Positions 1 through 64,000 of a DNA stretch of 64,000 nt are shown piece after piece. The DNA lies in the IMG/VR virus record IMGVR_UViG_3300028603_000033; one strand, written 5' to 3'. A model generated the notes under the pieces. The model did no database searches. It was not told the origin of the DNA and worked only from the letters and a program-made list of their open reading frames with translations. How positions within the stretch are numbered: the first letter of the stretch is position 1; each line of letters starts with the position of its first letter. The position numbers and the translations under genes are program-made. The DNA comes from an uncultured virus (IMG/VR IMGVR_UViG_3300028603_000033) (taxonomy: Duplodnaviria > Heunggongvirae > Uroviricota > Caudoviricetes).

Positions 1-255
1 TGCTGCATTAAACAATTCAAGCAATATTTTCTTATTATCTATTTGTCCTGTATAAGGAAACTTATTTAAATCATCTTTAAAATGAATAGATATTTTTGTA
101 CCAACACCATCATATACCCGTTTATAAACGTCTCTCAAGAATTTTTCATCAAACATTTCTATAGGAACGTTTAACCGATTAGCAATAATATTATGCATAA
201 AGATATTGTCTTTGTAAGAGGTACAATAAAATGCATCATATTCTTCAGTGAACAT
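1..255 (-). CDS. Hypothetical protein, runs off the window edge (MFTEEYDAFYCTSYKDN...LLELFNAA)
   Basis: Read manually: open frame from ATG at 255 to position 1 with no stop; not in the ORF track. Confidence 0.6.
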   Translation of the reverse strand, partial: MFTEEYDAFYCTSYKDNIFMHNIIANRLNVPIEMFDEKFLRDVYKRVYDGVGTKISIHFKDDLNKFPYTGQIDNKKILLELFNAA

Positions 256-330
256 ATATATCTGAAAATTTCATATAATAAATATAACTTACTTTACATG
301 AAAATCAACGTGTTAACCATAAATAATTAT

Positions 331-393
331 AGCGGTAATTCTAATAGCGCAAACTATTAGAAAATGGTCGGAATGACTGACCACTGTCCCGCT
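331..393 (+). other. Predicted three-way-junction RNA structure upstream of the homing endonuclease
   Basis: AGCGG (331-335) pairs with CCGCT (389-393). It encloses hairpins TTCTAATAG/CTATTAGAA (339-362) and TGGTCGG/CTGACCA (365-383). Lies just after CATAAATA at 318-325. Confidence 0.5.
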
Positions 394-420
394 GCTATTA
401 CTTATAAAGGAATGATTAAA

Positions 421-1416
421 ATGTACACAGAAGAACTTAAAAATATTGTAAGAAATATTGTTAATACAGTTTCACCATCATATTGGTCAAAACAAAATCT
501 GATAATACGACCCAATTTTCAACAAATTGTGCAATCAACCAGCTTCCTACCTACTAACATAAAACTATGTGCCCGTTTATACTGTATATTAAATAATATA
601 GAAACTCAACCATTATGTGCAATATGTGGTAATCCTGTAAGATATGAATGGTTGGGTGCTTTAAAAGGCTTTAAGAAATATTGTGGTAAGTGCCAGCGGA
701 AATCCATCGAGACCAGATCTAAACGCGAAGAAACAATATTCAATAAATTCGGGGTTAAAAATATATCCCAATCTGATCACTTTAAAATATCATATAAGCA
801 AACAATGTTACATAATTATGGAGTTGAGCATGCTATGCATAGCTCACAGATTAAACAGAAACATCAAAATACTTGTATTAAACGATTTGGTTCCAATAGC
901 CCTTTAGGTAATAAATCTATAATCAATAAAAATAAGAAAATATGGAAAAATAAATTCGGTGTCGAAAATCCGATGCAAAATAAAGACATTAGAACAAAGG
1001 CACAGAACACGTGTATTAAAAGATATGGGGTACCTATAATAACTCAAAATCCTCAATTTGTTTTAAAGGCACTAACCACCAGATATAAAAATAATATGTT
1101 ATATTGTCCGCAAAAAGGTACAAACGAACAAAGTATTTTAGATCTACAGGAACAACAAGATAATTGTATTATTGATAGAAATTTCAGAGTCGGATTGTTT
1201 TATCCTGATGGTTATTGCAAAGAAACAAACACTATTTATGAAGTTTATGAAAAATACCACAAATCAGCTAAACGACAAATAAAGGATAAAGAACGTCAGA
1301 AATACATTCAAGACCAACTTCAATGTAATTTTATAATTATTTGGGACTGTGATGATAAACCTATCGACGCATATCCCTATAATACTCAACAGGATCTTCA
1401 ACCCCGCAAGCCATAA
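421..1416 (+). CDS. Free-standing homing endonuclease-like protein (Zn finger, ~23-aa T-x-x-x-x-(Y/F)G repeats, C-terminal Vsr/PD-(D/E)xK-like nuclease)
   Basis: CAIC...CGKC zinc finger; repeats ETIFNKFGV, QTMLHNYGV, NTCIKRFGS, NTCIKRYGV; C-terminal YPDGYCKETNTIYEVYEKYH. Opposite strand to its neighbours. The track starts at 364; ATG 421 is preferred but uncertain. Confidence 0.7.
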   Translation: MYTEELKNIVRNIVNTVSPSYWSKQNLIIRPNFQQIVQSTSFLPTNIKLCARLYCILNNIETQPLCAICGNPVRYEWLGALKGFKKYCGKCQRKSIETRSKREETIFNKFGVKNISQSDHFKISYKQTMLHNYGVEHAMHSSQIKQKHQNTCIKRFGSNSPLGNKSIINKNKKIWKNKFGVENPMQNKDIRTKAQNTCIKRYGVPIITQNPQFVLKALTTRYKNNMLYCPQKGTNEQSILDLQEQQDNCIIDRNFRVGLFYPDGYCKETNTIYEVYEKYHKSAKRQIKDKERQKYIQDQLQCNFIIIWDCDDKPIDAYPYNTQQDLQPRKP

Positions 1417-2155
1417 AAGCTGCTAATCTTTCCTGACAACTGCAACACACTCCACAAGGCTTTCCGTTATACTTTCCAAGTCCGCCATTATAGCAAGTCC
1501 AGGTATCCTTAAATATTTCGACCGGCCACTTCTTTAGAATACGAGCAAGCGTCTGTTCCTTCCTTTCTTTAATGAGAGGTGTTTCAATTCGAATATCGCG
1601 TCGAGGCTCTGCAAGCTTGAAATCCCACCGCATAAACCCACTATCATCTACAGCGGAGTTTATATCGCTATTAACATCATCAGATCCTTTAGTAGGTGTT
1701 GTTAATCCTGATTGAATAGCGAGTTCTACTAGTCTGAAAAAAATCGGTCTGCAATCCCTATAAACTTTTTGATCTTCATCACAAGCTCCATGATATACAG
1801 CACTACAACCAGTTTCTGCTGCATAGCTGGCAGCAAAGGTAAGAAACATCATATTTCTTAGTTGTACTACCGTCTTCACTTGTTCGTCCATGCTCGTAGT
1901 CATTTCTACAGATGTGTCAGTCAACGCACTCCCTTTAGTAATGTCCCCTAAAGGAACCTTTAATACTTTACGTGGTATATTGAAGCGCTTACAGATCTTT
2001 TCCGCTGCTTCATTCTCCTTCGCGAAGTGACGATTACCATAATCAAATCCTAATGTTAGAGTGTTTTCAGCGCCATACTTATCAATACATTCTAACAGCA
2101 TACAAGTAGAATCTTGGCCTCCTGAAAACAAAACTACAACTTTTTCTTTATTCAT
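1361..2155 (-). CDS. queC: 7-cyano-7-deazaguanine (preQ0) synthase
   Basis: VVVLFSGGQDS PP-loop, FDYG, RNMMFL, YRDCR, and C-terminal Zn site TWTCY...PCGVCCSCQER...DPVEY. Confidence 0.93.
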   Translation of the reverse strand: MNKEKVVVLFSGGQDSTCMLLECIDKYGAENTLTLGFDYGNRHFAKENEAAEKICKRFNIPRKVLKVPLGDITKGSALTDTSVEMTTSMDEQVKTVVQLRNMMFLTFAASYAAETGCSAVYHGACDEDQKVYRDCRPIFFRLVELAIQSGLTTPTKGSDDVNSDINSAVDDSGFMRWDFKLAEPRRDIRIETPLIKERKEQTLARILKKWPVEIFKDTWTCYNGGLGKYNGKPCGVCCSCQERLAAFMACGVEDPVEYYRDMRR

Positions 2156-2156
2156 A

Positions 2157-2345
2157 TTATTCCTTACAATCTTCCAATCTTACTTTATATTTCTGATCTT
2201 TATGATCTTCTAGCCATTTACCGAAATCACCAGCTAGTTCATTACTCACCGGAACTTTGAATTTTATAGTCTTCTCCAAAATCTTTCCATTGTCATCAAA
2301 CTCATCCAATACAATAACAACGTATTTAATTAGTGTTTCATTCAT
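2157..2345 (-). CDS. Hypothetical protein
   Basis: 62-aa ORF tightly packed with queC; GGAAAGGAA-type RBS upstream. Confidence 0.7.
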   Translation of the reverse strand: MNETLIKYVVIVLDEFDDNGKILEKTIKFKVPVSNELAGDFGKWLEDHKDQKYKVRLEDCKE

Positions 2346-2362
2346 AATAATTTTCCTTTCCT

Positions 2363-2728
2363 TTACTTTCCTTCTGCTAACGATCTCAAAGTTACATAAT
2401 ATTCTGGAAATAACCCTCTAATATAATTCACAAATTCAGTACTTGTTAATATTTTATTAGGTAATCCTTTTGCAAATGCTCTATTCTGTACTTCTTCAAT
2501 TATCCTCATTGGACTTGTACAATCAGGGACTACCGGTTCATCTACATATCTTAACATATCTATAACCTTTTTGAATCCACCCAACCGCTCAATTTCTTCA
2601 AAAGCCTCTTTCCAAATCCAGCTACTTTTCTTTTCGGGATTAGTATTATATTGCGGATGAAATCTTAAGCACCCATCATCTTCAGATATTGCCCATTGTT
2701 TATATTCGCCAAATATATGTATTTTCAT
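2363..2728 (-). CDS. Hypothetical protein
   Basis: 121-aa ORF in a co-oriented run. Confidence 0.7.
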   Translation of the reverse strand: MKIHIFGEYKQWAISEDDGCLRFHPQYNTNPEKKSSWIWKEAFEEIERLGGFKKVIDMLRYVDEPVVPDCTSPMRIIEEVQNRAFAKGLPNKILTSTEFVNYIRGLFPEYYVTLRSLAEGK

Positions 2729-2730
2729 AA

Positions 2731-2922
2731 TTATCCCCTAACATCTGTACCAGGAATAAAATTAATAGTCAAATTAACCAATTGTCCATCTTCTTGCTTT
2801 GTCCATGTTATTGAATCTACAGCACAAAGATTTATACCCATTTTATTTGGTATAACTTCGAGCGGCAATGGTGATTCTTCTGTCTTTATTAATTCTTCTA
2901 TTGTCTTTGTTATTGTCTTCAT
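2731..2922 (-). CDS. Hypothetical protein
   Basis: 63-aa ORF, 2-nt gap to the next gene, AAGGA RBS. Confidence 0.7.
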   Translation of the reverse strand: MKTITKTIEELIKTEESPLPLEVIPNKMGINLCAVDSITWTKQEDGQLVNLTINFIPGTDVRG

Positions 2923-2987
2923 ATTAATTCCTTACTTCGCTCCCCTACCCATCTTCCGTCATTTTGTGACACATCTATTTTCTTCAT
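2919..2987 (-). CDS. Small protein, 22 aa (MKKIDVSQNDGRWVGERSKELI)
   Basis: Read manually: GTAGGAG RBS; ATGA stop/start overlap with the downstream gene. Confidence 0.5.
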   Translation of the reverse strand: MKKIDVSQNDGRWVGERSKELI

Positions 2988-2988
2988 T

Positions 2989-3108
2989 TTAATCTCCTAC
3001 TTTAATATAATGTCTAGTTGATATTTCATTATTGCCTGTATCATACCATTCAATCCAATAAAACATCTCTTTTTCGTCATCCCAATATACCGGAATATCT
3101 GTTTTCAT
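2989..3108 (-). CDS. Small protein, 39 aa (MKTDIPVYWDDEKEMFYWIEWYDTG...)
   Basis: Read manually: AGGAG RBS; ATGA overlap with the upstream gene; fills the gap exactly. Confidence 0.6.
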   Translation of the reverse strand: MKTDIPVYWDDEKEMFYWIEWYDTGNNEISTRHYIKVGD

Positions 3109-3326
3109 TTATCTACTCCTATCATTTTATACCATTTCACAAACTTAACATCGCTCGGTGACACTTTATGGTCATGGCAACACATCTTTACAAGTTCTTT
3201 TCGGTCTTTTGCATTTATTCGATATTGATTAGTATATGTATAACAAATCCATTTACCCATAGATTTGTATATAACAATCTCATCAGACTTTCTAAACATT
3301 TTACCTACATCTATTTCGTACTTCAT
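3105..3326 (-). CDS. Hypothetical protein
   Basis: 73-aa ORF with ATGA overlaps at both ends. Confidence 0.7.
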   Translation of the reverse strand: MKYEIDVGKMFRKSDEIVIYKSMGKWICYTYTNQYRINAKDRKELVKMCCHDHKVSPSDVKFVKWYKMIGVDK

Positions 3327-3751
3327 GATATCCTTATCTGTGTTAATTTTGAAACAGGTATCTTAAAGAAACGTTCATTATTAGAAAACTTAGTTCTAAC
3401 CTGTTCAAGTGGTGATTCTAATACTGCTTCTTTAGGGCATAAGAATGCATTTGTCAAATCTGAACTGAATACTAAGAAATATAGCTTCTCAGATAACTCT
3501 GCAAATTTCTTCTTTCGTTCTGCAATCTGTAAATCAGGATAATAAAATTCATCTTCATCCCAAGCATATTTAACTTCTACTTCAATAAAAATTTCTTCGC
3601 CGTCTTTTTCAACTATTAGATCTGGACCATATTGGTCGGGATTCTCATATATCTTATATCCATACTTGCTCCACAATGATATAGCAGCCTCTTTAGCCCA
3701 CTTATCATTTTCAGCATATAAGGATTTATCAAATGGTTTATAATTACCCAT
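3323..3751 (-). CDS. PD-(D/E)xK restriction-endonuclease-like protein
   Basis: GPDLIVEKDGEEIFIEVEVK matches the PD...ExK catalytic pattern. Confidence 0.7.
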   Translation of the reverse strand: MGNYKPFDKSLYAENDKWAKEAAISLWSKYGYKIYENPDQYGPDLIVEKDGEEIFIEVEVKYAWDEDEFYYPDLQIAERKKKFAELSEKLYFLVFSSDLTNAFLCPKEAVLESPLEQVRTKFSNNERFFKIPVSKLTQIRIS

Positions 3752-3758
3752 GAATAAA

Positions 3759-4214
3759 TTATACTATAAAACCTTCGCTATGCAATATAGAATCTTTAAA
3801 TTCTTGTATGTTTAGAATAGGATTACTTTTATATCTCCAAAATCCTACTTCTTTCTTTAACATCTTATCCACAATACGATTTCTTACAATCATACTATCT
3901 TCTAATGTAGGATTCCAATCATTCTGAAATTCTACTGGGGCTTGCTGTAAGCATTCAATAGTGGTACCTGGAGAGAATCCTCGGCGGACCATTTCTTTAT
4001 TAACTGCTTCTAGACGTCTAGCCAAATATATTAACTTAGTCTTAAAGAAGTTCATGTGTCCTTTACCCAGATTATATGAATCGGGAACTTCACTTTTAAT
4101 AATGAAGTCATTTTTGCGAAGGGAACCAACAATCATTGTAATTTCTACAGACTCAGCAATAAGATGCTGATCTGCAAGATATATAGGATTAACACCAACA
4201 TTAACTCGAGCCAT
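3759..4214 (-). CDS. denV: Pyrimidine dimer DNA glycosylase (endonuclease V)
   Basis: MARVN...LADQHLIAE...YNLGKGHMNFF..KLIYLARR...EMVRRGF resembles T4 DenV. Confidence 0.88.
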   Translation of the reverse strand: MARVNVGVNPIYLADQHLIAESVEITMIVGSLRKNDFIIKSEVPDSYNLGKGHMNFFKTKLIYLARRLEAVNKEMVRRGFSPGTTIECLQQAPVEFQNDWNPTLEDSMIVRNRIVDKMLKKEVGFWRYKSNPILNIQEFKDSILHSEGFIV

Positions 4215-4292
4215 TTAATATCCTTTGTTTAAAGTTCTTATATGTATTATATAATAAACAAAGGGAAATTACTAGGTGTATCTTGTTAATAA

Positions 4293-5087
4293 TTAATAAT
4301 CAATATTGCTATAGCGTCCGGATGATGTTTGTTTGTTAATCCATTTTTCTAAGTCTTGAGCGTGTTGTGCTTGTGTTGGATGTTCTCTTGCCCATTTGAC
4401 ACGATCATATGTGCGTAGATATGCATCGCCGGCAAGACCTAATTTATTTCCAAATCCTTTAAAAGGAACTAGTCTAGGATTCATTATTTTCTCAGCACCT
4501 TGTGCTGTCTTATCAGCAAATCTTCCAAGGCGTCCAGGTTCATTAGAAACATAACGTCCATTTTTGGCTCTTTTTGTTAAAGGTCTTGGATCTAATTTTG
4601 AATTACACCATCTTAAAAATCCATTTGCAATACCATCGGCCCATTCCGCCACTGCACGCTCATCTATTACACCATTAACTATAAATTTTCCTAATTTTTT
4701 TGTTATTTTTGCTATTTTTGGTATCCTTAATAATCCCTTCATCATTGTTTGAAGTGATTTACTTAAAGCAGGGGCGCCTTTTTTTAGAAAATACATGATA
4801 ACTCTTATTGCACCAGGACTTTTTATAGGTCCAGCTAATTGCTTATATGGTGTAAGTATTTTAACCATATCACCCACGGGAATCATACTAATAACAGATA
4901 TCCAATAACCTATTTTATCACCATCCTGATAATACATTACCGCATTAGTCATATCAGCAGGAAGTCCAACGTATGGTATAAAGCCTGCAAGACCCAACCC
5001 AACGTGTTGTGTTGTTCGATTCCATTTTAATGGGTTTAACTCTATTTCATTAATTAATTCATCATATTGTGTTTTAAACTTATCCAT
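4293..5087 (-). CDS. Putative virion/ejection protein with pre-toxin TG-like hydrophobic hairpin
   Basis: LGLAGFIPYVGLPADMTNAVMYYQDGDKIGYWISVISMIPVGD resembles the PT-TG motif of polymorphic toxins; MDKF...LINE N-terminus; late-promoter motif upstream. Confidence 0.55.
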   Translation of the reverse strand: MDKFKTQYDELINEIELNPLKWNRTTQHVGLGLAGFIPYVGLPADMTNAVMYYQDGDKIGYWISVISMIPVGDMVKILTPYKQLAGPIKSPGAIRVIMYFLKKGAPALSKSLQTMMKGLLRIPKIAKITKKLGKFIVNGVIDERAVAEWADGIANGFLRWCNSKLDPRPLTKRAKNGRYVSNEPGRLGRFADKTAQGAEKIMNPRLVPFKGFGNKLGLAGDAYLRTYDRVKWAREHPTQAQHAQDLEKWINKQTSSGRYSNIDY

Positions 5088-5101
5088 AACTATTCCTATA
5101 T

Positions 5102-5155
5102 TTATTTACCTGATAATGTTTTATTTTAATATAAATAATAGGAATAGGGTAAATA
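5102..5155. promoter_or_regulatory. Back-to-back late promoters (GGTAAATA on -, TATAAATA and GGGTAAATA on +)
   Basis: tatttacc at 5103-5110, tataaata at 5130-5137, gggtaaata at 5147-5155, between divergent genes. T4 late consensus is TATAAATA. Confidence 0.7.
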
Positions 5156-5174
5156 ATTAAAAGGTATAAAAACT

Positions 5175-5606
5175 ATGAACAAATTTAGAAATCAATTCAT
5201 TCGATCATTAGCAGAAGCTGGTCCACTTGCAGATATGTCGGGTGGCCAAGATCCTAATATGCAGGCAGCACCAGGAGCACTTCCAGAAGGCGAATTGGGG
5301 GTCCAGGATCCATCATTACAACAGAGTTTAGCTGGAACTAAAGAAGCTGGTGACACTCCAGATCCTATTACAGCAGGTCTACCACAATGGGCACAATTAG
5401 CAAAAGAAATGGAAGACAACGCACTTAAATTATTGAGTGCTGTTAAAGTTGCTGCTGGTAAACCTGGTGGTGGTAAAATTTGGGGACGTGCTGCAAATCT
5501 ATTAGGTGACATTAGATCTAAATTAGCTGCTTTAGGTAGTGAATTTGAAACTACTGGGGAAACATATAGTGTAACAAAGGCAGAAGTAGCAAAACAAGGT
5601 CAATAA
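5175..5606 (+). CDS. Putative internal head protein
   Basis: MNKF...SLAE/AG N-terminus; Ala/Gly/Pro-rich; late promoter upstream. Confidence 0.55.
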   Translation: MNKFRNQFIRSLAEAGPLADMSGGQDPNMQAAPGALPEGELGVQDPSLQQSLAGTKEAGDTPDPITAGLPQWAQLAKEMEDNALKLLSAVKVAAGKPGGGKIWGRAANLLGDIRSKLAALGSEFETTGETYSVTKAEVAKQGQ

Positions 5607-5608
5607 TA

Positions 5609-6892
5609 ATGGATAAATTTAATCAAATTTTATTCGATTATAGATTAATCAACCAATTAAATGAATCAGAAGTACCCGATTCAACAGAACCTGCTGCTCC
5701 TCAACCTACTTGGGATGATAATCAAATGGTTGACTTTGTTGCTAAATTTCAAGGAAATGATGAACAAGGACCCAATTACCTAGGAGCACTAAGTGTTTTA
5801 ATGGATGATCCCTCATTAGAATATGCATTAAATATAGAAAAACTAAATAACGTTTATGGATCGTTAAGCAAATCTGTTTCTAATTTATTAAATACTCCAC
5901 TTCTAAGTGGTACCAATATAAATACCGAAGAAGTAGAAGCACCCGTTGATAATAATATTCCACCTGAAGTACCTCAACCTGAATCTCCACCTCCCGAAGA
6001 CCCTAATGTTACTAATTTAAAAAATGAATTATCAAATATAATTCCTCCTATAAAAGATGCTTTTGCTAAAATTAAAGAAATGACATCAGATGAAAAACTT
6101 CAAATAGCTATAACCAATTTACGTAAACTATATGATGAACAACCAGATATATTTAATGATATATATGAACAATCCAAAGCTACAACTACTTGGAAAGAAT
6201 CATTATCTGAATTAATAAATAAATTTTCACAAACAACAAAGACTGAAAGTTTCAATAAATTTGACGATAACTTAGACACATATCTTACAGAAATGGGATT
6301 TGTAAAGGCTATTGGTTCAGGTTTGAGAACATTTGGTGATGATGCATTAAAATGGGGTACCACTGCATGGAAAAATAGACGTGCTGCAAAAGCTGCGGCC
6401 ACGGCTGCCGCTAAACTAGTACCAGCTGGTTCTAGAGCTGCTAAAGCTGGAGCTGCCACTAAAATGATAGCTGTAGGAAAATTAACATGGCCAGGAATGG
6501 CAATGTTGTTTGGTTATGTATTTATAGACAAAGCTGTTAGTATATTAACATCACTAGCTGGTAAAGGTATTATGATGCCTTTAACTATTCTTCACAGTTG
6601 TCTTGAAATATTACGAAAATATAAATCTCTTCTTTTAAAAATATTTGTTCCTGTTCAAATAATAAGCGGAGTTATAATTAAATCTGGTGGTCAGGCGGGG
6701 CAATTTACTGGTCCAATGATGCAAGAAATGTTAGAGAAAATATTTGATTTTGGATTTGATATAATTAGTGAATTGTTTAAGATAATGGGTCTTAAAGAAT
6801 TAACCACAGGAGTATCAGGATTAGGTCGTAACATATCCCGTAATACAAAAACTGCTGTGGCTAAGGCTATGGGAGTAGGAAATACACATTAA
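5609..6892 (+). CDS. Putative internal/ejection protein with C-terminal hydrophobic helices
   Basis: MDKF...LNE N-terminus, a second internal NKFDDNLDTYLTE/MG motif, Pro-rich linker, hydrophobic WPGMAMLFGYVFI segment. Confidence 0.5.
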   Translation: MDKFNQILFDYRLINQLNESEVPDSTEPAAPQPTWDDNQMVDFVAKFQGNDEQGPNYLGALSVLMDDPSLEYALNIEKLNNVYGSLSKSVSNLLNTPLLSGTNINTEEVEAPVDNNIPPEVPQPESPPPEDPNVTNLKNELSNIIPPIKDAFAKIKEMTSDEKLQIAITNLRKLYDEQPDIFNDIYEQSKATTTWKESLSELINKFSQTTKTESFNKFDDNLDTYLTEMGFVKAIGSGLRTFGDDALKWGTTAWKNRRAAKAAATAAAKLVPAGSRAAKAGAATKMIAVGKLTWPGMAMLFGYVFIDKAVSILTSLAGKGIMMPLTILHSCLEILRKYKSLLLKIFVPVQIISGVIIKSGGQAGQFTGPMMQEMLEKIFDFGFDIISELFKIMGLKELTTGVSGLGRNISRNTKTAVAKAMGVGNTH

Positions 6893-8286
6893 TGAACTTA
6901 ACACAAGAACCATGGTTTAATGATCTACCATATAGTACACAACAAGATCTTTTATATAAACAACAAATTGGTCAGCTAAATGATAATGATATTAATAAGC
7001 TGAAATTTATATATACTCCAAAACCTAAACGACCTGTAAAACCCATGAATTCAATAGAAAGATTTGGATATGGTATTCCTAGTGCTATGGCTAATGTAGG
7101 AAACAAAGGGGGTAATATAGTTGATGTTTTAAAAGCTGGTGCGGAGGGCGCTACTGAAATTACAGGTGATATAATCAAAAAAATACATTCATCTATATTG
7201 TTACCTTTTTTCAATTGTTTTAAAGAAAAACTTACTAATTCACCCATTAGTAGTATTGATGATACTAGTGATATAAACCTTAGTTATGCACAACTATATT
7301 CAATATATTCATTTTGTTCATATCTGTTTATCAAAAAAGAATCTTCTAAAAATATATCGGATCCAAAATTTAATGGTGTTATTCTTCCTATTATTAAAGA
7401 TACATATGGCTTTGATAATGAAATAACAACTATATCTGAAAATATATGGAGTAATGGATTACCTGATAATATGACGTTAACATTGTTAAATAAGGTTGCT
7501 GATCTTTTAAAACTTAGTATAAATCAAATCCAAGAGCATTTTGATTTACAGTCTAATAGATTATTAAATCCTGGTTTAAGAACAATGTTTGACCAAATAT
7601 TCACTGAAGAATATATACCAACTATTTTGTCAGCATTTAACAATACTAATGAGTTATCTAAATTAGGTATTGTAAATGATAATGGTAACCTTACTATTAA
7701 CAATATTACAGGTACAATGCAAAATATACAAGCAAGGTTAAGAAGTTTTGAATTAAAAGCGCGAAATATATGTCTCTCACAAATAAAGGATACGGTTATG
7801 GGTGATAATACTAATGAAGTTCAAGAATCAATTTATATACCCTTTGATAGTTTAATTAAAGAAGTTGCATCACAATTTGGTAATCCAGCATTAGATACTT
7901 TAAACAATCAAACAAAACCTAAAAGCACTCTAACACCAAATACACCACCTCCACAAGCTAGTGCAGAAACAAATTCTACATTATCTCCTACAACATCAGG
8001 ATTTGGTGGACTAGGTTCTGCTGAAGCCGGTCAACAAAAATTCTATGACATCTTAGGGCAAGCGGGGTCAAAATATGGATTAGATAGTACTGCATTAAAT
8101 AAAATGGGATTCGGTGGACAACAAGAAGAAAGCCCCGCTGCAAAACTCGGAATGCCTAAAGATCAACATGATAGTTTTAATAAATGGTTTGGCCCAGCAT
8201 TAAAAGAGTTTATGAAAAACAATCCAGCACCTACTCAATCTTCTACTGAAAATATTGATGATCTATTGTCTGGTATATCTCAATAA
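6892..8286 (+). CDS. Hypothetical protein (possible virion protein)
   Basis: 464-aa ORF, TAATG overlap with the previous gene; low-complexity C-terminus after LIKE. Confidence 0.65.
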   Translation: MNLTQEPWFNDLPYSTQQDLLYKQQIGQLNDNDINKLKFIYTPKPKRPVKPMNSIERFGYGIPSAMANVGNKGGNIVDVLKAGAEGATEITGDIIKKIHSSILLPFFNCFKEKLTNSPISSIDDTSDINLSYAQLYSIYSFCSYLFIKKESSKNISDPKFNGVILPIIKDTYGFDNEITTISENIWSNGLPDNMTLTLLNKVADLLKLSINQIQEHFDLQSNRLLNPGLRTMFDQIFTEEYIPTILSAFNNTNELSKLGIVNDNGNLTINNITGTMQNIQARLRSFELKARNICLSQIKDTVMGDNTNEVQESIYIPFDSLIKEVASQFGNPALDTLNNQTKPKSTLTPNTPPPQASAETNSTLSPTTSGFGGLGSAEAGQQKFYDILGQAGSKYGLDSTALNKMGFGGQQEESPAAKLGMPKDQHDSFNKWFGPALKEFMKNNPAPTQSSTENIDDLLSGISQ

Positions 8287-8292
8287 TTAACG

Positions 8293-8320
8293 TTGACTTA
8301 TATTTAAAAACCTATATTAT
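8293..8320 (+). promoter_or_regulatory. Sigma70-type promoter, probably leaderless, for primase
   Basis: TTGACT-16 nt-TATTAT, then 6 nt to ATG 8327 with no SD. Confidence 0.6.
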
Positions 8321-8326
8321 ATAAGT

Positions 8327-9334
8327 ATGATACCCTCAGAGTATATAATATCTAAGATTAACCAATACACCAAGCGTCCTATTAAAATTAGGCACCGTAA
8401 TGCGTATAACTTCGAATGTCCCATTTGTAATGAAGGGAAGAGTTCAGGTAAGAAACGTAGGGGTTATTATGTGGTAGATGAAGGTTATGTTTATTGTCAT
8501 AACTGTAATAGGGGATGGGATCCAATAAAATGGATTCAAGATGTCTGTCAGATGTCTTACAAAGAAGTTTTTGCTGAAGCAAAAGACTTTGGTTATACAG
8601 TTAATGATTACATTAGTGCTCGTTCGGAGAAAACTAAGAAAGTAGATTTCGGTACGCTTCCTGATGACAGTATAAATCTACTTGAACGCACACAAGTTAA
8701 TTACTACAGCAATGAACTCGTTGTACAAGCGTGTTTAAACGCTATACAACAGCGAAGATTAAACAAAGCTGTGAACAGACCGAAGAGTTTTTGGGTATCT
8801 CTTAAAGATAAGGTTCATAAGAATAGATTAGTAATTCCTTTTTATGATGATGATAATCAAATTCGTTTCTATCAAACTCGGGCGATAATGCCTGAAGATC
8901 TAAAAGATGATAGACCTAAATATCTTTCAAAGCTTAATGCTGATAAACGAATTTATGGAATGAATAACATTGATCCTGATTTAGAACATATTTTTATCTT
9001 TGAAGGCCCAATTGATAGTATGTTTACTAAAAATGGTATTGCTATTTGTGGAACAAACTTAACAGAAATACAAGAACAGCTTCTACGAAAATATAGTCTC
9101 TATCAGCACATTTGGGTATTAGATAACCAGTTTATGGATAAAGCTGGGCGAGAAAAAACCCTTGATCTAATAGAACAAGGGGCTCGAGTGTTTATATGGC
9201 CAAAAGATATTATACAGTTCAAAGATTTAAATGATGTCTGTGTGAAATATCAACTGGATCAAATATCCAACAAGTTTATTGTGGATAATAGTTTTACAGG
9301 ACAAGAAGCAAAAGATAAACTATCTGTTAAGTAA
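8327..9334 (+). CDS. gp61: DNA primase (T4 gp61-like)
   Basis: N-terminal Zn finger NFECPICNE...YCHNC, RLVIPFYD, TOPRIM FIFEGPIDSMF, FKDLND. Confidence 0.92.
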   Translation: MIPSEYIISKINQYTKRPIKIRHRNAYNFECPICNEGKSSGKKRRGYYVVDEGYVYCHNCNRGWDPIKWIQDVCQMSYKEVFAEAKDFGYTVNDYISARSEKTKKVDFGTLPDDSINLLERTQVNYYSNELVVQACLNAIQQRRLNKAVNRPKSFWVSLKDKVHKNRLVIPFYDDDNQIRFYQTRAIMPEDLKDDRPKYLSKLNADKRIYGMNNIDPDLEHIFIFEGPIDSMFTKNGIAICGTNLTEIQEQLLRKYSLYQHIWVLDNQFMDKAGREKTLDLIEQGARVFIWPKDIIQFKDLNDVCVKYQLDQISNKFIVDNSFTGQEAKDKLSVK

Positions 9335-9497
9335 CAGGTGGAACACAACCAGGATTTTTAAATTCCTTTTGTTCTAGTGGTGCAGCAGTACCCATATCTT
9401 CCAACATCATTGGAAATTCGGGATGTCCAGAAAGAGCTGGATTCACAGTTCCAGTAAATGCTGTATTTAAATAATTACCACCTATTTCATTCTGCAT
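9327..9497 (-). CDS. Small hypothetical protein, 56 aa (MQNEIGGNYLNTAFTG...)
   Basis: Read manually: fills the gap between the 9487 gene and the primase end. Confidence 0.5.
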   Translation of the reverse strand: MQNEIGGNYLNTAFTGTVNPALSGHPEFPMMLEDMGTAAPLEQKEFKNPGCVPPVT

Positions 9498-9834
9498 GTT
9501 CAATGTTCTTCTTTAAAACTCTTTTAACTTCAGAGGGACGTTTCTTTAAAGTACTCTTACGGAATTTACGTTGCTTTGCCATTATCTTCTCTTGAGTTTC
9601 CTCATTAAGAGTTCCTTCATCTACTTGACGCAAATGAAAGTTTAGTGCCTTTAGGAACTTGTTTCTACAATTATTAAGGGGAGTACCCGTATCTTCATCA
9701 ACTTGTTGACGTCTATATTCAGACTCAACAGCCTCTAAGAACTCTGGACTGAATTTTATTTGTCGTGGATAATACTCGCGTTTAACCGCCTTATACACAT
9801 TAAAACCTTCACATAGTTGTTCAAACTTTTTCAT
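9487..9834 (-). CDS. Hypothetical protein, basic C-terminus
   Basis: Track ORF 9487-9846; ATG 9834 (MKKFEQLCE) directly follows the upstream stop. Confidence 0.65.
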   Translation of the reverse strand: MKKFEQLCEGFNVYKAVKREYYPRQIKFSPEFLEAVESEYRRQQVDEDTGTPLNNCRNKFLKALNFHLRQVDEGTLNEETQEKIMAKQRKFRKSTLKKRPSEVKRVLKKNIEHAE

Positions 9835-9835
9835 A

Positions 9836-10807
9836 TTAGTAATCACTCATATCTGAACTACGAGAGTAGTCTCTATAGGCTGCATCTACATCAGGATCGA
9901 TTCCTAATGCATTATCATCAAGATCGTCTTCTAGACTTGAATGTCCACGGACTCTCTTCTTCTTTTTAGGATTACCCAAAATGATATCGGAATCATCTTC
10001 AATATCTTCAATGTCGCCTGCCAAAATAGCATCTTCATCATCAGGTACTGGAATGTATTCATCTTCTGGACGTTCACTAGCAGGTGTAAGATCTTCCTCT
10101 TCATCATCTAATGAAGGTGGCATACCCATACGCTTCATAGGTTTAGTAGGATCTTCATAAGGAATATCAGGACCTAAATCACCATCTACTTCAGGTTCGC
10201 CCTCGTCTGCACCTGTTAGTGCAGGGGAATCAATCTTTTCTGTATCAGTTATGTGTTTGGGCATTTGATCACCCATTTTTCTTTGTAGGTGTCCCATTGG
10301 AGAAGTAGGTGTTGTTATTCTGTCGGCACCAGCTGCTGGACCTTCTGCAACATCAGGTGTCTCTGCATTACCTGCAACATAACCTTCTGGTGTCCACTTA
10401 ATCATACCCTTTAAAGTATTAGCAATACCTGCAGGGCGAGTCATTAAACCTTGGAACTGATTTTTACCTAATATCTTCTTACCACCAAAAGCTGGTACAG
10501 TTATATTGTATAAATCATTCAAAGAAAGACCTTTAGTCTTTTCCGCAAACTCATCATCAAATCCTGGTTCATCTGGTAAATTATTAACAATATATTTGAC
10601 ACCTAAAAAGGCCTGTTGGTATGCAGGTCCTCTTCCGCTAAATCTACTTAAATTGTCATAATATGCACGCTCTTCTTCAGTTAAATTCTGAAGAGCTTCT
10701 TCTCTTTGCTCAGGTGTAATCTTAATGTGGCCAAATTTAGCAACGCGGGACATTTCCCCCAATACCATATCGCACACAGTTTCAAACGTTAATTTATCTT
10801 CAATCAT
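9836..10807 (-). CDS. Acidic low-complexity protein, putative head-internal/core protein
   Basis: LTFETVCDMVLGE N-terminus; Asp/Glu/Pro-rich C-terminal half; GGGTAAATA upstream (10829-10837). Confidence 0.55.
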   Translation of the reverse strand: MIEDKLTFETVCDMVLGEMSRVAKFGHIKITPEQREEALQNLTEEERAYYDNLSRFSGRGPAYQQAFLGVKYIVNNLPDEPGFDDEFAEKTKGLSLNDLYNITVPAFGGKKILGKNQFQGLMTRPAGIANTLKGMIKWTPEGYVAGNAETPDVAEGPAAGADRITTPTSPMGHLQRKMGDQMPKHITDTEKIDSPALTGADEGEPEVDGDLGPDIPYEDPTKPMKRMGMPPSLDDEEEDLTPASERPEDEYIPVPDDEDAILAGDIEDIEDDSDIILGNPKKKKRVRGHSSLEDDLDDNALGIDPDVDAAYRDYSRSSDMSDY

Positions 10808-10851
10808 GAATAACCTCTTTTGTGTAATTATTTACCCTATTACAAGGTAAA

Positions 10852-11574
10852 TTAAATAATTATTTGGGGTATTTTTTTGACGGATAATTTCTTTTCTTCC
10901 ACTAAATCCTTTAAGGCTTGAACATCTTCTTCAGATATTTCAACATCATTCATTAGATTATCTTCTTCACCAAAGATATCTCCTTTGGAATTAATGTATA
11001 GTTTTGCCATTTCAAGACGTTGTTCGGGGGTTCCAAAGATTTCAATTATAGCAGGACAATCATCTTTAGGAAAGAATGTATCTTTTCCCTTATGATATGT
11101 TTGAATAATACCTTTAAATAGGTTATCTATTTCTCCTCTAAATTCAGGATTTGTATCTCGCTGTTCATCAGGAACTATTTCAATAGGATAGGCATCTAAA
11201 ATAGGAATAAAAAATATAATATCATATACACTTACAATTTTCTTAAACTTCGCAATTGCTTGTTCAATATATAAGTCGTCAACATCACCCTTTTTCTTAG
11301 CATTAAGCCAAATACTATATACTAAATTGTCAAGAGGACCACGATCATAAATTACATACTTTTCGTTTTTAGTTTCTTCAATCTGATTATATAGGATTTC
11401 TTGAATAGCTTTTTGACCAACAAGATCACCATCACGATTCAATTTAATATCAGATGCCTTTGCTGCCTGTCTATAAGAACGTTTTGGAGCAATATACATC
11501 GGCCATTGCTTTAAAAAATCATTGATAAATGTTGTCTTACCTACACAACTCGAACCACATACAGCTATTTTCAT
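10852..11574 (-). CDS. P-loop nucleotide/nucleoside kinase (AAA_28/dNMP-kinase-like)
   Basis: KIAVCGSSCVGKTT Walker A; IYDRGPLDNLVYS; YDIIFFIP. Confidence 0.75.
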   Translation of the reverse strand: MKIAVCGSSCVGKTTFINDFLKQWPMYIAPKRSYRQAAKASDIKLNRDGDLVGQKAIQEILYNQIEETKNEKYVIYDRGPLDNLVYSIWLNAKKKGDVDDLYIEQAIAKFKKIVSVYDIIFFIPILDAYPIEIVPDEQRDTNPEFRGEIDNLFKGIIQTYHKGKDTFFPKDDCPAIIEIFGTPEQRLEMAKLYINSKGDIFGEEDNLMNDVEISEEDVQALKDLVEEKKLSVKKIPQIII

Positions 11575-11575
11575 A

Positions 11576-12005
11576 TTAATCCTCTTCTTTCAAAAACCTA
11601 ATTGCATCTTCAATGCTCTCTACTTTATGAGCATACGTTAAACAACCCAATGACCAACCTGGTATATTTTCAGGTTCTACACCATCAATCATATAGATTA
11701 TCTTTTTATTAAGATAAGCAGCAACTGTTAGTTCACCCCAAGTACCACTACCTTTACCCGTTGTCTTATCAATCTTAATAAAGAAATGACTACATCTCAT
11801 TACATCTTGAATGTCAGGAATAATAAAATTATCATAAATCCATTTCTTAAACGCAAATTCATCTACTTTTCCTAAAGGACAAAATTGTGTTGAAGGATTC
11901 ATTACTTGATATAATCCAAATAATTCCTTTTCCATTTGATTACGCCAACTTGATGGATCCTTACTGTGTTCTATACTGCCGCTAAAGATACACCGATTTG
12001 TTCAT
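11576..12005 (-). CDS. Nucleoside 2-deoxyribosyltransferase-like protein; needs a +1 frameshift at CTT-TAG (11987-11982)
   Basis: GAAAGGA RBS and ATG 12005 give MNKSVYL then TAG. The +1 frame continues SGSIEHSKDPSSWRNQMEKEL...MNP...DIQDVMRC...GSGTWGELTVA. The joined VYLSG..WR..GT..E pattern is typical of NDT-like folds. Confidence 0.7.
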
Positions 12006-12029
12006 AAACATCCTTTCAATAATCTATAT

Positions 12030-12908
12030 TTATTCTGCCCATTTTCTTAGTAGTTTTATATTATGTTCATATGCAGCACGCTGCCAACCATCACATTTCA
12101 TATCAAAATCTAAGAACTTTTTAACTTTCACTATTGTTCCATAATCTTCATTAAATCGAACACATGCTTGTGCTGCTTGCCAAGGCGCTGCACTATCGCA
12201 ACTTCTAATATGTTTTAATTGACTAGGTTTTAAGCATTGATTCAATAGTTTTAATTCATAAGGATTATACAATCCCAATAAATGAATTGTCTTTTTGTTT
12301 CTTGCTAGTGTTTTGAATTTAACATAATTCTGAAAGAAATATAATCTAGATAAGGTATAGTTGTAACAATTATCTTCCAAAGACTCTGTTAACTTTTCAA
12401 TATTAGGAATTGATTTTAACATCTCATCTGTCATATCAAATATTTGTTGCATCAGTGCCGGAATTAAATTTCTATAGCCGACACCAATAACATTAATACG
12501 CTTATCACTTACAAATGCTTCATAGCACTTCAAATACTCTTCTATTGTATTCCCCTGAGGAACTGCCATGACACTAAAATTTCCTGCAATATCCTTTTCA
12601 TAAAATTCATTTAAGAAATTAAAGGTTTCATTCATTGTAGTTTCAGCATCATGATACTTATCTGGTGCAATAAGTTCATTAGCCTTAACACTAGTTGCCA
12701 AGTCTATTAATTCTTGTCCCTTTAGCATAAACCCTTCGTTTGCAGAATTATCACATAGTACATATGAATCGGGGTTGTTTGTTCTAAGATTATTGTAAAA
12801 ATCTCTATAAATAGGATTTTTTAATAAATGACCTAATACCATATAGATATTAGAATACTTATATGATTCCTCTAAATGGGGAATCGGTGTAATTATAGCT
12901 AGTTTCAT
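12030..12908 (-). CDS. TGT-fold protein, candidate DpdA-like DNA transglycosylase
   Basis: LCDNSANE, LIAPD, MAVPQG, IHLLGL and IRSCDSAAP match the ordered TGT motifs; lies inside the que operon; no C-terminal Cys-Zn site seen. Confidence 0.65.
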   Translation of the reverse strand: MKLAIITPIPHLEESYKYSNIYMVLGHLLKNPIYRDFYNNLRTNNPDSYVLCDNSANEGFMLKGQELIDLATSVKANELIAPDKYHDAETTMNETFNFLNEFYEKDIAGNFSVMAVPQGNTIEEYLKCYEAFVSDKRINVIGVGYRNLIPALMQQIFDMTDEMLKSIPNIEKLTESLEDNCYNYTLSRLYFFQNYVKFKTLARNKKTIHLLGLYNPYELKLLNQCLKPSQLKHIRSCDSAAPWQAAQACVRFNEDYGTIVKVKKFLDFDMKCDGWQRAAYEHNIKLLRKWAE

Positions 12909-12936
12909 ATTTTTTTATTATATATTATATTCCATT

Positions 12937-13599
12937 TTAATCACGGTTTGTATAAAATAATTCTTGTTGAATACGGTCATATGGAATACCCTTATCAGAT
13001 AGATATTTTGATGTATCCGTAATCATTCCTTCAATACCACATAGATAATATGTAATATCATCTGCAATAGGTAGTTGGTCTAATAAATCTGTTATTCTAC
13101 CTTTATGAATACCAAAATGTTTATCTTCTCTTGAAACCGCAAATTTTATATTGTAATTGGATTTTAACCAAACACGTTCATACAAATCTGCTCGTGTCCT
13201 TGCACCATATAATATCATTTCAGGTTTATGTTCATATGTTCGTAGCGCAGAGAAAAACGGAGATATACCTACACCTGTTGCAATATAACAATATTTCTTT
13301 GCTATTCCTGGCTTAAAATAATTGAATACCTCACCAACCTCAATCGTACTACCATAATGATGTTTTGAAATGCGTTGAGAGGATTTCCCATCTGTAAATT
13401 TACGAATAAGGAGTTTTATTATTTCTCTATCTTTAGTAGGTGAAGAGCATATACTATAACTCTTTCCATAGATAGATACACAGGTACCAGGTTCATAATC
13501 AATTCTGTTACGGGATATATCTAATTCAAAACATTCTGGAGAATATTCTATATTACTTATAACCTTATGTTTGCTCGAAACAGTACGCGGTTTAACCAT
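12937..13599 (-). CDS. Ferredoxin/flavodoxin-NADP+ reductase-like oxidoreductase
   Basis: SYSICSSP, GKSS, YIATGVGISPF, LYGART, YYLCG...I, ELF at the C-terminus. Confidence 0.85.
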   Translation of the reverse strand: MVKPRTVSSKHKVISNIEYSPECFELDISRNRIDYEPGTCVSIYGKSYSICSSPTKDREIIKLLIRKFTDGKSSQRISKHHYGSTIEVGEVFNYFKPGIAKKYCYIATGVGISPFFSALRTYEHKPEMILYGARTRADLYERVWLKSNYNIKFAVSREDKHFGIHKGRITDLLDQLPIADDITYYLCGIEGMITDTSKYLSDKGIPYDRIQQELFYTNRD

Positions 13600-15374
13600 T
13601 AAACACCAGTTAACTTATTGAAACAAAGAATATGTAATCTTGAGCACATACGCCAATGATAACGCATTGCCATTTCCCATGTGAATTTTGTTCTCTCGGC
13701 TAAGTCTGCAACATTATCACATCCCGGCATTAGTATAATTCTATTTTGCTCAATAGCATTGGAACCAATAAAATCTTCTTTTATTTCATCAATGTCCCAT
13801 TCTTCTCCAATGACAAACTTAAACCAATGATTATTATGTGACTTAATTTGTACTAGAGCGTCTTTATTAATACGCATACTTTCTGACATACCTGAATTAG
13901 ATAGCTTAGGTGAACAATTAATTTGCTGAATATGTCTTGTATAGAACTCTGAAGGAACAACAATTGTTCCATTCGTTTCTATTTCACTAAATATTCTTGA
14001 TTGGGGATATTTTTCCTTCATATAATCTAGAAATTCCATAATACCTGTTACACATCGTGGAATTGTAGGTTCACCACCTGTCCATACTATATGTGTAGTA
14101 CCATTTAAAATAGAATCTAATTCACCAAATTCTATCAACTTCTTTTCAATTTCTTCATTAGTATATGTAGTTCCATTTTTCCAAACAGTTTCACTATCGC
14201 ACCACCAAGTTGCTTTACCCTCTTTCATTAGAGAGCCACTCGGTCCACCACAATTATGTGTAACTAAACCATCCACAATGAATGTATGATGAGGATAACA
14301 AGTTAAATCATAACATTTTAGCTTGTTTGCATTATAACGTTTAACATCTGTAACCTTAATACCATTAAGTGCGTCTAATTCATATTTTATAAGATTATTA
14401 ATATTTTCTTTGTCGTCAAAATCTGCGAAGACAATATCATATCCAGCATCATTAACTATTTTCTTTCTATTTTCTTTCCATTTATCATCTCTATTAGCGT
14501 ATCTACCCTTACTATATAATACTTCAACCAATCTATTTGAACCTTCAATAATGAAATCAGGGTATATATGTTTTTTTGTATTCTTTATTGGAATAGCTAA
14601 ATCAAAATTACCAATATATTTTACAGGTAGACCCATTTTTTTACACAATGAGTGGAATTTATATTCTGTCATTGATGCATAGCCCTTATATCCTTTCGAA
14701 TTATGAGCACCTTGTGATTTTTTTACAATGACTGGATCAAACATCGGATTATTATTTTTCATCCTATTTGACGTATTTTTTATAAAATTATCATATATAC
14801 CTTGTTCTTTGAGAATTGTATTTATTGATTTTAATTTATTTTGAGAGAATAAATCTTTTCTTGTTTTTGAGATTTTTTTTCCTATTTCTTTATAATTAAC
14901 ATTTTCTAATCTTTTATTAACAGTCTCCCTGTTGTTCATTGGATTTTTATCGCCTTTCTTAATATATGATAAAAAATCCTTGTAGTTAAAATGCATTATT
15001 TCTTGATCTTTTAACGACCCTGCTGAAATCCAACCATTGTTTGTTAAAAAGGGGTGTTCATGAGAAGTGTATATTGATGATTTATCCTGCATTTTTATTT
15101 CAACGTGATTATCAATATCATATTCAGTAACAATTTTAACCACCGTTTCTGTTAATTTATTATTTTCATCTACTGATAAAACAATATCACCAGCTTTAAT
15201 TTCATTGATTTTTTTCATTCCAGTGGGCGTCCAAACCTTTGGTATTTTTCTACCTGGTTTAACACCAATAGACATTAAATTACAACCTTGTAATCGTATA
15301 AACACTGAAGGTACTCCTGTTGAGATACCTTCCCCCTGAATTGAATAAAAGATTTCGCTTACATTTAAACTCAT
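13599..15374 (-). CDS. queE: 7-carboxy-7-deazaguanine synthase (radical SAM), intein-containing
   Basis: EIFYSIQGEG...VFIRLQGCNLM | intein | CGG...WWCDS, VWTGGEP, EIETNGT, CSPKLSNSG, RLHI. Confidence 0.92.
   Translation of the reverse strand: MSLNVSEIFYSIQGEGISTGVPSVFIRLQGCNLMSIGVKPGRKIPKVWTPTGMKKINEIKAGDIVLSVDENNKLTETVVKIVTEYDIDNHVEIKMQDKSSIYTSHEHPFLTNNGWISAGSLKDQEIMHFNYKDFLSYIKKGDKNPMNNRETVNKRLENVNYKEIGKKISKTRKDLFSQNKLKSINTILKEQGIYDNFIKNTSNRMKNNNPMFDPVIVKKSQGAHNSKGYKGYASMTEYKFHSLCKKMGLPVKYIGNFDLAIPIKNTKKHIYPDFIIEGSNRLVEVLYSKGRYANRDDKWKENRKKIVNDAGYDIVFADFDDKENINNLIKYELDALNGIKVTDVKRYNANKLKCYDLTCYPHHTFIVDGLVTHNCGGPSGSLMKEGKATWWCDSETVWKNGTTYTNEEIEKKLIEFGELDSILNGTTHIVWTGGEPTIPRCVTGIMEFLDYMKEKYPQSRIFSEIETNGTIVVPSEFYTRHIQQINCSPKLSNSGMSESMRINKDALVQIKSHNNHWFKFVIGEEWDIDEIKEDFIGSNAIEQNRIILMPGCDNVADLAERTKFTWEMAMRYHWRMCSRLHILCFNKLTGV
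14253..15272 (-). mobile_element. Intein (340 aa) in QueE, Ser1...His-Asn, +1 Cys
   Basis: Starts SIGVKPG...KVWTPTGMKKINEIKAGDIVLS; block B TSHEHPFLTNNGW; ends CYDLTCYPHHTFIVDGLVTHN/C. Internal YPDFIIEGSNRLVEV nuclease-like motif. Confidence 0.88.
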
Positions 15375-15652
15375 ATTACTTGCTCCATTAACACTTTCAA
15401 ATCGGTTTTAGTTCTGGTACCAGAAAACTGCTGAAGACAAACACCATCTTTAAAGATTAAAAATGTAGGAACTGCCCTAATATTATACTTCTCTAAAATA
15501 TCTCTGCTTTCTGGTTCATCTACATTCACTTTGATTAACTTGAAGCCACCCATTTCTTGCTGAAGTGATTCAACAATAGGTGTCATAACCTTACATGGAC
15601 CACACCAAGGTGCCCATAAATCTACTAAAACTGTTCCAGTACTTGGTATCAT
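15371..15652 (-). CDS. trxA: Thioredoxin
   Basis: VLVDLWAPWCGPCK; IRAVPTF. Confidence 0.93.
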   Translation of the reverse strand: MIPSTGTVLVDLWAPWCGPCKVMTPIVESLQQEMGGFKLIKVNVDEPESRDILEKYNIRAVPTFLIFKDGVCLQQFSGTRTKTDLKVLMEQVI

Positions 15653-16263
15653 TCTTTCTCCTTATATAATAATTCTACTTCGGGGTTTAAAAATGGTTTT
15701 GTTTTATACTTATCCAAAACTTTATTCCACATTTCTGGATCTTTCCATTCTTTTTTAATCGCATCACTAAAGATAATATCCTTTTCTTTCAATCCGGAGC
15801 GAATCCAGAAATTAAGATAATCTTCTGCAAAGGCTTCTGCCCACCCAGTTGCAGTCTCATGCACTCTAACTGAATGTAACCTGACACCACATTCCCCATT
15901 ATTAAACTCAGTCTTATGAACAATTGCAGCAATCATCGCAAAGAACATTACAGAATACATTTCTGCTGTTGGGGAACAAGGCATTTCAATCCAACGATCA
16001 CTATGTGACTTAATAAATGATTTAACATCATCTTTCTCTCGGTTCCATAACGAATAGGCATGATCAAAAGAATCTATTGCATCCTTTATAGTTCCTTTCA
16101 TTAAACCGAAATCAACTACCATTTGTCCATTATCTAACTTATCCGCGGTGAATTTTACTTCTACAGTATAACTGTGTCCGTGAATACTTTTCTTACATCT
16201 ATCTGAAGAGCAATCACGTACAATATGTGCACCTTCAAATGTAAACTTTTTTCTTATAATCAT
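15649..16263 (-). CDS. queD: 6-carboxy-5,6,7,8-tetrahydropterin synthase
   Basis: FEGAH...C...HGHSY, VVDFG, FDHA, PTAE, VRVHET. Confidence 0.92.
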   Translation of the reverse strand: MIIRKKFTFEGAHIVRDCSSDRCKKSIHGHSYTVEVKFTADKLDNGQMVVDFGLMKGTIKDAIDSFDHAYSLWNREKDDVKSFIKSHSDRWIEMPCSPTAEMYSVMFFAMIAAIVHKTEFNNGECGVRLHSVRVHETATGWAEAFAEDYLNFWIRSGLKEKDIIFSDAIKKEWKDPEMWNKVLDKYKTKPFLNPEVELLYKEKE

Positions 16264-16298
16264 TATTCTATCCTTATATTATCGTTACTATACCTGTT

Positions 16299-16327
16299 AT
16301 TATAATAGTAAATGCCCAAATAAGCAA
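16299..16327 (-). promoter_or_regulatory. Sigma70-type promoter for the queD operon
   Basis: Minus strand TTGCTT-17 nt-TATAAT upstream of queD. Confidence 0.6.
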
Positions 16328-16425
16328 TATTTTATAATAATTTTTTACTAAAGCTGTTAAAGATACTAAAAAGAAGTTTCCTTGAAAAGAGGTTATCCAT
16401 GCTAGTAATTCCGCATTTTCCTTTG

Positions 16426-17082
16426 TTATTTACCAAAGGTATCTAATATTTTCTTGCGTTTATTTACTTCAAGTAATTGCAAAAATACTTCCCAGCCAGC
16501 CAGATCTTGTTCATCATTGACTGGATAAAAATCGTACCTAGGTTCGTCCTTACATAACTTAATTATGCTTTGAGAAAGAATAGGCACGTTATAAACTTCT
16601 TCATATAATCGTTTATATGCGGATAATTGGATTACCATTTCGGGGTGAATATGATTACTTGTTTTCAAGTCTAATAAATGTATTCCACCATTGCGCTCTG
16701 CAATAATATCAATTGTTCCAGCGAAGCGATGCTGTTCGCTTACTAATGAAACTTCACAATGTGTATATTTTGTTGGTTTCCAAAACTTTTCCCAATCACA
16801 AAAACCTAAATAACCATTTTTAGCCTTAGCTAAATGTTCCTTACTATAAGGAGCAATATCAGGGACTGTATTGTTTATTTTATTTTCACATAGGTAATGG
16901 GTTAGCGTTCCTATTTCACTTGACTCTTTTACAATAGTATCACTATCGATACCCTCTTTAAGAGCCTTCTTTTTAGTCCAGGCTATGAGCATATTCTTGT
17001 TCCAGCCTAGATTGCCACCGATTACGGTTGTTACTGATGGGACTTGTTCGCCGTCCTTAGCGTAATATTTAGTATGTGCCAT
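16426..17082 (-). CDS. PD-(D/E)xK exonuclease (lambda-exo/Cas4-like phage exonuclease)
   Basis: VPSVTTVI, GTLTH, E..L, FAGTIDII, LLDLKTS, QLSAY. Confidence 0.85.
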   Translation of the reverse strand: MAHTKYYAKDGEQVPSVTTVIGGNLGWNKNMLIAWTKKKALKEGIDSDTIVKESSEIGTLTHYLCENKINNTVPDIAPYSKEHLAKAKNGYLGFCDWEKFWKPTKYTHCEVSLVSEQHRFAGTIDIIAERNGGIHLLDLKTSNHIHPEMVIQLSAYKRLYEEVYNVPILSQSIIKLCKDEPRYDFYPVNDEQDLAGWEVFLQLLEVNKRKKILDTFGK

Positions 17083-17108
17083 GTATATAATAATACAGGT
17101 TTTTATTA

Positions 17109-17531
17109 TTATATCAAGTTATTCTTTTTTAAATCTTTAAAGGCTTCAATCATCAATTTAGTATCAGGACCCTTTTTGATTTTTTTAGATTCTCTATGAA
17201 CACGAACAACTGCAATCTTGGGTACTCTTGTGGTAATACTTTCTCCACCACCAAGACCCATTCCAGATTTCATGGTCTGCATTATATTTCCTATTATGCC
17301 ACCATCCATAGCAGCCAAATTTTCAGGTGGACCTTGTAAAGGTTCGCCTTCAAATTCTTGATAATGATTTCTGATCCATTGAACCAAAGCATGATAAAGA
17401 TCGTCATCATTACCTTTAATTTGCAGTAATAGTTCTCCAACGGTAGTATTACGAACATCGTCACTAAAATTTTCTATTTCAGGTTGACATCCACAGGAAT
17501 CAAATGCATTTTCTTTAATCAATTTTTTCAT
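17109..17531 (-). CDS. Hypothetical protein (possible virion protein)
   Basis: Track ORF 17109-17555; ATG 17531 (MKKLIKE) directly follows the upstream stop. Confidence 0.6.
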   Translation of the reverse strand: MKKLIKENAFDSCGCQPEIENFSDDVRNTTVGELLLQIKGNDDDLYHALVQWIRNHYQEFEGEPLQGPPENLAAMDGGIIGNIMQTMKSGMGLGGGESITTRVPKIAVVRVHRESKKIKKGPDTKLMIEAFKDLKKNNLI

Positions 17532-17532
17532 A

Positions 17533-18108
17533 TTAAGGTGTAATTGTGCCGCCACTACCTAGTGCAGCGGACTTTGAGGGACTAATAGGAACTGGCTTAG
17601 TAGAACTTTTGTTATGAACCATAAAGTTTATTAACTCATCTATGATGGTCCTATATTTTGTCTCTAAGATATCATTGCCGTCTTTATCTTCTGTTAGTTT
17701 GATAAATTTTATTAATGGTGCATATATATCTTTATAATTGGATTTAATACTATTCATCATAGCATCTTTATCTTTAAAACTCATTATATCGGGTGACTTT
17801 ATAGTTAGTGGGCTTTGTGCTTTACCCTTTAACTGTTTGAAAAATTTAATAAACCCATCAGTTCCAAATTTTTCAATGTTCTCAAATAAGCTTTTAACTG
17901 TCTGATCACTAGCAATGGAACCCATAGTATCTGTTTCCATACCTTTAGCCAATGTTGCTGGATCAGCAGGTGCTGGAGGTGCACCAGGAACTGCTGGCAT
18001 GGCTGGCATGGCTGGGGCTCCACCCATAGCAGCTGGATCAGGAGCTGGCATTCCTGCTTCTACTAATTTTCTTACATACTGTTCTAAAATTGTATCGAAT
18101 TTGTTCAT
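17533..18108 (-). CDS. Pro/Ala-rich putative internal head protein
   Basis: MNKF...KLVE/AGMPAPDPAAM. Confidence 0.55.
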   Translation of the reverse strand: MNKFDTILEQYVRKLVEAGMPAPDPAAMGGAPAMPAMPAVPGAPPAPADPATLAKGMETDTMGSIASDQTVKSLFENIEKFGTDGFIKFFKQLKGKAQSPLTIKSPDIMSFKDKDAMMNSIKSNYKDIYAPLIKFIKLTEDKDGNDILETKYRTIIDELINFMVHNKSSTKPVPISPSKSAALGSGGTITP

Positions 18109-18641
18109 ACTTGAGGTGCTCCTTGAGGTGCAGCAGGAGGTGGTACTTCTGGTTTTGCTTCTGTATTTAAATCAGGCATATTAGGATCGGTTTCCATTTG
18201 AGCATTCTGAATTCTCTCAGAGGTTAATGTTTTGATTACCTCCGCTGCGGCTGCTACAATTCTTCTTAAAAAGAGATATCGATTTATCATATCCTTAGTT
18301 GTTATTAATTTGGGGTTAGTATCTTTCTTAGGAGCAAATTTATCGTCCGATAACTTATCTTCTATATCATATTCATCATCCTGTAGATTAACTACTCCTG
18401 TTTGAATAGACTTAATATATCTTATGACTCTTTCAGGGTCCATTAAATCAATTGCATTAATTAGTTTTGTCCCATCAACTGGAAGTTCTTTTTCTTCTTC
18501 AGGTGGTGCTGGTGCTGGAGGTGGTGCTGGTGCTGGAGGTGGTGCTGGATCTCCACCAGGAGGAGGTGTCATTGCTGCTGGATCAGCAGCTGGGGCGGGT
18601 GGCATACCCATTTCTACTACATAAGACTTAAAATTATTCAT
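18105..18641 (-). CDS. Pro/Ala-rich putative internal head protein
   Basis: MNNFKSYVVE/MGMPPAPAADPAAM; GGTAAATA 5 nt upstream of the ATG; 18-nt tandem repeat encoding PAPPPA. Confidence 0.55.
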   Translation of the reverse strand: MNNFKSYVVEMGMPPAPAADPAAMTPPPGGDPAPPPAPAPPPAPAPPEEEKELPVDGTKLINAIDLMDPERVIRYIKSIQTGVVNLQDDEYDIEDKLSDDKFAPKKDTNPKLITTKDMINRYLFLRRIVAAAAEVIKTLTSERIQNAQMETDPNMPDLNTEAKPEVPPPAAPQGAPQV

Positions 18642-18649
18642 ATTATTAT

Positions 18650-19222
18650 TTACCTCACCATCAAGGCCGATTTGACTTTTAATTCCTCAAAATACTGTTT
18701 ATTTAAGAAATGGAGCTTATACTTTGAAGTAAATTGTTTAGCCTCTTTGAGTGAATAAACATTTTTGTTGCGCTTACCCATTATGGATAAAATCTTTTCA
18801 AACTGTTCAATACACTCCCCTTTACCTTGTTTTATACCATCACAAAATTCAGTGATTGTATTGATTCCATCTAGTTCAACAAAGAGTATAGGTAGTGCGT
18901 GTTGAATCTTCTTATACAGCGCTCTAAGCGCCTTTAACAAGTCTTCTTGCTTACAGTAGTTAAGTATCTCACAGTTCTCAGGCATATTCTTTATAATACA
19001 CATCACTACATGGCCTTTGGGGTTGTTTTTAATGTGCTCACACACCTTCCATGTGACGTGATGATATATAAGTTTTAGTGTATCAGAATTCTTTAACTTA
19101 ATTCGGGGTTCTAATAGCCCAAACTCTTTAAGACTATTAAGAATGTCTACTTCAATAAAGTCGTCAAATAATACATTAACATCCACTAATTGAAGATTAT
19201 GGTCGGGCAAATTACAAATCAT
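18650..19222 (-). CDS. Hypothetical protein
   Basis: 190-aa ORF downstream of a consensus sigma70 promoter. Confidence 0.7.
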   Translation of the reverse strand: MICNLPDHNLQLVDVNVLFDDFIEVDILNSLKEFGLLEPRIKLKNSDTLKLIYHHVTWKVCEHIKNNPKGHVVMCIIKNMPENCEILNYCKQEDLLKALRALYKKIQHALPILFVELDGINTITEFCDGIKQGKGECIEQFEKILSIMGKRNKNVYSLKEAKQFTSKYKLHFLNKQYFEELKVKSALMVR

Positions 19223-19255
19223 AAACCACCTAATTTTGGGGTACTAAGAATAGTA

Positions 19256-19300
19256 AGCTCTTATAGCTTCTATCTTATAGCTCTTTAAGCTCCTAAAGCT
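19256..19300. repeat. Five AGCT-centred short repeats (iteron-like)
   Basis: AGCT at 19256, 19265, 19279, 19288 and 19297 (spacing 9, 14, 9, 9), including two CTTATAGCT copies. Confidence 0.6.
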
Positions 19301-19306
19301 AATACT

Positions 19307-19334
19307 ATTATATCTCAGTGTTTTTGCATGTCAA
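19307..19334 (-). promoter_or_regulatory. Consensus sigma70 promoter
   Basis: Minus strand TTGACA (19334-19329)-16 nt-TATAAT (19312-19307). Confidence 0.75.
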
Positions 19335-19417
19335 CGGGTGTCCTTGTGTTTTTCTAAAGATTTAAGGATCCTTTATGCTAAATTGACTCTCTATGTGTTT
19401 TTAAGGTGACAAAAAAG

Positions 19418-20035
19418 TTATTGAAACGATTTGACGATTAATTTTTCTATAGTGCCCAAATCTAATCCTAAATTATTTGCTTCCATTATAATGTTTTGAA
19501 GTTGCTCAATATTTTCCTTAATTTTGTATTCAACATCAATTTCAAGTTCATAATGCTCAGCCATTTGTTGTGGAGATTTAACTTCATCTAGTTTTTTAAG
19601 ATAAACTGTATTATTTAAAATATCGATTTCCGCTTCACTTAACATCTGTTTTAATCTTATAACATACATGTCAGCTTTACTAAAGGCTACTTTTTCTAAT
19701 GCAAGAGTAGGTTTTCTTTTAATATTACCCATTTCATCTATTAACCCTAGTTTATATGCGTGCCATTCTTTTATAGGTTGTGATAGTCTTCTTAAAAGAT
19801 AACCAAGTGTTATTCCGTGTTCTGCTGTTTCTTTAATCATAGCATTAAAATCTACTCCTCTTACATGAACTTTTCCAAAAGGATTATATATGCAACCGCT
19901 TCCTATAGAAGAAGAGCCACAATAAATACATTTTCCTCTATTGTGGGGATGAACATGAATACCCTTTGGACCATATAAGCACCCCGTGCCATAGCTGGAT
20001 GAACCGCAATACATACATTTATCTTCTTGTGACAT
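19418..20035 (-). CDS. Hypothetical protein with duplicated Cys/His motif
   Basis: C-x-YCGSSS-x-G-x-GC-x-Y-x-P-x-G-x-x-H/V-H twice, then LRRLSQPIKEWHAYKLGLIDEMGN, which resembles a segment conserved in T4-like phages. Confidence 0.7.
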   Translation of the reverse strand: MSQEDKCMYCGSSSYGTGCLYGPKGIHVHPHNRGKCIYCGSSSIGSGCIYNPFGKVHVRGVDFNAMIKETAEHGITLGYLLRRLSQPIKEWHAYKLGLIDEMGNIKRKPTLALEKVAFSKADMYVIRLKQMLSEAEIDILNNTVYLKKLDEVKSPQQMAEHYELEIDVEYKIKENIEQLQNIIMEANNLGLDLGTIEKLIVKSFQ

Positions 20036-20037
20036 AA

Positions 20038-20472
20038 TTAAATATTTTCCTTACTCTTTTTGGGTATTTTACCAATTCTTAAATTAATTATACCATTATA
20101 ATAGTTTTCATTTATTAAAACATCGTGGTCAAATTGATATTTTGCTTCATAATAAGCTAATTCCCATTTATTAATACAAAGACGAATTATCTTAAAACTG
20201 AAATTATCCATACCATATCTGACAATGTCGTCATTTAATTCATTACTACTACTGGTATATTCTTTCCAATCTGTCTCTTCAATGAAATGTCGCTTATTTT
20301 TCTTACCCTTTAATGGTTTTAATTTTTTAACATGGAGCATTTGTTTTTTACCTACATATTTTTTTCCGGTTACAATGTTTTCTATACAATATATAAATCC
20401 ATATGTATCAGTTGGAATCTCACCATCATATTTCCAATGCCCAAAATCTGCATGTACGTTTATTTTTTCCAT
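20038..20472 (-). CDS. GIY-YIG (Seg-like) nuclease-domain protein
   Basis: YGFIYCIENIVTGKKYVGKK...DWKEYTSS...YYE...YYN. Confidence 0.75.
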   Translation of the reverse strand: MEKINVHADFGHWKYDGEIPTDTYGFIYCIENIVTGKKYVGKKQMLHVKKLKPLKGKKNKRHFIEETDWKEYTSSSNELNDDIVRYGMDNFSFKIIRLCINKWELAYYEAKYQFDHDVLINENYYNGIINLRIGKIPKKSKENI

Positions 20473-20474
20473 AA

Positions 20475-21182
20475 TTATTTTTTATTCTTCAAAGCTTTTA
20501 AATTTTTTTCCATTCTGTCTAGAGCTGGATAATATTTGTAACCCAATTCAGCAATATGATCTTTTGCAATTTCCCTTGCTTTACCAGGCTGAGGTGTATG
20601 TTCGAATTCTATACGTCTACCCCTACTTAATGAGGCCCTTACTTTATGCAAAGGTTCTTTATGTTTTTTTGCTAAGGCGCGAGCATCCATATTTTGGGCT
20701 TCCCCGCCCGGTATAAATTCCTTATCTTCATTAAGCTTGGCCGTCTGTTCTAAATGTAAATAGATAGACTTTCCTATATTATCATTGAAAAGACCAGTAA
20801 GTCTACTTTGAATTGCATAAATGTTTTCATTTTCTGTATAGAATCTAAACTGAATACTTCCATCATCCATCCGTGCTGTATCATATTGCATAGTGTTATC
20901 TTGTATAATTCCCTCAATAATACGTTCGAAATTCTTCTTTGTGACAGTTAGGACATAAGTATTATCAACTTCAATGACCGGTTCTGTTTCAAAGGAACTG
21001 TTAAAAAAGCTATCAAATAGTGTCTTTTTACGCTTTTGTTTGATTTTACCCTTACGAGTTATAATTGGTCCCAATACTTTGGGAAGTCTGGCATCACCTG
21101 GAGCATAGTCACCAGATTCATAACCGGACCCAAAAACATCACCAGATGCTAACATTTCATTAAATTTTGTTCTTTTTTTCAT
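20475..21182 (-). CDS. Hypothetical protein with C-terminal DUF5661-like domain
   Basis: GRRIEFEHT...AREIAKDHIAE...YYPALDRMEK. Confidence 0.6.
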   Translation of the reverse strand: MKKRTKFNEMLASGDVFGSGYESGDYAPGDARLPKVLGPIITRKGKIKQKRKKTLFDSFFNSSFETEPVIEVDNTYVLTVTKKNFERIIEGIIQDNTMQYDTARMDDGSIQFRFYTENENIYAIQSRLTGLFNDNIGKSIYLHLEQTAKLNEDKEFIPGGEAQNMDARALAKKHKEPLHKVRASLSRGRRIEFEHTPQPGKAREIAKDHIAELGYKYYPALDRMEKNLKALKNKK

Positions 21183-21252
21183 ATTTCTCCGTGAATTATA
21201 TTGAATATAATATATACTTATTTATGGGAGATAAAAGGTTTTTAACGATGCT

Positions 21253-21663
21253 ATGACAAACAATTTAACATTAAATGAAATATTAACTGGTTATCAACAG
21301 GAATTCGAAAAGGACAGCGACTTTAACGAATTGAATTTGCGTGAACGTCAATTGATGCTTCCAGGCATCAAACATAAGTACGTTGCCTATATGATTCGTC
21401 ACAAGCAAAAGAAGTACGAATTAGAAAAGGCAAAACGTGATGTTATTGATAGTCTAACAAATAATTATGATGGACCAGTAGGTCTAAGTCATACTGCTAT
21501 TGAAAACAAAATTAAGTCAAAACCACCTATTCGTCGTATTGATGACATGATTAAAGAACAGGACATCATTATCGACTATTTAGAGAAGGTAGAATATATT
21601 ACAAAATCTATGACTTATGATATGAGTAATATTATTAAGATAATGGAGTTAGAAACAACATAA
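21253..21663 (+). CDS. uvsY: Recombination mediator UvsY-like
   Basis: 136-aa helical protein directly upstream of uvsW; IIDYLEKVE...MTYDMSNII C-terminus. Confidence 0.65.
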   Translation: MTNNLTLNEILTGYQQEFEKDSDFNELNLRERQLMLPGIKHKYVAYMIRHKQKKYELEKAKRDVIDSLTNNYDGPVGLSHTAIENKIKSKPPIRRIDDMIKEQDIIIDYLEKVEYITKSMTYDMSNIIKIMELETT

Positions 21664-23150
21664 TGGCAAGATTTGTATTCGATTGGGATCCTGGCTACAA
21701 GAAAGGAGTACTTCAAAGCGATTGCTTAGATGTACTTCGTGAAGCCCTCTCAATTGAGGATAAAGATGCATCCATGGCTCGTTACAAAACGGAACGTAAA
21801 TGGACTAGTATGAGAAAATATCCTATCTCACAAGGAGGGAGATTCTCTCTTGGTTTATTTCCTGAAATCTATAAAAAGATTAAAACTCTAGATATACCAT
21901 ATACTACTATTATAACTGAGAAATTCAAGGAGAATTTTTTAATTGGATGGAATAAAAGCGATGACTTTGTTCCGGTTGAATTAGATATGCCTCCAAGATA
22001 TTACCAAAGAGATTGCATTAAACAATGTATGAAATATGGTAATGGAGTAGTTATGTTAGGAACAGCTGGTGGTAAAACACTTATCATGGCCATGTTATTA
22101 CACAATATCAATTTAATAAAAAAATCACAAACACTTATTATTACGTCTCCAACACTAATGGCACAGGCTATTGATGACTTTATTGGGTTCGGTATCCATA
22201 AATATTATACTATGAGTCAATGGGATGCTAATCATCCCTATACTGATACAGACATTGTAATTGCCAGTAGTAACATATTAATGAGTAAGAAACAGGATAA
22301 ACGCATATTATCCACGTGTGGACTAGTACTTGTTGATGAGTGTCATAAACTTCGAGCTGGAAACGAAATTAATGATAAGATAATAAAAAAGATAAAGACA
22401 CCACATAAATTTGGATTTACTGGTTCACTTCCTGAGGAAACAAAAGATTCTTGGAATATTGTTAAACAATTAGGGCCTGTCATTTACGAAAAGAAAAGTG
22501 AAAAACTTCGTGAAGAGGGTTATATTGCTAACATGGAAGCAGTAGTATTAAAGATATCATACGATCCAGAACCTATTTTTACAGGGGAAGCAAGTATAGA
22601 AAAGCCAACGGAACTATATAATCAAGAATGTGACTTCATTTATACAAACGAATTTAGGAATAATACAATTGGGAAGCTGGTTTCCAATTTCGATAAAAAT
22701 GCATTGGTCTTAGTTGACCGATTAGAACACCAGCAATTAATCATAGACATCATAAAGAAATATTGTCCAAACAGAAATGTACAAATGGTTCGTGGTGATG
22801 TATCTATGGATGCTCGAGAAGAAATAAGAGCATTAATGGAACGAAACAATGATGTGATATGTGTTGCAATTGGAAGTACTTTCGCAACGGGTATTAGCAT
22901 AGATAACTTGCACTATCTTTTATTTTGCTTAATCGGAAAAGCAAAATTGAAAATATTACAAAGTATCGGAAGAGGGCTTAGACTTCATAAAAATAAAGAT
23001 AAGCTAATAATATTTGATTTAGCCGATGACCTATATTACGGGTTGAAACATTTAGATATGCGGTTAGAATTATATGAAGAGGAAAAAATTCAGTATGTCA
23101 CCAAAGAAATTAAACAAAAAGACGAAGGAAGAACAACAGATAGAAGATGA
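21663..23150 (+). CDS. uvsW: SF2 DNA helicase UvsW
   Basis: PRYYQ, GTAGGKT, VDECH, GFTGS, TGIS, LQSIGRGLR. Confidence 0.92.
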   Translation: MARFVFDWDPGYKKGVLQSDCLDVLREALSIEDKDASMARYKTERKWTSMRKYPISQGGRFSLGLFPEIYKKIKTLDIPYTTIITEKFKENFLIGWNKSDDFVPVELDMPPRYYQRDCIKQCMKYGNGVVMLGTAGGKTLIMAMLLHNINLIKKSQTLIITSPTLMAQAIDDFIGFGIHKYYTMSQWDANHPYTDTDIVIASSNILMSKKQDKRILSTCGLVLVDECHKLRAGNEINDKIIKKIKTPHKFGFTGSLPEETKDSWNIVKQLGPVIYEKKSEKLREEGYIANMEAVVLKISYDPEPIFTGEASIEKPTELYNQECDFIYTNEFRNNTIGKLVSNFDKNALVLVDRLEHQQLIIDIIKKYCPNRNVQMVRGDVSMDAREEIRALMERNNDVICVAIGSTFATGISIDNLHYLLFCLIGKAKLKILQSIGRGLRLHKNKDKLIIFDLADDLYYGLKHLDMRLELYEEEKIQYVTKEIKQKDEGRTTDRR

Positions 23151-24636
23151 TAACATTATCTTAGCTAAACAGCTACAAGATAATCTTTCTGACAATGAAG
23201 ACTATTACGTTAGTCCAAAGGCATTTAGCTTAGAGTTGATGGAATATTATAAAACCGGCAACATGACCGACAAGCTAGTTACTATGGCAAGTAATATCGC
23301 CATTCGTTTAGCTTATCGACCCAACTTTATGAATTATTGTGTAGATGATAAAACAGAAGCACTTACTAATAGGGGCTGGATGAAATATAATGAAATGAAA
23401 TTATCTGATAAAATTTTATCATATAATATTAAAAGTAATCATTTAATATGGAGTAATATTAAAGACTTATATATTAACAACAATTATAATGATAAAATGC
23501 ACTATATAACTAATTATGGTCTTGATGCATTAGTTACACCACACCATAATTTTGTTGTTAAAAATGAAGGATTAATAGAAATTGAAGATATTAAGGCAAA
23601 AAAACATATAATTATAATGGGTAAACCAGTTAAAGAACAACTAATAGATAAAAAATATACAAATGATTTCATAGAAATTGTCGGATGGGCAGTTACAGAA
23701 GGACACTATACATTGGGTAAAAAAACACATTCCATTACTATATTTCAAAAAAATAACGAAAAAGCAAATCAAATTAGAAATTGTCTTAATAGACTTAATG
23801 TACCATATAAAGAATATGTTTGTATAAAGAAAACCGATATATTGGGATTTAGAATCAATAAAAAAATAGCAAACGATATAATTAATTTAGCCCCAAATAA
23901 AATATTATCCATGGATTTTATATTATCATTAAATAACGAACAAAGATTATTATTAATAGATACAATGATAAAGGGTGATGGCTGGACTACAAATAGTCTT
24001 TCTAAACAAGGATATTCATATGGTTATACACAAAAAGATAAAAGACATATAGATAATTTTATTGCCCTATGTACATTATCAGGAATAACAACATCTACAT
24101 CATATGTAGAAAATGAAACACCTTTTGGATTATCAAAATATTATAGCGTATATTTTTATACCAAACCAAAATATAGCTGTGCGACTGATAATATTGATTT
24201 TCATGGTGGTAAACGCCCTGCTGGTGGAGATGTTAGACATAATAAAAAATATAATATTCCAACTATAGATTATAATGGTACAGTTTGGTGTCCTCAAACC
24301 GAATATGGAACGTTTATATGTCGAAGGGGAAAATATGTTTTTATAACTGGCAATACCTACAAAGATGAAATGATTGGGGATGCAACAATAAAAATTATGA
24401 GTGCATTAGTCCACAAGAAATTTAATCCAATAAAAGCAAAAGGAAATCCTTTTAGTTACTTTACAAAGATTGCAGTTAATTCGTTTCGTAATAGAATAAA
24501 GAAAGAAAAGAAAGCACATGAAGCCCTAAAGGCTTATCAAGAGGAAACATATGGTAGAATTATGAGTGAGACCTTACCACATAGACAATTACCATATCAT
24601 AACAATTCAGACCTTTTAAACTACGAGAGCCAATAA
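23074..24636 (+). CDS. gp55: Late-transcription sigma factor gp55, intein-containing
   Basis: YYVSPKAF...LAYRPNFMNY | intein | TYKDEMIGDA...FNP..GNPFSYFTKIAVNSFRNRIKKEKK; spliced length 181 aa; sits next to gp47 as in T4-like phages. Confidence 0.9.
   Translation: MKRKKFSMSPKKLNKKTKEEQQIEDDNIILAKQLQDNLSDNEDYYVSPKAFSLELMEYYKTGNMTDKLVTMASNIAIRLAYRPNFMNYCVDDKTEALTNRGWMKYNEMKLSDKILSYNIKSNHLIWSNIKDLYINNNYNDKMHYITNYGLDALVTPHHNFVVKNEGLIEIEDIKAKKHIIIMGKPVKEQLIDKKYTNDFIEIVGWAVTEGHYTLGKKTHSITIFQKNNEKANQIRNCLNRLNVPYKEYVCIKKTDILGFRINKKIANDIINLAPNKILSMDFILSLNNEQRLLLIDTMIKGDGWTTNSLSKQGYSYGYTQKDKRHIDNFIALCTLSGITTSTSYVENETPFGLSKYYSVYFYTKPKYSCATDNIDFHGGKRPAGGDVRHNKKYNIPTIDYNGTVWCPQTEYGTFICRRGKYVFITGNTYKDEMIGDATIKIMSALVHKKFNPIKAKGNPFSYFTKIAVNSFRNRIKKEKKAHEALKAYQEETYGRIMSETLPHRQLPYHNNSDLLNYESQ
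23338..24354 (+). mobile_element. Intein (339 aa) with LAGLIDADG endonuclease in gp55
   Basis: CVDDKTEALTNRGW start, VTPHHNF block B, IVGWAVTEG and LIDTMIKGDG motifs, VWCPQTEYGTFICRR...ITGN/T end. Confidence 0.92.
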
Positions 24637-24637
24637 T

Positions 24638-25681
24638 ATGAAGTTTAGAAAACCATTAGTAGCAGTTGTATCAGATACACATTTCGGTATTCATCAGAAT
24701 AGTGAAGTGTGGCACCGTACCGCAATGCAATTTACAGAGAACCTTAAAAAGGAATTAATCAAAAGGGGTATCCAAGATATTGTTATTGCTGGTGATATTC
24801 ATCATAATCGAAATGAAATATCTGTTAGTACTATCCATGTTGTGAATGAAATATTCAAATCTCTAAAGGATTTTAATATTATTATCATTCCTGGAAATCA
24901 TGATGCATACTACAAAGATAGATCTGATGTACATTCATTAGGTATGTTAGATGGCTGGGAGAATATACACGTATTCAGTGAACCCACTTCTATAATGGCT
25001 TTTGGTAGACAAATTTCATTTTGTCCCTGGTCATCTGACTTTACAAAACTACCATATAGCGATATTATATTTGGTCATTTTGCTATTAATAATTTCAAAA
25101 TGGTCTCAGGTAAAACTTGTGACAATGGAATTGAATCTAATGACATATTAAAATATGGAAAACTAATCATGTCTGGTCACTTTCATGCATCAGAGATCAG
25201 AAAATATTCAACTGGAACAATTGTTTATATTGGGTGTCCATATGAACAAGATTGGGGAAATTATGGAGATGATAAAGGATTCTTCACATTAGACCTGAAT
25301 ACAATGAATTATGAATTCATAGTTAATAATGTAACACCCAAACATAAAAAGTTGAAACTAACTGAACTGATCAGTGCCGGAGAGATACCAAAATATTGGT
25401 CTTCAGAAATATATAACAACATCGTTTCATTTGAAGTGGATAGACATATTGAACCAGAAAAATTAACTATATTATGTAGTAAACTTCAATCCATGCAACC
25501 ATTAAGCTTTAAGGTGGACTATAATGTATCAGATAACACAACTAATGAATTACTATCAGCCAATATTAATGGGATTGATATACCAACTAGTATTATTGAA
25601 TTCGTTCAATTACTAGACATTGACAACAAACAAGAGGTAATAGATTACACTATTGAATTATACAATAATAGCACTAAGTAG
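24638..25681 (+). CDS. gp47: Recombination nuclease subunit (Mre11/SbcD-like)
   Basis: SDTHFG, AGDIHH, PGNHD, FGH, SGHFH. Confidence 0.92.
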   Translation: MKFRKPLVAVVSDTHFGIHQNSEVWHRTAMQFTENLKKELIKRGIQDIVIAGDIHHNRNEISVSTIHVVNEIFKSLKDFNIIIIPGNHDAYYKDRSDVHSLGMLDGWENIHVFSEPTSIMAFGRQISFCPWSSDFTKLPYSDIIFGHFAINNFKMVSGKTCDNGIESNDILKYGKLIMSGHFHASEIRKYSTGTIVYIGCPYEQDWGNYGDDKGFFTLDLNTMNYEFIVNNVTPKHKKLKLTELISAGEIPKYWSSEIYNNIVSFEVDRHIEPEKLTILCSKLQSMQPLSFKVDYNVSDNTTNELLSANINGIDIPTSIIEFVQLLDIDNKQEVIDYTIELYNNSTK

Positions 25682-25686
25682 GAATT

Positions 25687-26370
25687 ATGAATAATAAAAT
25701 TGGTATTGGTATTATAAATACAACAGGAAATGATCCAACCCCATTATGCGAAAAAATTCCTTTGGTTGAATCAGTTCGAATTGAATCAATAGATAAAAGT
25801 TCTACTTGGACAAAGAATAGTTTATTATATAAATTAATAAATGATGATTGTGCTCATATGTTTTTAATAAAGGACACTATTACAATTAAAGATAGTAGTG
25901 TTTTTGACAAATATATTGAAACAGCATCTAAAAGTGGTATATGGTATCTTAATTATAGTAACACCTATAAAGTCCGTAACTCTATTGACTACGATGGTTG
26001 TGGTGTGAGTTTTGCAGATACAATTAATAATCAATTCTGTTACTATTACAAAGGCATATTAAAAAATGTAGGATTCTTTGATGAACGATATGCTTATGGA
26101 TTATTGGATCAAATTGATTATACATATCGTGTAACACAAAAAAAGTTATGTCCACCTTGGGGCTGGTTTGCAGACATAGAAAATAGTAACAACTATATTT
26201 CGGCACCCTCACCAGGTTTAATTGACAACAATCAACAAATGTATTGGAGAGAAAACCAATGGTTCAAACATAGAAATGAACAATTTTATCATCTTCTACC
26301 AGATACTAAAGAAGATGAGGCTATGAAAGTCTTAGAAGAATTAAAAGAAAAATATGCAAAAGACATTTAA
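25687..26370 (+). CDS. Glycosyltransferase-like protein (GT2/GT-A)
   Basis: KIGIGIINT, KNSLL, MFLIKD, VGFFDERY...IDYTYRV. The DxD motif appears degenerate. Confidence 0.6.
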   Translation: MNNKIGIGIINTTGNDPTPLCEKIPLVESVRIESIDKSSTWTKNSLLYKLINDDCAHMFLIKDTITIKDSSVFDKYIETASKSGIWYLNYSNTYKVRNSIDYDGCGVSFADTINNQFCYYYKGILKNVGFFDERYAYGLLDQIDYTYRVTQKKLCPPWGWFADIENSNNYISAPSPGLIDNNQQMYWRENQWFKHRNEQFYHLLPDTKEDEAMKVLEELKEKYAKDI

Positions 26371-27094
26371 ACATTCTGGAGATTTGGGAGATATAATTTA
26401 TTCTCTTCCTGTTATTAAGTCGTTGGGTGGCGGACTATTATTTTTAGATACAACGGGCGGTGCAGATGAACCCTCTTGTAAAGCACAGTGTATGGATGGA
26501 AAAACAAATTTCAATAAGACCTCTTATGAGTTTATTAAACCTCTCATTGAAGCACAACCCTATATTAAAGGGGTATTAGAATATAAAGAGGGGCAACATA
26601 TAGACCATAATCTAAATATGTTTCGTTATAAGTTTAATGATCCTAGTGCTAGAAGTAAAACTAGAAACTTGTTAGATTTACATATGGAAGCCTTTGGATT
26701 ACCAGAATGGAATCCTAATGAACCTTGGTTGTTTGTTGATGAACCTATTACACTTAATAGAAGAACAATTGTATCTCGTTCTCCTAGAATGCAAAGTAAT
26801 TATCCATGGTTTCTTGTTAACAAATTTAAGTTTAGAGATAAAGGCATATTCTTAGGATTACCTAAAGAACATGAAGTCTTTGAGTGGACCTTTAATATAA
26901 AGATTCCATACTATCCAGTTAAGGATGCATTAGAGATTGCACGAGTACTGAAAGGTGCCCTTTCGCTAGCTGCCAATTCAACCTTTATATTATCTGTGGC
27001 CATAGGACTAGGAACTGTCCCTATTATGCAAGAAGTGGAACCTCACTTCCCAACAACAGTTTTTCCAGGTAAAAGGAATATGAATTATATATGA
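26354..27094 (+). CDS. GT9-like (heptosyltransferase-like) glycosyltransferase
   Basis: FKHSGDLGDIIYSLP, LIEAQPYI, ALEIARVLKGA..ANST. Confidence 0.65.
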   Translation: MQKTFKHSGDLGDIIYSLPVIKSLGGGLLFLDTTGGADEPSCKAQCMDGKTNFNKTSYEFIKPLIEAQPYIKGVLEYKEGQHIDHNLNMFRYKFNDPSARSKTRNLLDLHMEAFGLPEWNPNEPWLFVDEPITLNRRTIVSRSPRMQSNYPWFLVNKFKFRDKGIFLGLPKEHEVFEWTFNIKIPYYPVKDALEIARVLKGALSLAANSTFILSVAIGLGTVPIMQEVEPHFPTTVFPGKRNMNYI

Positions 27095-28005
27095 AAATAT
27101 TAACACGATTTGAAGGTGGCCTTGGTGATTGTTTATTAGCAAATAGATTTCTACATGCTATAAAGGAAAAATACCCATATGACCAAATAAGAGTATTGTT
27201 TGATACAGATAATAATCCTAAACAAGAAAGTGTCATGAAAGAACTTTGGCCCAATTTATATCAAGATACAAAAACACTTTCAAATCGTAAAGACAAGAAT
27301 TATAAATTTCAGACTATGTTAGGCAATGAAACATATCCAGCACATCTAAACAATATGCCAGATGAGTTTAATGAAGAACTAAAGAATTGTGATAAATTTT
27401 ATGATTTACACATTGATGGATTAAAATGGTTAAATTATGATTTTGATTGGTTAAAATATTACTACTTCTTTCCTAAACCATATCAACAAGTATGTAATCC
27501 TCATCATTTTGTTCTTCCAGACAAATTCATTCTCATGCATATGTATGCTAGACCCGACTCTGTCTATAATCCTGATAAACAATATACACATAGTTTAATA
27601 TCAAAACTTACCGAAACATTACCTGTTGTTGTAATATGTAATAAGGAATATTTTAATCACTATGACGGATTAAATGTTACTCTATTAGATCCGACATTTA
27701 CAGAATGTTTTAATATAGCATCTAAATGTGAATTATTTTTAGGAATGGATTCGGGTATAAGATACATTCCATATCATTATAGTAAACCAACATTTGTATT
27801 CTCTAACTTCTGTAGCAAGTATGGTCAAGTACATCCGGCTCAATTAATCAGATGGTTAATATTCGAAAAGAATGTTTTACCACTTAATTGCAGTATAGAT
27901 GATATTTCTCGACTGGTTAATAATGTATTAAGTAATAAAGCATACTGTTTGTTTCCCAATGCAAGTAAGAATATTAAAAATATGATATATCAAAGGGACT
28001 TATGA
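27091..28005 (+). CDS. GT9-like glycosyltransferase
   Basis: EGGLGDCLL; KCELFLGMDSGIRYI. Confidence 0.65.
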   Translation: MKILTRFEGGLGDCLLANRFLHAIKEKYPYDQIRVLFDTDNNPKQESVMKELWPNLYQDTKTLSNRKDKNYKFQTMLGNETYPAHLNNMPDEFNEELKNCDKFYDLHIDGLKWLNYDFDWLKYYYFFPKPYQQVCNPHHFVLPDKFILMHMYARPDSVYNPDKQYTHSLISKLTETLPVVVICNKEYFNHYDGLNVTLLDPTFTECFNIASKCELFLGMDSGIRYIPYHYSKPTFVFSNFCSKYGQVHPAQLIRWLIFEKNVLPLNCSIDDISRLVNNVLSNKAYCLFPNASKNIKNMIYQRDL

Positions 28006-28754
28006 AAATAGTTAAACTCACAGAGTTATTAAAATCAGAAAGTCGTATAGGATTCATTAATTCAGGTCCAGGTATAGGAGATAATGTATATTATTCATTT
28101 GTTCCCGAAGCAGTTTTTAATAATACAGGTAAGAAATTAATAGATATAGAAAAGAAATGGGTATATGATTATAATCCTTTTGTAGATAGAGATAAATTGT
28201 ATGATGTTATTATAGATATTTTTAGTTTATCTGCATCAATACCAAAAGATGACTATCTTTCTACAACAGAAAGATTTTGTAAAATTTTAGGATTTAAAAT
28301 AACAAATAGACACCCCAATTTATATAGATTCGAAAATAGTGATAAGATAAATAAAAGTATATGCATACATACCAATGGGAAATCTACAAACGATATTATT
28401 CCTAGTAATATAATTGAATACATAGATAAAAAGTATCCAAAGTATGATATATTTCAAATAGGTGGTAAAGGGGATATAGATACACCATTTATTAATAAGA
28501 AGGGTTTATCGTTATGGGACACCGCTGAATTAATATCAAAGTGCGAAATATTTTTAGGTATAAATAGTAGTATGATGCACATTGCTAATTGTTTTCCATC
28601 TATTTGGAAAAAAATAATATTGATGAGATCGGATTTAGATATTTTTTATCCGTGTAGTGGTCTAATAGGAAGTGAATGGTTTGATTATTCAAACGTTTAT
28701 TTTAATACAAGTGAACAAGATATAGGAATAACCTATACATATAGGAAAATATAA
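28002..28754 (+). CDS. GT9-like glycosyltransferase
   Basis: GPGIGDNV; QIGGKGD; LWDTAELISKCEIFLGINSSMMHIA. Confidence 0.65.
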   Translation: MKIVKLTELLKSESRIGFINSGPGIGDNVYYSFVPEAVFNNTGKKLIDIEKKWVYDYNPFVDRDKLYDVIIDIFSLSASIPKDDYLSTTERFCKILGFKITNRHPNLYRFENSDKINKSICIHTNGKSTNDIIPSNIIEYIDKKYPKYDIFQIGGKGDIDTPFINKKGLSLWDTAELISKCEIFLGINSSMMHIANCFPSIWKKIILMRSDLDIFYPCSGLIGSEWFDYSNVYFNTSEQDIGITYTYRKI

Positions 28755-28755
28755 T

Positions 28756-29484
28756 ATGAATGAAATAATTAATAAATTTTTTGAAAACTTACAACCATAT
28801 GACGTTGGTGAACAATTAATGAGGTTTGGTGCTGATTCTGATGGGGGTTATGTTGTACCTCTAAAATCTTTATATCTGGCGGATATATTTTATACATATG
28901 GTGTCGGCGGCGAAATTAGTTTCGAAAACGACATTAGTAGTTTTTGTGATAATGAATTTTATTTCTTTGACCCAACAGTACATGGGCTTCCAACACCCAA
29001 GCCACAATATAAATTCTTTAGAGAAGGGCTTGGGACAGCTCCTAATTGTTATTCCTATGAAACACATATAAAAAGATTTAAGCATGAAAATAAGAAAATA
29101 TTGTTAAAGGTAGACGTTGAAGGTGCAGAATATGGTAATATGGACAAAATTCCACTTGAATTAATGGACAATATTACGGGTATTGTTATGGAAATACATA
29201 ACCTTCATGATGCAAACTATATGAACCAATTTGATTCTATAGCAAATCATTTGAAACAAAGGTTTACATTATGTCATACACATTTAAATAATTTTGGTTC
29301 TCCAATGCAAATAGGAGAACATAAACTATATAATGCAATAGAGGTTACATATATTAATACTTCTCTTTGTAATTCCCCACCTCAATTACCATATTGGAAG
29401 TGTCCTATAATGAAATTAGACAAATCAAACAATAAGAATATACCGGATGTTGAATTATCATTTCTTAAGAAAAGGATTCTATAA
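28756..29484 (+). CDS. FkbM-like SAM-dependent methyltransferase
   Basis: RFGADSDGGYVV, YGVGGEISFE, FFDPT, LKVDVEGAEY, H.NN. Confidence 0.75.
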   Translation: MNEIINKFFENLQPYDVGEQLMRFGADSDGGYVVPLKSLYLADIFYTYGVGGEISFENDISSFCDNEFYFFDPTVHGLPTPKPQYKFFREGLGTAPNCYSYETHIKRFKHENKKILLKVDVEGAEYGNMDKIPLELMDNITGIVMEIHNLHDANYMNQFDSIANHLKQRFTLCHTHLNNFGSPMQIGEHKLYNAIEVTYINTSLCNSPPQLPYWKCPIMKLDKSNNKNIPDVELSFLKKRIL

Positions 29485-29840
29485 TGTTAAATTTAAAAGT
29501 AGATGAATGTTATGCATTTGATTATATGGCAATTTTGTTCATTAAAAGGAATAAATCAATACAAGCACTTAAAACGTGGGAGGATTGTTACCGTTATATA
29601 AGGGATCAACTTGATGAAAAGTTTTTTAATGAAATAATAGATTCAAAAGAATACGAAGATATGATTGATGCCAACCAAAAAACATTTAATATGGTTGAAA
29701 GAGCAAAGAATAATTCGTGCACAGCTATGGATGTCGACAAATGCAATTATGGTAGACATCGTGCTAAAGAAAAATTCCAAGAAAAATTCTTTGGAACCCC
29801 AATGTCTGAAATAAAAATAGGATATGAGAAATACAAATGA
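29484..29840 (+). CDS. Hypothetical helical protein of the type often found in glycosylation clusters
   Basis: 118 aa; AFDYMAILFIK...N..R...K pattern; coupled to its neighbours. Confidence 0.6.
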   Translation: MLNLKVDECYAFDYMAILFIKRNKSIQALKTWEDCYRYIRDQLDEKFFNEIIDSKEYEDMIDANQKTFNMVERAKNNSCTAMDVDKCNYGRHRAKEKFQEKFFGTPMSEIKIGYEKYK

Positions 29841-30397
29841 ATATAATAGTAACTCCTAACGAATATATACATCATTCTTATAACAATACAATTACAAATG
29901 AAAGATGTGTTGAATTACCACTTGCGTTTCGATTTTTAGATCTTTTTGAGAATAAGACAAAATTATATGAAATAGGTGCTGTAACACCATATTATAAAGA
30001 TCCTTCACACATTGTAATTGATCCAACGGACCCAAAAGCAACAATAAAAGATTTATCACAAAATATAGACTATAAAGGATTAAATGTTTTATCAATTTCT
30101 ACAATAGAACATATGGGAAATGGTGATTATAATTTTCCTATAGATAAACAGTTAGCTATCAATGAACTTAATAGAATATATGATGACAGTTTAAATTGTT
30201 TTATCACATGGCCAATAGGATGTAATAAATGGTTAGATAAACATCTTGAGGAAAATGGTAATCTTTATAATCATTTCTTATATCTTAAAACAAATAATAT
30301 CCCTACATGGATTAAAACAGATAATAAGGATTGTTTTAGACTAAATTATTACGAACAACGTTGTGTGGTGTGCGTACTTAAACTATCCAAGGTTTAG
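29837..30397 (+). CDS. DUF268-like methyltransferase-fold protein
   Basis: NERCVELP, YEIGA, SISTIEHMG. Confidence 0.55.
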   Translation: MNIIVTPNEYIHHSYNNTITNERCVELPLAFRFLDLFENKTKLYEIGAVTPYYKDPSHIVIDPTDPKATIKDLSQNIDYKGLNVLSISTIEHMGNGDYNFPIDKQLAINELNRIYDDSLNCFITWPIGCNKWLDKHLEENGNLYNHFLYLKTNNIPTWIKTDNKDCFRLNYYEQRCVVCVLKLSKV

Positions 30398-30665
30398 CAT
30401 CATCCCCAGTTAAACTGGGTTCCTTATAATGGTGCCAAATTAATTCATAACCATTAGTGGTCATTAAATGACATTCAAGAACTATAATTCCATTATGAAC
30501 CTTAGTGTGACAATTAGGGCAAATATTAGCTAAGTTGCTAGGATGATTAGCATTATGAATTTTACGGCCTCTAATATGGTGTTGTTCTAATATGTTAGGT
30601 TCGCCACAAATCTCACATGCTTCTAAACCTGTATTATTAAGTTTACGTCTTATAGTTCGTTTCAT
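30378..30665 (-). CDS. Small HNH endonuclease
   Basis: CEIC...QHHIRG...NLANICPNCHTKVH; ATG 30665 lies 5 nt after TAAATA (track start 30683). Confidence 0.8.
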   Translation of the reverse strand: MKRTIRRKLNNTGLEACEICGEPNILEQHHIRGRKIHNANHPSNLANICPNCHTKVHNGIIVLECHLMTTNGYELIWHHYKEPSLTGDDAKPWIV

Positions 30666-30683
30666 GAGAATATTTAATACCAC

Positions 30684-30711
30684 TTGAAAAAAAGTACAGA
30701 TATGTTATTAT
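30684..30711 (+). promoter_or_regulatory. Sigma70-type promoter, probably leaderless
   Basis: TTGAAA-16 nt-TATTAT, 6 nt to ATG 30718. Confidence 0.6.
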
Positions 30712-30717
30712 ATATTT

Positions 30718-31371
30718 ATGAGTGGAATTATAATTATCAGTGCAACAAAAGGCGATGGCTGGAATACTTTATTAAATAAAAGCCAATCATTCCCTATTCA
30801 ATTTACAACAAATAATACAAACAGTTTAGCATCTGTTTATAATCATTATATTACAAATACATATAAGGATGAAACATTAATAATGGCCCATGATGATTTA
30901 TATATAGATGATGATAGATTAGAAGCAAAAGTATTTAAAGCGTTGAAACAATACGATGTTGTCGGATTGGCGGGTACCACAGGTCCATTAAATATTAAAG
31001 AACCGGCATTATGGCATATTATGGGTGGTCCTCGTGAAAATTTTAGGGGATCCGTTGCTCATTATACTAACGATACACAATGTTATTCAACTAGTTTTGG
31101 CTTAACACCTGATAGAGTTTTATTGATTGATGGTTTGTTTATGGCAGTTAAAGTAAAGACACTTTTAGATAAGGGAATAAAGTTTGATGAAAGTAACCCC
31201 TCTAGATTTCATTTCTATGATTTAGACTTCTGTTTACAATGCAACCAAGTAGGTCTAAAAATTGGTGTCTGGCCTATTTGGTGTATTCATAAATCACCAG
31301 GATTAAGAGAATATACACCTGAATTCTTAAAAGGTCAAGAATGGTTTATTAACAAGTGGAGTAATAAATGA
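30718..31371 (+). CDS. GT2-like glycosyltransferase
   Basis: SLASVYN, MAHDDLYI, VVGLAG, IDGLFMAV, FDE...FHFYDLDFCL, HKSPG. Confidence 0.78.
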   Translation: MSGIIIISATKGDGWNTLLNKSQSFPIQFTTNNTNSLASVYNHYITNTYKDETLIMAHDDLYIDDDRLEAKVFKALKQYDVVGLAGTTGPLNIKEPALWHIMGGPRENFRGSVAHYTNDTQCYSTSFGLTPDRVLLIDGLFMAVKVKTLLDKGIKFDESNPSRFHFYDLDFCLQCNQVGLKIGVWPIWCIHKSPGLREYTPEFLKGQEWFINKWSNK

Positions 31372-31559
31372 AAATAATTAAGCACGGTAAAGATCTTTCA
31401 AAGAAAAAACTACGTGGTGAATGCACTAATTGTGGTTGTAAAGTTGAATGTGTTAAAGCAGAAACAAAAACGTTAATAGATAGAGATACACAATCAGGAA
31501 TGGCAACACAATATATAAGATGTCCTGATTGTGGTTATACATTTCTTTGGGTGAAATAA
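31368..31559 (+). CDS. Small Zn-ribbon protein
   Basis: CTNCGC...CPDCG. Confidence 0.7.
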   Translation: MKIIKHGKDLSKKKLRGECTNCGCKVECVKAETKTLIDRDTQSGMATQYIRCPDCGYTFLWVK

Positions 31560-31560
31560 T

Positions 31561-32007
31561 ATGAATATAATTACAAAAGATATAACTACAGTTGAATTTG
31601 GTGTTATAGTACACCAAGTTAATTGTCAAGGAGTAATGGGTTCTGGTGTAGCTAAAGCCCTTAGAGATAAGTGGCCTAAAATATATGATTCATATAGAGA
31701 TGCAGAGAAATTGCTTGGTAATATAGATGTCTGTGAAATAAAAGAAAATCTATATGTGGTAAATCTATTTGGTCAAGATGAATATAAAAGAGGGATTGAT
31801 GATCATTGGGATAGATTTACTAGTTATGGCGCTTGGGAACTTGCTTTACCAAGACTAAGGGATTATATTATTAGAAATGGATTACCAGATATGATATATT
31901 TTCCTTATAATGTTGGTTGTGATAGAGGTGGTGGCGATTGGCGTATTATCAGTGCTATGATTGAAGAACATTTTCCAGACGCAATATTTTGTAAATATAA
32001 AGGATAA
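31561..32007 (+). CDS. Macrodomain ADP-ribose glycohydrolase-like protein
   Basis: KDIT...VHQVNCQGVMGSGVAKALR...NLFGQ...FPYNVGCDRGGGDW. Confidence 0.85.
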   Translation: MNIITKDITTVEFGVIVHQVNCQGVMGSGVAKALRDKWPKIYDSYRDAEKLLGNIDVCEIKENLYVVNLFGQDEYKRGIDDHWDRFTSYGAWELALPRLRDYIIRNGLPDMIYFPYNVGCDRGGGDWRIISAMIEEHFPDAIFCKYKG

Positions 32008-32008
32008 T

Positions 32009-32302
32009 ATGAAAGAAGTAAAAATTAAAAGAATGGGACCAAAGGACGTATCCGTATTGTTAGGTATGCTAGCATTTCTGATAGTCCCTTGGTTCATTGC
32101 AGGTTTAAATATTTGGGGCTGGATGGCTGTTTGTGTTGCTGCCTTAGTTATATGTTTTGAAATTTATTCAATAATTAAGAATGATAAGACTATTAGTCGA
32201 ATATTTTGGGAATATAAAGAGAAACATCCAATTGCTGCTTGGATTGTATTTGGTATTGCATCAATTGGTTGGATATTGTTAGGTTATCATCTATTAGGAT
32301 AA
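32009..32302 (+). CDS. Small membrane protein (~3 TM segments)
   Basis: ATG 32009 (MKEVKIKR) follows the macrodomain stop; three hydrophobic stretches. Confidence 0.65.
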   Translation: MKEVKIKRMGPKDVSVLLGMLAFLIVPWFIAGLNIWGWMAVCVAALVICFEIYSIIKNDKTISRIFWEYKEKHPIAAWIVFGIASIGWILLGYHLLG

Positions 32303-32303
32303 A

Positions 32304-34088
32304 ATGAAACAAGTAGACTTCAAAAAAATAACTATTGAAAATTTTCTTTCTATAGGAAATGTTCCTGTTACTATTGATTTTCAAAGGGGTATCAATATCA
32401 TAACGGGTATTAATCTAGACAAAGAAGGTAGTAAGAATGGTGTCGGCAAAAGTACCATTCTGGATGCTATTCATTTTGTTTTATTTGGTGAGACCATACG
32501 TGAACTTAAAAAGGAACATATAGTTAATAGACACACTCGAAAAAATTGTAAAGTTGTTTTAGAATTTGAAGTAAATGGTGAATTATATATTTTAACAAGA
32601 ACAATAGAACCCACAGCAGTAGAACTATTACAACCCTCATTAAAAGAAAAGAAAGATATTACAAAATCTAGTATGCCCAAAACAACGGCATATGTACAGA
32701 GTCTTATTAATTGTACACCAGAAGTATTTCAACAAAGTATATTAATGTCAATTAATAGCACATCTCCCTTTATGACACAAAGGAAAGTTGAAAAAAGAAA
32801 GTTTATTGAAGGTATTTTAAAATTGGGAGTATTTAGTGAAATGCTTAATGCTGCCCGTTTAGATTATAACGAAACGAAAAAAGAAACGGATTTAGAAAAG
32901 AATGCCTTAAATGATTTGGTTGCCTCATTAGAAAAATATTATTTTCAACAAACCAATTTTGATTCTCTAAAGGCTACTAAGATTAAAGAACTTAATGAAA
33001 GAATCGTTGAGAATAAATCTGATATAGAGAAGCTTAAAAAACTTATCAAAGTTATTGATAAGGAAGATAGATCGAAAAAGATTACTGAAATAGTTGAAGA
33101 GGAAGCAACCTATAAAAAGACCGTTAATGATTTAACCACTGATGTTATAAAGGTTAATTCAAGTATAAAATCATTAGAAAAAGAATTTACAGATTTAGAG
33201 AAAAAGGGTCTGTCGTGCGATAAATGTCATCGGCCCTTTACTGAACAAGATATTGAAGCTGTTGAGGCTCGCAAAGAAGAAATAAATTCACATCTTGTTA
33301 CAAAAAGAACTGAATTGATTCTATTAGAGTCGACTCTGACTAAACAGAAAAAATTAGTCCTTGATTGTGATAGTAAAAAGGATAAAATTAGAGAAGAGAT
33401 ATATCAGATTGAGTTAGATAAAAAAGAAAATGAAAATATCGAAAATAAAATTCAGAATCTAAACGTAATAATCAAACAGAATGAAAAAGATATAGATAAT
33501 GAAGAACAACGTACTTCAGGGTTTAAAACTCTAATAGATGAAAGTGAAGCACGTAAGGGAACTCTTGATAATAGAGTACTTCAACTTTGTAAAAAAACTG
33601 ATATTCTTGAGGCTGTTAAGTTTGTTGTATCTGAAGAAGGTGTTAAGTCCTTTATCGTTAAGAAAATCCTAACTTTACTTAACAATAGACTTGCTATTTA
33701 TTTGAACAAATTAGAAGCAAATTGTCGTTGTTCATTCAATGAGTACTTTGAAGAAGTAATTTTAGATGATAAAGGACACGATTGTTGTTATTACAACTTC
33801 TCTGGTGGTGAACGTAAAAGAATAGACTTGGCAATGTTATTTACATTTCAAGATATACGAAGACTTCAAGGTGATGTAACAGTTAATTTGAATATGTATG
33901 ATGAACTATTAGACAGTAGTTTGGATGGAAAAGGTATTGAATGTGTTTTGAATACTCTATATGAAAGAGTTGAAAATTATGGTGAGGCCATATACATTAT
34001 TACACATAATCCTTTAACTATGAATGTCGCAATTAATAGCACAATTAACCTAGTAAAATCTAACGGAATTACTAAATTATCTACTTGA
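32304..34088 (+). CDS. gp46: Recombination ATPase (Rad50/SbcC-like)
   Basis: IENFLSIG, NGVGKST Walker A, coiled coil with CDKC hook, FSGGERKRIDLA, YDELLDSSLD, ITH. Confidence 0.95.
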   Translation: MKQVDFKKITIENFLSIGNVPVTIDFQRGINIITGINLDKEGSKNGVGKSTILDAIHFVLFGETIRELKKEHIVNRHTRKNCKVVLEFEVNGELYILTRTIEPTAVELLQPSLKEKKDITKSSMPKTTAYVQSLINCTPEVFQQSILMSINSTSPFMTQRKVEKRKFIEGILKLGVFSEMLNAARLDYNETKKETDLEKNALNDLVASLEKYYFQQTNFDSLKATKIKELNERIVENKSDIEKLKKLIKVIDKEDRSKKITEIVEEEATYKKTVNDLTTDVIKVNSSIKSLEKEFTDLEKKGLSCDKCHRPFTEQDIEAVEARKEEINSHLVTKRTELILLESTLTKQKKLVLDCDSKKDKIREEIYQIELDKKENENIENKIQNLNVIIKQNEKDIDNEEQRTSGFKTLIDESEARKGTLDNRVLQLCKKTDILEAVKFVVSEEGVKSFIVKKILTLLNNRLAIYLNKLEANCRCSFNEYFEEVILDDKGHDCCYYNFSGGERKRIDLAMLFTFQDIRRLQGDVTVNLNMYDELLDSSLDGKGIECVLNTLYERVENYGEAIYIITHNPLTMNVAINSTINLVKSNGITKLST

Positions 34089-34119
34089 TTTTTAGCTAGT
34101 GCATACCTAAATAAGGTAT

Positions 34120-35418
34120 ATGGCACTACAGTTTAAAAATCCAATTCAGCAACAACAACAACCCCAACAATCTAATATTAATTATAGTATTGGAAATATG
34201 GGTATTCCTATGGCTCCACAAGGTATGCCATTAGGTATTCCTTATATTAGTAAGGTTAATAAGTTAATATTTCAAGCTCCTCCTCCTATTGAGATGCCAG
34301 GTTCTGGACTTAAAAGGGCAGTAAACTATTATGCAGATTATGGTGGTTGTGGTATGTGGAGAATGGTCTGGCCTGAAAATCTTTTAAACGCATATAATAA
34401 GGCTGTTGTTAATGGATTGACTACTATGATAGTAGATGAACGATTTTATAATGGGTTAAACGCAGTTAGATTACAAAGACAGGCAACCCCACATCAATTA
34501 GAATTTGTAAAGTTTCTAAAACATATACAACCTAAATATGGATTTAAAATTCTTTATGAAATTGATGATGTAATTTTTAGAGAAGACATTCCTGAATATA
34601 ATAGATGCAAGGACGCCTTTATAAGTGACGATATTGCTAGATGCTCAAAAGAAATTATGTCTATGTGTGATGAAGTATCTGTAACTTGTTCTTATATGAA
34701 AGAATATTACAGAGAGAAAACCGGTAATCAGAATATTACTGTTATTCCTAACTATCCTCCTAAATATTGGTTCCAGGGGCTATATAACAAAGATAGATTA
34801 TTGAAGACGTTTAAAGAAAATAAGGACAGGCCTAGAATTATCTATACTGGTTCGGGCACACATATTGATATTATTAATAGGGCTAATCAACAAGACGATT
34901 TTGCCCACGTAGTAGATTATATTATTGCCACTCGTAAAGAATTTAAATGGGTGTTCATGGGTTGTTTCCCAATTAAATGTAAACCATTTATAGATACTGG
35001 TGAAATGGAATTTCATAACTGGAAACAGATGTATGACTATCCTCAAGGCATTTATGATTTAAATGGAAGTGTTTCTATTGCTCCATTAATTGATAACAGA
35101 TTTAATAGGGCTAAGAGTAATATTAAGTATCTTGAAGCAGCTAACTTGGGTATTCCTTGTGTGTGTCAAGATTTTGAAACATATGAAATTGCTCCTAAAG
35201 AATTGAAATTTAATACGGGTATCGAAATGATTAATAAGATCAGATCATTAACTAAGGATATTAAGACATATGAAGCAATGTCAGATTATGTTTATAAGGA
35301 TTCTCAAACGATGTTATTGAACGATCATTTAGATGAATATACAGAATTATACTTCACACCTTATGGAAGTAAGGAACGTAAGGCATTACTCAAAAATAAC
35401 CCAGAACAAGCTACTTGA
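34120..35418 (+). CDS. GT-B (GT4-like) glycosyltransferase with Q/P-rich N-terminal extension
   Basis: GGCGMWRMVWP, YEIDD, VIPNY, YTGSGTH, IAPLIDNRFNRAKSNIKYLEA...GIPCV. Confidence 0.75.
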   Translation: MALQFKNPIQQQQQPQQSNINYSIGNMGIPMAPQGMPLGIPYISKVNKLIFQAPPPIEMPGSGLKRAVNYYADYGGCGMWRMVWPENLLNAYNKAVVNGLTTMIVDERFYNGLNAVRLQRQATPHQLEFVKFLKHIQPKYGFKILYEIDDVIFREDIPEYNRCKDAFISDDIARCSKEIMSMCDEVSVTCSYMKEYYREKTGNQNITVIPNYPPKYWFQGLYNKDRLLKTFKENKDRPRIIYTGSGTHIDIINRANQQDDFAHVVDYIIATRKEFKWVFMGCFPIKCKPFIDTGEMEFHNWKQMYDYPQGIYDLNGSVSIAPLIDNRFNRAKSNIKYLEAANLGIPCVCQDFETYEIAPKELKFNTGIEMINKIRSLTKDIKTYEAMSDYVYKDSQTMLLNDHLDEYTELYFTPYGSKERKALLKNNPEQAT

Positions 35419-35442
35419 GTTTTTTGCGTTTAATGTTATTAT
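35415..35442 (+). promoter_or_regulatory. Sigma70-type promoter, probably leaderless, for DNA polymerase
   Basis: TTGAGT-16 nt-TATTAT, 6 nt to ATG 35449, no SD. Confidence 0.6.
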
Positions 35443-35448
35443 ATATAC

Positions 35449-38022
35449 ATGGATTATACAAGCTACAGACATATTCATTATAATTCCCGCAAGCGTGCAT
35501 TTAGATTATGGACCTGGGACAAAAATACGGGGGAAAGGATTATTGTTGATAAACCTTTTAGTCCATATATTTATCTTGAAACAACTAACCCAAAAGATGC
35601 TGATGCCAATAGCATTTATAATACACCTTTAAGAAAGGTAACATTTAATAATAGTTTCGATCGTCACAAGTATGTAAAAGACGGTGGACTAAAACGAATA
35701 TTCTATAATCTTCAAGTTGAACAACAAATTCTGATTGATGAATTTGGTAAACACAATCAGGATAAAGATTTTAGTCAGTTCCCTTTAAAAATATTCACAG
35801 TAGATATTGAAACATATTCTCCCGATGCATTTCCAGAACCAGCAGAAGCAAAAGATCCTATTACTCTAATTACAATTCATGATAGTTTAACAGATCATTA
35901 TCATACTTGGGGAACAAAAAGTTTTTATCCAAATGATGAAGAATCAAATGTAACCTATTATCATTGTAATTCTGAGGTTGATATTCTTAGAAGTTTTATT
36001 AAATTTTGGAGAAAAGATTTTCCTGATATTGTTACTGGATGGAACATTGACGGCTTCGATATACCATATCTAATTAATCGTATAACAAACATATTAGGTG
36101 AAGGTACAGCAGAATCATTATCTCCTGTAGATAAATTACGCAAACGTGAGAATGTAGTTCTTAAATTCGGTAAAGTAGGCGTTAAATGGTCTATTGAAGG
36201 ACTTAGCATTATTGACTATATGGATCTTTATATGACTTTCAGTCGTGGTAAACAAGAAAGTTATAAATTGGACCATATCGGTGAAGTAGAACTAGGCAAA
36301 GGTAAATTAGCTTTCAATGCAACTGGTCTTAGTCAATTACAAGATACAGATTGGGATACTTTTGTTAGATATAACATTCAAGATACCGCTATTGTTTCTG
36401 GACTTGAAAGAAAACTTCAATTCCTAATGTTAGTAAGAATGTTAGCATATTTAGGTATGACTAATTTTGAAGCTGCATTGGGAACAGTTAGTATAGTAAC
36501 AGGAGCCCTTGCACTTCAAGCACTATCAAAAAATATGATCATTCCTACATTTCCTAAGGGTGACGTAGAAGCATATGATGGTGGTTATGTTAAGAATCCT
36601 AATAAGGGATTACATGAAGCAATAGTAAGTTTTGATGCAAACAGTCTATATCCAAATACGATCATTACCTTAAATATTAGTCCTGAAACTAAATTAGGAA
36701 AAATACTTAAAACAGATGATGAACATATAGAATTATTGTTAGCGAATGAAAAAAGATATACTCTTACACATACACAATTTGCAGAATTTGTAAAACAGCA
36801 AGACGTTGCCATTTCTAAAGCAAAGATTTTATTTAGTCAGAAACATAAAGGATTCTGTCCTGAACTAGTAGATATCATTTATGCTGATCGTGTTAAGGAC
36901 AAAAAAGAACAAAAGTCACTTAAACTAAAAAGATCCAAATTAGAAAATGAAGATGAAATTAGAGAGATAACTAAAGATATTGATCATCTTGAAATTATGC
37001 AATATACTAAGAAGATTCTTCTGAACCGTTTATATGGAACGTTTGCTAATAAATATAGTCCCTTTTCAGATGTTGACATTGCATCAAGTATTACTTTAAC
37101 GGGGCAAGCTGTTGTTAAACAGGCCGCGGAAATTGGATTACAATTTGCTAAGGACCATGGTGTCGACGAAGACATTAATATCTATAGTGATACGGATAGT
37201 TGTTATTTTACATTTAAAAATCTATTAAAAGCAAAGGGAATTGATTTAACAGAAAATGGTAAGGTTACAAAACCAGCTTATGGCTTAATAGAAGAATTTG
37301 GTAAGTATCTAAACGAAAATGTTACAATTTGGGCACAAAAAAATCTGAATACAAAGGATAGTCGTTTCGTATTCAAACGGGAATCTATTTGTGATGCAGC
37401 TATTTTCTTTGAAAAGAAGAAACGATATATCTTACACATTTTAGATGACGAAGGTATTGCTTGTAATAAGACAAAATATACTGGTGTCGAAATTGCTTCT
37501 ACATCAACACCGGCTAAGATTAAACCCCTAATTAAAAAGATTGTAAAGACGGTTTTGGAAACTAAGGACTATCATGCAACTCAGAAGGCATATAGAGATG
37601 CATATAATAAATATAAGAAACTTTCTATTCAAGATATTGCTTCACCTAGAGGTATTAAAGGATTAGAAAAATATGCTGCCTTAGCAAACGGACTTAATGT
37701 GGGCAAAGGGACACCAATACATTGTAAAGCTGCAATTTATTACAATAAGTTAATCACCGATTTGGGTATAGATAACAAGTATGAAAAAATTAAGTCTGGT
37801 GACAAAATAAAGTACTTCTATGCGGCAAAAAATAAGTATGGATTATCCTGTATTGGATTCCTTCAAGAGTATCCGCCAGAGTTTGGAATTGACATAGATT
37901 ACGAGATGATGTTTAACAAATCAGTATACAAAGCTGTGGAGCGTTTATATGATGCACTAGGGTGGAGAGTAATTGATTTAAATGAAGAACCAATCAATGA
38001 TTTATTGAGTTTATTGAGTTGA
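35449..38022 (+). CDS. gp43: Family B DNA polymerase
   Basis: DIET (ExoI), GWNIDGFDIPY, YNIQD, SFDANSLYP, KILLNRLYG, YSDTDS, KKRY. Confidence 0.96.
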   Translation: MDYTSYRHIHYNSRKRAFRLWTWDKNTGERIIVDKPFSPYIYLETTNPKDADANSIYNTPLRKVTFNNSFDRHKYVKDGGLKRIFYNLQVEQQILIDEFGKHNQDKDFSQFPLKIFTVDIETYSPDAFPEPAEAKDPITLITIHDSLTDHYHTWGTKSFYPNDEESNVTYYHCNSEVDILRSFIKFWRKDFPDIVTGWNIDGFDIPYLINRITNILGEGTAESLSPVDKLRKRENVVLKFGKVGVKWSIEGLSIIDYMDLYMTFSRGKQESYKLDHIGEVELGKGKLAFNATGLSQLQDTDWDTFVRYNIQDTAIVSGLERKLQFLMLVRMLAYLGMTNFEAALGTVSIVTGALALQALSKNMIIPTFPKGDVEAYDGGYVKNPNKGLHEAIVSFDANSLYPNTIITLNISPETKLGKILKTDDEHIELLLANEKRYTLTHTQFAEFVKQQDVAISKAKILFSQKHKGFCPELVDIIYADRVKDKKEQKSLKLKRSKLENEDEIREITKDIDHLEIMQYTKKILLNRLYGTFANKYSPFSDVDIASSITLTGQAVVKQAAEIGLQFAKDHGVDEDINIYSDTDSCYFTFKNLLKAKGIDLTENGKVTKPAYGLIEEFGKYLNENVTIWAQKNLNTKDSRFVFKRESICDAAIFFEKKKRYILHILDDEGIACNKTKYTGVEIASTSTPAKIKPLIKKIVKTVLETKDYHATQKAYRDAYNKYKKLSIQDIASPRGIKGLEKYAALANGLNVGKGTPIHCKAAIYYNKLITDLGIDNKYEKIKSGDKIKYFYAAKNKYGLSCIGFLQEYPPEFGIDIDYEMMFNKSVYKAVERLYDALGWRVIDLNEEPINDLLSLLS

Positions 38023-38069
38023 TTTTTCAGGGAAATAGAGTAAATTAATATAAGGAGAAATTAGAAATT

Positions 38070-38450
38070 ATGAGCAAAAAGTTAGTAACGTTTTTAGATG
38101 CAGTAGGTCGTACAATTATCGGCGAAGAGGTAGATAGTCCAAAGGGCAAAGAGTATTTGGGAGTCAAAAATCCCGTCATTGTACATATTGTTCCTAATCA
38201 GCAAACTAATCAAATGGCACTACAGTTGTATCCATTATTCTTTAAAGAATTTCAGGCTGACAAAAATGAAGATACTACTTGGAGTTACAATAGATCAACT
38301 ATTGTTGAAAGTGAAGGAATTGTTTTGGATATCAAACTTCAGTCACAATATAATAATATGTTCAGCAATATTATTATGCCTGATTCTACAATTGTTGCAC
38401 CTACCGAAGCAAAACCCAAAGGTAATGTTGTAAAAATGTTTGAGGACTAA
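38070..38450 (+). CDS. Hypothetical protein
   Basis: 126 aa, AAGGAG RBS, between pol and uvsX. Confidence 0.75.
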   Translation: MSKKLVTFLDAVGRTIIGEEVDSPKGKEYLGVKNPVIVHIVPNQQTNQMALQLYPLFFKEFQADKNEDTTWSYNRSTIVESEGIVLDIKLQSQYNNMFSNIIMPDSTIVAPTEAKPKGNVVKMFED

Positions 38451-38451
38451 A

Positions 38452-39549
38452 ATGGCCAAAACAACATCTTATGGTGTAGATATATCCAGTATTTTTAAAG
38501 CATTGGATAAAATGAACCCTGAAGCTTCCATGCTTTCAGAAAATACGTTATCAGTTGTAACGCGTTGGATCGATACTGGTAGTATGGCACTAAATGCCAT
38601 TTGTTCTGGTTCATTATATGACGGCATTCCTGTGGGTAGAATCACAGGACTTGTCGGACCATCTGGTTGTGGTAAAACACTAATCATGATGAAGATTATG
38701 GCTAATGCACAAAGAATGGGAATGATTCCTGTAATATGGGATTCAGAGGCTGCTGCCGATCGTTCTATTGCTGAATCAATGGGATGTAATGCAAGTGAAA
38801 TTAAATATTGTCCAGTAGAAACTATTGAAGAATGTAGAAATCAAATGGTTACCTTTTTGGATAATGTTATTGCGGATCCAAGTCTCCATGGTAAGTTTAT
38901 TATGGGATTAGACAGTTTAGGAAACTTAGCTAGTTCTAAGGAGATTGAAGATGCACGTCAAGGTAAAAATGCAACAGACATGGGATTAAGAGCTAAGGCA
39001 ATTAAGAGCATGATGCGCACCCTTACTTATAAATGTGCTAAGGCAAATGTCACTATGATCTTTTCTAACCATACATATGCAGATCCTGCAGCAATGTATC
39101 CTAGTTTAGTAAAGAATCAATCCGGTGGTTCGGGTCCAGTATATCTAGCAAGTCTATTAATTCAAATGGCAGTTAGAACAGAAAAGGCAGAAAAAGATGA
39201 TGAAGGTCTTTTACCTAATGCAAATAAGGTAAGTGGTGTTACATTATCTTCAATGACGGTTAAAAATCGTTTTGTTCCACCTTTCTTAAAGACTGAATTA
39301 TATTTAAATTTCCTAAATGGATTATCTAAGTATACAGGATTAAAAGATCTAGCTGTTGATTTTGGAGTAATTACACCATCAGGACCAACATATCTAATGG
39401 GTGAAGAAAAAATCGGTTATGCTAAGACATGGGAGCATGATGTAGATTTTTGGGAAAAGAAATGTATTCCGGCACTAGAGAAAGTTTTAAAAGATAAGTT
39501 AAAATATAACAAAGAAGAACAACAAACTTTACCTGAAGCCTCTGAATGA
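38452..39549 (+). CDS. uvsX: RecA-like recombinase UvsX
   Basis: IDTGSMALN, GPSGCGKT, DSE, LDSLGNL, DMGLRA, NHTY, SGG, KNRF; GAGGA RBS favours ATG 38452. Confidence 0.93.
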   Translation: MAKTTSYGVDISSIFKALDKMNPEASMLSENTLSVVTRWIDTGSMALNAICSGSLYDGIPVGRITGLVGPSGCGKTLIMMKIMANAQRMGMIPVIWDSEAAADRSIAESMGCNASEIKYCPVETIEECRNQMVTFLDNVIADPSLHGKFIMGLDSLGNLASSKEIEDARQGKNATDMGLRAKAIKSMMRTLTYKCAKANVTMIFSNHTYADPAAMYPSLVKNQSGGSGPVYLASLLIQMAVRTEKAEKDDEGLLPNANKVSGVTLSSMTVKNRFVPPFLKTELYLNFLNGLSKYTGLKDLAVDFGVITPSGPTYLMGEEKIGYAKTWEHDVDFWEKKCIPALEKVLKDKLKYNKEEQQTLPEASE

Positions 39550-40931
39550 AGAAAAAAGAAAAAACTTCACCAATAGATTGGAAGTTGTTTGAAAGCGTGG
39601 TTGTATATAACTCGCTAGTTAATGAAACCTATTTAGCTAGTATTGTAGATGTGGTACAACCCGCTTTTTTTAATAACTCCGATGTTAAGCTTGTAATGAG
39701 TGTCATTAGCAACTTTTATAAAAAGCACAATAAGACACCCAATACAACCGAAATAAAGTTACAATTGACAGAACTGGAACATAAAGAGGCATTTAAACGA
39801 ATTGTTGCCAGCTTTGCAGAATTAGATAAAACATATCACTATGATGAATTAATAGTGAATACTGAAAGATTCTTCAGAGAAAGAGCGGTGCAACAAGCCG
39901 TAATAGAAACTGCCGATGATTTTTCAAATGATACAGTAGATTCTAATAGAGTATATGAAACTTTTGCAGCAGCATGTAATCTAAGTATTGTAGATAGTTT
40001 AGGATGTGATTATTTTGGTGATATTGATACCCATGTAGATGCTTTACAAAAAACTAATACCTATATATCAACCGGTTTTGATTGGTTAGATAAAATGATA
40101 GGTGGAGGACTAATTGAAACTGGACGAGCACTATATGTTGTAACAGGTGCAACTAACAGTGGTAAAAGTATTGTGCTAGGTAATATTGGTGCAAATATTA
40201 TTCCTCAAGACAAAACTGTGGTTATTATAACTATGGAAATGTCCGAAACTGTTTATGCTAAAAGAATTAGTAGTCAATTATCTAAGATACCATTAGGAAC
40301 TATTGCAGGAAGAACTGATGAATTAAAAGATTTCATTAAAGATTATCGAAATAAAAAGAATTCTAGATTATTCATAAAAGAATATGCACCAAAGGAAATA
40401 ACTGTAAATCATATTAGAGCATATATTCAACAACTGATTAACAAAAAAGGAATTAAACCTGATGTTATTATTGTGGACTATATTAATCTAATTGCACCTA
40501 CAGTTGTAACTGGTAATAGTTATACTGATGTTAAACAAGTTACCGAACAATTAAGAGCATTGAGTTATATATTCGAATGCCCAGTTGTAAGTGCAACACA
40601 GTTAAATCGTTCTGGTTATGACAAAGCCGATCCTGGATTAGAAAGTACCAGTGAGAGTATGGGTCTAGCACATACAGCGGACGTAATGTTTGCAGTATGG
40701 AGCAATGAAACAGATAAGGATTTAGGTATTATTCATTTAGGAATGCAAAAGAATCGATATGGTCCCAATTTTGGAACTAAAGGAATGCGCATAGATTATG
40801 ATACATTATATATGTATCAAACAAACGATGATATAATTAGCAATCAAGATGTAACAGCAGCAGACGATACAATAGAAAATATATTAAGAGATTTAGGAAC
40901 AACAAGTAACCCACTAATAGGAAAGTATTAA
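39546..40931 (+). CDS. gp41: Replicative DnaB-like helicase
   Basis: STGFDWLD, GATNSGKS, TMEMSE, IVDYINL, SATQLNRSG, SESMGL, KNRYG. Confidence 0.93.
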   Translation: MKKKEKTSPIDWKLFESVVVYNSLVNETYLASIVDVVQPAFFNNSDVKLVMSVISNFYKKHNKTPNTTEIKLQLTELEHKEAFKRIVASFAELDKTYHYDELIVNTERFFRERAVQQAVIETADDFSNDTVDSNRVYETFAAACNLSIVDSLGCDYFGDIDTHVDALQKTNTYISTGFDWLDKMIGGGLIETGRALYVVTGATNSGKSIVLGNIGANIIPQDKTVVIITMEMSETVYAKRISSQLSKIPLGTIAGRTDELKDFIKDYRNKKNSRLFIKEYAPKEITVNHIRAYIQQLINKKGIKPDVIIVDYINLIAPTVVTGNSYTDVKQVTEQLRALSYIFECPVVSATQLNRSGYDKADPGLESTSESMGLAHTADVMFAVWSNETDKDLGIIHLGMQKNRYGPNFGTKGMRIDYDTLYMYQTNDDIISNQDVTAADDTIENILRDLGTTSNPLIGKY

Positions 40932-40932
40932 A

Positions 40933-41832
40933 ATGAAAAAATATCATATATTCACAGATTGTGATTTAGACGGCGTTGTCAGTTATTTAGTATTTGTATG
41001 GTTTCATCCAGATGATGAAATAAGCTGCACTACAACAACAGTGACAAACTTTAGAACTGAATATACAAAATTTTTATCAAGATGGAATCCAGATAAATTT
41101 GATAAGATATTCATATTAGATTTAGATGTTGGAGAACATAAAGATCTAATAGACACACCTAAACATTTTATTATTGATCATCACAAAACACATGTAGATA
41201 CTGGTCCTTATCAGCACGCAACAGCAATTGTAAAGGAATATCCATCTGCTTGTAAATTGGCATATAAGGTATTTGAAAAGATTACAGATATTAAACTTTC
41301 CAATAATAGAAAGAAATTAATATTATTGGGTGACGATTATGATAGTTATACACTTCAGTTACCAGATTCAAAGAATCTTAATGTTTTATATTGGAATACC
41401 CAAAACAGATTCAATGTGTTTATAGAAGACTTTTATAATGGATTCAAAGGATTCAATATTAAACAACAGAATCTAATAAAACAACATTTAACTAAAATTG
41501 AACAAATTAAGAGAGATTTAGAAATCTATTCAATTACTAAAGATGTCCAAGGACGTTCTTGTAAGATAATGAGTGCATTTGCCAATACAGCTATTAACGA
41601 TGTGGCGGACTATTTACTTGATGATAAGGGTGCAGATATTGCAATTGTGGTAAATATGAATACGAACCGAGTGAGCTTTAGAAGAAATGTCAAAATACAA
41701 GATATTAGTCTTATTGAATTTGGACAAGAAGTGTGCGGAGATGGAGGCGGGCATGCATATGCAGCAGGTGGCTCTGTCTCTGAAAAGTTCATTGAGTTTA
41801 GTAAAACTTTAACCCCATATGAACATAAATGA
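40933..41832 (+). CDS. DHH/DHHA1 phosphoesterase
   Basis: DCDLDG, ILD, IDHH, GGGHAYAAG. Confidence 0.88.
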   Translation: MKKYHIFTDCDLDGVVSYLVFVWFHPDDEISCTTTTVTNFRTEYTKFLSRWNPDKFDKIFILDLDVGEHKDLIDTPKHFIIDHHKTHVDTGPYQHATAIVKEYPSACKLAYKVFEKITDIKLSNNRKKLILLGDDYDSYTLQLPDSKNLNVLYWNTQNRFNVFIEDFYNGFKGFNIKQQNLIKQHLTKIEQIKRDLEIYSITKDVQGRSCKIMSAFANTAINDVADYLLDDKGADIAIVVNMNTNRVSFRRNVKIQDISLIEFGQEVCGDGGGHAYAAGGSVSEKFIEFSKTLTPYEHK

Positions 41833-42154
41833 AAATGATTATACATTACCTAGTAATGCTTCAATGACATGCAATCAAGATGCCTCACATTATTTAGGAA
41901 ATAAAGAATTGGATGAATGCCTATTACAATTTGGATCATTCTTATCCATTATACAAGTTAAGAAGGTGAATTACACAAATTACTTGTTAATATTAGTAGA
42001 GAATGAACAAATTAGAGAAATATTATTAGAGATGACAGGAATAGATACATTTGAAGAATTGGTTAGAGAGATGATAGTTAGATATCCAATTTTATGTAAA
42101 TCTAAAGTTGTTAGCTCCAGGATTAAAAAATGGAAAAAGACAACGAAACATTAG
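41819..42154 (+). CDS. Hypothetical protein
   Basis: 111-aa ORF overlapping its neighbours in the operon. Confidence 0.65.
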   Translation: MNINENDYTLPSNASMTCNQDASHYLGNKELDECLLQFGSFLSIIQVKKVNYTNYLLILVENEQIREILLEMTGIDTFEELVREMIVRYPILCKSKVVSSRIKKWKKTTKH

Positions 42155-42798
42155 AAGCTATTTATAATACACATTTAGTCGTCTCTAGAAGGTCCAGAAA
42201 CAAACCTTTTAAAGTTCGAAAAGACTTTAATGGATTTGAAGATTCTGATGATTATAATAAATGGGTCATTATGGAAAATTTTTTTAGAAGATTTCCTTCA
42301 ATTAATAAAGAATTATATTTTAAGGCACCATATGAATTATGGAAAGATAAAGAATATTTTGGAGTAGATTTCTTTATAACTCCCGCAGCAACAAGGACCT
42401 ATACAGTTTACAAAAAACAACTCCAAGAACAAGATCCAGATAGTGATGAATCATTACAATATATTAAGGATTCTATCATATCAATAGGTAAATATTGTGA
42501 ACAAAACAAGATCAATTTTGATGAATACATTTTAGAAAAACCAGGTGTGACTTATACCTGGATGAAACAAATAAGACAGGGTCAAATATCACCGTATGTC
42601 ATTTTCGGATTCAAAGGTATTGATGATTTAATCTACAATACACCAGAGGATGAAAGAGATTTATTGATGGGTGACTTTGGAGATAGACTATACAATTATA
42701 AGGAGAAATACAATAGATCGAAATATGCAAAGCAATTAATAATAATCGGATTAAACAGAATAAAAAATAGACAACACGTTGAAAAACAACAATTATAA
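42130..42798 (+). CDS. Hypothetical protein (occupies the position of a gp59-like helicase loader)
   Basis: 222 aa, directly upstream of gp32. The gp59 idea rests on synteny and size only. Confidence 0.55.
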   Translation: MEKDNETLEAIYNTHLVVSRRSRNKPFKVRKDFNGFEDSDDYNKWVIMENFFRRFPSINKELYFKAPYELWKDKEYFGVDFFITPAATRTYTVYKKQLQEQDPDSDESLQYIKDSIISIGKYCEQNKINFDEYILEKPGVTYTWMKQIRQGQISPYVIFGFKGIDDLIYNTPEDERDLLMGDFGDRLYNYKEKYNRSKYAKQLIIIGLNRIKNRQHVEKQQL

Positions 42799-42806
42799 TA
42801 TATAAT
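42779..42806 (+). promoter_or_regulatory. Sigma70-type promoter for gp32
   Basis: TTGAAA-16 nt-TATAAT followed by an A-rich unstructured leader. Confidence 0.65.
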
Positions 42807-42865
42807 TATAACAAATAACAAGATAAAAATAGATAAAACCAAAAGTATAAAGAAAGAAGGAAATT

Positions 42866-43726
42866 ATGAGCGGATATAACAAAAGCATGTTTGAAAGTAT
42901 AAAGAAGACACTACAAGAAAGTAATAATAAAAAGGGTAACTCCAATTTTAAGGATTTCTTGAAGACTACAGCAGGTAACTCTTACCTAGTAAGATTATTG
43001 CCTAATGTAGATAGTCCTGAGAATACATTCTTCCACTATTATCATTATGGTTGGAACAGTGTAAGCACAGGTCAGTATGTAGAGGCTATTTCACCCAAGA
43101 CTTGGGGTGATCCAGATCCTGTTGAAGGTGAGCGTATTAAGCTTTACCGTAATAAGTCGGACAAGAATGCAATTGAACTTGCAAAGAACATTTCAACCAA
43201 AGAAAAGTGGTTGATCAATGTTTTAGTTGTTGATGATCCTGTCAATCCAGAGAATAACGGAACAATTAAGATTCTTCGTTATGGTCCACAGTTAGGCAAG
43301 ATTATTCAGTCAGCAATTGATGGAGAAGACTCAGACGAATATGGAGCAGCTGTATTTGATCTTTCTGAAAATGGTTCCAACTTTAGAATTAAGGTTGAAA
43401 GCACAAAAGAAGGTTCACGTTCATTTGTGAATTATTCAGCAAGTCGATTCCTTCGCCCAAGTGCAATTCCTAATATGACTCCTGCAAAGAGCAAAGAAAT
43501 ATTGGGTAGCTTGCATGACTTGACCTCATTCTTTACACGTAAATCACCAGCAGAACTAAAAGAGATGTTGGCTGTTCACTTGTACGGAAGAGATGATGAG
43601 AAAGCACCGACTCGTGAAGTAGTCGAAGATCAGGTCGAAACACCTACTGAAGCTGCTCCTGAAACAGCAACTACAAAGACAGAAGTTGAAGATGACAAGA
43701 TCAAAGAGTTACTAAAGGGTCTATAA
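42866..43726 (+). CDS. gp32: Single-stranded DNA-binding protein
   Basis: VRLLP, YYHYGW, NVLVVDDPVNPENNGTIKILRYG, FDLSENGSNF, NYSASRF, acidic tail. Confidence 0.88.
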   Translation: MSGYNKSMFESIKKTLQESNNKKGNSNFKDFLKTTAGNSYLVRLLPNVDSPENTFFHYYHYGWNSVSTGQYVEAISPKTWGDPDPVEGERIKLYRNKSDKNAIELAKNISTKEKWLINVLVVDDPVNPENNGTIKILRYGPQLGKIIQSAIDGEDSDEYGAAVFDLSENGSNFRIKVESTKEGSRSFVNYSASRFLRPSAIPNMTPAKSKEILGSLHDLTSFFTRKSPAELKEMLAVHLYGRDDEKAPTREVVEDQVETPTEAAPETATTKTEVEDDKIKELLKGL

Positions 43727-43752
43727 GATAAATAAGAAAGGGAAATAATACC

Positions 43753-44583
43753 ATGCCAGAAGCCAAACAAGCCCACGAGTTGCCAGATGTACAGAACGAT
43801 ACCAATACCTTTGAACAACGAAGGATTAATAAGGTTGGAATCAACAAGGTATTATTACCCTGTAAGGTTGAGAAAAAAGACGGGACATTTAATGACTGTA
43901 TTGCGGATATTTCAGTTTATTCTGATTTAAACAAATATACTAAGGGAGTTAATATGTCCCGTTTTCGTATTATTCTAGAAAAGGTTTTCGTTGGAGAAAA
44001 CGTTAATCTTAGAGAGGCTATACGAACAACACTTACAGAAGTAAAGGATAAGTTAGAAGCAAGCGATGCCTATTTAAAGGTTAATTTTGATTACTTTTTA
44101 ACACGACACGGACCAGTATCTAAAATTCCTAGTTTAATGAACTATCGTTGTACATTAGAAGGAAAATTAGTTGATGGTATCGAACGATATTATATGACGG
44201 TCAAGGTACCATATACCAGTTTATGTCCTTGCAGTAAGAAAATTAGTCAATATAGTGCTCACAATCAACGTAGTACAGGTATTGTTAAAGTAGAACTTAT
44301 TGACGGTCAACTCTGCTGGATTGAAGATTTAATTGATTTGGTTGAAAAGACTGGTGCTGCACCAATTATTAATATTTTAAAGAGACCTGATGAAAAGTGG
44401 CAAACAGAATTAATGTATGAAAATCCTGTCTTTGTAGAAGATATGGCACGCAAAATGGCAGCATTGCTAGATAAAATTCTAGATAAGACAATTAAGGATT
44501 ATGTTTTCATTGCAGAACATCACGAGAGTATTCATTTACACGATGCCGTTAGTGTAATTAATGCAGGAAGAGAAATGAAATAA
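43753..44583 (+). CDS. folE2: GTP cyclohydrolase IB (FolE2)
   Basis: LPDVQ, KGVNMSRF, TSLCPCSK.IS.YSAHNQRS, KRPDEK, NPVFVED, ESIHLHDA. Confidence 0.93.
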   Translation: MPEAKQAHELPDVQNDTNTFEQRRINKVGINKVLLPCKVEKKDGTFNDCIADISVYSDLNKYTKGVNMSRFRIILEKVFVGENVNLREAIRTTLTEVKDKLEASDAYLKVNFDYFLTRHGPVSKIPSLMNYRCTLEGKLVDGIERYYMTVKVPYTSLCPCSKKISQYSAHNQRSTGIVKVELIDGQLCWIEDLIDLVEKTGAAPIINILKRPDEKWQTELMYENPVFVEDMARKMAALLDKILDKTIKDYVFIAEHHESIHLHDAVSVINAGREMK

Positions 44584-45140
44584 TGAGTCAATTTGATGAT
44601 ATAGTAGATAAAAGAGACGATGTTGCGGCGGCATTATTTGCCGCCCAACTCGGCAACGATTTAAAGTTTATTGATAAACAGACAACAAATAAACCTAATA
44701 ATCAACCACCTGCAAATAGGACAAATCCTAATGCATTTTTAAGAGGACCAATGAGTGCTCCTCCTCCACAACAACCGATTATAGATCCATACGAAATGAA
44801 TGAGACAACTATTGCAGCTCGTCCTATTCAAAATCTTATGATACCTATGCCTGAAGATATTCGTAAGGCAATGCCACAACAGGCACCTCGTCCACAACAG
44901 GCACCTCAAGATGATAACCAAATGTTGTTACCTATGACTATTAATGAAAAGGGTAAGCCCCAAAATTCAGCACAATGGTTTGAATATTTAGATAAAAAGA
45001 TAGATGATATGGACGTTCGTTGGACTATCGAAATCCAAAAAGTGGGTAAACTCGTTAGGGATTTGACCCATGTTTTGGAAAAGAGAAAGCTTATTAAAAC
45101 AAAAAGCAAACAAGAACAACAAGGTACTATAAATGTTTAA
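44583..45140 (+). CDS. Hypothetical Pro/Gln-rich protein
   Basis: 185-aa ORF coupled to folE2. Confidence 0.7.
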   Translation: MSQFDDIVDKRDDVAAALFAAQLGNDLKFIDKQTTNKPNNQPPANRTNPNAFLRGPMSAPPPQQPIIDPYEMNETTIAARPIQNLMIPMPEDIRKAMPQQAPRPQQAPQDDNQMLLPMTINEKGKPQNSAQWFEYLDKKIDDMDVRWTIEIQKVGKLVRDLTHVLEKRKLIKTKSKQEQQGTINV

Positions 45141-45363
45141 TGAACAAGCTTTAAACGCGAGTTTAAACGCGTTAAAACTAAAGAATATTAAGCTAGAACA
45201 AGAAATTAAAAAGTTATTGTTTAAAATCAATAATCTAGAAAAGGACATAGTCAAAATCAAGAATGTTGTTATAAATGGCAATAGAGCTAATATACAACGA
45301 ACGAAGAGAATGATGTCTAGTATGTCCAGTCCAGAACAGCCTAGAAAATTCCACACACAATAA
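45133..45363 (+). CDS. Small coiled-coil protein
   Basis: Heptad Leu/Ile pattern; overlaps the upstream gene. Confidence 0.6.
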   Translation: MFNEQALNASLNALKLKNIKLEQEIKKLLFKINNLEKDIVKIKNVVINGNRANIQRTKRMMSSMSSPEQPRKFHTQ

Positions 45364-45386
45364 CAACAACCCCAAACGGTGAAATA

Positions 45387-46139
45387 ATGCAAATAGAGAT
45401 TAATAAGGATACTTTTACGGGACAATTCTTGTCTCCTATTAGTAAAATTGTTGGTGATGACGATGCGAACAAAGGATGTGTTATAGATGTAACACCCAAA
45501 AATATTACAAGTCTTTGTAATACTAAAGATGGACAAATTATTCTATTTTCGAATATAACTATGGAAACTGGTCTAGCAGATGGTGAACAGGTTCATTTGA
45601 ATGTTTATGATATTCGAAAATTCATCAAACTGTTAGATTGTATTCCTGAAGACATTGTAAAGCTTCAGATTAATAGTAATCATTTAGCATATAAATCATC
45701 CCAAATAAACTTTAAGTTTCATTTAATGGATGAAGGTGTTATTAGAAAGTCCATTGTAAATGTAGATAAGATTGATAAGTTAACTTTTGATAGTGAATTC
45801 ATTATAACAAAGTCAAAGTTAGATGAGATAATGAAGATATCTAGTTTCACAGAAGATTCAAATAAGTTGTATTTGAATTGTGACAGTGTTGGTGTCAAAG
45901 GTGAACTAACAGATAAGACAAAACCCAATATTGATACTGTTAATATTCAAATGGCAGAATCTTTTGTGGGAAATAAATTCAACAATTTACCTATTAGCTT
46001 AGATGTATTAAGAAAGTTATCAGGAATAAAATTTAATGATTTAAACATTAAAGTTAACACTCAAACAAAGGTGTTAATGATGGAGTTAAGTAGCAACGAT
46101 TGCCTACTTAAATATATAGCAACAGCATTGGTAAAATAA
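45387..46139 (+). CDS. gp45: Sliding clamp (gp45-like)
   Basis: 250 aa; NVYDIRKFIKLL and a C-terminal LKYIATAL are clamp-like; located in the replication cluster. Confidence 0.72.
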   Translation: MQIEINKDTFTGQFLSPISKIVGDDDANKGCVIDVTPKNITSLCNTKDGQIILFSNITMETGLADGEQVHLNVYDIRKFIKLLDCIPEDIVKLQINSNHLAYKSSQINFKFHLMDEGVIRKSIVNVDKIDKLTFDSEFIITKSKLDEIMKISSFTEDSNKLYLNCDSVGVKGELTDKTKPNIDTVNIQMAESFVGNKFNNLPISLDVLRKLSGIKFNDLNIKVNTQTKVLMMELSSNDCLLKYIATALVK

Positions 46140-46154
46140 AATAAGGAAAAGAAG

Positions 46155-46502
46155 ATGGCAAATAATATTAGAACACAAGGTTACTTCATTAAGCGTTTAC
46201 GTGATTCTGGTTACATGGTAGATAAAGTTTATAACAATTATAGCCACAACGATAATCGTGCATGGACAGTTGTTATTGATCCAGGTAATGCCAGTATTTT
46301 CTGCACGTGCTATATTAATGAGCACGTAGATAATGGCGCACAATTAGGTAGTAGTTGTTTTGAACTTTTTGATGGTGGAAGATTCATTCCAGGCAAATAT
46401 AAAATCAAAACTAACACTTTTGAAATCCTAGTTGAGCAATTGGTAAAATGGGGCATTAACAACAAAGCACCTAATTATGGAAGAACACCAATTGAAAAAT
46501 AA
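46155..46502 (+). CDS. Hypothetical protein
   Basis: 115 aa; AAGGA RBS. Confidence 0.75.
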   Translation: MANNIRTQGYFIKRLRDSGYMVDKVYNNYSHNDNRAWTVVIDPGNASIFCTCYINEHVDNGAQLGSSCFELFDGGRFIPGKYKIKTNTFEILVEQLVKWGINNKAPNYGRTPIEK

Positions 46503-46524
46503 TCAATTAGATGTAAATAATTAC

Positions 46525-46839
46525 ATGAAGAAGGATGATAAAAAATCTGATGCAGCTGATAAAGCATTACAAGACCTATTAAGCAGTGCTGTTGTTAAGC
46601 ATATATCGGAAGAACAAAATAAACAATTGGTATTACAAAAAGAATGCCAAATGGATATGGAACATCTACCTTCAGTGTTGGGAGAATATCTAAAAAATTA
46701 TGTTGTTATAGCACATGATATTCTGGGTAATGAAGTAGTATTTTCATATGCTGCTAGCCCAAATGATAAAAATGCAGTAATGAAATTATTTCATGACACA
46801 TTCATTCGTATGATGGTTAATCCAAATAACCCCAAATAA
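46525..46839 (+). CDS. Hypothetical protein
   Basis: Track ORF 46477-46839; ATG 46525 lies 5 nt after GTAAATA. Confidence 0.6.
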   Translation: MKKDDKKSDAADKALQDLLSSAVVKHISEEQNKQLVLQKECQMDMEHLPSVLGEYLKNYVVIAHDILGNEVVFSYAASPNDKNAVMKLFHDTFIRMMVNPNNPK

Positions 46840-46858
46840 TTATTACTATCCTTATATC

Positions 46859-46887
46859 GGGAGCACCATAAAGTGCTCCCATTTTTT
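46859..46887 (+). terminator. Intrinsic terminator between convergent blocks
   Basis: GGGAGCAC-cataaa-GTGCTCCC followed by ATTTTTT. Confidence 0.8.
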
Positions 46888-49252
46888 ATGGAATTGGAGC
46901 AGCCTTAGGTGGCATATTAGGACTTTCGTCACAAGGGGTATTTTCTCCAGCACAGGTTGTAGGTATATTACATGCATTAGGTTCTGGTGTCTTAGCAAAC
47001 TTAGCTGGTAGTTGTTCAGTGTCGTTAATTCCACTATCACAAGCATCAATACGAACTTCTTCACTCTTACACCATAAGTCTAATGGAACATTCTTAAAGT
47101 AATGGAAATGTTGGGTATGGGGCATTTCATGTGTATGTAGTGCTAACCATTCTATTAATGATTGAGCCCAAGACGGTGATGGAACTGCTACACCCATTAC
47201 ATCAATTGTTTCAACAGCAGGTGGCGTCCCACAAGGTTCTAAAGTTGCACATTTTAAACTATCAGCACATTCTGTTGTTTGATATTCTAGTGGTGCAGTT
47301 ATGTGATGAACATATAATTCACCTTCAACATAAGTGGCTCCATTAACAATAAGTTGTCTAGTGACACCTAATCCACCATTTACAACCGCTTGTTCATAAT
47401 CATCAGGATTAATTGAAATATGTTTACCTTGCAAGCTAGTACGTTCTTTACCATTTACTAATACTTCACCCTTTGAACTTAGTGTTAATTGTTCACCAGC
47501 AATAGAAACAATACCAGCATATATATCTATGTTGCCTATTGTTTTAATTTGAACACCTCCACCACCAACCAACAATCTATATTGATTACTAGCGGTCACA
47601 TGAAGATCTCCACCTGGTAAATGATCTACATCAACACTTTCTACAATTGGCGCGGGCTTCATATATTCATAAGTACCCAAATGATCTACAGCAACGCCAG
47701 CAACACGAATTTTACCAGTGGGGTCTTTTCTCCAACCTTCAAAATCGTTAAATACTTGTCCAATTGTTTCAGTTTTGTTTCCATGAATAGATACTATTTC
47801 ATTACCACCATTACCCAATAATCTTTGTAAAGGAAATAAGTCAGCTTGTTTACCATGGATAAACCCTGCAAGACTTTGTTTTAAATCATCATCTGCCCAA
47901 CTACCATCTTGAGTACTAGGACTTATACCTGCACCACAACATGTTTTACAAGGTAAAACCCATTTAACACCACAAGAACCAGTTTTATCTTCAATTAAAT
48001 GAACACCTGGCGAGATTGTATTAGTGCTACAGGATTCACAAGAAAATGTATCACATTCATTTACTACTATGTGATAAACTTTACCACTACAACAAGTAGG
48101 ACAAGGTGCTGGCCCGCCAGCTTTAGTTTGTAATGGCGACACCCCATTAGCATTTTCAAAAGTTTCTCCACAGGTACCGTTATCATCAACAATCGCAGCA
48201 GAACGTTTAATTTCGAATAGGCGCTTCCTATCATGAATTTCTTTTAGAATACTTTTAATTTGAAGTACTGTATCTTTATCAAATTGTCCTATTGTTCTAA
48301 AATGATCACCACCAATTATTTGATCTACATGATCTTGAACAAAAGTACTTTGATTCTTCTTGACGGTTAAGAACTGGTCACCTACAACTAACTTTTGATC
48401 GTTACCAGCGGCTAACTGTGAGGTGGTAAAATTATTGAATTCTAAAAAGGAACCGTTATAATGAGTAAACTTTAATATCTCACGCAAATCAGTATCTATT
48501 AATTCAATAGAGTGTTTATTAGTATTGAATACTATTTTAGATCTAAAGGTTTTAGTATCTGTATTTAAAAATCCAGTATCTTGTTTATCAACATTCTCTG
48601 CACTTTGTGGATAATCAGGTGAACCGAAATCTTTTAAATCTTCTTCAGTACTTTGATTTAGAGTATAAATTCGTTTCCAATCTTCTTCACCAGCTGTTGC
48701 TGCAAAATAGACAGGATACTTAGGATCTCCATCTTGGAAGAATACCCAAACGTGTGCTCCTACATTAGGAATAGAGAACAACCCTCTAGCTAAATTACTA
48801 TATGCGGATGGTTTATACTGATGTGAATGAGGGTTGGTAAATCGATTTCCTACATTGTTAACTTCTGAGAAGGCATCTGGATAGTCTTTCTTAAACATCT
48901 CTGATGGTCGCTTACCTTCAACGTAATTGTCATCTTTCCAATAATTACTATCTGATGAAGAACCTTTTTCATCTAATGCATTATAACGACCTGGAGCATT
49001 ACCACCAAATAATGGCATTGCACATTCTGCCCATGGTAATATTCTTTTTAATTCAGGAAGGACTTTAGATAAATCAGGAGACATAGTTTTATCTGGAAAG
49101 ATAAAGTTTTTATCTAATTTATCTTCATTCCAATTTTCGTAAACTGTTGCTCCAACATGAGGTACCCATATTTTAATACGCCCACGTTTTTCGGGATCGG
49201 TGTTCATCACAACCACACCGATGTAGTTGCCTATGTATTTTCTTATATTCAT
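46886..49252 (-). CDS. gp5: Baseplate hub/central spike (gp5/VgrG-like)
   Basis: N-terminal OB fold YIGVVVMNTDPEKRGRIKIWVP...PWA...IPNVGAHVWVFFQDGDPKYPVY; beta-helix-like repeats; Cys-rich insert; HTH...HFH near the C-terminus. Confidence 0.8.
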   Translation of the reverse strand: MNIRKYIGNYIGVVVMNTDPEKRGRIKIWVPHVGATVYENWNEDKLDKNFIFPDKTMSPDLSKVLPELKRILPWAECAMPLFGGNAPGRYNALDEKGSSSDSNYWKDDNYVEGKRPSEMFKKDYPDAFSEVNNVGNRFTNPHSHQYKPSAYSNLARGLFSIPNVGAHVWVFFQDGDPKYPVYFAATAGEEDWKRIYTLNQSTEEDLKDFGSPDYPQSAENVDKQDTGFLNTDTKTFRSKIVFNTNKHSIELIDTDLREILKFTHYNGSFLEFNNFTTSQLAAGNDQKLVVGDQFLTVKKNQSTFVQDHVDQIIGGDHFRTIGQFDKDTVLQIKSILKEIHDRKRLFEIKRSAAIVDDNGTCGETFENANGVSPLQTKAGGPAPCPTCCSGKVYHIVVNECDTFSCESCSTNTISPGVHLIEDKTGSCGVKWVLPCKTCCGAGISPSTQDGSWADDDLKQSLAGFIHGKQADLFPLQRLLGNGGNEIVSIHGNKTETIGQVFNDFEGWRKDPTGKIRVAGVAVDHLGTYEYMKPAPIVESVDVDHLPGGDLHVTASNQYRLLVGGGGVQIKTIGNIDIYAGIVSIAGEQLTLSSKGEVLVNGKERTSLQGKHISINPDDYEQAVVNGGLGVTRQLIVNGATYVEGELYVHHITAPLEYQTTECADSLKCATLEPCGTPPAVETIDVMGVAVPSPSWAQSLIEWLALHTHEMPHTQHFHYFKNVPLDLWCKSEEVRIDACDSGINDTEQLPAKFAKTPEPNACNIPTTCAGENTPCDESPNMPPKAAPIP

Positions 49253-50079
49253 ATATTTTTAACCCGCCTATCAATAATTTTTATATTATTTTTTAATAAT
49301 AGATTTTTAACTGTACTAAAATCAACACCATATTTTTTTGATATTTTATAAACCGAATTTTTTTCATTATATAGTTTAATAATGTCATCTCTATATTTAT
49401 CCAACATTGACAAATTTTTTCCCCCGCGCAATTTACTACTGTAGCGACCATCAACTATTTTAATATTGTTTTTCTTTAATAAATATATTATTGATGATCT
49501 ATCACATTTATATTTAATTGATAGTTGAAAAATTGAATAATTATTTTTATAGTCACTAATTATACCATTCTTATCTAATATTCGATGTGGCACCCCCGCC
49601 CGCCTTAAATTTAATTTTAATATATTATTTAACAAATATCTAGTTGGAGTTAAAGATTTAAAACCATAATACTTAGAAATTTCAAAGAGGGTTTTGTTTT
49701 TATTAAAATACATGTCAACTACATCATCCTTATATTTTAAAAGCTTAGCATATGAACATCTATTTACAACACCGTCACCACCATCTGTTCTATTTAATAG
49801 TACACCGTTATTTAAATCAATCCTTCCCCATTGTTTTATCAAATCAATTTCTTTGTTTAACGCAGTTGTCTCGTCCAAATTAGTATACATAATTTTGGTT
49901 ATTTGATTAATTTTATATCCCATTTTTTTTAATTTTTGTATCTTATTATATAAATGCATATTATATTTCCTAGATCCTGTATCTAAATATCTTCGCCCTT
50001 TGCCTTTACCTATATAAAAGGGTTTAAAATTGTCAGTTACAGTAGGATCAAAATAAGCATATACATAATATTCATTCAT
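49249..50079 (-). CDS. GIY-YIG-family homing endonuclease with C-terminal HTH repeats
   Basis: YYVYAYFDP...PFYIGKGKGRR...E..LI...LLNRTDGGDG; three S/T-I/L-x-x-I/L-S-x-K-Y-type repeats; own GGGTAAATA promoter. Confidence 0.8.
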   Translation of the reverse strand: MNEYYVYAYFDPTVTDNFKPFYIGKGKGRRYLDTGSRKYNMHLYNKIQKLKKMGYKINQITKIMYTNLDETTALNKEIDLIKQWGRIDLNNGVLLNRTDGGDGVVNRCSYAKLLKYKDDVVDMYFNKNKTLFEISKYYGFKSLTPTRYLLNNILKLNLRRAGVPHRILDKNGIISDYKNNYSIFQLSIKYKCDRSSIIYLLKKNNIKIVDGRYSSKLRGGKNLSMLDKYRDDIIKLYNEKNSVYKISKKYGVDFSTVKNLLLKNNIKIIDRRVKNI

Positions 50080-50134
50080 AATATTATTTACCCTAATATA
50101 TACAAATTCCTAAATAATTTCCAAATTATTCTAC

Positions 50135-51478
50135 TTATACAGGGGGCTTAACTAAATCCACCTCAGGAACTAAATGATTGTCATCAACTGTATATGTAAT
50201 AGTATTCTTCAATTTGTTACCATTCATATCTGCTTCAAAGGTACCAGATCCTAATTTCTTTCTAGGATATGTTTCTTCAATTTCTAGTCCAACACCAATA
50301 GTCCAACTATAATTAAATACTTGTGTTACTGAATAACCCCATTTATCTAATTCAAAATCAACTAATATAGGTGCTGGTTCATAGCCACCTATTGGTACTT
50401 CAGGTTTATATATTGTCCAATCATTATCAACACTTTTTACTATTGCAGGCAAATACATTATAGGTCTGTGTTCACTTCTAACCTGATTATATATTTGATA
50501 CATATGATTAACTAATTGACAAGCATCTGTTAGGTATCCAAATAGATCATTAGCAACAGGAACCTTAATAGGATCAATATAATCAATAGGGTGATACTTG
50601 TCGTTTACGTAACATAAACCATGTGGTTCTCTTGGATCTCTAGAACCAGTTGTCCATAAACCAGTCCCTTCAGCAGTTGTTAAATCTACTTCAATAGTCA
50701 TATTATCATGCATGTAACTGTTCAATTTAGTCCATGCAGCATTAATTTCATTTGGTTCATCGGAAATCATTCTTTCACGAATAATTTCCCTAAGTACATG
50801 GGGTGTTCCATAAGCTTTTACACACAACGGATCAATAAGATTTTTATCTGTTTTAGTAGCACCTTTCCATTCATGAACATCAATAGCAGCAACATCAGAA
50901 TTGTATGTAATTACGTTTTCACCCATATGTTCTGATACAGGTTTGAACAGTAATAGATTTTCAATTTGTGAATCTACCTCAGGATGAATATAACGTAATT
51001 CATGTATCCATTTTCTAGTCTCTGGAGGCTTTTTAGCTGTTGTAACACCTACTACAGGAGAACAAGGTCTTGCATATGCATTTGATGGTGCACCAATTTT
51101 TACAATATCTTCCTGTGTATTTCTTCCTACATTTCTTTCGGTATAAGATGTTCTAACACCAACACCACCAGAATAAAATTCAGTATGTATAACACCTATT
51201 TCATAAACTAATCTATCTACCCATTGAAGATAACATTTCGCTCCTTGTAATTCAATTGCATCAACCCTGTTAATATAGTTATAGGCAGACATGAATCCAT
51301 CACACCATTTCTTACTTTCATTAGGTGGCAAAATATATAAGGATGCATCTGTAATACCATAATCTATATAGTCATGTTCAGTTTCTGTATTAGGATTTAA
51401 GAATGTTATACTAGAACCACTTTTACCAGTTGCAGTATCCGGTGGTAAAGGAAACATTGATACAAATTTACTTTTCAT
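50135..51478 (-). CDS. Hypothetical baseplate-region protein
   Basis: 447-aa ORF coupled within the structural operon. Confidence 0.65.
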   Translation of the reverse strand: MKSKFVSMFPLPPDTATGKSGSSITFLNPNTETEHDYIDYGITDASLYILPPNESKKWCDGFMSAYNYINRVDAIELQGAKCYLQWVDRLVYEIGVIHTEFYSGGVGVRTSYTERNVGRNTQEDIVKIGAPSNAYARPCSPVVGVTTAKKPPETRKWIHELRYIHPEVDSQIENLLLFKPVSEHMGENVITYNSDVAAIDVHEWKGATKTDKNLIDPLCVKAYGTPHVLREIIRERMISDEPNEINAAWTKLNSYMHDNMTIEVDLTTAEGTGLWTTGSRDPREPHGLCYVNDKYHPIDYIDPIKVPVANDLFGYLTDACQLVNHMYQIYNQVRSEHRPIMYLPAIVKSVDNDWTIYKPEVPIGGYEPAPILVDFELDKWGYSVTQVFNYSWTIGVGLEIEETYPRKKLGSGTFEADMNGNKLKNTITYTVDDNHLVPEVDLVKPPV

Positions 51479-53166
51479 TATGTTATACTTTCATCAGGGG
51501 CTAATTTAAATTCATCATATGCATGTAATTTGACCATAATAACTTTATTATCATATCTACCATATGTAAAGGTATGGATTACTTTTGTAACAAACCATTG
51601 TCCTAAAATTTTCCAATCAAAATCATGATCACTATTACCAATTCTATCAATACCTATAAACATGCCTGCTTGTCTATGTGTACTTCCGTACATACTTAAA
51701 CTAAAGACTTCATTTAAAAACAAATCAGCAAATACTGTTTCATTTCTACCTTTAACTAATCTTGAAAGAGCATCCTGTTCAGGATCTAAATTACTACTTA
51801 AATCGTATCTAGGGTCAATAGCTATCTGATCTTTTTTAGTCATATTTAATGTATATAATGGAAACTTACCCAATACATAGTCTACGCGTTCAGGAACAAT
51901 AAAGTCTTCACGAATGGTTTCAATTTCATTAGCTTCGACATTCATTACAAATTGATTCTTCTTATTCCAGTGTGTATGAACAGGTTTAGTTACCATTGCC
52001 TTAGAACTATCAATACCAGCCATGTCTGTAAAAAAGTATGAAGTAATAAATCCCCATTTATTAGATTTTATATCTATCTCATAGGATACACCTTCTAATA
52101 GTGGTGCTTTCCAAGGCGATATAATTGTCTTATCAATAAATATTGTTTCTAAATCAGAGGTTATATTATACAAACCATTTCTACCCTCTTCAAAAAACAA
52201 ATGTTCTTTTTGATAGGGACCAGGACTACTAACACCAGCCTTTTCAAATACTTTATGGTATGGTTGTAATTGATATTTTCTTGTCCATCTATCTCTTGTA
52301 AACATACAATGATCAAATTTTTCTCTTGATACATGTTTTGTCAAAAGGTATTCAAGTGTTTCCCAAACAGATTCATTTGCCTTTTGGGTGTAAAAGATAT
52401 TACTTCCACCCCAGTCCCAGTTATCAAAATCAATATATTCATCAAACCCAGCATCCCATAATAATGATGCAATTGCTTCACCAGTTGGCATTGATCTTAC
52501 AAGATCAGATGCATGTGATATTGGCTCCAAAGGAGGATCTGTATATAGTCTTGTACCCGTTGCAGTACTCCATTGTATTTTTCTTTCTAACATTAATTGA
52601 TAGTTCTTATCCCAAAAATAAAACTTCTTGAACTTACTATCTGCACGACCACCCATATCTTCTTTATCATAAATTATGAATACATTTTCAAATTCCCATA
52701 CTTCAGGGGGTAAAGTAACACCATCTTGTGTATTAATCGGTTTTAAACCTAATAGAAGTTCATCTCGTCCATCATTTCTAAAATGCCAAGTAGGTACTTC
52801 TGTTTCGTGAACTTCTCTTTCAAGACCTTCTTGAAATGTATCTAAAACTATATAACCTCTAGCATAAGGTGAAAATACATCTTCTTCATAATATATTTCC
52901 TTAACGTTAAAGGGGTCAATCAATTTATCAAAACCTTGACCTACATCTAATAGTGTCAACTTATATTCCCATTCTTGACGACCTTGTAATTTTACCTGAT
53001 CAGTCGCAATAGTTCCTATAGGGCCTAGTGCTGGTGGAGCATTACCGGTACTTCCACTATTTGGACATCGTGGAAGATTACTGGGATTAGAACCTTTTCC
53101 ATCCCAGCATTGGGTTGCGAGACCGTTAGGCCCCATTATTGGTGTTGATAAATCTCTTATAGCCAT
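51478..53166 (-). CDS. Baseplate hub protein (gp27/gpD-like)
   Basis: EIYYEEDVFSPYARG; C-terminal G...RQAG.FI.I...ILGQWFVTKVIHTF; between the gp53-like and gp5-like genes. Confidence 0.65.
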   Translation of the reverse strand: MAIRDLSTPIMGPNGLATQCWDGKGSNPSNLPRCPNSGSTGNAPPALGPIGTIATDQVKLQGRQEWEYKLTLLDVGQGFDKLIDPFNVKEIYYEEDVFSPYARGYIVLDTFQEGLEREVHETEVPTWHFRNDGRDELLLGLKPINTQDGVTLPPEVWEFENVFIIYDKEDMGGRADSKFKKFYFWDKNYQLMLERKIQWSTATGTRLYTDPPLEPISHASDLVRSMPTGEAIASLLWDAGFDEYIDFDNWDWGGSNIFYTQKANESVWETLEYLLTKHVSREKFDHCMFTRDRWTRKYQLQPYHKVFEKAGVSSPGPYQKEHLFFEEGRNGLYNITSDLETIFIDKTIISPWKAPLLEGVSYEIDIKSNKWGFITSYFFTDMAGIDSSKAMVTKPVHTHWNKKNQFVMNVEANEIETIREDFIVPERVDYVLGKFPLYTLNMTKKDQIAIDPRYDLSSNLDPEQDALSRLVKGRNETVFADLFLNEVFSLSMYGSTHRQAGMFIGIDRIGNSDHDFDWKILGQWFVTKVIHTFTYGRYDNKVIMVKLHAYDEFKLAPDESIT

Positions 53167-53519
53167 TATTGATTAATTACCGTTAAAATTTGTCTTGCAA
53201 CATTTCTCTTTAATATTTTAAGTTTAGTTCCGCCTTTAGGAAATTCTATAGGATTAGATATATTATTAGCTTTACAAATAAGCCACCATCCTTCAACTTG
53301 ACCATAAAATCTATAAGATAAATTTGTCCAAGTATCTCCTTCGTTTACATTATATAATTCATAATTTGTTTCGTCAAGATCTTCAGGAATAGTAACAGTC
53401 TTTGTAATATTGTAGTAATACTGATTATTTAACATAACATCATCAGTAAACACATTAAATATATTTTCCAAATCAATTGTTGGTATTTTAGAAACTCCCT
53501 TTATTTCATTATGCTTCAT
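53166..53519 (-). CDS. gp53: Baseplate wedge protein with LysM-like domain
   Basis: YNVNEGDTWTNLSYRFYG...WWLICKANNISNP...GTKLKI. Confidence 0.78.
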   Translation of the reverse strand: MKHNEIKGVSKIPTIDLENIFNVFTDDVMLNNQYYYNITKTVTIPEDLDETNYELYNVNEGDTWTNLSYRFYGQVEGWWLICKANNISNPIEFPKGGTKLKILKRNVARQILTVINQ

Positions 53520-53529
53520 TATTTCTCCT

Positions 53530-54330
53530 TTATATTGTAGGTCCTTGTTGAATTGCTTCTACTACACCAAACTGACCTGATAATACAGTTCCTAATATTT
53601 CTCTACTTTCAACAATTAGTTCTTTAATAGAAAATTGTATGTGCCAAGCATCCGGTACTATAAACGGTGTTGTGGCAACACCTGGAACAATATGTGAATG
53701 CATTGCTCCAACATTTGATATTTTTAGACCTTCTATTACACAAGCAGGGCTATATCGAACACCAGGAATATTCATAGTATAAATACAAGGTGGGATATAT
53801 GTAATTGCATCAGGGCGACCTTGTACATTTTGGTGTGTAAAGGTATACCAAAATAAAATATTCTTTAATATGTCTTCATCTGGTTTATAGGTATTAATAA
53901 GATAAAAATCTACTTCTACTTTTTGTAAACCTTGTCTTGTCCATGCTTCAGGTTGTTCAACACCGGCCCAACCAGATTGTAATGCTTCTGCCATGACCGC
54001 CCATTTAAGAGGTTCATAATTTTCTGTTGTTGGTCCTGGCCCCTGTTCCCATGTATGTGATACAGAATGATGTCCAGGCATAAGATATGGCAATATATAA
54101 ATGTTATCGGTTAATTCAGCAACATATAATCCTTTGTATGGTGATCCAACACCGCTTCTTTTAGTTTCAAAGTCTTGCCAATAATTTAAACTATTAACAA
54201 TAGCACCTTGGTTCTGCTGATATTCTACTAATTCAATGTAGGGAGTATCAACAACTGATTTTACGCCTTCGCCTACATCAGCTGCACACCATCTTCCATC
54301 TACATTTTGTGCTATATTAAATACACTCAT
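53530..54330 (-). CDS. Tail tube cap/initiator-like protein (gp48-like)
   Basis: PPCIYTMNIPG...CVIEGLKI...P...IQFSIKEL tube-fold pattern; position in the operon. Confidence 0.5.
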   Translation of the reverse strand: MSVFNIAQNVDGRWCAADVGEGVKSVVDTPYIELVEYQQNQGAIVNSLNYWQDFETKRSGVGSPYKGLYVAELTDNIYILPYLMPGHHSVSHTWEQGPGPTTENYEPLKWAVMAEALQSGWAGVEQPEAWTRQGLQKVEVDFYLINTYKPDEDILKNILFWYTFTHQNVQGRPDAITYIPPCIYTMNIPGVRYSPACVIEGLKISNVGAMHSHIVPGVATTPFIVPDAWHIQFSIKELIVESREILGTVLSGQFGVVEAIQQGPTI

Positions 54331-54340
54331 CTTTTATTCC

Positions 54341-55792
54341 TTATATTGTATTAACTCTGGCCGCTCCACCAGTTATTCTTTCCCATGCGGTTATTCTCAT
54401 TAAATATGCTGGGTCTCTTATATTATCAAATCCACCCGCACCTGCCTGTCCAATATTTCCTGTAGCCTTATTTTGTGAATCACCTGTTACTGTATCAGTT
54501 TCTTTTTCTTCACCACTATTACCAATTTTTTGTATAGCCTCAGAAGTTTTAGCTTCATTTAAATCTTTACTAATTTCTTTATTTTGAACTATATTAATAG
54601 GTGAAGGAGGCTGTGAACTAACCAGTCCACCTTCTTGAAGTTTTAAGATATTAGCTTCAGGATTTTTATCTATAGTAACATTTTTAGATGTTAGTCCACC
54701 ACTATTTATACTTTCTAAAAGAGGTTTAAAAGCTTTAGTAGAATCTTTATTAACAACATATTCACCAGGTGTCAACATAGCAGGAACAGTATCTGTATGT
54801 CCTTCACCAGGAATATCTCCACCCTTATTTCTAAATATTACATCCAATTTATCTTGAATATTGTCACCTATAGATAATATATTGCGGGTGTTTAATTCTT
54901 CCTTATCTAAAACTGATGTAACCTTACCATCATTAACTTCTACTATTTCGTTCTTATCTTTCTCAATATTTTGTTCTTTAGTACCTATTTCCTTAACTAA
55001 TAAATTATGAATATTATCTTCAATATTAGTAGTTATGTTTTCATTTGTACTTTCATGTGGATTTGTAGATTTACTATTATCTATATTGTGCTCAACATTG
55101 GTTACTTTTGTAAGAGGTGTCTTTATAACACTTTCAGGCATTTCTATATCTTGTTTAATGGGTGTTACACCTTCAGGCATTTCTATATCTTGTTCAATAG
55201 GAGTTACAACAGGTGGCAGTTCATCATTAACATTCTTCTTTTCATCCGAAATAATATTTTCAATTATTTTATTTGTATTATTTGATATAGTAGGTACTGG
55301 ATATAATGAATCTGTGTTATTGATTGTATTAATAATATTTTCATCACTAACATTGGTGCCTTCAATATTTTTTATATCTCCGGCAGAAACATCAGTCTTC
55401 TTAACACTTTCAAATATATTAGTAATAACATCTTTATGATTAGATATATTATTCCAATCAATATTATTAATCTTACTTAACAATTCCTTTATAGTAATTT
55501 CATCCACTTTATGATTATTATTCACCAGGGCTGATTTTATAATTTCAGGAACAGACAAATCCATTTTTTCTGTATTCTTTACTTCTTCTAAAACATCTTG
55601 TTCTAATAAGCTTACAGGAATATTACTAGGCATGGGTTGTGGTTTAATTTGACTAGGACTAATGTTTGGTTCAGTAGAACTATTCAATTCATAAACCTGT
55701 GATTTGATACCTAAAAAGAAGTCTTGTAGCTGTTGGGGAGTATAAGATGATTTAACATCTACGTCTTTAAATAAATCTGAAAATGAGCTCAT
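54341..55792 (-). CDS. Low-complexity tail/baseplate protein with a tape-measure-type motif
   Basis: GGDIPGEGHTDTVPAMLTPGEYVVNKDST and LQEGGLV motifs; Asn/Ile/Glu-rich. Confidence 0.55.
   Translation of the reverse strand: MSSFSDLFKDVDVKSSYTPQQLQDFFLGIKSQVYELNSSTEPNISPSQIKPQPMPSNIPVSLLEQDVLEEVKNTEKMDLSVPEIIKSALVNNNHKVDEITIKELLSKINNIDWNNISNHKDVITNIFESVKKTDVSAGDIKNIEGTNVSDENIINTINNTDSLYPVPTISNNTNKIIENIISDEKKNVNDELPPVVTPIEQDIEMPEGVTPIKQDIEMPESVIKTPLTKVTNVEHNIDNSKSTNPHESTNENITTNIEDNIHNLLVKEIGTKEQNIEKDKNEIVEVNDGKVTSVLDKEELNTRNILSIGDNIQDKLDVIFRNKGGDIPGEGHTDTVPAMLTPGEYVVNKDSTKAFKPLLESINSGGLTSKNVTIDKNPEANILKLQEGGLVSSQPPSPINIVQNKEISKDLNEAKTSEAIQKIGNSGEEKETDTVTGDSQNKATGNIGQAGAGGFDNIRDPAYLMRITAWERITGGAARVNTI
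55133..55207. repeat. 39-bp tandem duplication (VTPIxQDIEMPE)
   Basis: ttcaggcatttctatatcttgtt at 55133 and 55172. Confidence 0.8.
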
Positions 55793-55793
55793 G

Positions 55794-56717
55794 TTATGTT
55801 CCTAATGGTCCGTACGGTGTACTATTTCTTGACGCCGCACTCTTCTTTTGTTCTAATTCATTAAAGAATCCCCACAACAAACGCCTCTCTTGGTGGGTTA
55901 TATTTTCCGAATAGTCAATAGGTATACCTATCTTTTGAAGATAGAATGTATCCTTTAAAATATCAATAATACTCTCATTGTAGATAAGCTTTAAAATAAA
56001 ATAGAACTTATCTAAATCATAGTTTACAACTCTGTACAATTGTTTTTTACAAGGTTCAACGCAAGTAAAATCGAACAACTTATATGTTATTTGAACTTTT
56101 TGTATGTCAGTTAATAATTGGGTAATAGATTCCATTGACATTTTTCTATAAAATTCTAATTTATCTTCCAGTGTTGGAAGCTGTACAATTTCGTTTGTTT
56201 TATAGGTAATTTTACTAATATATCTATCAATATTTAATATGAAGGATTTTTCAATGGCATCTTTATCATCTGTAAATGCTATTCTTTTCAATTCATATAA
56301 TATAGACATTTCCTTTAATACATTAGGCACCGCAATTTCAAGCTTATAGCTACCAATAGTAACAGGTATAATTTTAGGATTAATTTTACACATTTCGCCA
56401 TACATTTTATCTAATCTAATTTCATATTTGTGTTTCTGTCCACATTTATCACATACCACATTTAAAGGGACTTTAATATCTATACTGGATGCCTTTAGTC
56501 CTAATAGAATAACCAACATATCATGTATATTTAAATCATCTATCTTTGTACTATTTTTAATAGTATCTAAAAGTTCAAGCAAAAATTCAGTACAATAAAT
56601 ATTGTCAGAAATCATAGAAGCCTTACTTATCAATTTTTGCTGATGGGTGTTAATTTCCCTAAATGGTATTAATACACCCCTTGATGGTACAAATAGATCT
56701 AATACACAAGTATTCAT
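55794..56717 (-). CDS. Baseplate hub assembly protein (gp26-like, with gp51-like C-terminus)
   Basis: VPS...FREIN, LLGLKASSI, CDKC...IRL, C-terminal YSENITHQERRLLW; track start 56732. Confidence 0.6.
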   Translation of the reverse strand: MNTCVLDLFVPSRGVLIPFREINTHQQKLISKASMISDNIYCTEFLLELLDTIKNSTKIDDLNIHDMLVILLGLKASSIDIKVPLNVVCDKCGQKHKYEIRLDKMYGEMCKINPKIIPVTIGSYKLEIAVPNVLKEMSILYELKRIAFTDDKDAIEKSFILNIDRYISKITYKTNEIVQLPTLEDKLEFYRKMSMESITQLLTDIQKVQITYKLFDFTCVEPCKKQLYRVVNYDLDKFYFILKLIYNESIIDILKDTFYLQKIGIPIDYSENITHQERRLLWGFFNELEQKKSAASRNSTPYGPLGT

Positions 56718-56719
56718 TA

Positions 56720-57451
56720 TTATTGCCCCCAACCATTAATAGAGTACCAATTATATGCAAACTGTGTTGTACGATACATTATACCGTTATCTTGATCATA
56801 ACCCTCAGCACCTATTTGTACAGGAAAACAATCATGAAACGAATAGGATTTTCTAATTTCATTAGTTCCATTTTTAATAGCTAACATAGCAACATGTATT
56901 GTGGTTTTAACAGTATTCACTTTTATACTATTAGCAGCAACATGCATCATCCAAGGTCTTATAACGGATTCAGTAAATGAGGAGTTAGTTTCAAAGAATT
57001 CTATCATTAGATTATCAAATGGTGTTCTACCAGTTCCAATTAGTCCTGCAGCTTCACCTCTGCCATTGCCATCAACATTTTTTCTAGAAACACTATATGA
57101 ATCACCAGGAATGTTTATTTTATGAGCATATAAATTACCAGTTTTATATAACCACTGATGGGTTGAAGACATTGTCATATTATAGTCATCAATACTTTCC
57201 CATGCATAACCCCCAAATGCATTACCTGCATTTTGTGTATTCATTAGATTACCTTCTTTAGTATTTACTTGTGAATATGCCCCACTAAAATTAGGTATTG
57301 TTCTAGTACCACCAATTATTGTTCTCATAATCTCTGGCATTTCAAAGCTCACAAGCCATAATGGTTTAAGGGCATGAGCGTATTCCGATAAATCACTTTT
57401 AGTTAATGCATCGTAAAAATTAAATGGCCTATTGACAAGATCTTCTGACAT
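56720..57451 (-). CDS. Tail tube-like baseplate-tube junction protein (gp54-like)
   Basis: INIPG, IEFFETN, YSFHDCFPVQIG...FAYNWY. Confidence 0.6.
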   Translation of the reverse strand: MSEDLVNRPFNFYDALTKSDLSEYAHALKPLWLVSFEMPEIMRTIIGGTRTIPNFSGAYSQVNTKEGNLMNTQNAGNAFGGYAWESIDDYNMTMSSTHQWLYKTGNLYAHKINIPGDSYSVSRKNVDGNGRGEAAGLIGTGRTPFDNLMIEFFETNSSFTESVIRPWMMHVAANSIKVNTVKTTIHVAMLAIKNGTNEIRKSYSFHDCFPVQIGAEGYDQDNGIMYRTTQFAYNWYSINGWGQ

Positions 57452-57487
57452 AATTATATAATCCTTATAATTATTTATGCCAAGAGC

Positions 57488-57520
57488 AAAAAAAAGCGCC
57501 TGAACAAATGCTCAAGCGCT
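57488..57520 (-). terminator. Intrinsic terminator after the tail tube gene
   Basis: Minus strand AGCGCTTGAGC-ATTT-GTTCAGGCGCT followed by a T-run. Confidence 0.82.
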
Positions 57521-57542
57521 GTATATTATTCTTAATTATTTA

Positions 57543-58142
57543 TTAGGAATTCATTACTGGATACTCATCTCTGATTAATTCCCACCATTGGTATGCCAAT
57601 GTGACTTCTAATTCTCTAACTGTACCATTACCGGTTTGGTCATAAGTCATCTCCCCGATACTAATAGGATAACAACCGACTAACTTATATTGTCTATAAG
57701 GATTACCAGTTCTATCATGAAGAATCATTTCCACAGTTTGACCCATATCTGGTAGATTATAAAGTCCAGTTCCGCCACCTGTAACTGCACTCTGTAAAAG
57801 AGGCTGTTCCATTTGGGTAAAGACTTGATGCTGCCAAGTTTCGACTGCATGTCTAATATCAAATGGTAGGTCGCATCTAAACTTTACAGTCCAAGCGTCA
57901 TTACCTTCGTAATCTGCTGAACCAGGTAAGTTGAAATTCATACCCATAAACTTTGTAGGTTGGTTATGAATTTTGTACTTAGGAAGAGACGCTGTCATAA
58001 TGAAAACGTTATCCTCTGGTTGAATCAACATATTACTTCTATTACCTATGTTAAGAATTCTTAATTGAAAGTCACGTGAGAAATCCTTCTCAAATGCGAT
58101 GTCATAAAAACCTTTAGGTTGAAACATATATTCTAATGCCAT
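57543..58142 (-). CDS. gp19: Tail tube protein
   Basis: TASLP, PG..Y...WTVKF, YKLVGCYPISIG, VTLAYQWW; directly downstream of the sheath gene. Confidence 0.85.
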   Translation of the reverse strand: MALEYMFQPKGFYDIAFEKDFSRDFQLRILNIGNRSNMLIQPEDNVFIMTASLPKYKIHNQPTKFMGMNFNLPGSADYEGNDAWTVKFRCDLPFDIRHAVETWQHQVFTQMEQPLLQSAVTGGGTGLYNLPDMGQTVEMILHDRTGNPYRQYKLVGCYPISIGEMTYDQTGNGTVRELEVTLAYQWWELIRDEYPVMNS

Positions 58143-58154
58143 ATTCTATTCTCC

Positions 58155-60911
58155 TTAAACTAATTCTGAAAAATCTTGACCTGTACGGGTTGCAATAAAG
58201 CTGATCAAGATGAATTCAGCTGTACGAACTGGTTTCAAGTAAATATCCACTATCAATTCGTTTCTATCAATTGTATCTGGCGTATTGTTACGCTCGTCAC
58301 AAACGATCATATAATCATATAAACCTTCGTTATTCTTGGCTCTTTCGAAGATAGGTTTGATTGTGTCAACCAATCTTGTACGAGTAAAGATAGTGTTAGG
58401 TTCGAATACGAAATATCTACTTGTGGCAACTGTTGCCTTTTCTAATACTAAGAATAAGCGTCTTACGTTAATACGATCAAATGCACTTGGATTCTTCAAT
58501 AAGGTCTTTTGACCCCAAACAACGAATCCGTCTTGAGGGAAGAACACAACAGGGTTCAAACTATGTCTATATAAAAGATCACGTTGTTTTTGAGTTGTAT
58601 TGTACCCAATTTGAGTAATTCCGCTAATACGACCACGATTTAGACCAGCTGGTGCAAACCATGGGAAAGTATTACGATCGACGTCACACATTATACCAGC
58701 TTCGAAGCCAGAGAATGGTAACCATACTTGATTATTAGATTCAGTATCTAATGCCTTTACCCAGTTTGCGTATACGCATGAGTAACTTGTGCTGGATTCA
58801 GCATATAGATTTCTTAAAGGCCAGTAAATGTGTTGTGGGAAGTTAGCATCAATCATCTCGCTATTCTCTTCGTCCCATAAACGACATTCGCCAATTACCT
58901 TGTTACCTTGAACAAAGATGTGTCTTAATGGATCTGCAATGAACAAAGTTCCAGGTCTACGAGTAAACTCAGCGAACTCACGGAACAATTCAAAGTAACC
59001 TTGATATTCGTTGGCAATAAAGCTATCTCTACCACCACGATCATTAGGACCATATTCAGGTGTCTTCAACGCAACACCAATTCCGGGTGCATCGTTTGCA
59101 TTTGGAGATACTCCAGGTTGACTGATATCTACATATTTTGGTGTACCAGGAAGATATGTTCCTGCTACAACGGCATCATCTTCAAGAATACCTGGAAGAT
59201 ACATATCATCGTAATATCCACCATCCCAACCGCTATAAAGGTTGTAGAATTTTGAAGAACTTCCACCAGTTGTGTTTTTGATTTCATTAGCAACAGCACA
59301 GTATGTACCAATTGTTCCTAGACCAGCTTCAACAATAATGTCTAGTGGAACATAGTCAATATTTTCTGCTAATCTTAATGCTCTTTCAATCTTAGCACCT
59401 AAGTTACCAATTTCTCTTGCTTTGTTTCTGGTATAGTTAGGAACATAAGCACCTAATGCGTAACCATTCATGGCTTCGTCATTAACGCGTATTTCTTTGG
59501 TAGATTCATCACCATTAATATCTGTACCCTTAGACCAATCGGTTTTACTGACCAATGGATTGATTAATAGTTGAATTGTGTTAGAGCTATCATTAACAAT
59601 ATCTTCTAAGAAGAATGTTTCTGCAACAGCACCACGAACAGGTACTTCTTTTCTATACATATCCATACTACCAATGAAGGATTCCTGAACAACCTGATCT
59701 AATACGATCTGTTGTACGCCTTGATTGTTGTATATTGATTTTCTTAATTTAAGAACACCCATTACTAATGTATCATTGTATTTAGGTGGAGTTAAATCAT
59801 AAGTAGCAATAGATTCAATAAGTTCAGAAGTTGAACCTCTGCTTGCCTTATAGGTACCAGTTAACTCAAAGTTAAGACTTGATTCTCTAATTGGGAAGAA
59901 GTCACAAGAATCTAGATCATTAATCTTGGTTTTGAAACCAGTAATACAATCATAATCTGTACCGTAACCAACCTTACTATTATCTGCTAATAGAATATAT
60001 GTGCTTTCCATGTATTCATTGGTTGCAACACGATTCTTGTTTAAAACAATCATACCAGCTGCACTTAAACTTTGGAAGTCTGTAAACTGACTGCAATCAG
60101 ATGCCAATGCACTAACTTCACCAGTCCACAAGAATGAACCTTGTGATAGTTGAGTATATTCATGCTCATCAATAATCATCTGTTTAGGTTCACCTAATCT
60201 GTATGCTGAAACTGCTGAAACAGAAGTTGTATCACTTACAGGAATAATACGATCTGCACTCCACAATGTAAAGGTTCTTGTAATTTCATAACCTCCAGGA
60301 ATTGTTGCAACCACTGGAGTGTTTGAAGTATAAACTACATTTGTCCAACCATCTGTTTCACCAAGAATTGCTGATAGGAATGGGAACGAACAATTATTTG
60401 CTGAAACGCCTTCTCCACCAAATATTTGAATATCTGTATATGGATCACTCTTTGTAAAATATGAAGACATTGCAACAGAAGTAAGAAACTCGCCTGTTAA
60501 GCTATCAGACCAAGTGTTATAAGTATTGTACTCATTCATTACAACACATACAGTTGATAAAGTTGCTGTATCTGCTGCCATAGGATATGCTAGAATGCTA
60601 TATTCTGAACCATAACCTTCTCCATCGCTTTCGCCGTATGGAAGTCTTGTTGCTACTAAATTACCATTCTTCAATAAAATCTGACGACATGAATGATAAA
60701 AATAACGCTCTGCTGCGTTTTTAGGTTTACCATAGATTGCTTCAAACTCATCTATTGATGTAATGTTTAGTAATTCATCGATTGGTCCTTGTCTTGCAAA
60801 GCCCATTGCCATAACGTTTGTGCCGACAGGTAATCCTGCGTATAGAGAAAGATCTATTTCGCGAATTTCGACGCCTGGGCTCTCAATTGTTCTATTAAAT
60901 GCTAATGCCAT
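58155..60911 (-). CDS. gp18: Tail sheath protein
   Basis: SPGVEIREIDLS, GPIDE, PWFAPAGLNRG, WGQKTL, AFDRINVRRLFL, FEPN, YLKPVRTAEFI. Confidence 0.95.
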   Translation of the reverse strand: MALAFNRTIESPGVEIREIDLSLYAGLPVGTNVMAMGFARQGPIDELLNITSIDEFEAIYGKPKNAAERYFYHSCRQILLKNGNLVATRLPYGESDGEGYGSEYSILAYPMAADTATLSTVCVVMNEYNTYNTWSDSLTGEFLTSVAMSSYFTKSDPYTDIQIFGGEGVSANNCSFPFLSAILGETDGWTNVVYTSNTPVVATIPGGYEITRTFTLWSADRIIPVSDTTSVSAVSAYRLGEPKQMIIDEHEYTQLSQGSFLWTGEVSALASDCSQFTDFQSLSAAGMIVLNKNRVATNEYMESTYILLADNSKVGYGTDYDCITGFKTKINDLDSCDFFPIRESSLNFELTGTYKASRGSTSELIESIATYDLTPPKYNDTLVMGVLKLRKSIYNNQGVQQIVLDQVVQESFIGSMDMYRKEVPVRGAVAETFFLEDIVNDSSNTIQLLINPLVSKTDWSKGTDINGDESTKEIRVNDEAMNGYALGAYVPNYTRNKAREIGNLGAKIERALRLAENIDYVPLDIIVEAGLGTIGTYCAVANEIKNTTGGSSSKFYNLYSGWDGGYYDDMYLPGILEDDAVVAGTYLPGTPKYVDISQPGVSPNANDAPGIGVALKTPEYGPNDRGGRDSFIANEYQGYFELFREFAEFTRRPGTLFIADPLRHIFVQGNKVIGECRLWDEENSEMIDANFPQHIYWPLRNLYAESSTSYSCVYANWVKALDTESNNQVWLPFSGFEAGIMCDVDRNTFPWFAPAGLNRGRISGITQIGYNTTQKQRDLLYRHSLNPVVFFPQDGFVVWGQKTLLKNPSAFDRINVRRLFLVLEKATVATSRYFVFEPNTIFTRTRLVDTIKPIFERAKNNEGLYDYMIVCDERNNTPDTIDRNELIVDIYLKPVRTAEFILISFIATRTGQDFSELV

Positions 60912-60936
60912 ATTAATACTCCTTTAAATATACAAT

Positions 60937-60945
60937 TATTTACCC
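60937..60945 (-). promoter_or_regulatory. Late promoter GGGTAAATA for the sheath gene
   Basis: tatttaccc on the + strand, upstream of the AAGGAG RBS of gp18. Confidence 0.7.
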
Positions 60946-60982
60946 TTATTAGAAGACTATTTGTCTTTTTACCAAAAAATAT

Positions 60983-61603
60983 TTAAACCTCTTTGTCTAA
61001 TAGGGTAACATTAAACTTATTAAATGTCATTGTGCATGTACAATCTATTTCGTCAGGGTCTCTTAAATTATATCCAATTTTACTAAGAGTAGTGATAAGA
61101 CAATCATAATAATCAAATCTTATTTTAGCATTATTATATTCGTCCATGCCTAAAACATGAAGGTTTGTGGTAAAATTATATTTGCCATGTGGAAGATCGT
61201 TTTCGTGTTTGTCAGGTTCCCCTGAAACTTTAGGTCCAGCATAAAAACTATCCATAGGATCATTTAAAACACTTAACCATTTCCAAAATAACCAATAATT
61301 ATTGAATTCATTGTCCACAGCAAAATTAATAACTAATGGTTCATAAGCAGGTCTTGAATAGGACGAAGTGTGATATACATGACCAGAATAAGGAACTTCT
61401 ATAGGATTAGATTTAATATCAGGAACAGGACAATTATATAAGGAAAACTGAACTGCATCTAAATCTGCAAATCTATCAGTTCTTATATTCCTACTTATTA
61501 TGTTCTTCATTACATCAGGAACCGTAAAAATCATAATAAATTTATCTTTACGACCTTTGTTTAGTACTGCTTGTTCAACTTGTATTCCGGGTTGTGGATT
61601 CAT
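60983..61603 (-). CDS. gp3: Tail completion/sheath stabiliser
   Basis: PLVINFAVDNEFNNYWLFWKWL...LDEYNN-like segment, tube-fold ending. Confidence 0.72.
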   Translation of the reverse strand: MNPQPGIQVEQAVLNKGRKDKFIMIFTVPDVMKNIISRNIRTDRFADLDAVQFSLYNCPVPDIKSNPIEVPYSGHVYHTSSYSRPAYEPLVINFAVDNEFNNYWLFWKWLSVLNDPMDSFYAGPKVSGEPDKHENDLPHGKYNFTTNLHVLGMDEYNNAKIRFDYYDCLITTLSKIGYNLRDPDEIDCTCTMTFNKFNVTLLDKEV

Positions 61604-61618
61604 ATCTATTATTTACTC

Positions 61619-63349
61619 CTAAGAGTTAAAGAAATCTCCGCCCCAAGGTTGATCTTGCCAGACTTCCCAACCTTGTGCTTGTAAATCTTCAACTTCGCCA
61701 CCATTCTTATAATTAAAGTGCATAGGAAGCGGTGCACCTGTATCATTATAATAAGGGTCGAGTGCAAAATCACCTGTTGGAAAATCATCTAAAGACTTGA
61801 TCTTCAATGGTTTACCTCTTGTATCATATTCAACAATTTCAAAATATTGAGTAACTATATCTTCACTTAATATAAAGAGTGCCCACAACATAGCATGAAC
61901 TCTATCATCATAAACATAATTACCAGGTTTCTTTTTCCAAGTTCCATTGGCATATCTTATAAAGGTTTCCATTTCATGAATAGTGGCTATATCATATATA
62001 TTAACAACTCTCATACTATTAATCCAATATCTCATATTAGTTACAGCTTTGTTCTTTGAGTTTGTGTGAGAATATATTCCTAATCTACCTGTTGATTTTG
62101 TTGAGGTAGGATTGTATTCAACTATATTGTCGTATTTATGAACTTCTTTTAGTGCATCAACTACTTGTCCACCAGGACCATTACGTTCAATCATTAATGG
62201 GGGATTTCCCCATTGATTAGCCATTTTTGAGATATATTCAGCAAAATGATATGGATCCATCATAGAATCATGAAATACAGCAACTTGTTGAATATTAGCT
62301 AAATTAGTAATATCAAAGACCATTGCAGCACTAGCACATCCACCAACACCTTCAGCAACATCTACCCCAATTACATATATGTGTTTAGGATTGGGGTCTG
62401 CCCAAACTTTATAATGATCATCATCATACATATATAATGGGTCTTTACTCATATTGCGTAATGCTTGAATAACTTCTACATCTGTTGAAGATTCACCAGT
62501 TTCAACAAATTGATTTCCGAATTCCTGTTCAAAGTTTTGTCCCTTCTTAGCAAGAATTTCCATCATGGTATTTTTCCATACCTCTTTACTTGGTTTACGA
62601 GGAATTTCCCACCAATCAATCTTAATATGTTTCCATGTTTTTAAATCACCAGCTTCAGCGTCTCTATATAATTCATAAAATAGATTACTAGTACCGTTTG
62701 GGGTACTTACAGCAAATATCTTTGTTGTGTGTCCAGATGAAATAATAGGAATGACGGAGTTCCAGAAATCAGACATAATATGATCTGGAATGAATGCCAT
62801 TTCGTCAATAATTAATACATTAATAGACATACCACGTGCTGCAGTACTTGATGTTGCACTAATGGTAATACTACTTCCATTACTAAAATATACTTCTGTC
62901 TGACCCCATGTTTCTACACCAGGCTTCAACCAGTTAGGTAACATTTCATAAGCAAACTTAACACGTCTAAGTAATTCTTTGGCTGTATCTTCACGGTTAG
63001 CAACAATTAAAACTTTCTTATCTGCCTGGAAACAAGTGTTCCATAATGCAAATATAGTCATAGTAGTAGATTTACCTGATTGTCTACTAGCTAATGTTAT
63101 AACGAATCTATTTTTCTCAAGTGCCTTTAATAGTCGTTTTTGGGGTTTATACAATTCTAATTTTTGTTTACCTTCTTCAACTGTAACCGCCCAAAAGTAG
63201 TTTTCTGCAAAATGTAATACATTATTTGTACACAGTTTGATTTCTTTGACCATCTCAGGTGTCCACTCAAATTGAACATTTGCAGATGGTAAAAATCTAT
63301 TACCTCTATAAAAGGCTTCCGCTGTTCCTATACCTATTTCTTTACTCAT
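61619..63349 (-). CDS. gp17: Terminase large subunit
   Basis: ASRQSGKST, ARGMS, IIDEMAF, VSTPNG, FEQEF, GVDVAEGVG, DDRV. Confidence 0.95.
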   Translation of the reverse strand: MSKEIGIGTAEAFYRGNRFLPSANVQFEWTPEMVKEIKLCTNNVLHFAENYFWAVTVEEGKQKLELYKPQKRLLKALEKNRFVITLASRQSGKSTTMTIFALWNTCFQADKKVLIVANREDTAKELLRRVKFAYEMLPNWLKPGVETWGQTEVYFSNGSSITISATSSTAARGMSINVLIIDEMAFIPDHIMSDFWNSVIPIISSGHTTKIFAVSTPNGTSNLFYELYRDAEAGDLKTWKHIKIDWWEIPRKPSKEVWKNTMMEILAKKGQNFEQEFGNQFVETGESSTDVEVIQALRNMSKDPLYMYDDDHYKVWADPNPKHIYVIGVDVAEGVGGCASAAMVFDITNLANIQQVAVFHDSMMDPYHFAEYISKMANQWGNPPLMIERNGPGGQVVDALKEVHKYDNIVEYNPTSTKSTGRLGIYSHTNSKNKAVTNMRYWINSMRVVNIYDIATIHEMETFIRYANGTWKKKPGNYVYDDRVHAMLWALFILSEDIVTQYFEIVEYDTRGKPLKIKSLDDFPTGDFALDPYYNDTGAPLPMHFNYKNGGEVEDLQAQGWEVWQDQPWGGDFFNS

Positions 63350-63354
63350 ATAGT

Positions 63355-63415
63355 TATTTACCCCGCAATATATATTTTCATTTTTTACTTATTTTTATCA
63401 TACAAAGGGTAAATA
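63355..63415. promoter_or_regulatory. Divergent pair of GGGTAAATA late promoters
   Basis: tatttaccc at 63355-63363 (towards terminase) and gggtaaata at 63407-63415 (towards the + strand ORF). Confidence 0.7.
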
Positions 63416-63434
63416 ATTGTAACATGGAGAACAT

Positions 63435-64000
63435 ATGAATAATAATGATGTCAAAAATTTAGCCTCTTTATTCACTGAACAAGTTAATAAAAAGATGGAT
63501 ATGGAAGAAAAACAAACAGCAACCCTTTCTAAGGCTGCTGGCGAAGGTCCCGATGCAGTCAAAGATCTTGAAACCCCAGTTGAATATGAAGCTGGTAAGA
63601 AAAAAGAAGTAGATGCTAAGAAACCTATTGCAATGAAAATGAAAAACGATGTTAAAACAGAAGGAGTAAGTAATATGATAAAAAGTTCATTCGATCAATT
63701 GTTTAGTAATACAATTAACGAACAAGATGAAATGTTTGATGACACTGAGGGATTTGGAGATGAGGATTCTTTAGAAACCGGTGAGGATATTGATTCTGAA
63801 ATCAGTGATGAAGATGTTGGCGAAGAAGTTGACGTTGCAACTCGTTTAGAGATGATCTTAGACGATTTAACAAGCGTTATTTCGGCCATCCGCGGTGAAT
63901 CAGAAGAGGGCGAAGACGATTTCGGTGACGAAGAAGTTGAAGACGACTTCGGCGGTGAAGACGACTTCGGTGGCGAAGAGGAACGTGGATTCGGTGAAGC
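63435..64000 (+). CDS. Acidic protein, truncated by the window edge; possible prohead core/scaffold or internal protein
   Basis: Read manually: GGAG RBS, MNNNDVKNLASLFTEQ..., open to the end; EDDFG repeats; in-frame second ATG at 63675 with AAGGAG. Confidence 0.65.
   Translation, partial: MNNNDVKNLASLFTEQVNKKMDMEEKQTATLSKAAGEGPDAVKDLETPVEYEAGKKKEVDAKKPIAMKMKNDVKTEGVSNMIKSSFDQLFSNTINEQDEMFDDTEGFGDEDSLETGEDIDSEISDEDVGEEVDVATRLEMILDDLTSVISAIRGESEEGEDDFGDEEVEDDFGGEDDFGGEEERGFGE

Follow-up and report, generated by a model that had tools for sequence, protein, structure and literature searches.

In the stretch of viral DNA analysed here (64,000 nt; the window), a gene whose product is predicted to have the fold of nucleoside 2'-deoxyribosyltransferases (NDT) is split at codons 7-8 by one extra T. 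The insertion is real and heritable. Since two sister contigs (L001 and L002) differ only in a block that holds both the insertion and a homing endonuclease gene (HEG), the insertion moves in the co-conversion tract of that HEG. The explanation that we tentatively favour is that the extra base is a HEG-borne indel at a CUU_UAG_C shifty stop, and that it would be compensated by +1 slippage of the ribosome. The elements of the locus are the following.

12030..12908, minus strand: upstream 292-aa gene; its last ~20 codons are in the block that moves with the HEG
12002..12032, minus strand: 31 nt that agree at 29 positions with the HEG 3' end of L002 and L016 and end in the HEG TGA
12011..12017, minus strand: SD-like GAAAGGA, 5 nt 5' of ATG 12005
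11982..12005, minus strand: zero-frame mini-ORF ATG AAC AAA TCG GTG TAT CTT TAG, encoding MNKSVYL and then a stop
11991..11994, minus strand: candidate internal SD-like GGTG, 3 nt 5' of CTT
11981..11987, minus strand: shifty stop CTT-T-AG-C; intact alleles have one T fewer in the run 11984-11986
11576..11983, minus strand: +1-frame body of the NDT-like gene, 135 codons and TAA, S8 to D142 of the joined protein
11933..11935, minus strand: first start codon of the +1 frame (M24), chosen by gene callers, which gives a 119-aa short form
10852..11574, minus strand: downstream 240-aa P-loop kinase-like gene (AAA_28; PHROG 'thymidylate kinase')

The mini-ORF starts with ATG 12005-12003 and ends with TAG 11984-11982, which is followed by C 11981; on the minus strand the context of the stop is GGTG-TAT-CTT-TAG-C. 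The duplex of GAAAGGA with the anti-SD is -6.2 kcal/mol, calculated with the canonical motif, which may not be that of the host. In HEG-bearing relatives the same bases are C-terminal codons of the HEG. The +1 frame begins after TGA 12004-12002, reads SGSIEHSKDPSSWRNQ and continues to TAA 11578-11576; from that TGA onward it contains no ATG, GTG or TTG upstream of ATG 11935. If CTT-T is taken as one step, the result is a 142-aa joined protein (P0001) with the junction peptide SVYLSGSIEHSK. The split reading frame reported in the first-pass annotation, MNKSVYL and then TAG with the full protein restored in the +1 frame, is exactly what is found. By itself the CTTTAGC heptamer is not beyond chance: the window has 7 copies where 5.66 are expected. 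Its place at codons 7-8 of a conserved gene and its recurrence elsewhere are beyond chance. Two other ways of reading through the site were considered and rejected. Recoding of TAG as a sense codon does not fit with TAG ending 5 of the 66 ORFs of the window, and the zero frame meets TAA six codons later. Transcriptional slippage is known from runs far longer than three T's, and three is all that the run has.

We take the joined reading to be the family protein because its N-terminal columns are conserved and because the predicted fold matches NDT. Ten of its 11 relatives are 141-146 aa long and share the N-terminus M-(N/K)-K-x-x-Y-(L/A)-S-G-(S/A)-I-E; the 11th (P0006) is a 121-aa form beginning at M24. 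In an alignment of 14 intact relatives Y6, S8, G9, I11, E12, D16, W20, R21 and N22 are invariant, and 9 of the 37 invariant columns lie within the first 23 residues. The N-terminus of the joined protein matches that of the intact relatives, and the claim of a family-typical N-terminus was correct. An AlphaFold model was made of P0002, an intact relative with 97% identity. The model (pLDDT 86, pTM 0.82) has strand beta-1 at residues 3-8 and helix 1 at residues 20-28. It has 93 PDB matches at E <= 0.001, of which the top ones (TM 0.69-0.71) are nucleoside 2'-deoxyribosyltransferases, the best being 7o62_B with E 5.3e-6. By this model the gene encodes an NDT-fold protein, and a product starting from M24 would miss strand beta-1, a core strand, and the nine invariant N-terminal residues, and with them the motif that is most conserved in the family.

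Further points of likeness to the NDT/DNPH1 (Rcl) family, besides the predicted fold, are the N-terminal Y-L-S-G strand-loop and an invariant Glu (E91) in a G-E-L-T motif. The sequence matches differ from those expected of a family member in staying below the curated Pfam cut-offs. PF15891 matches residues 3-40 of the joined protein, across the junction, with E 0.003 (18.3 bits, below the cut-off of 30), and PF05014 matches with E 0.078 (13.6 bits, below 28.8); a PHROG search with the NDT-like protein gave no match. One relative (P0007) carries a precomputed PF05014 hit. Two members of cluster 4 in the census described below, P0027 and P0028, are 149-aa NDT-like variants with a six-residue insertion after the conserved INP motif; they were seen in 5 and 2 contigs, respectively.

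A third T in a short run could be spurious, and an error of sequencing or assembly was one of the explanations offered when the site was first noticed. The window was compared with Logan contigs from four public runs (X2, X3, X4 and X6). Independently assembled contigs of three of them (X2, X3 and X4, which come from three other studies) bridge 11974-12014 without any indel, and those of X3 and X4 bridge 12033 too. They have three T's, not two, at 11984-11987, the place singled out for a check in the first-pass annotation. Run X6 has no cover over 11523-12014. The extra T is also present in L016, a 99%-identical contig that reads TAC where the window has TAT, and in four contigs, identical to one another, that we call the L002 type (L002, L003, L009 and L010). 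We found no support for an error, and its probability is practically nil. The one-base insertion is real and heritable.

In L002 a 263-aa ORF (L002:2206-2997) lies between the upstream gene and the NDT-like gene. It is a LAGLIDADG HEG, directly 5' of the NDT-like gene, with matches to PF14528 (E 7.6e-14, 52.2 bits against a cut-off of 22.5), to PF00961 in 2 stretches (E 2.8e-7, 31.8 bits against 23.1) and to PHROG 4645 'endonuclease' (E 4.7e-20). Its TGA overlaps the ATG of the NDT gene. The last 70 codons of the HEG, its 3' end, are also present at the end of L016. A search of viral_contigs with the HEG found only the two L002-type contigs.

L001 is a HEG-free sister of L002 in which the NDT-like gene is intact. 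On the left they share 99.95% identity over 2108 nt, and on the right 100% over 1982 nt. Across the NDT and kinase genes the identity is 99.05%, with the differences crowded in the first ~57 nt. All that sets L002 apart from L001 is an 883-nt block. In it the upstream gene ends in the window-type form, the HEG follows, and the NDT gene begins with ~19 codons that carry six synonymous differences from L001 as well as the extra T. This pattern is the signature of HEG homing with co-conversion of the flanks. The upstream gene occurs in two allelic forms that are very different over the C-terminal ~20 residues (L001:2942-3010 and window 12030-12090). The TAA of the L001 form lies 8 nt into the NDT-like gene (ATGAATAA), and a 24-nt spacer separates the two genes in the window form.

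Comparison of L016 with L002 adds a second observation. In the body of the HEG they differ at 17 of 159 aligned positions. Over the next 89 positions, which cover the final 56 nt of the HEG and 37 nt from the start of the NDT gene, the TAC/TAT change is the sole difference (Fisher p 0.004). This low divergence could be due either to constraint or to a second recombination event.

There is no HEG in the window, only the 31 nt that match its 3' end. The intact HEG-free alleles (L001, L007) have no such spacer; therefore, either the window has lost a HEG and the 31 nt would be its remnant, or the window represents the first insertion site and the 31 nt would be the original place of HEG insertion. 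One run may hold a further allele: a 754-nt contig of X6 (record 10) matches 12034-12600 and then continues with 183 letters unlike the window. The break (12033/12034) is exactly at the HEG junction of L002 and L016, and this contig may carry the HEG or some other allele. It can also be noted that the HEG ORF and the +1-frame body of the NDT gene (L002:3064-3426) share a frame, with a single TGA (L002:2995-2997, window 12004-12002) between them. If that TGA were read through, the HEG and the NDT body would be fused, and coincidence (1 in 3) may explain the shared frame.

How widespread is the insertion? Among 13 inspected loci the extra T is found in five (L002, L003, L009, L010 and L016), while the gene is in frame in eight (L001, L006, L007, L008, L011, L012, L013 and L014). 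L015, with a marginal 15-residue match (E 7e-4), was left out of all counts. The close relatives are therefore not all intact. The four L002-type contigs differ in length and are identical over 6417 nt. Their cassette is letter for letter that of the window; identity to the window is ~77% for the DNA of the NDT and kinase-like genes and 74% for the NDT protein. L016 is a 4-kb contig, 99.08% identical to window 12063-8579. Because it has TAC for TAT, the shift site has persisted through a synonymous change. The contig (4060 nt, with a coverage of about 2) was assigned to a Smithellaceae MAG, probably by misbinning of phage DNA, so it gives no evidence of the host. Searches of viral_contigs by family alignment and by cassette pattern yielded no contigs beyond the same three.

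A census of alleles at the protein level comprised 24 listed forms in five clusters at 90% identity. Seven are short forms of 119-121 aa that start exactly at M24 (34 contig sightings), 16 are full-length forms (63 contig sightings) and one is a 39-aa C-terminal piece (P0021, cluster 3), the sightings of which were not counted. The short forms, which occur in four of the five clusters, are what gene callers make of a split gene; the DNA was seen for three of the seven (window, L016 and L002 type), and for the other four we infer the same cause. All seven continue to the normal stop. In clusters 2 and 4 the short form is identical to the full-length form over the shared 120 aa, so the transfer is recent. 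No cluster of decayed fragments (30-77 aa) was found, which is a weak test made on cluster representatives only.

In the gene body X4 has two differences from the window, both at third codon positions; they are the two synonymous changes that L016 has as well. The HEG-free frameshifted allele is present in three further studies. In L016 the gene body has 2 non-synonymous and 2 synonymous changes. One of them, L122V, is in a column that is invariant in alignments A1 (12 sequences) and A4 (14 intact relatives), neither of which includes L016. These changes would fit relaxed selection. The first-pass annotation suggested looking for conservation of the cassette against diverging flanks. An identical cassette is indeed shared by diverged phages, but recent co-conversion with the HEG explains this identity, and it is therefore no sign of selection on the site. 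With 5 of 13 loci carrying it and the majority in frame, conservation of the site does not go beyond descent and recombination.

What is the shift potential of the site? According to a review (PMC5009743), CUU_U followed by UAG was the best +1 shift site in laboratory tests. The same review confirms the CUU_U shift codon, the stop and the 3' C of the prfB site, and it names a 5' SD element as a major stimulator and weak E-site pairing as favouring the shift (PMC5009743). The window has the CUU_U, the adjacent stop and the 3' C (11987-11981, minus strand), with UAG rather than UGA as the stop. TAG is the rarest stop in the window, used by 5 of 66 ORFs, with TAG-C in 1 of those. Codons around the site are rare for their amino acids: TCG (3.7% of Ser) and GTG (7.5% of Val), of which GGTG is the product, AGC (7.7%) and GGC (9.2%); GC3 is 21% over 65 ORFs. 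SD-like motifs precede 43 of the 66 ORFs, and the host therefore probably uses SD pairing. The GGTG duplex is -5.6 kcal/mol, compared with -1.3 at the same place in L001 and -3.5 in L007, again with the canonical anti-SD, which may not be that of the host; the pairing is only 4 bp. Folding of 131 nt around the site gave no notable structure that might act as a stimulator (z -0.09). It should be added that the intact L007 allele, GTG TAC CTT AGT, turns into the cassette upon addition of one T. Since the family conserves V-Y-L-S, insertion of a T here looks prfB-like without any design.

We can now describe what the favoured explanation, a HEG-borne indel compensated by slippage, would involve. 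The HEG would invade a HEG-free phage, and repair would copy the HEG together with both flanks. It is observed that the HEG is transferred together with ~20 codons at the end of the upstream gene and ~19 codons at the start of the NDT gene, insertion included. The insertion would create CUU_UAG_C beside a rare stop in a weak context. If some ribosomes pause at UAG, peptidyl-tRNA-Leu may slip from CUU to UUU, AGC would enter the A site, and a fraction of the ribosomes would make the full 142-aa enzyme. The indel would then be tolerated as a 'corrective' or 'saviour' one and would not serve as a regulatory sensor. It may also shield HEG-bearing DNA from its own nuclease, as the T4 mobA/gene 60 case suggests by analogy. 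We consider it unlikely that the single base does everything at once, spoiling the nuclease target and making the shifty stop while a +1 shift keeps the NDT-like gene working.

It is the T4 precedent that makes slippage and shielding credible as steps. The cassette of the T4 mobA homing endonuclease and gene 60's 50-nt translational bypass was reportedly described by Bonocora et al. in 2011. Two sources state that mobA and the gene 60 bypass form one mobile cassette, that the 50-nt bypass insert blocks self-cleavage (Manning and Atkins) and that some phages lost the nuclease and kept the bypass (bioRxiv 10.1101/2022.08.31.505936; PMC5009743). Here, too, a free-standing HEG adjoins a conserved phage gene (in L002, and by its 3' end in L016), and a non-coding insertion moves with it as one block between divergent flanks. 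Expression would likewise need recoding at a stop near the start of the downstream piece, and in some lineages the nuclease may have been lost and the putative recoding element kept. The differences are that the insert is 1 nt instead of 50 nt, that a putative +1 slip takes the place of a hop, that the nuclease is of the LAGLIDADG type, and that the target is an NDT-like gene and not a topoisomerase gene. A literature search, among the matches listed and by their titles and the starts of their abstracts, yielded no phage cassette of +1 frameshift and HEG besides that of T4, and it found no paper with the phrase 'CUU UAG'.

A second comparison is with prfB. The likeness to prfB proposed in the first-pass annotation holds for the anatomy: the CUU_U shift codon preceded by a Tyr codon, a stop in the A site followed by C, a candidate purine-rich element 3 nt upstream that may pair with the anti-SD (here GGUG only), and a short zero-frame ORF with the functional protein in the +1 frame. 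It does not hold for feedback or for conservation. The stop is UAG, which is read by RF1, whereas prfB has the RF2 stop UGA; an NDT-like product gives no release-factor feedback; and the site is found only in HEG-linked alleles, not family-wide. Another relevant class is that of 'corrective' or 'saviour-indel' frameshifting, for which the review lists mitochondrial and endosymbiont indels and indels in the G-run of herpesvirus TK (PMC5009743). As in that class, we propose that a null-type indel is partly compensated by low-level frameshifting and kept for another advantage. Unlike in that class, the advantage here (a ride with the HEG, or immunity) is hypothetical, and the site is a phage shifty stop and not a homopolymer run.

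Another explanation is almost as probable. If the gene is dispensable, the extra T may simply inactivate it, with no useful full-length protein being made, and the commonness of the allele in diverged phages would be owed only to the co-conversion tract of an actively homing LAGLIDADG HEG. The recent null mutation considered in the first-pass annotation stays in this form, recast as a HEG-driven null allele, and accounts for the distribution just as well. The insertion is linked to the HEG and its transfer is very recent (L001 and L002 are 99.95-100% identical outside the block), and in clusters 2 and 4, where short and intact forms are identical over the shared 120 aa, there has been no time for decay. 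The predominance of intact alleles (16 of 24 forms, 63 of 97 contig sightings against 34 short), the L016 change in a family-invariant column, the weakness of the SD-like element and the lack of an RNA structure are further points in its favour. On the other side, the position of the indel coincides exactly with the best-known +1 shift site of bacteria, next to a weak and rare stop, which this explanation does not predict; by a rough estimate, only ~1 in 10 homopolymer indels in the tract would do so. Nor does it predict that strains from three further studies have the frameshifted allele without the HEG and yet keep an intact gene body. The full ORF is kept in 7 of 7 short forms, and fragments of 30-77 aa form no cluster, weak as that test is.

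The role first suggested for the site, a programmed frameshift that senses RF1 and ties the output of the enzyme to release-factor status, is very unlikely. Its appeal lies in the anatomy, which is that of prfB with UAG replacing UGA, and in the rarity of the codons at the site. Nevertheless, near-identical sister phages carry a plain in-frame gene, in-frame alleles are the majority (16 of 24 forms, 8 of 13 loci), the distribution tracks the HEG and not phylogeny, and there is no conservation beyond co-conversion. Because the product is an NDT-fold enzyme and not a release factor, there is no feedback loop either. Could the mini-ORF be irrelevant and the functional product be the 119-aa protein from the internal ATG 11935 (M24)? 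Gene callers choose this ORF, and termination at the TAG 46 nt upstream could permit re-initiation. Yet the 23 missing residues hold 9 of the 37 invariant columns and the first core beta-strand, and there is no strong SD-like motif in the 20 nt before 11935 (judged by eye; AAGT and TGGC have no match in a loose set of 4-mers). We regard a functional M24 form as extremely unlikely.

To our knowledge, well-documented +1 frameshift sites of bacteria and phages other than prfB are very few, and for a long time no recoding signal but that of the T4 gene 60 cassette was known to be linked to a homing endonuclease. If compensation by slippage is true, the present locus would be the second natural case, after T4 mobA/gene 60, of a recoding signal serving selfish DNA. 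Outside release-factor genes, it would also be the first natural +1 site of the prfB type with UAG as its stop that we know of in bacteria or phages. A one-base version would show how cheaply conserved genes can be invaded, as any run of the Y-L-S type can become a shifty stop, and it would supply a small and easily tested natural +1 site that depends on UAG. If the insertion is only a null allele, it is a clean example of a deleterious frameshift mutation spread by HEG co-conversion. In either case, of the 97 contig sightings of this gene family 34 carry the annotation of a truncated ORF of 119-121 aa, and such annotations may hide recoded genes or HEG-driven loss.

The window (G+C 32.5%) matched nothing in a collection of phage records at either the DNA or the protein level. 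The kinase-like gene begins 1 nt past the NDT stop. The other neighbours include genes for QueD/PTPS (E 6.5e-25), for a QueE-like protein with an intein, for a thioredoxin and for a ferredoxin-reductase-like protein. The label of a deazaguanine operon is partly supported by the QueD/PTPS and QueE-like genes; the 292-aa upstream gene, presumed in the first-pass annotation to be DpdA, has no match to any named family. ARAGORN places a tRNA-Ser(GCT) at 13894-13987 (plus strand), inside QueE on the opposite strand. Since Rfam has 0 matches in the window, we treat this call of a phage tRNA or suppressor as spurious. A genuine tRNA reading AGC would have mattered, AGC being the first codon of the +1 frame.

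Other mobile elements are present. The QueE-like radical-SAM gene (13599-15374, minus strand) is 591 aa long owing to its intein, which is recognised by PT-HINT (E 1.4e-9) and Intein_splicing matches at residues ~47-207; the QueE-like PHROG match covers residues 391-590. With it, the gene cluster holds a second selfish element. At 20038-20472 (minus strand) there is a 144-aa SegE-like GIY-YIG endonuclease (PF19835, E 8.1e-31) of the free-standing homing-endonuclease type.
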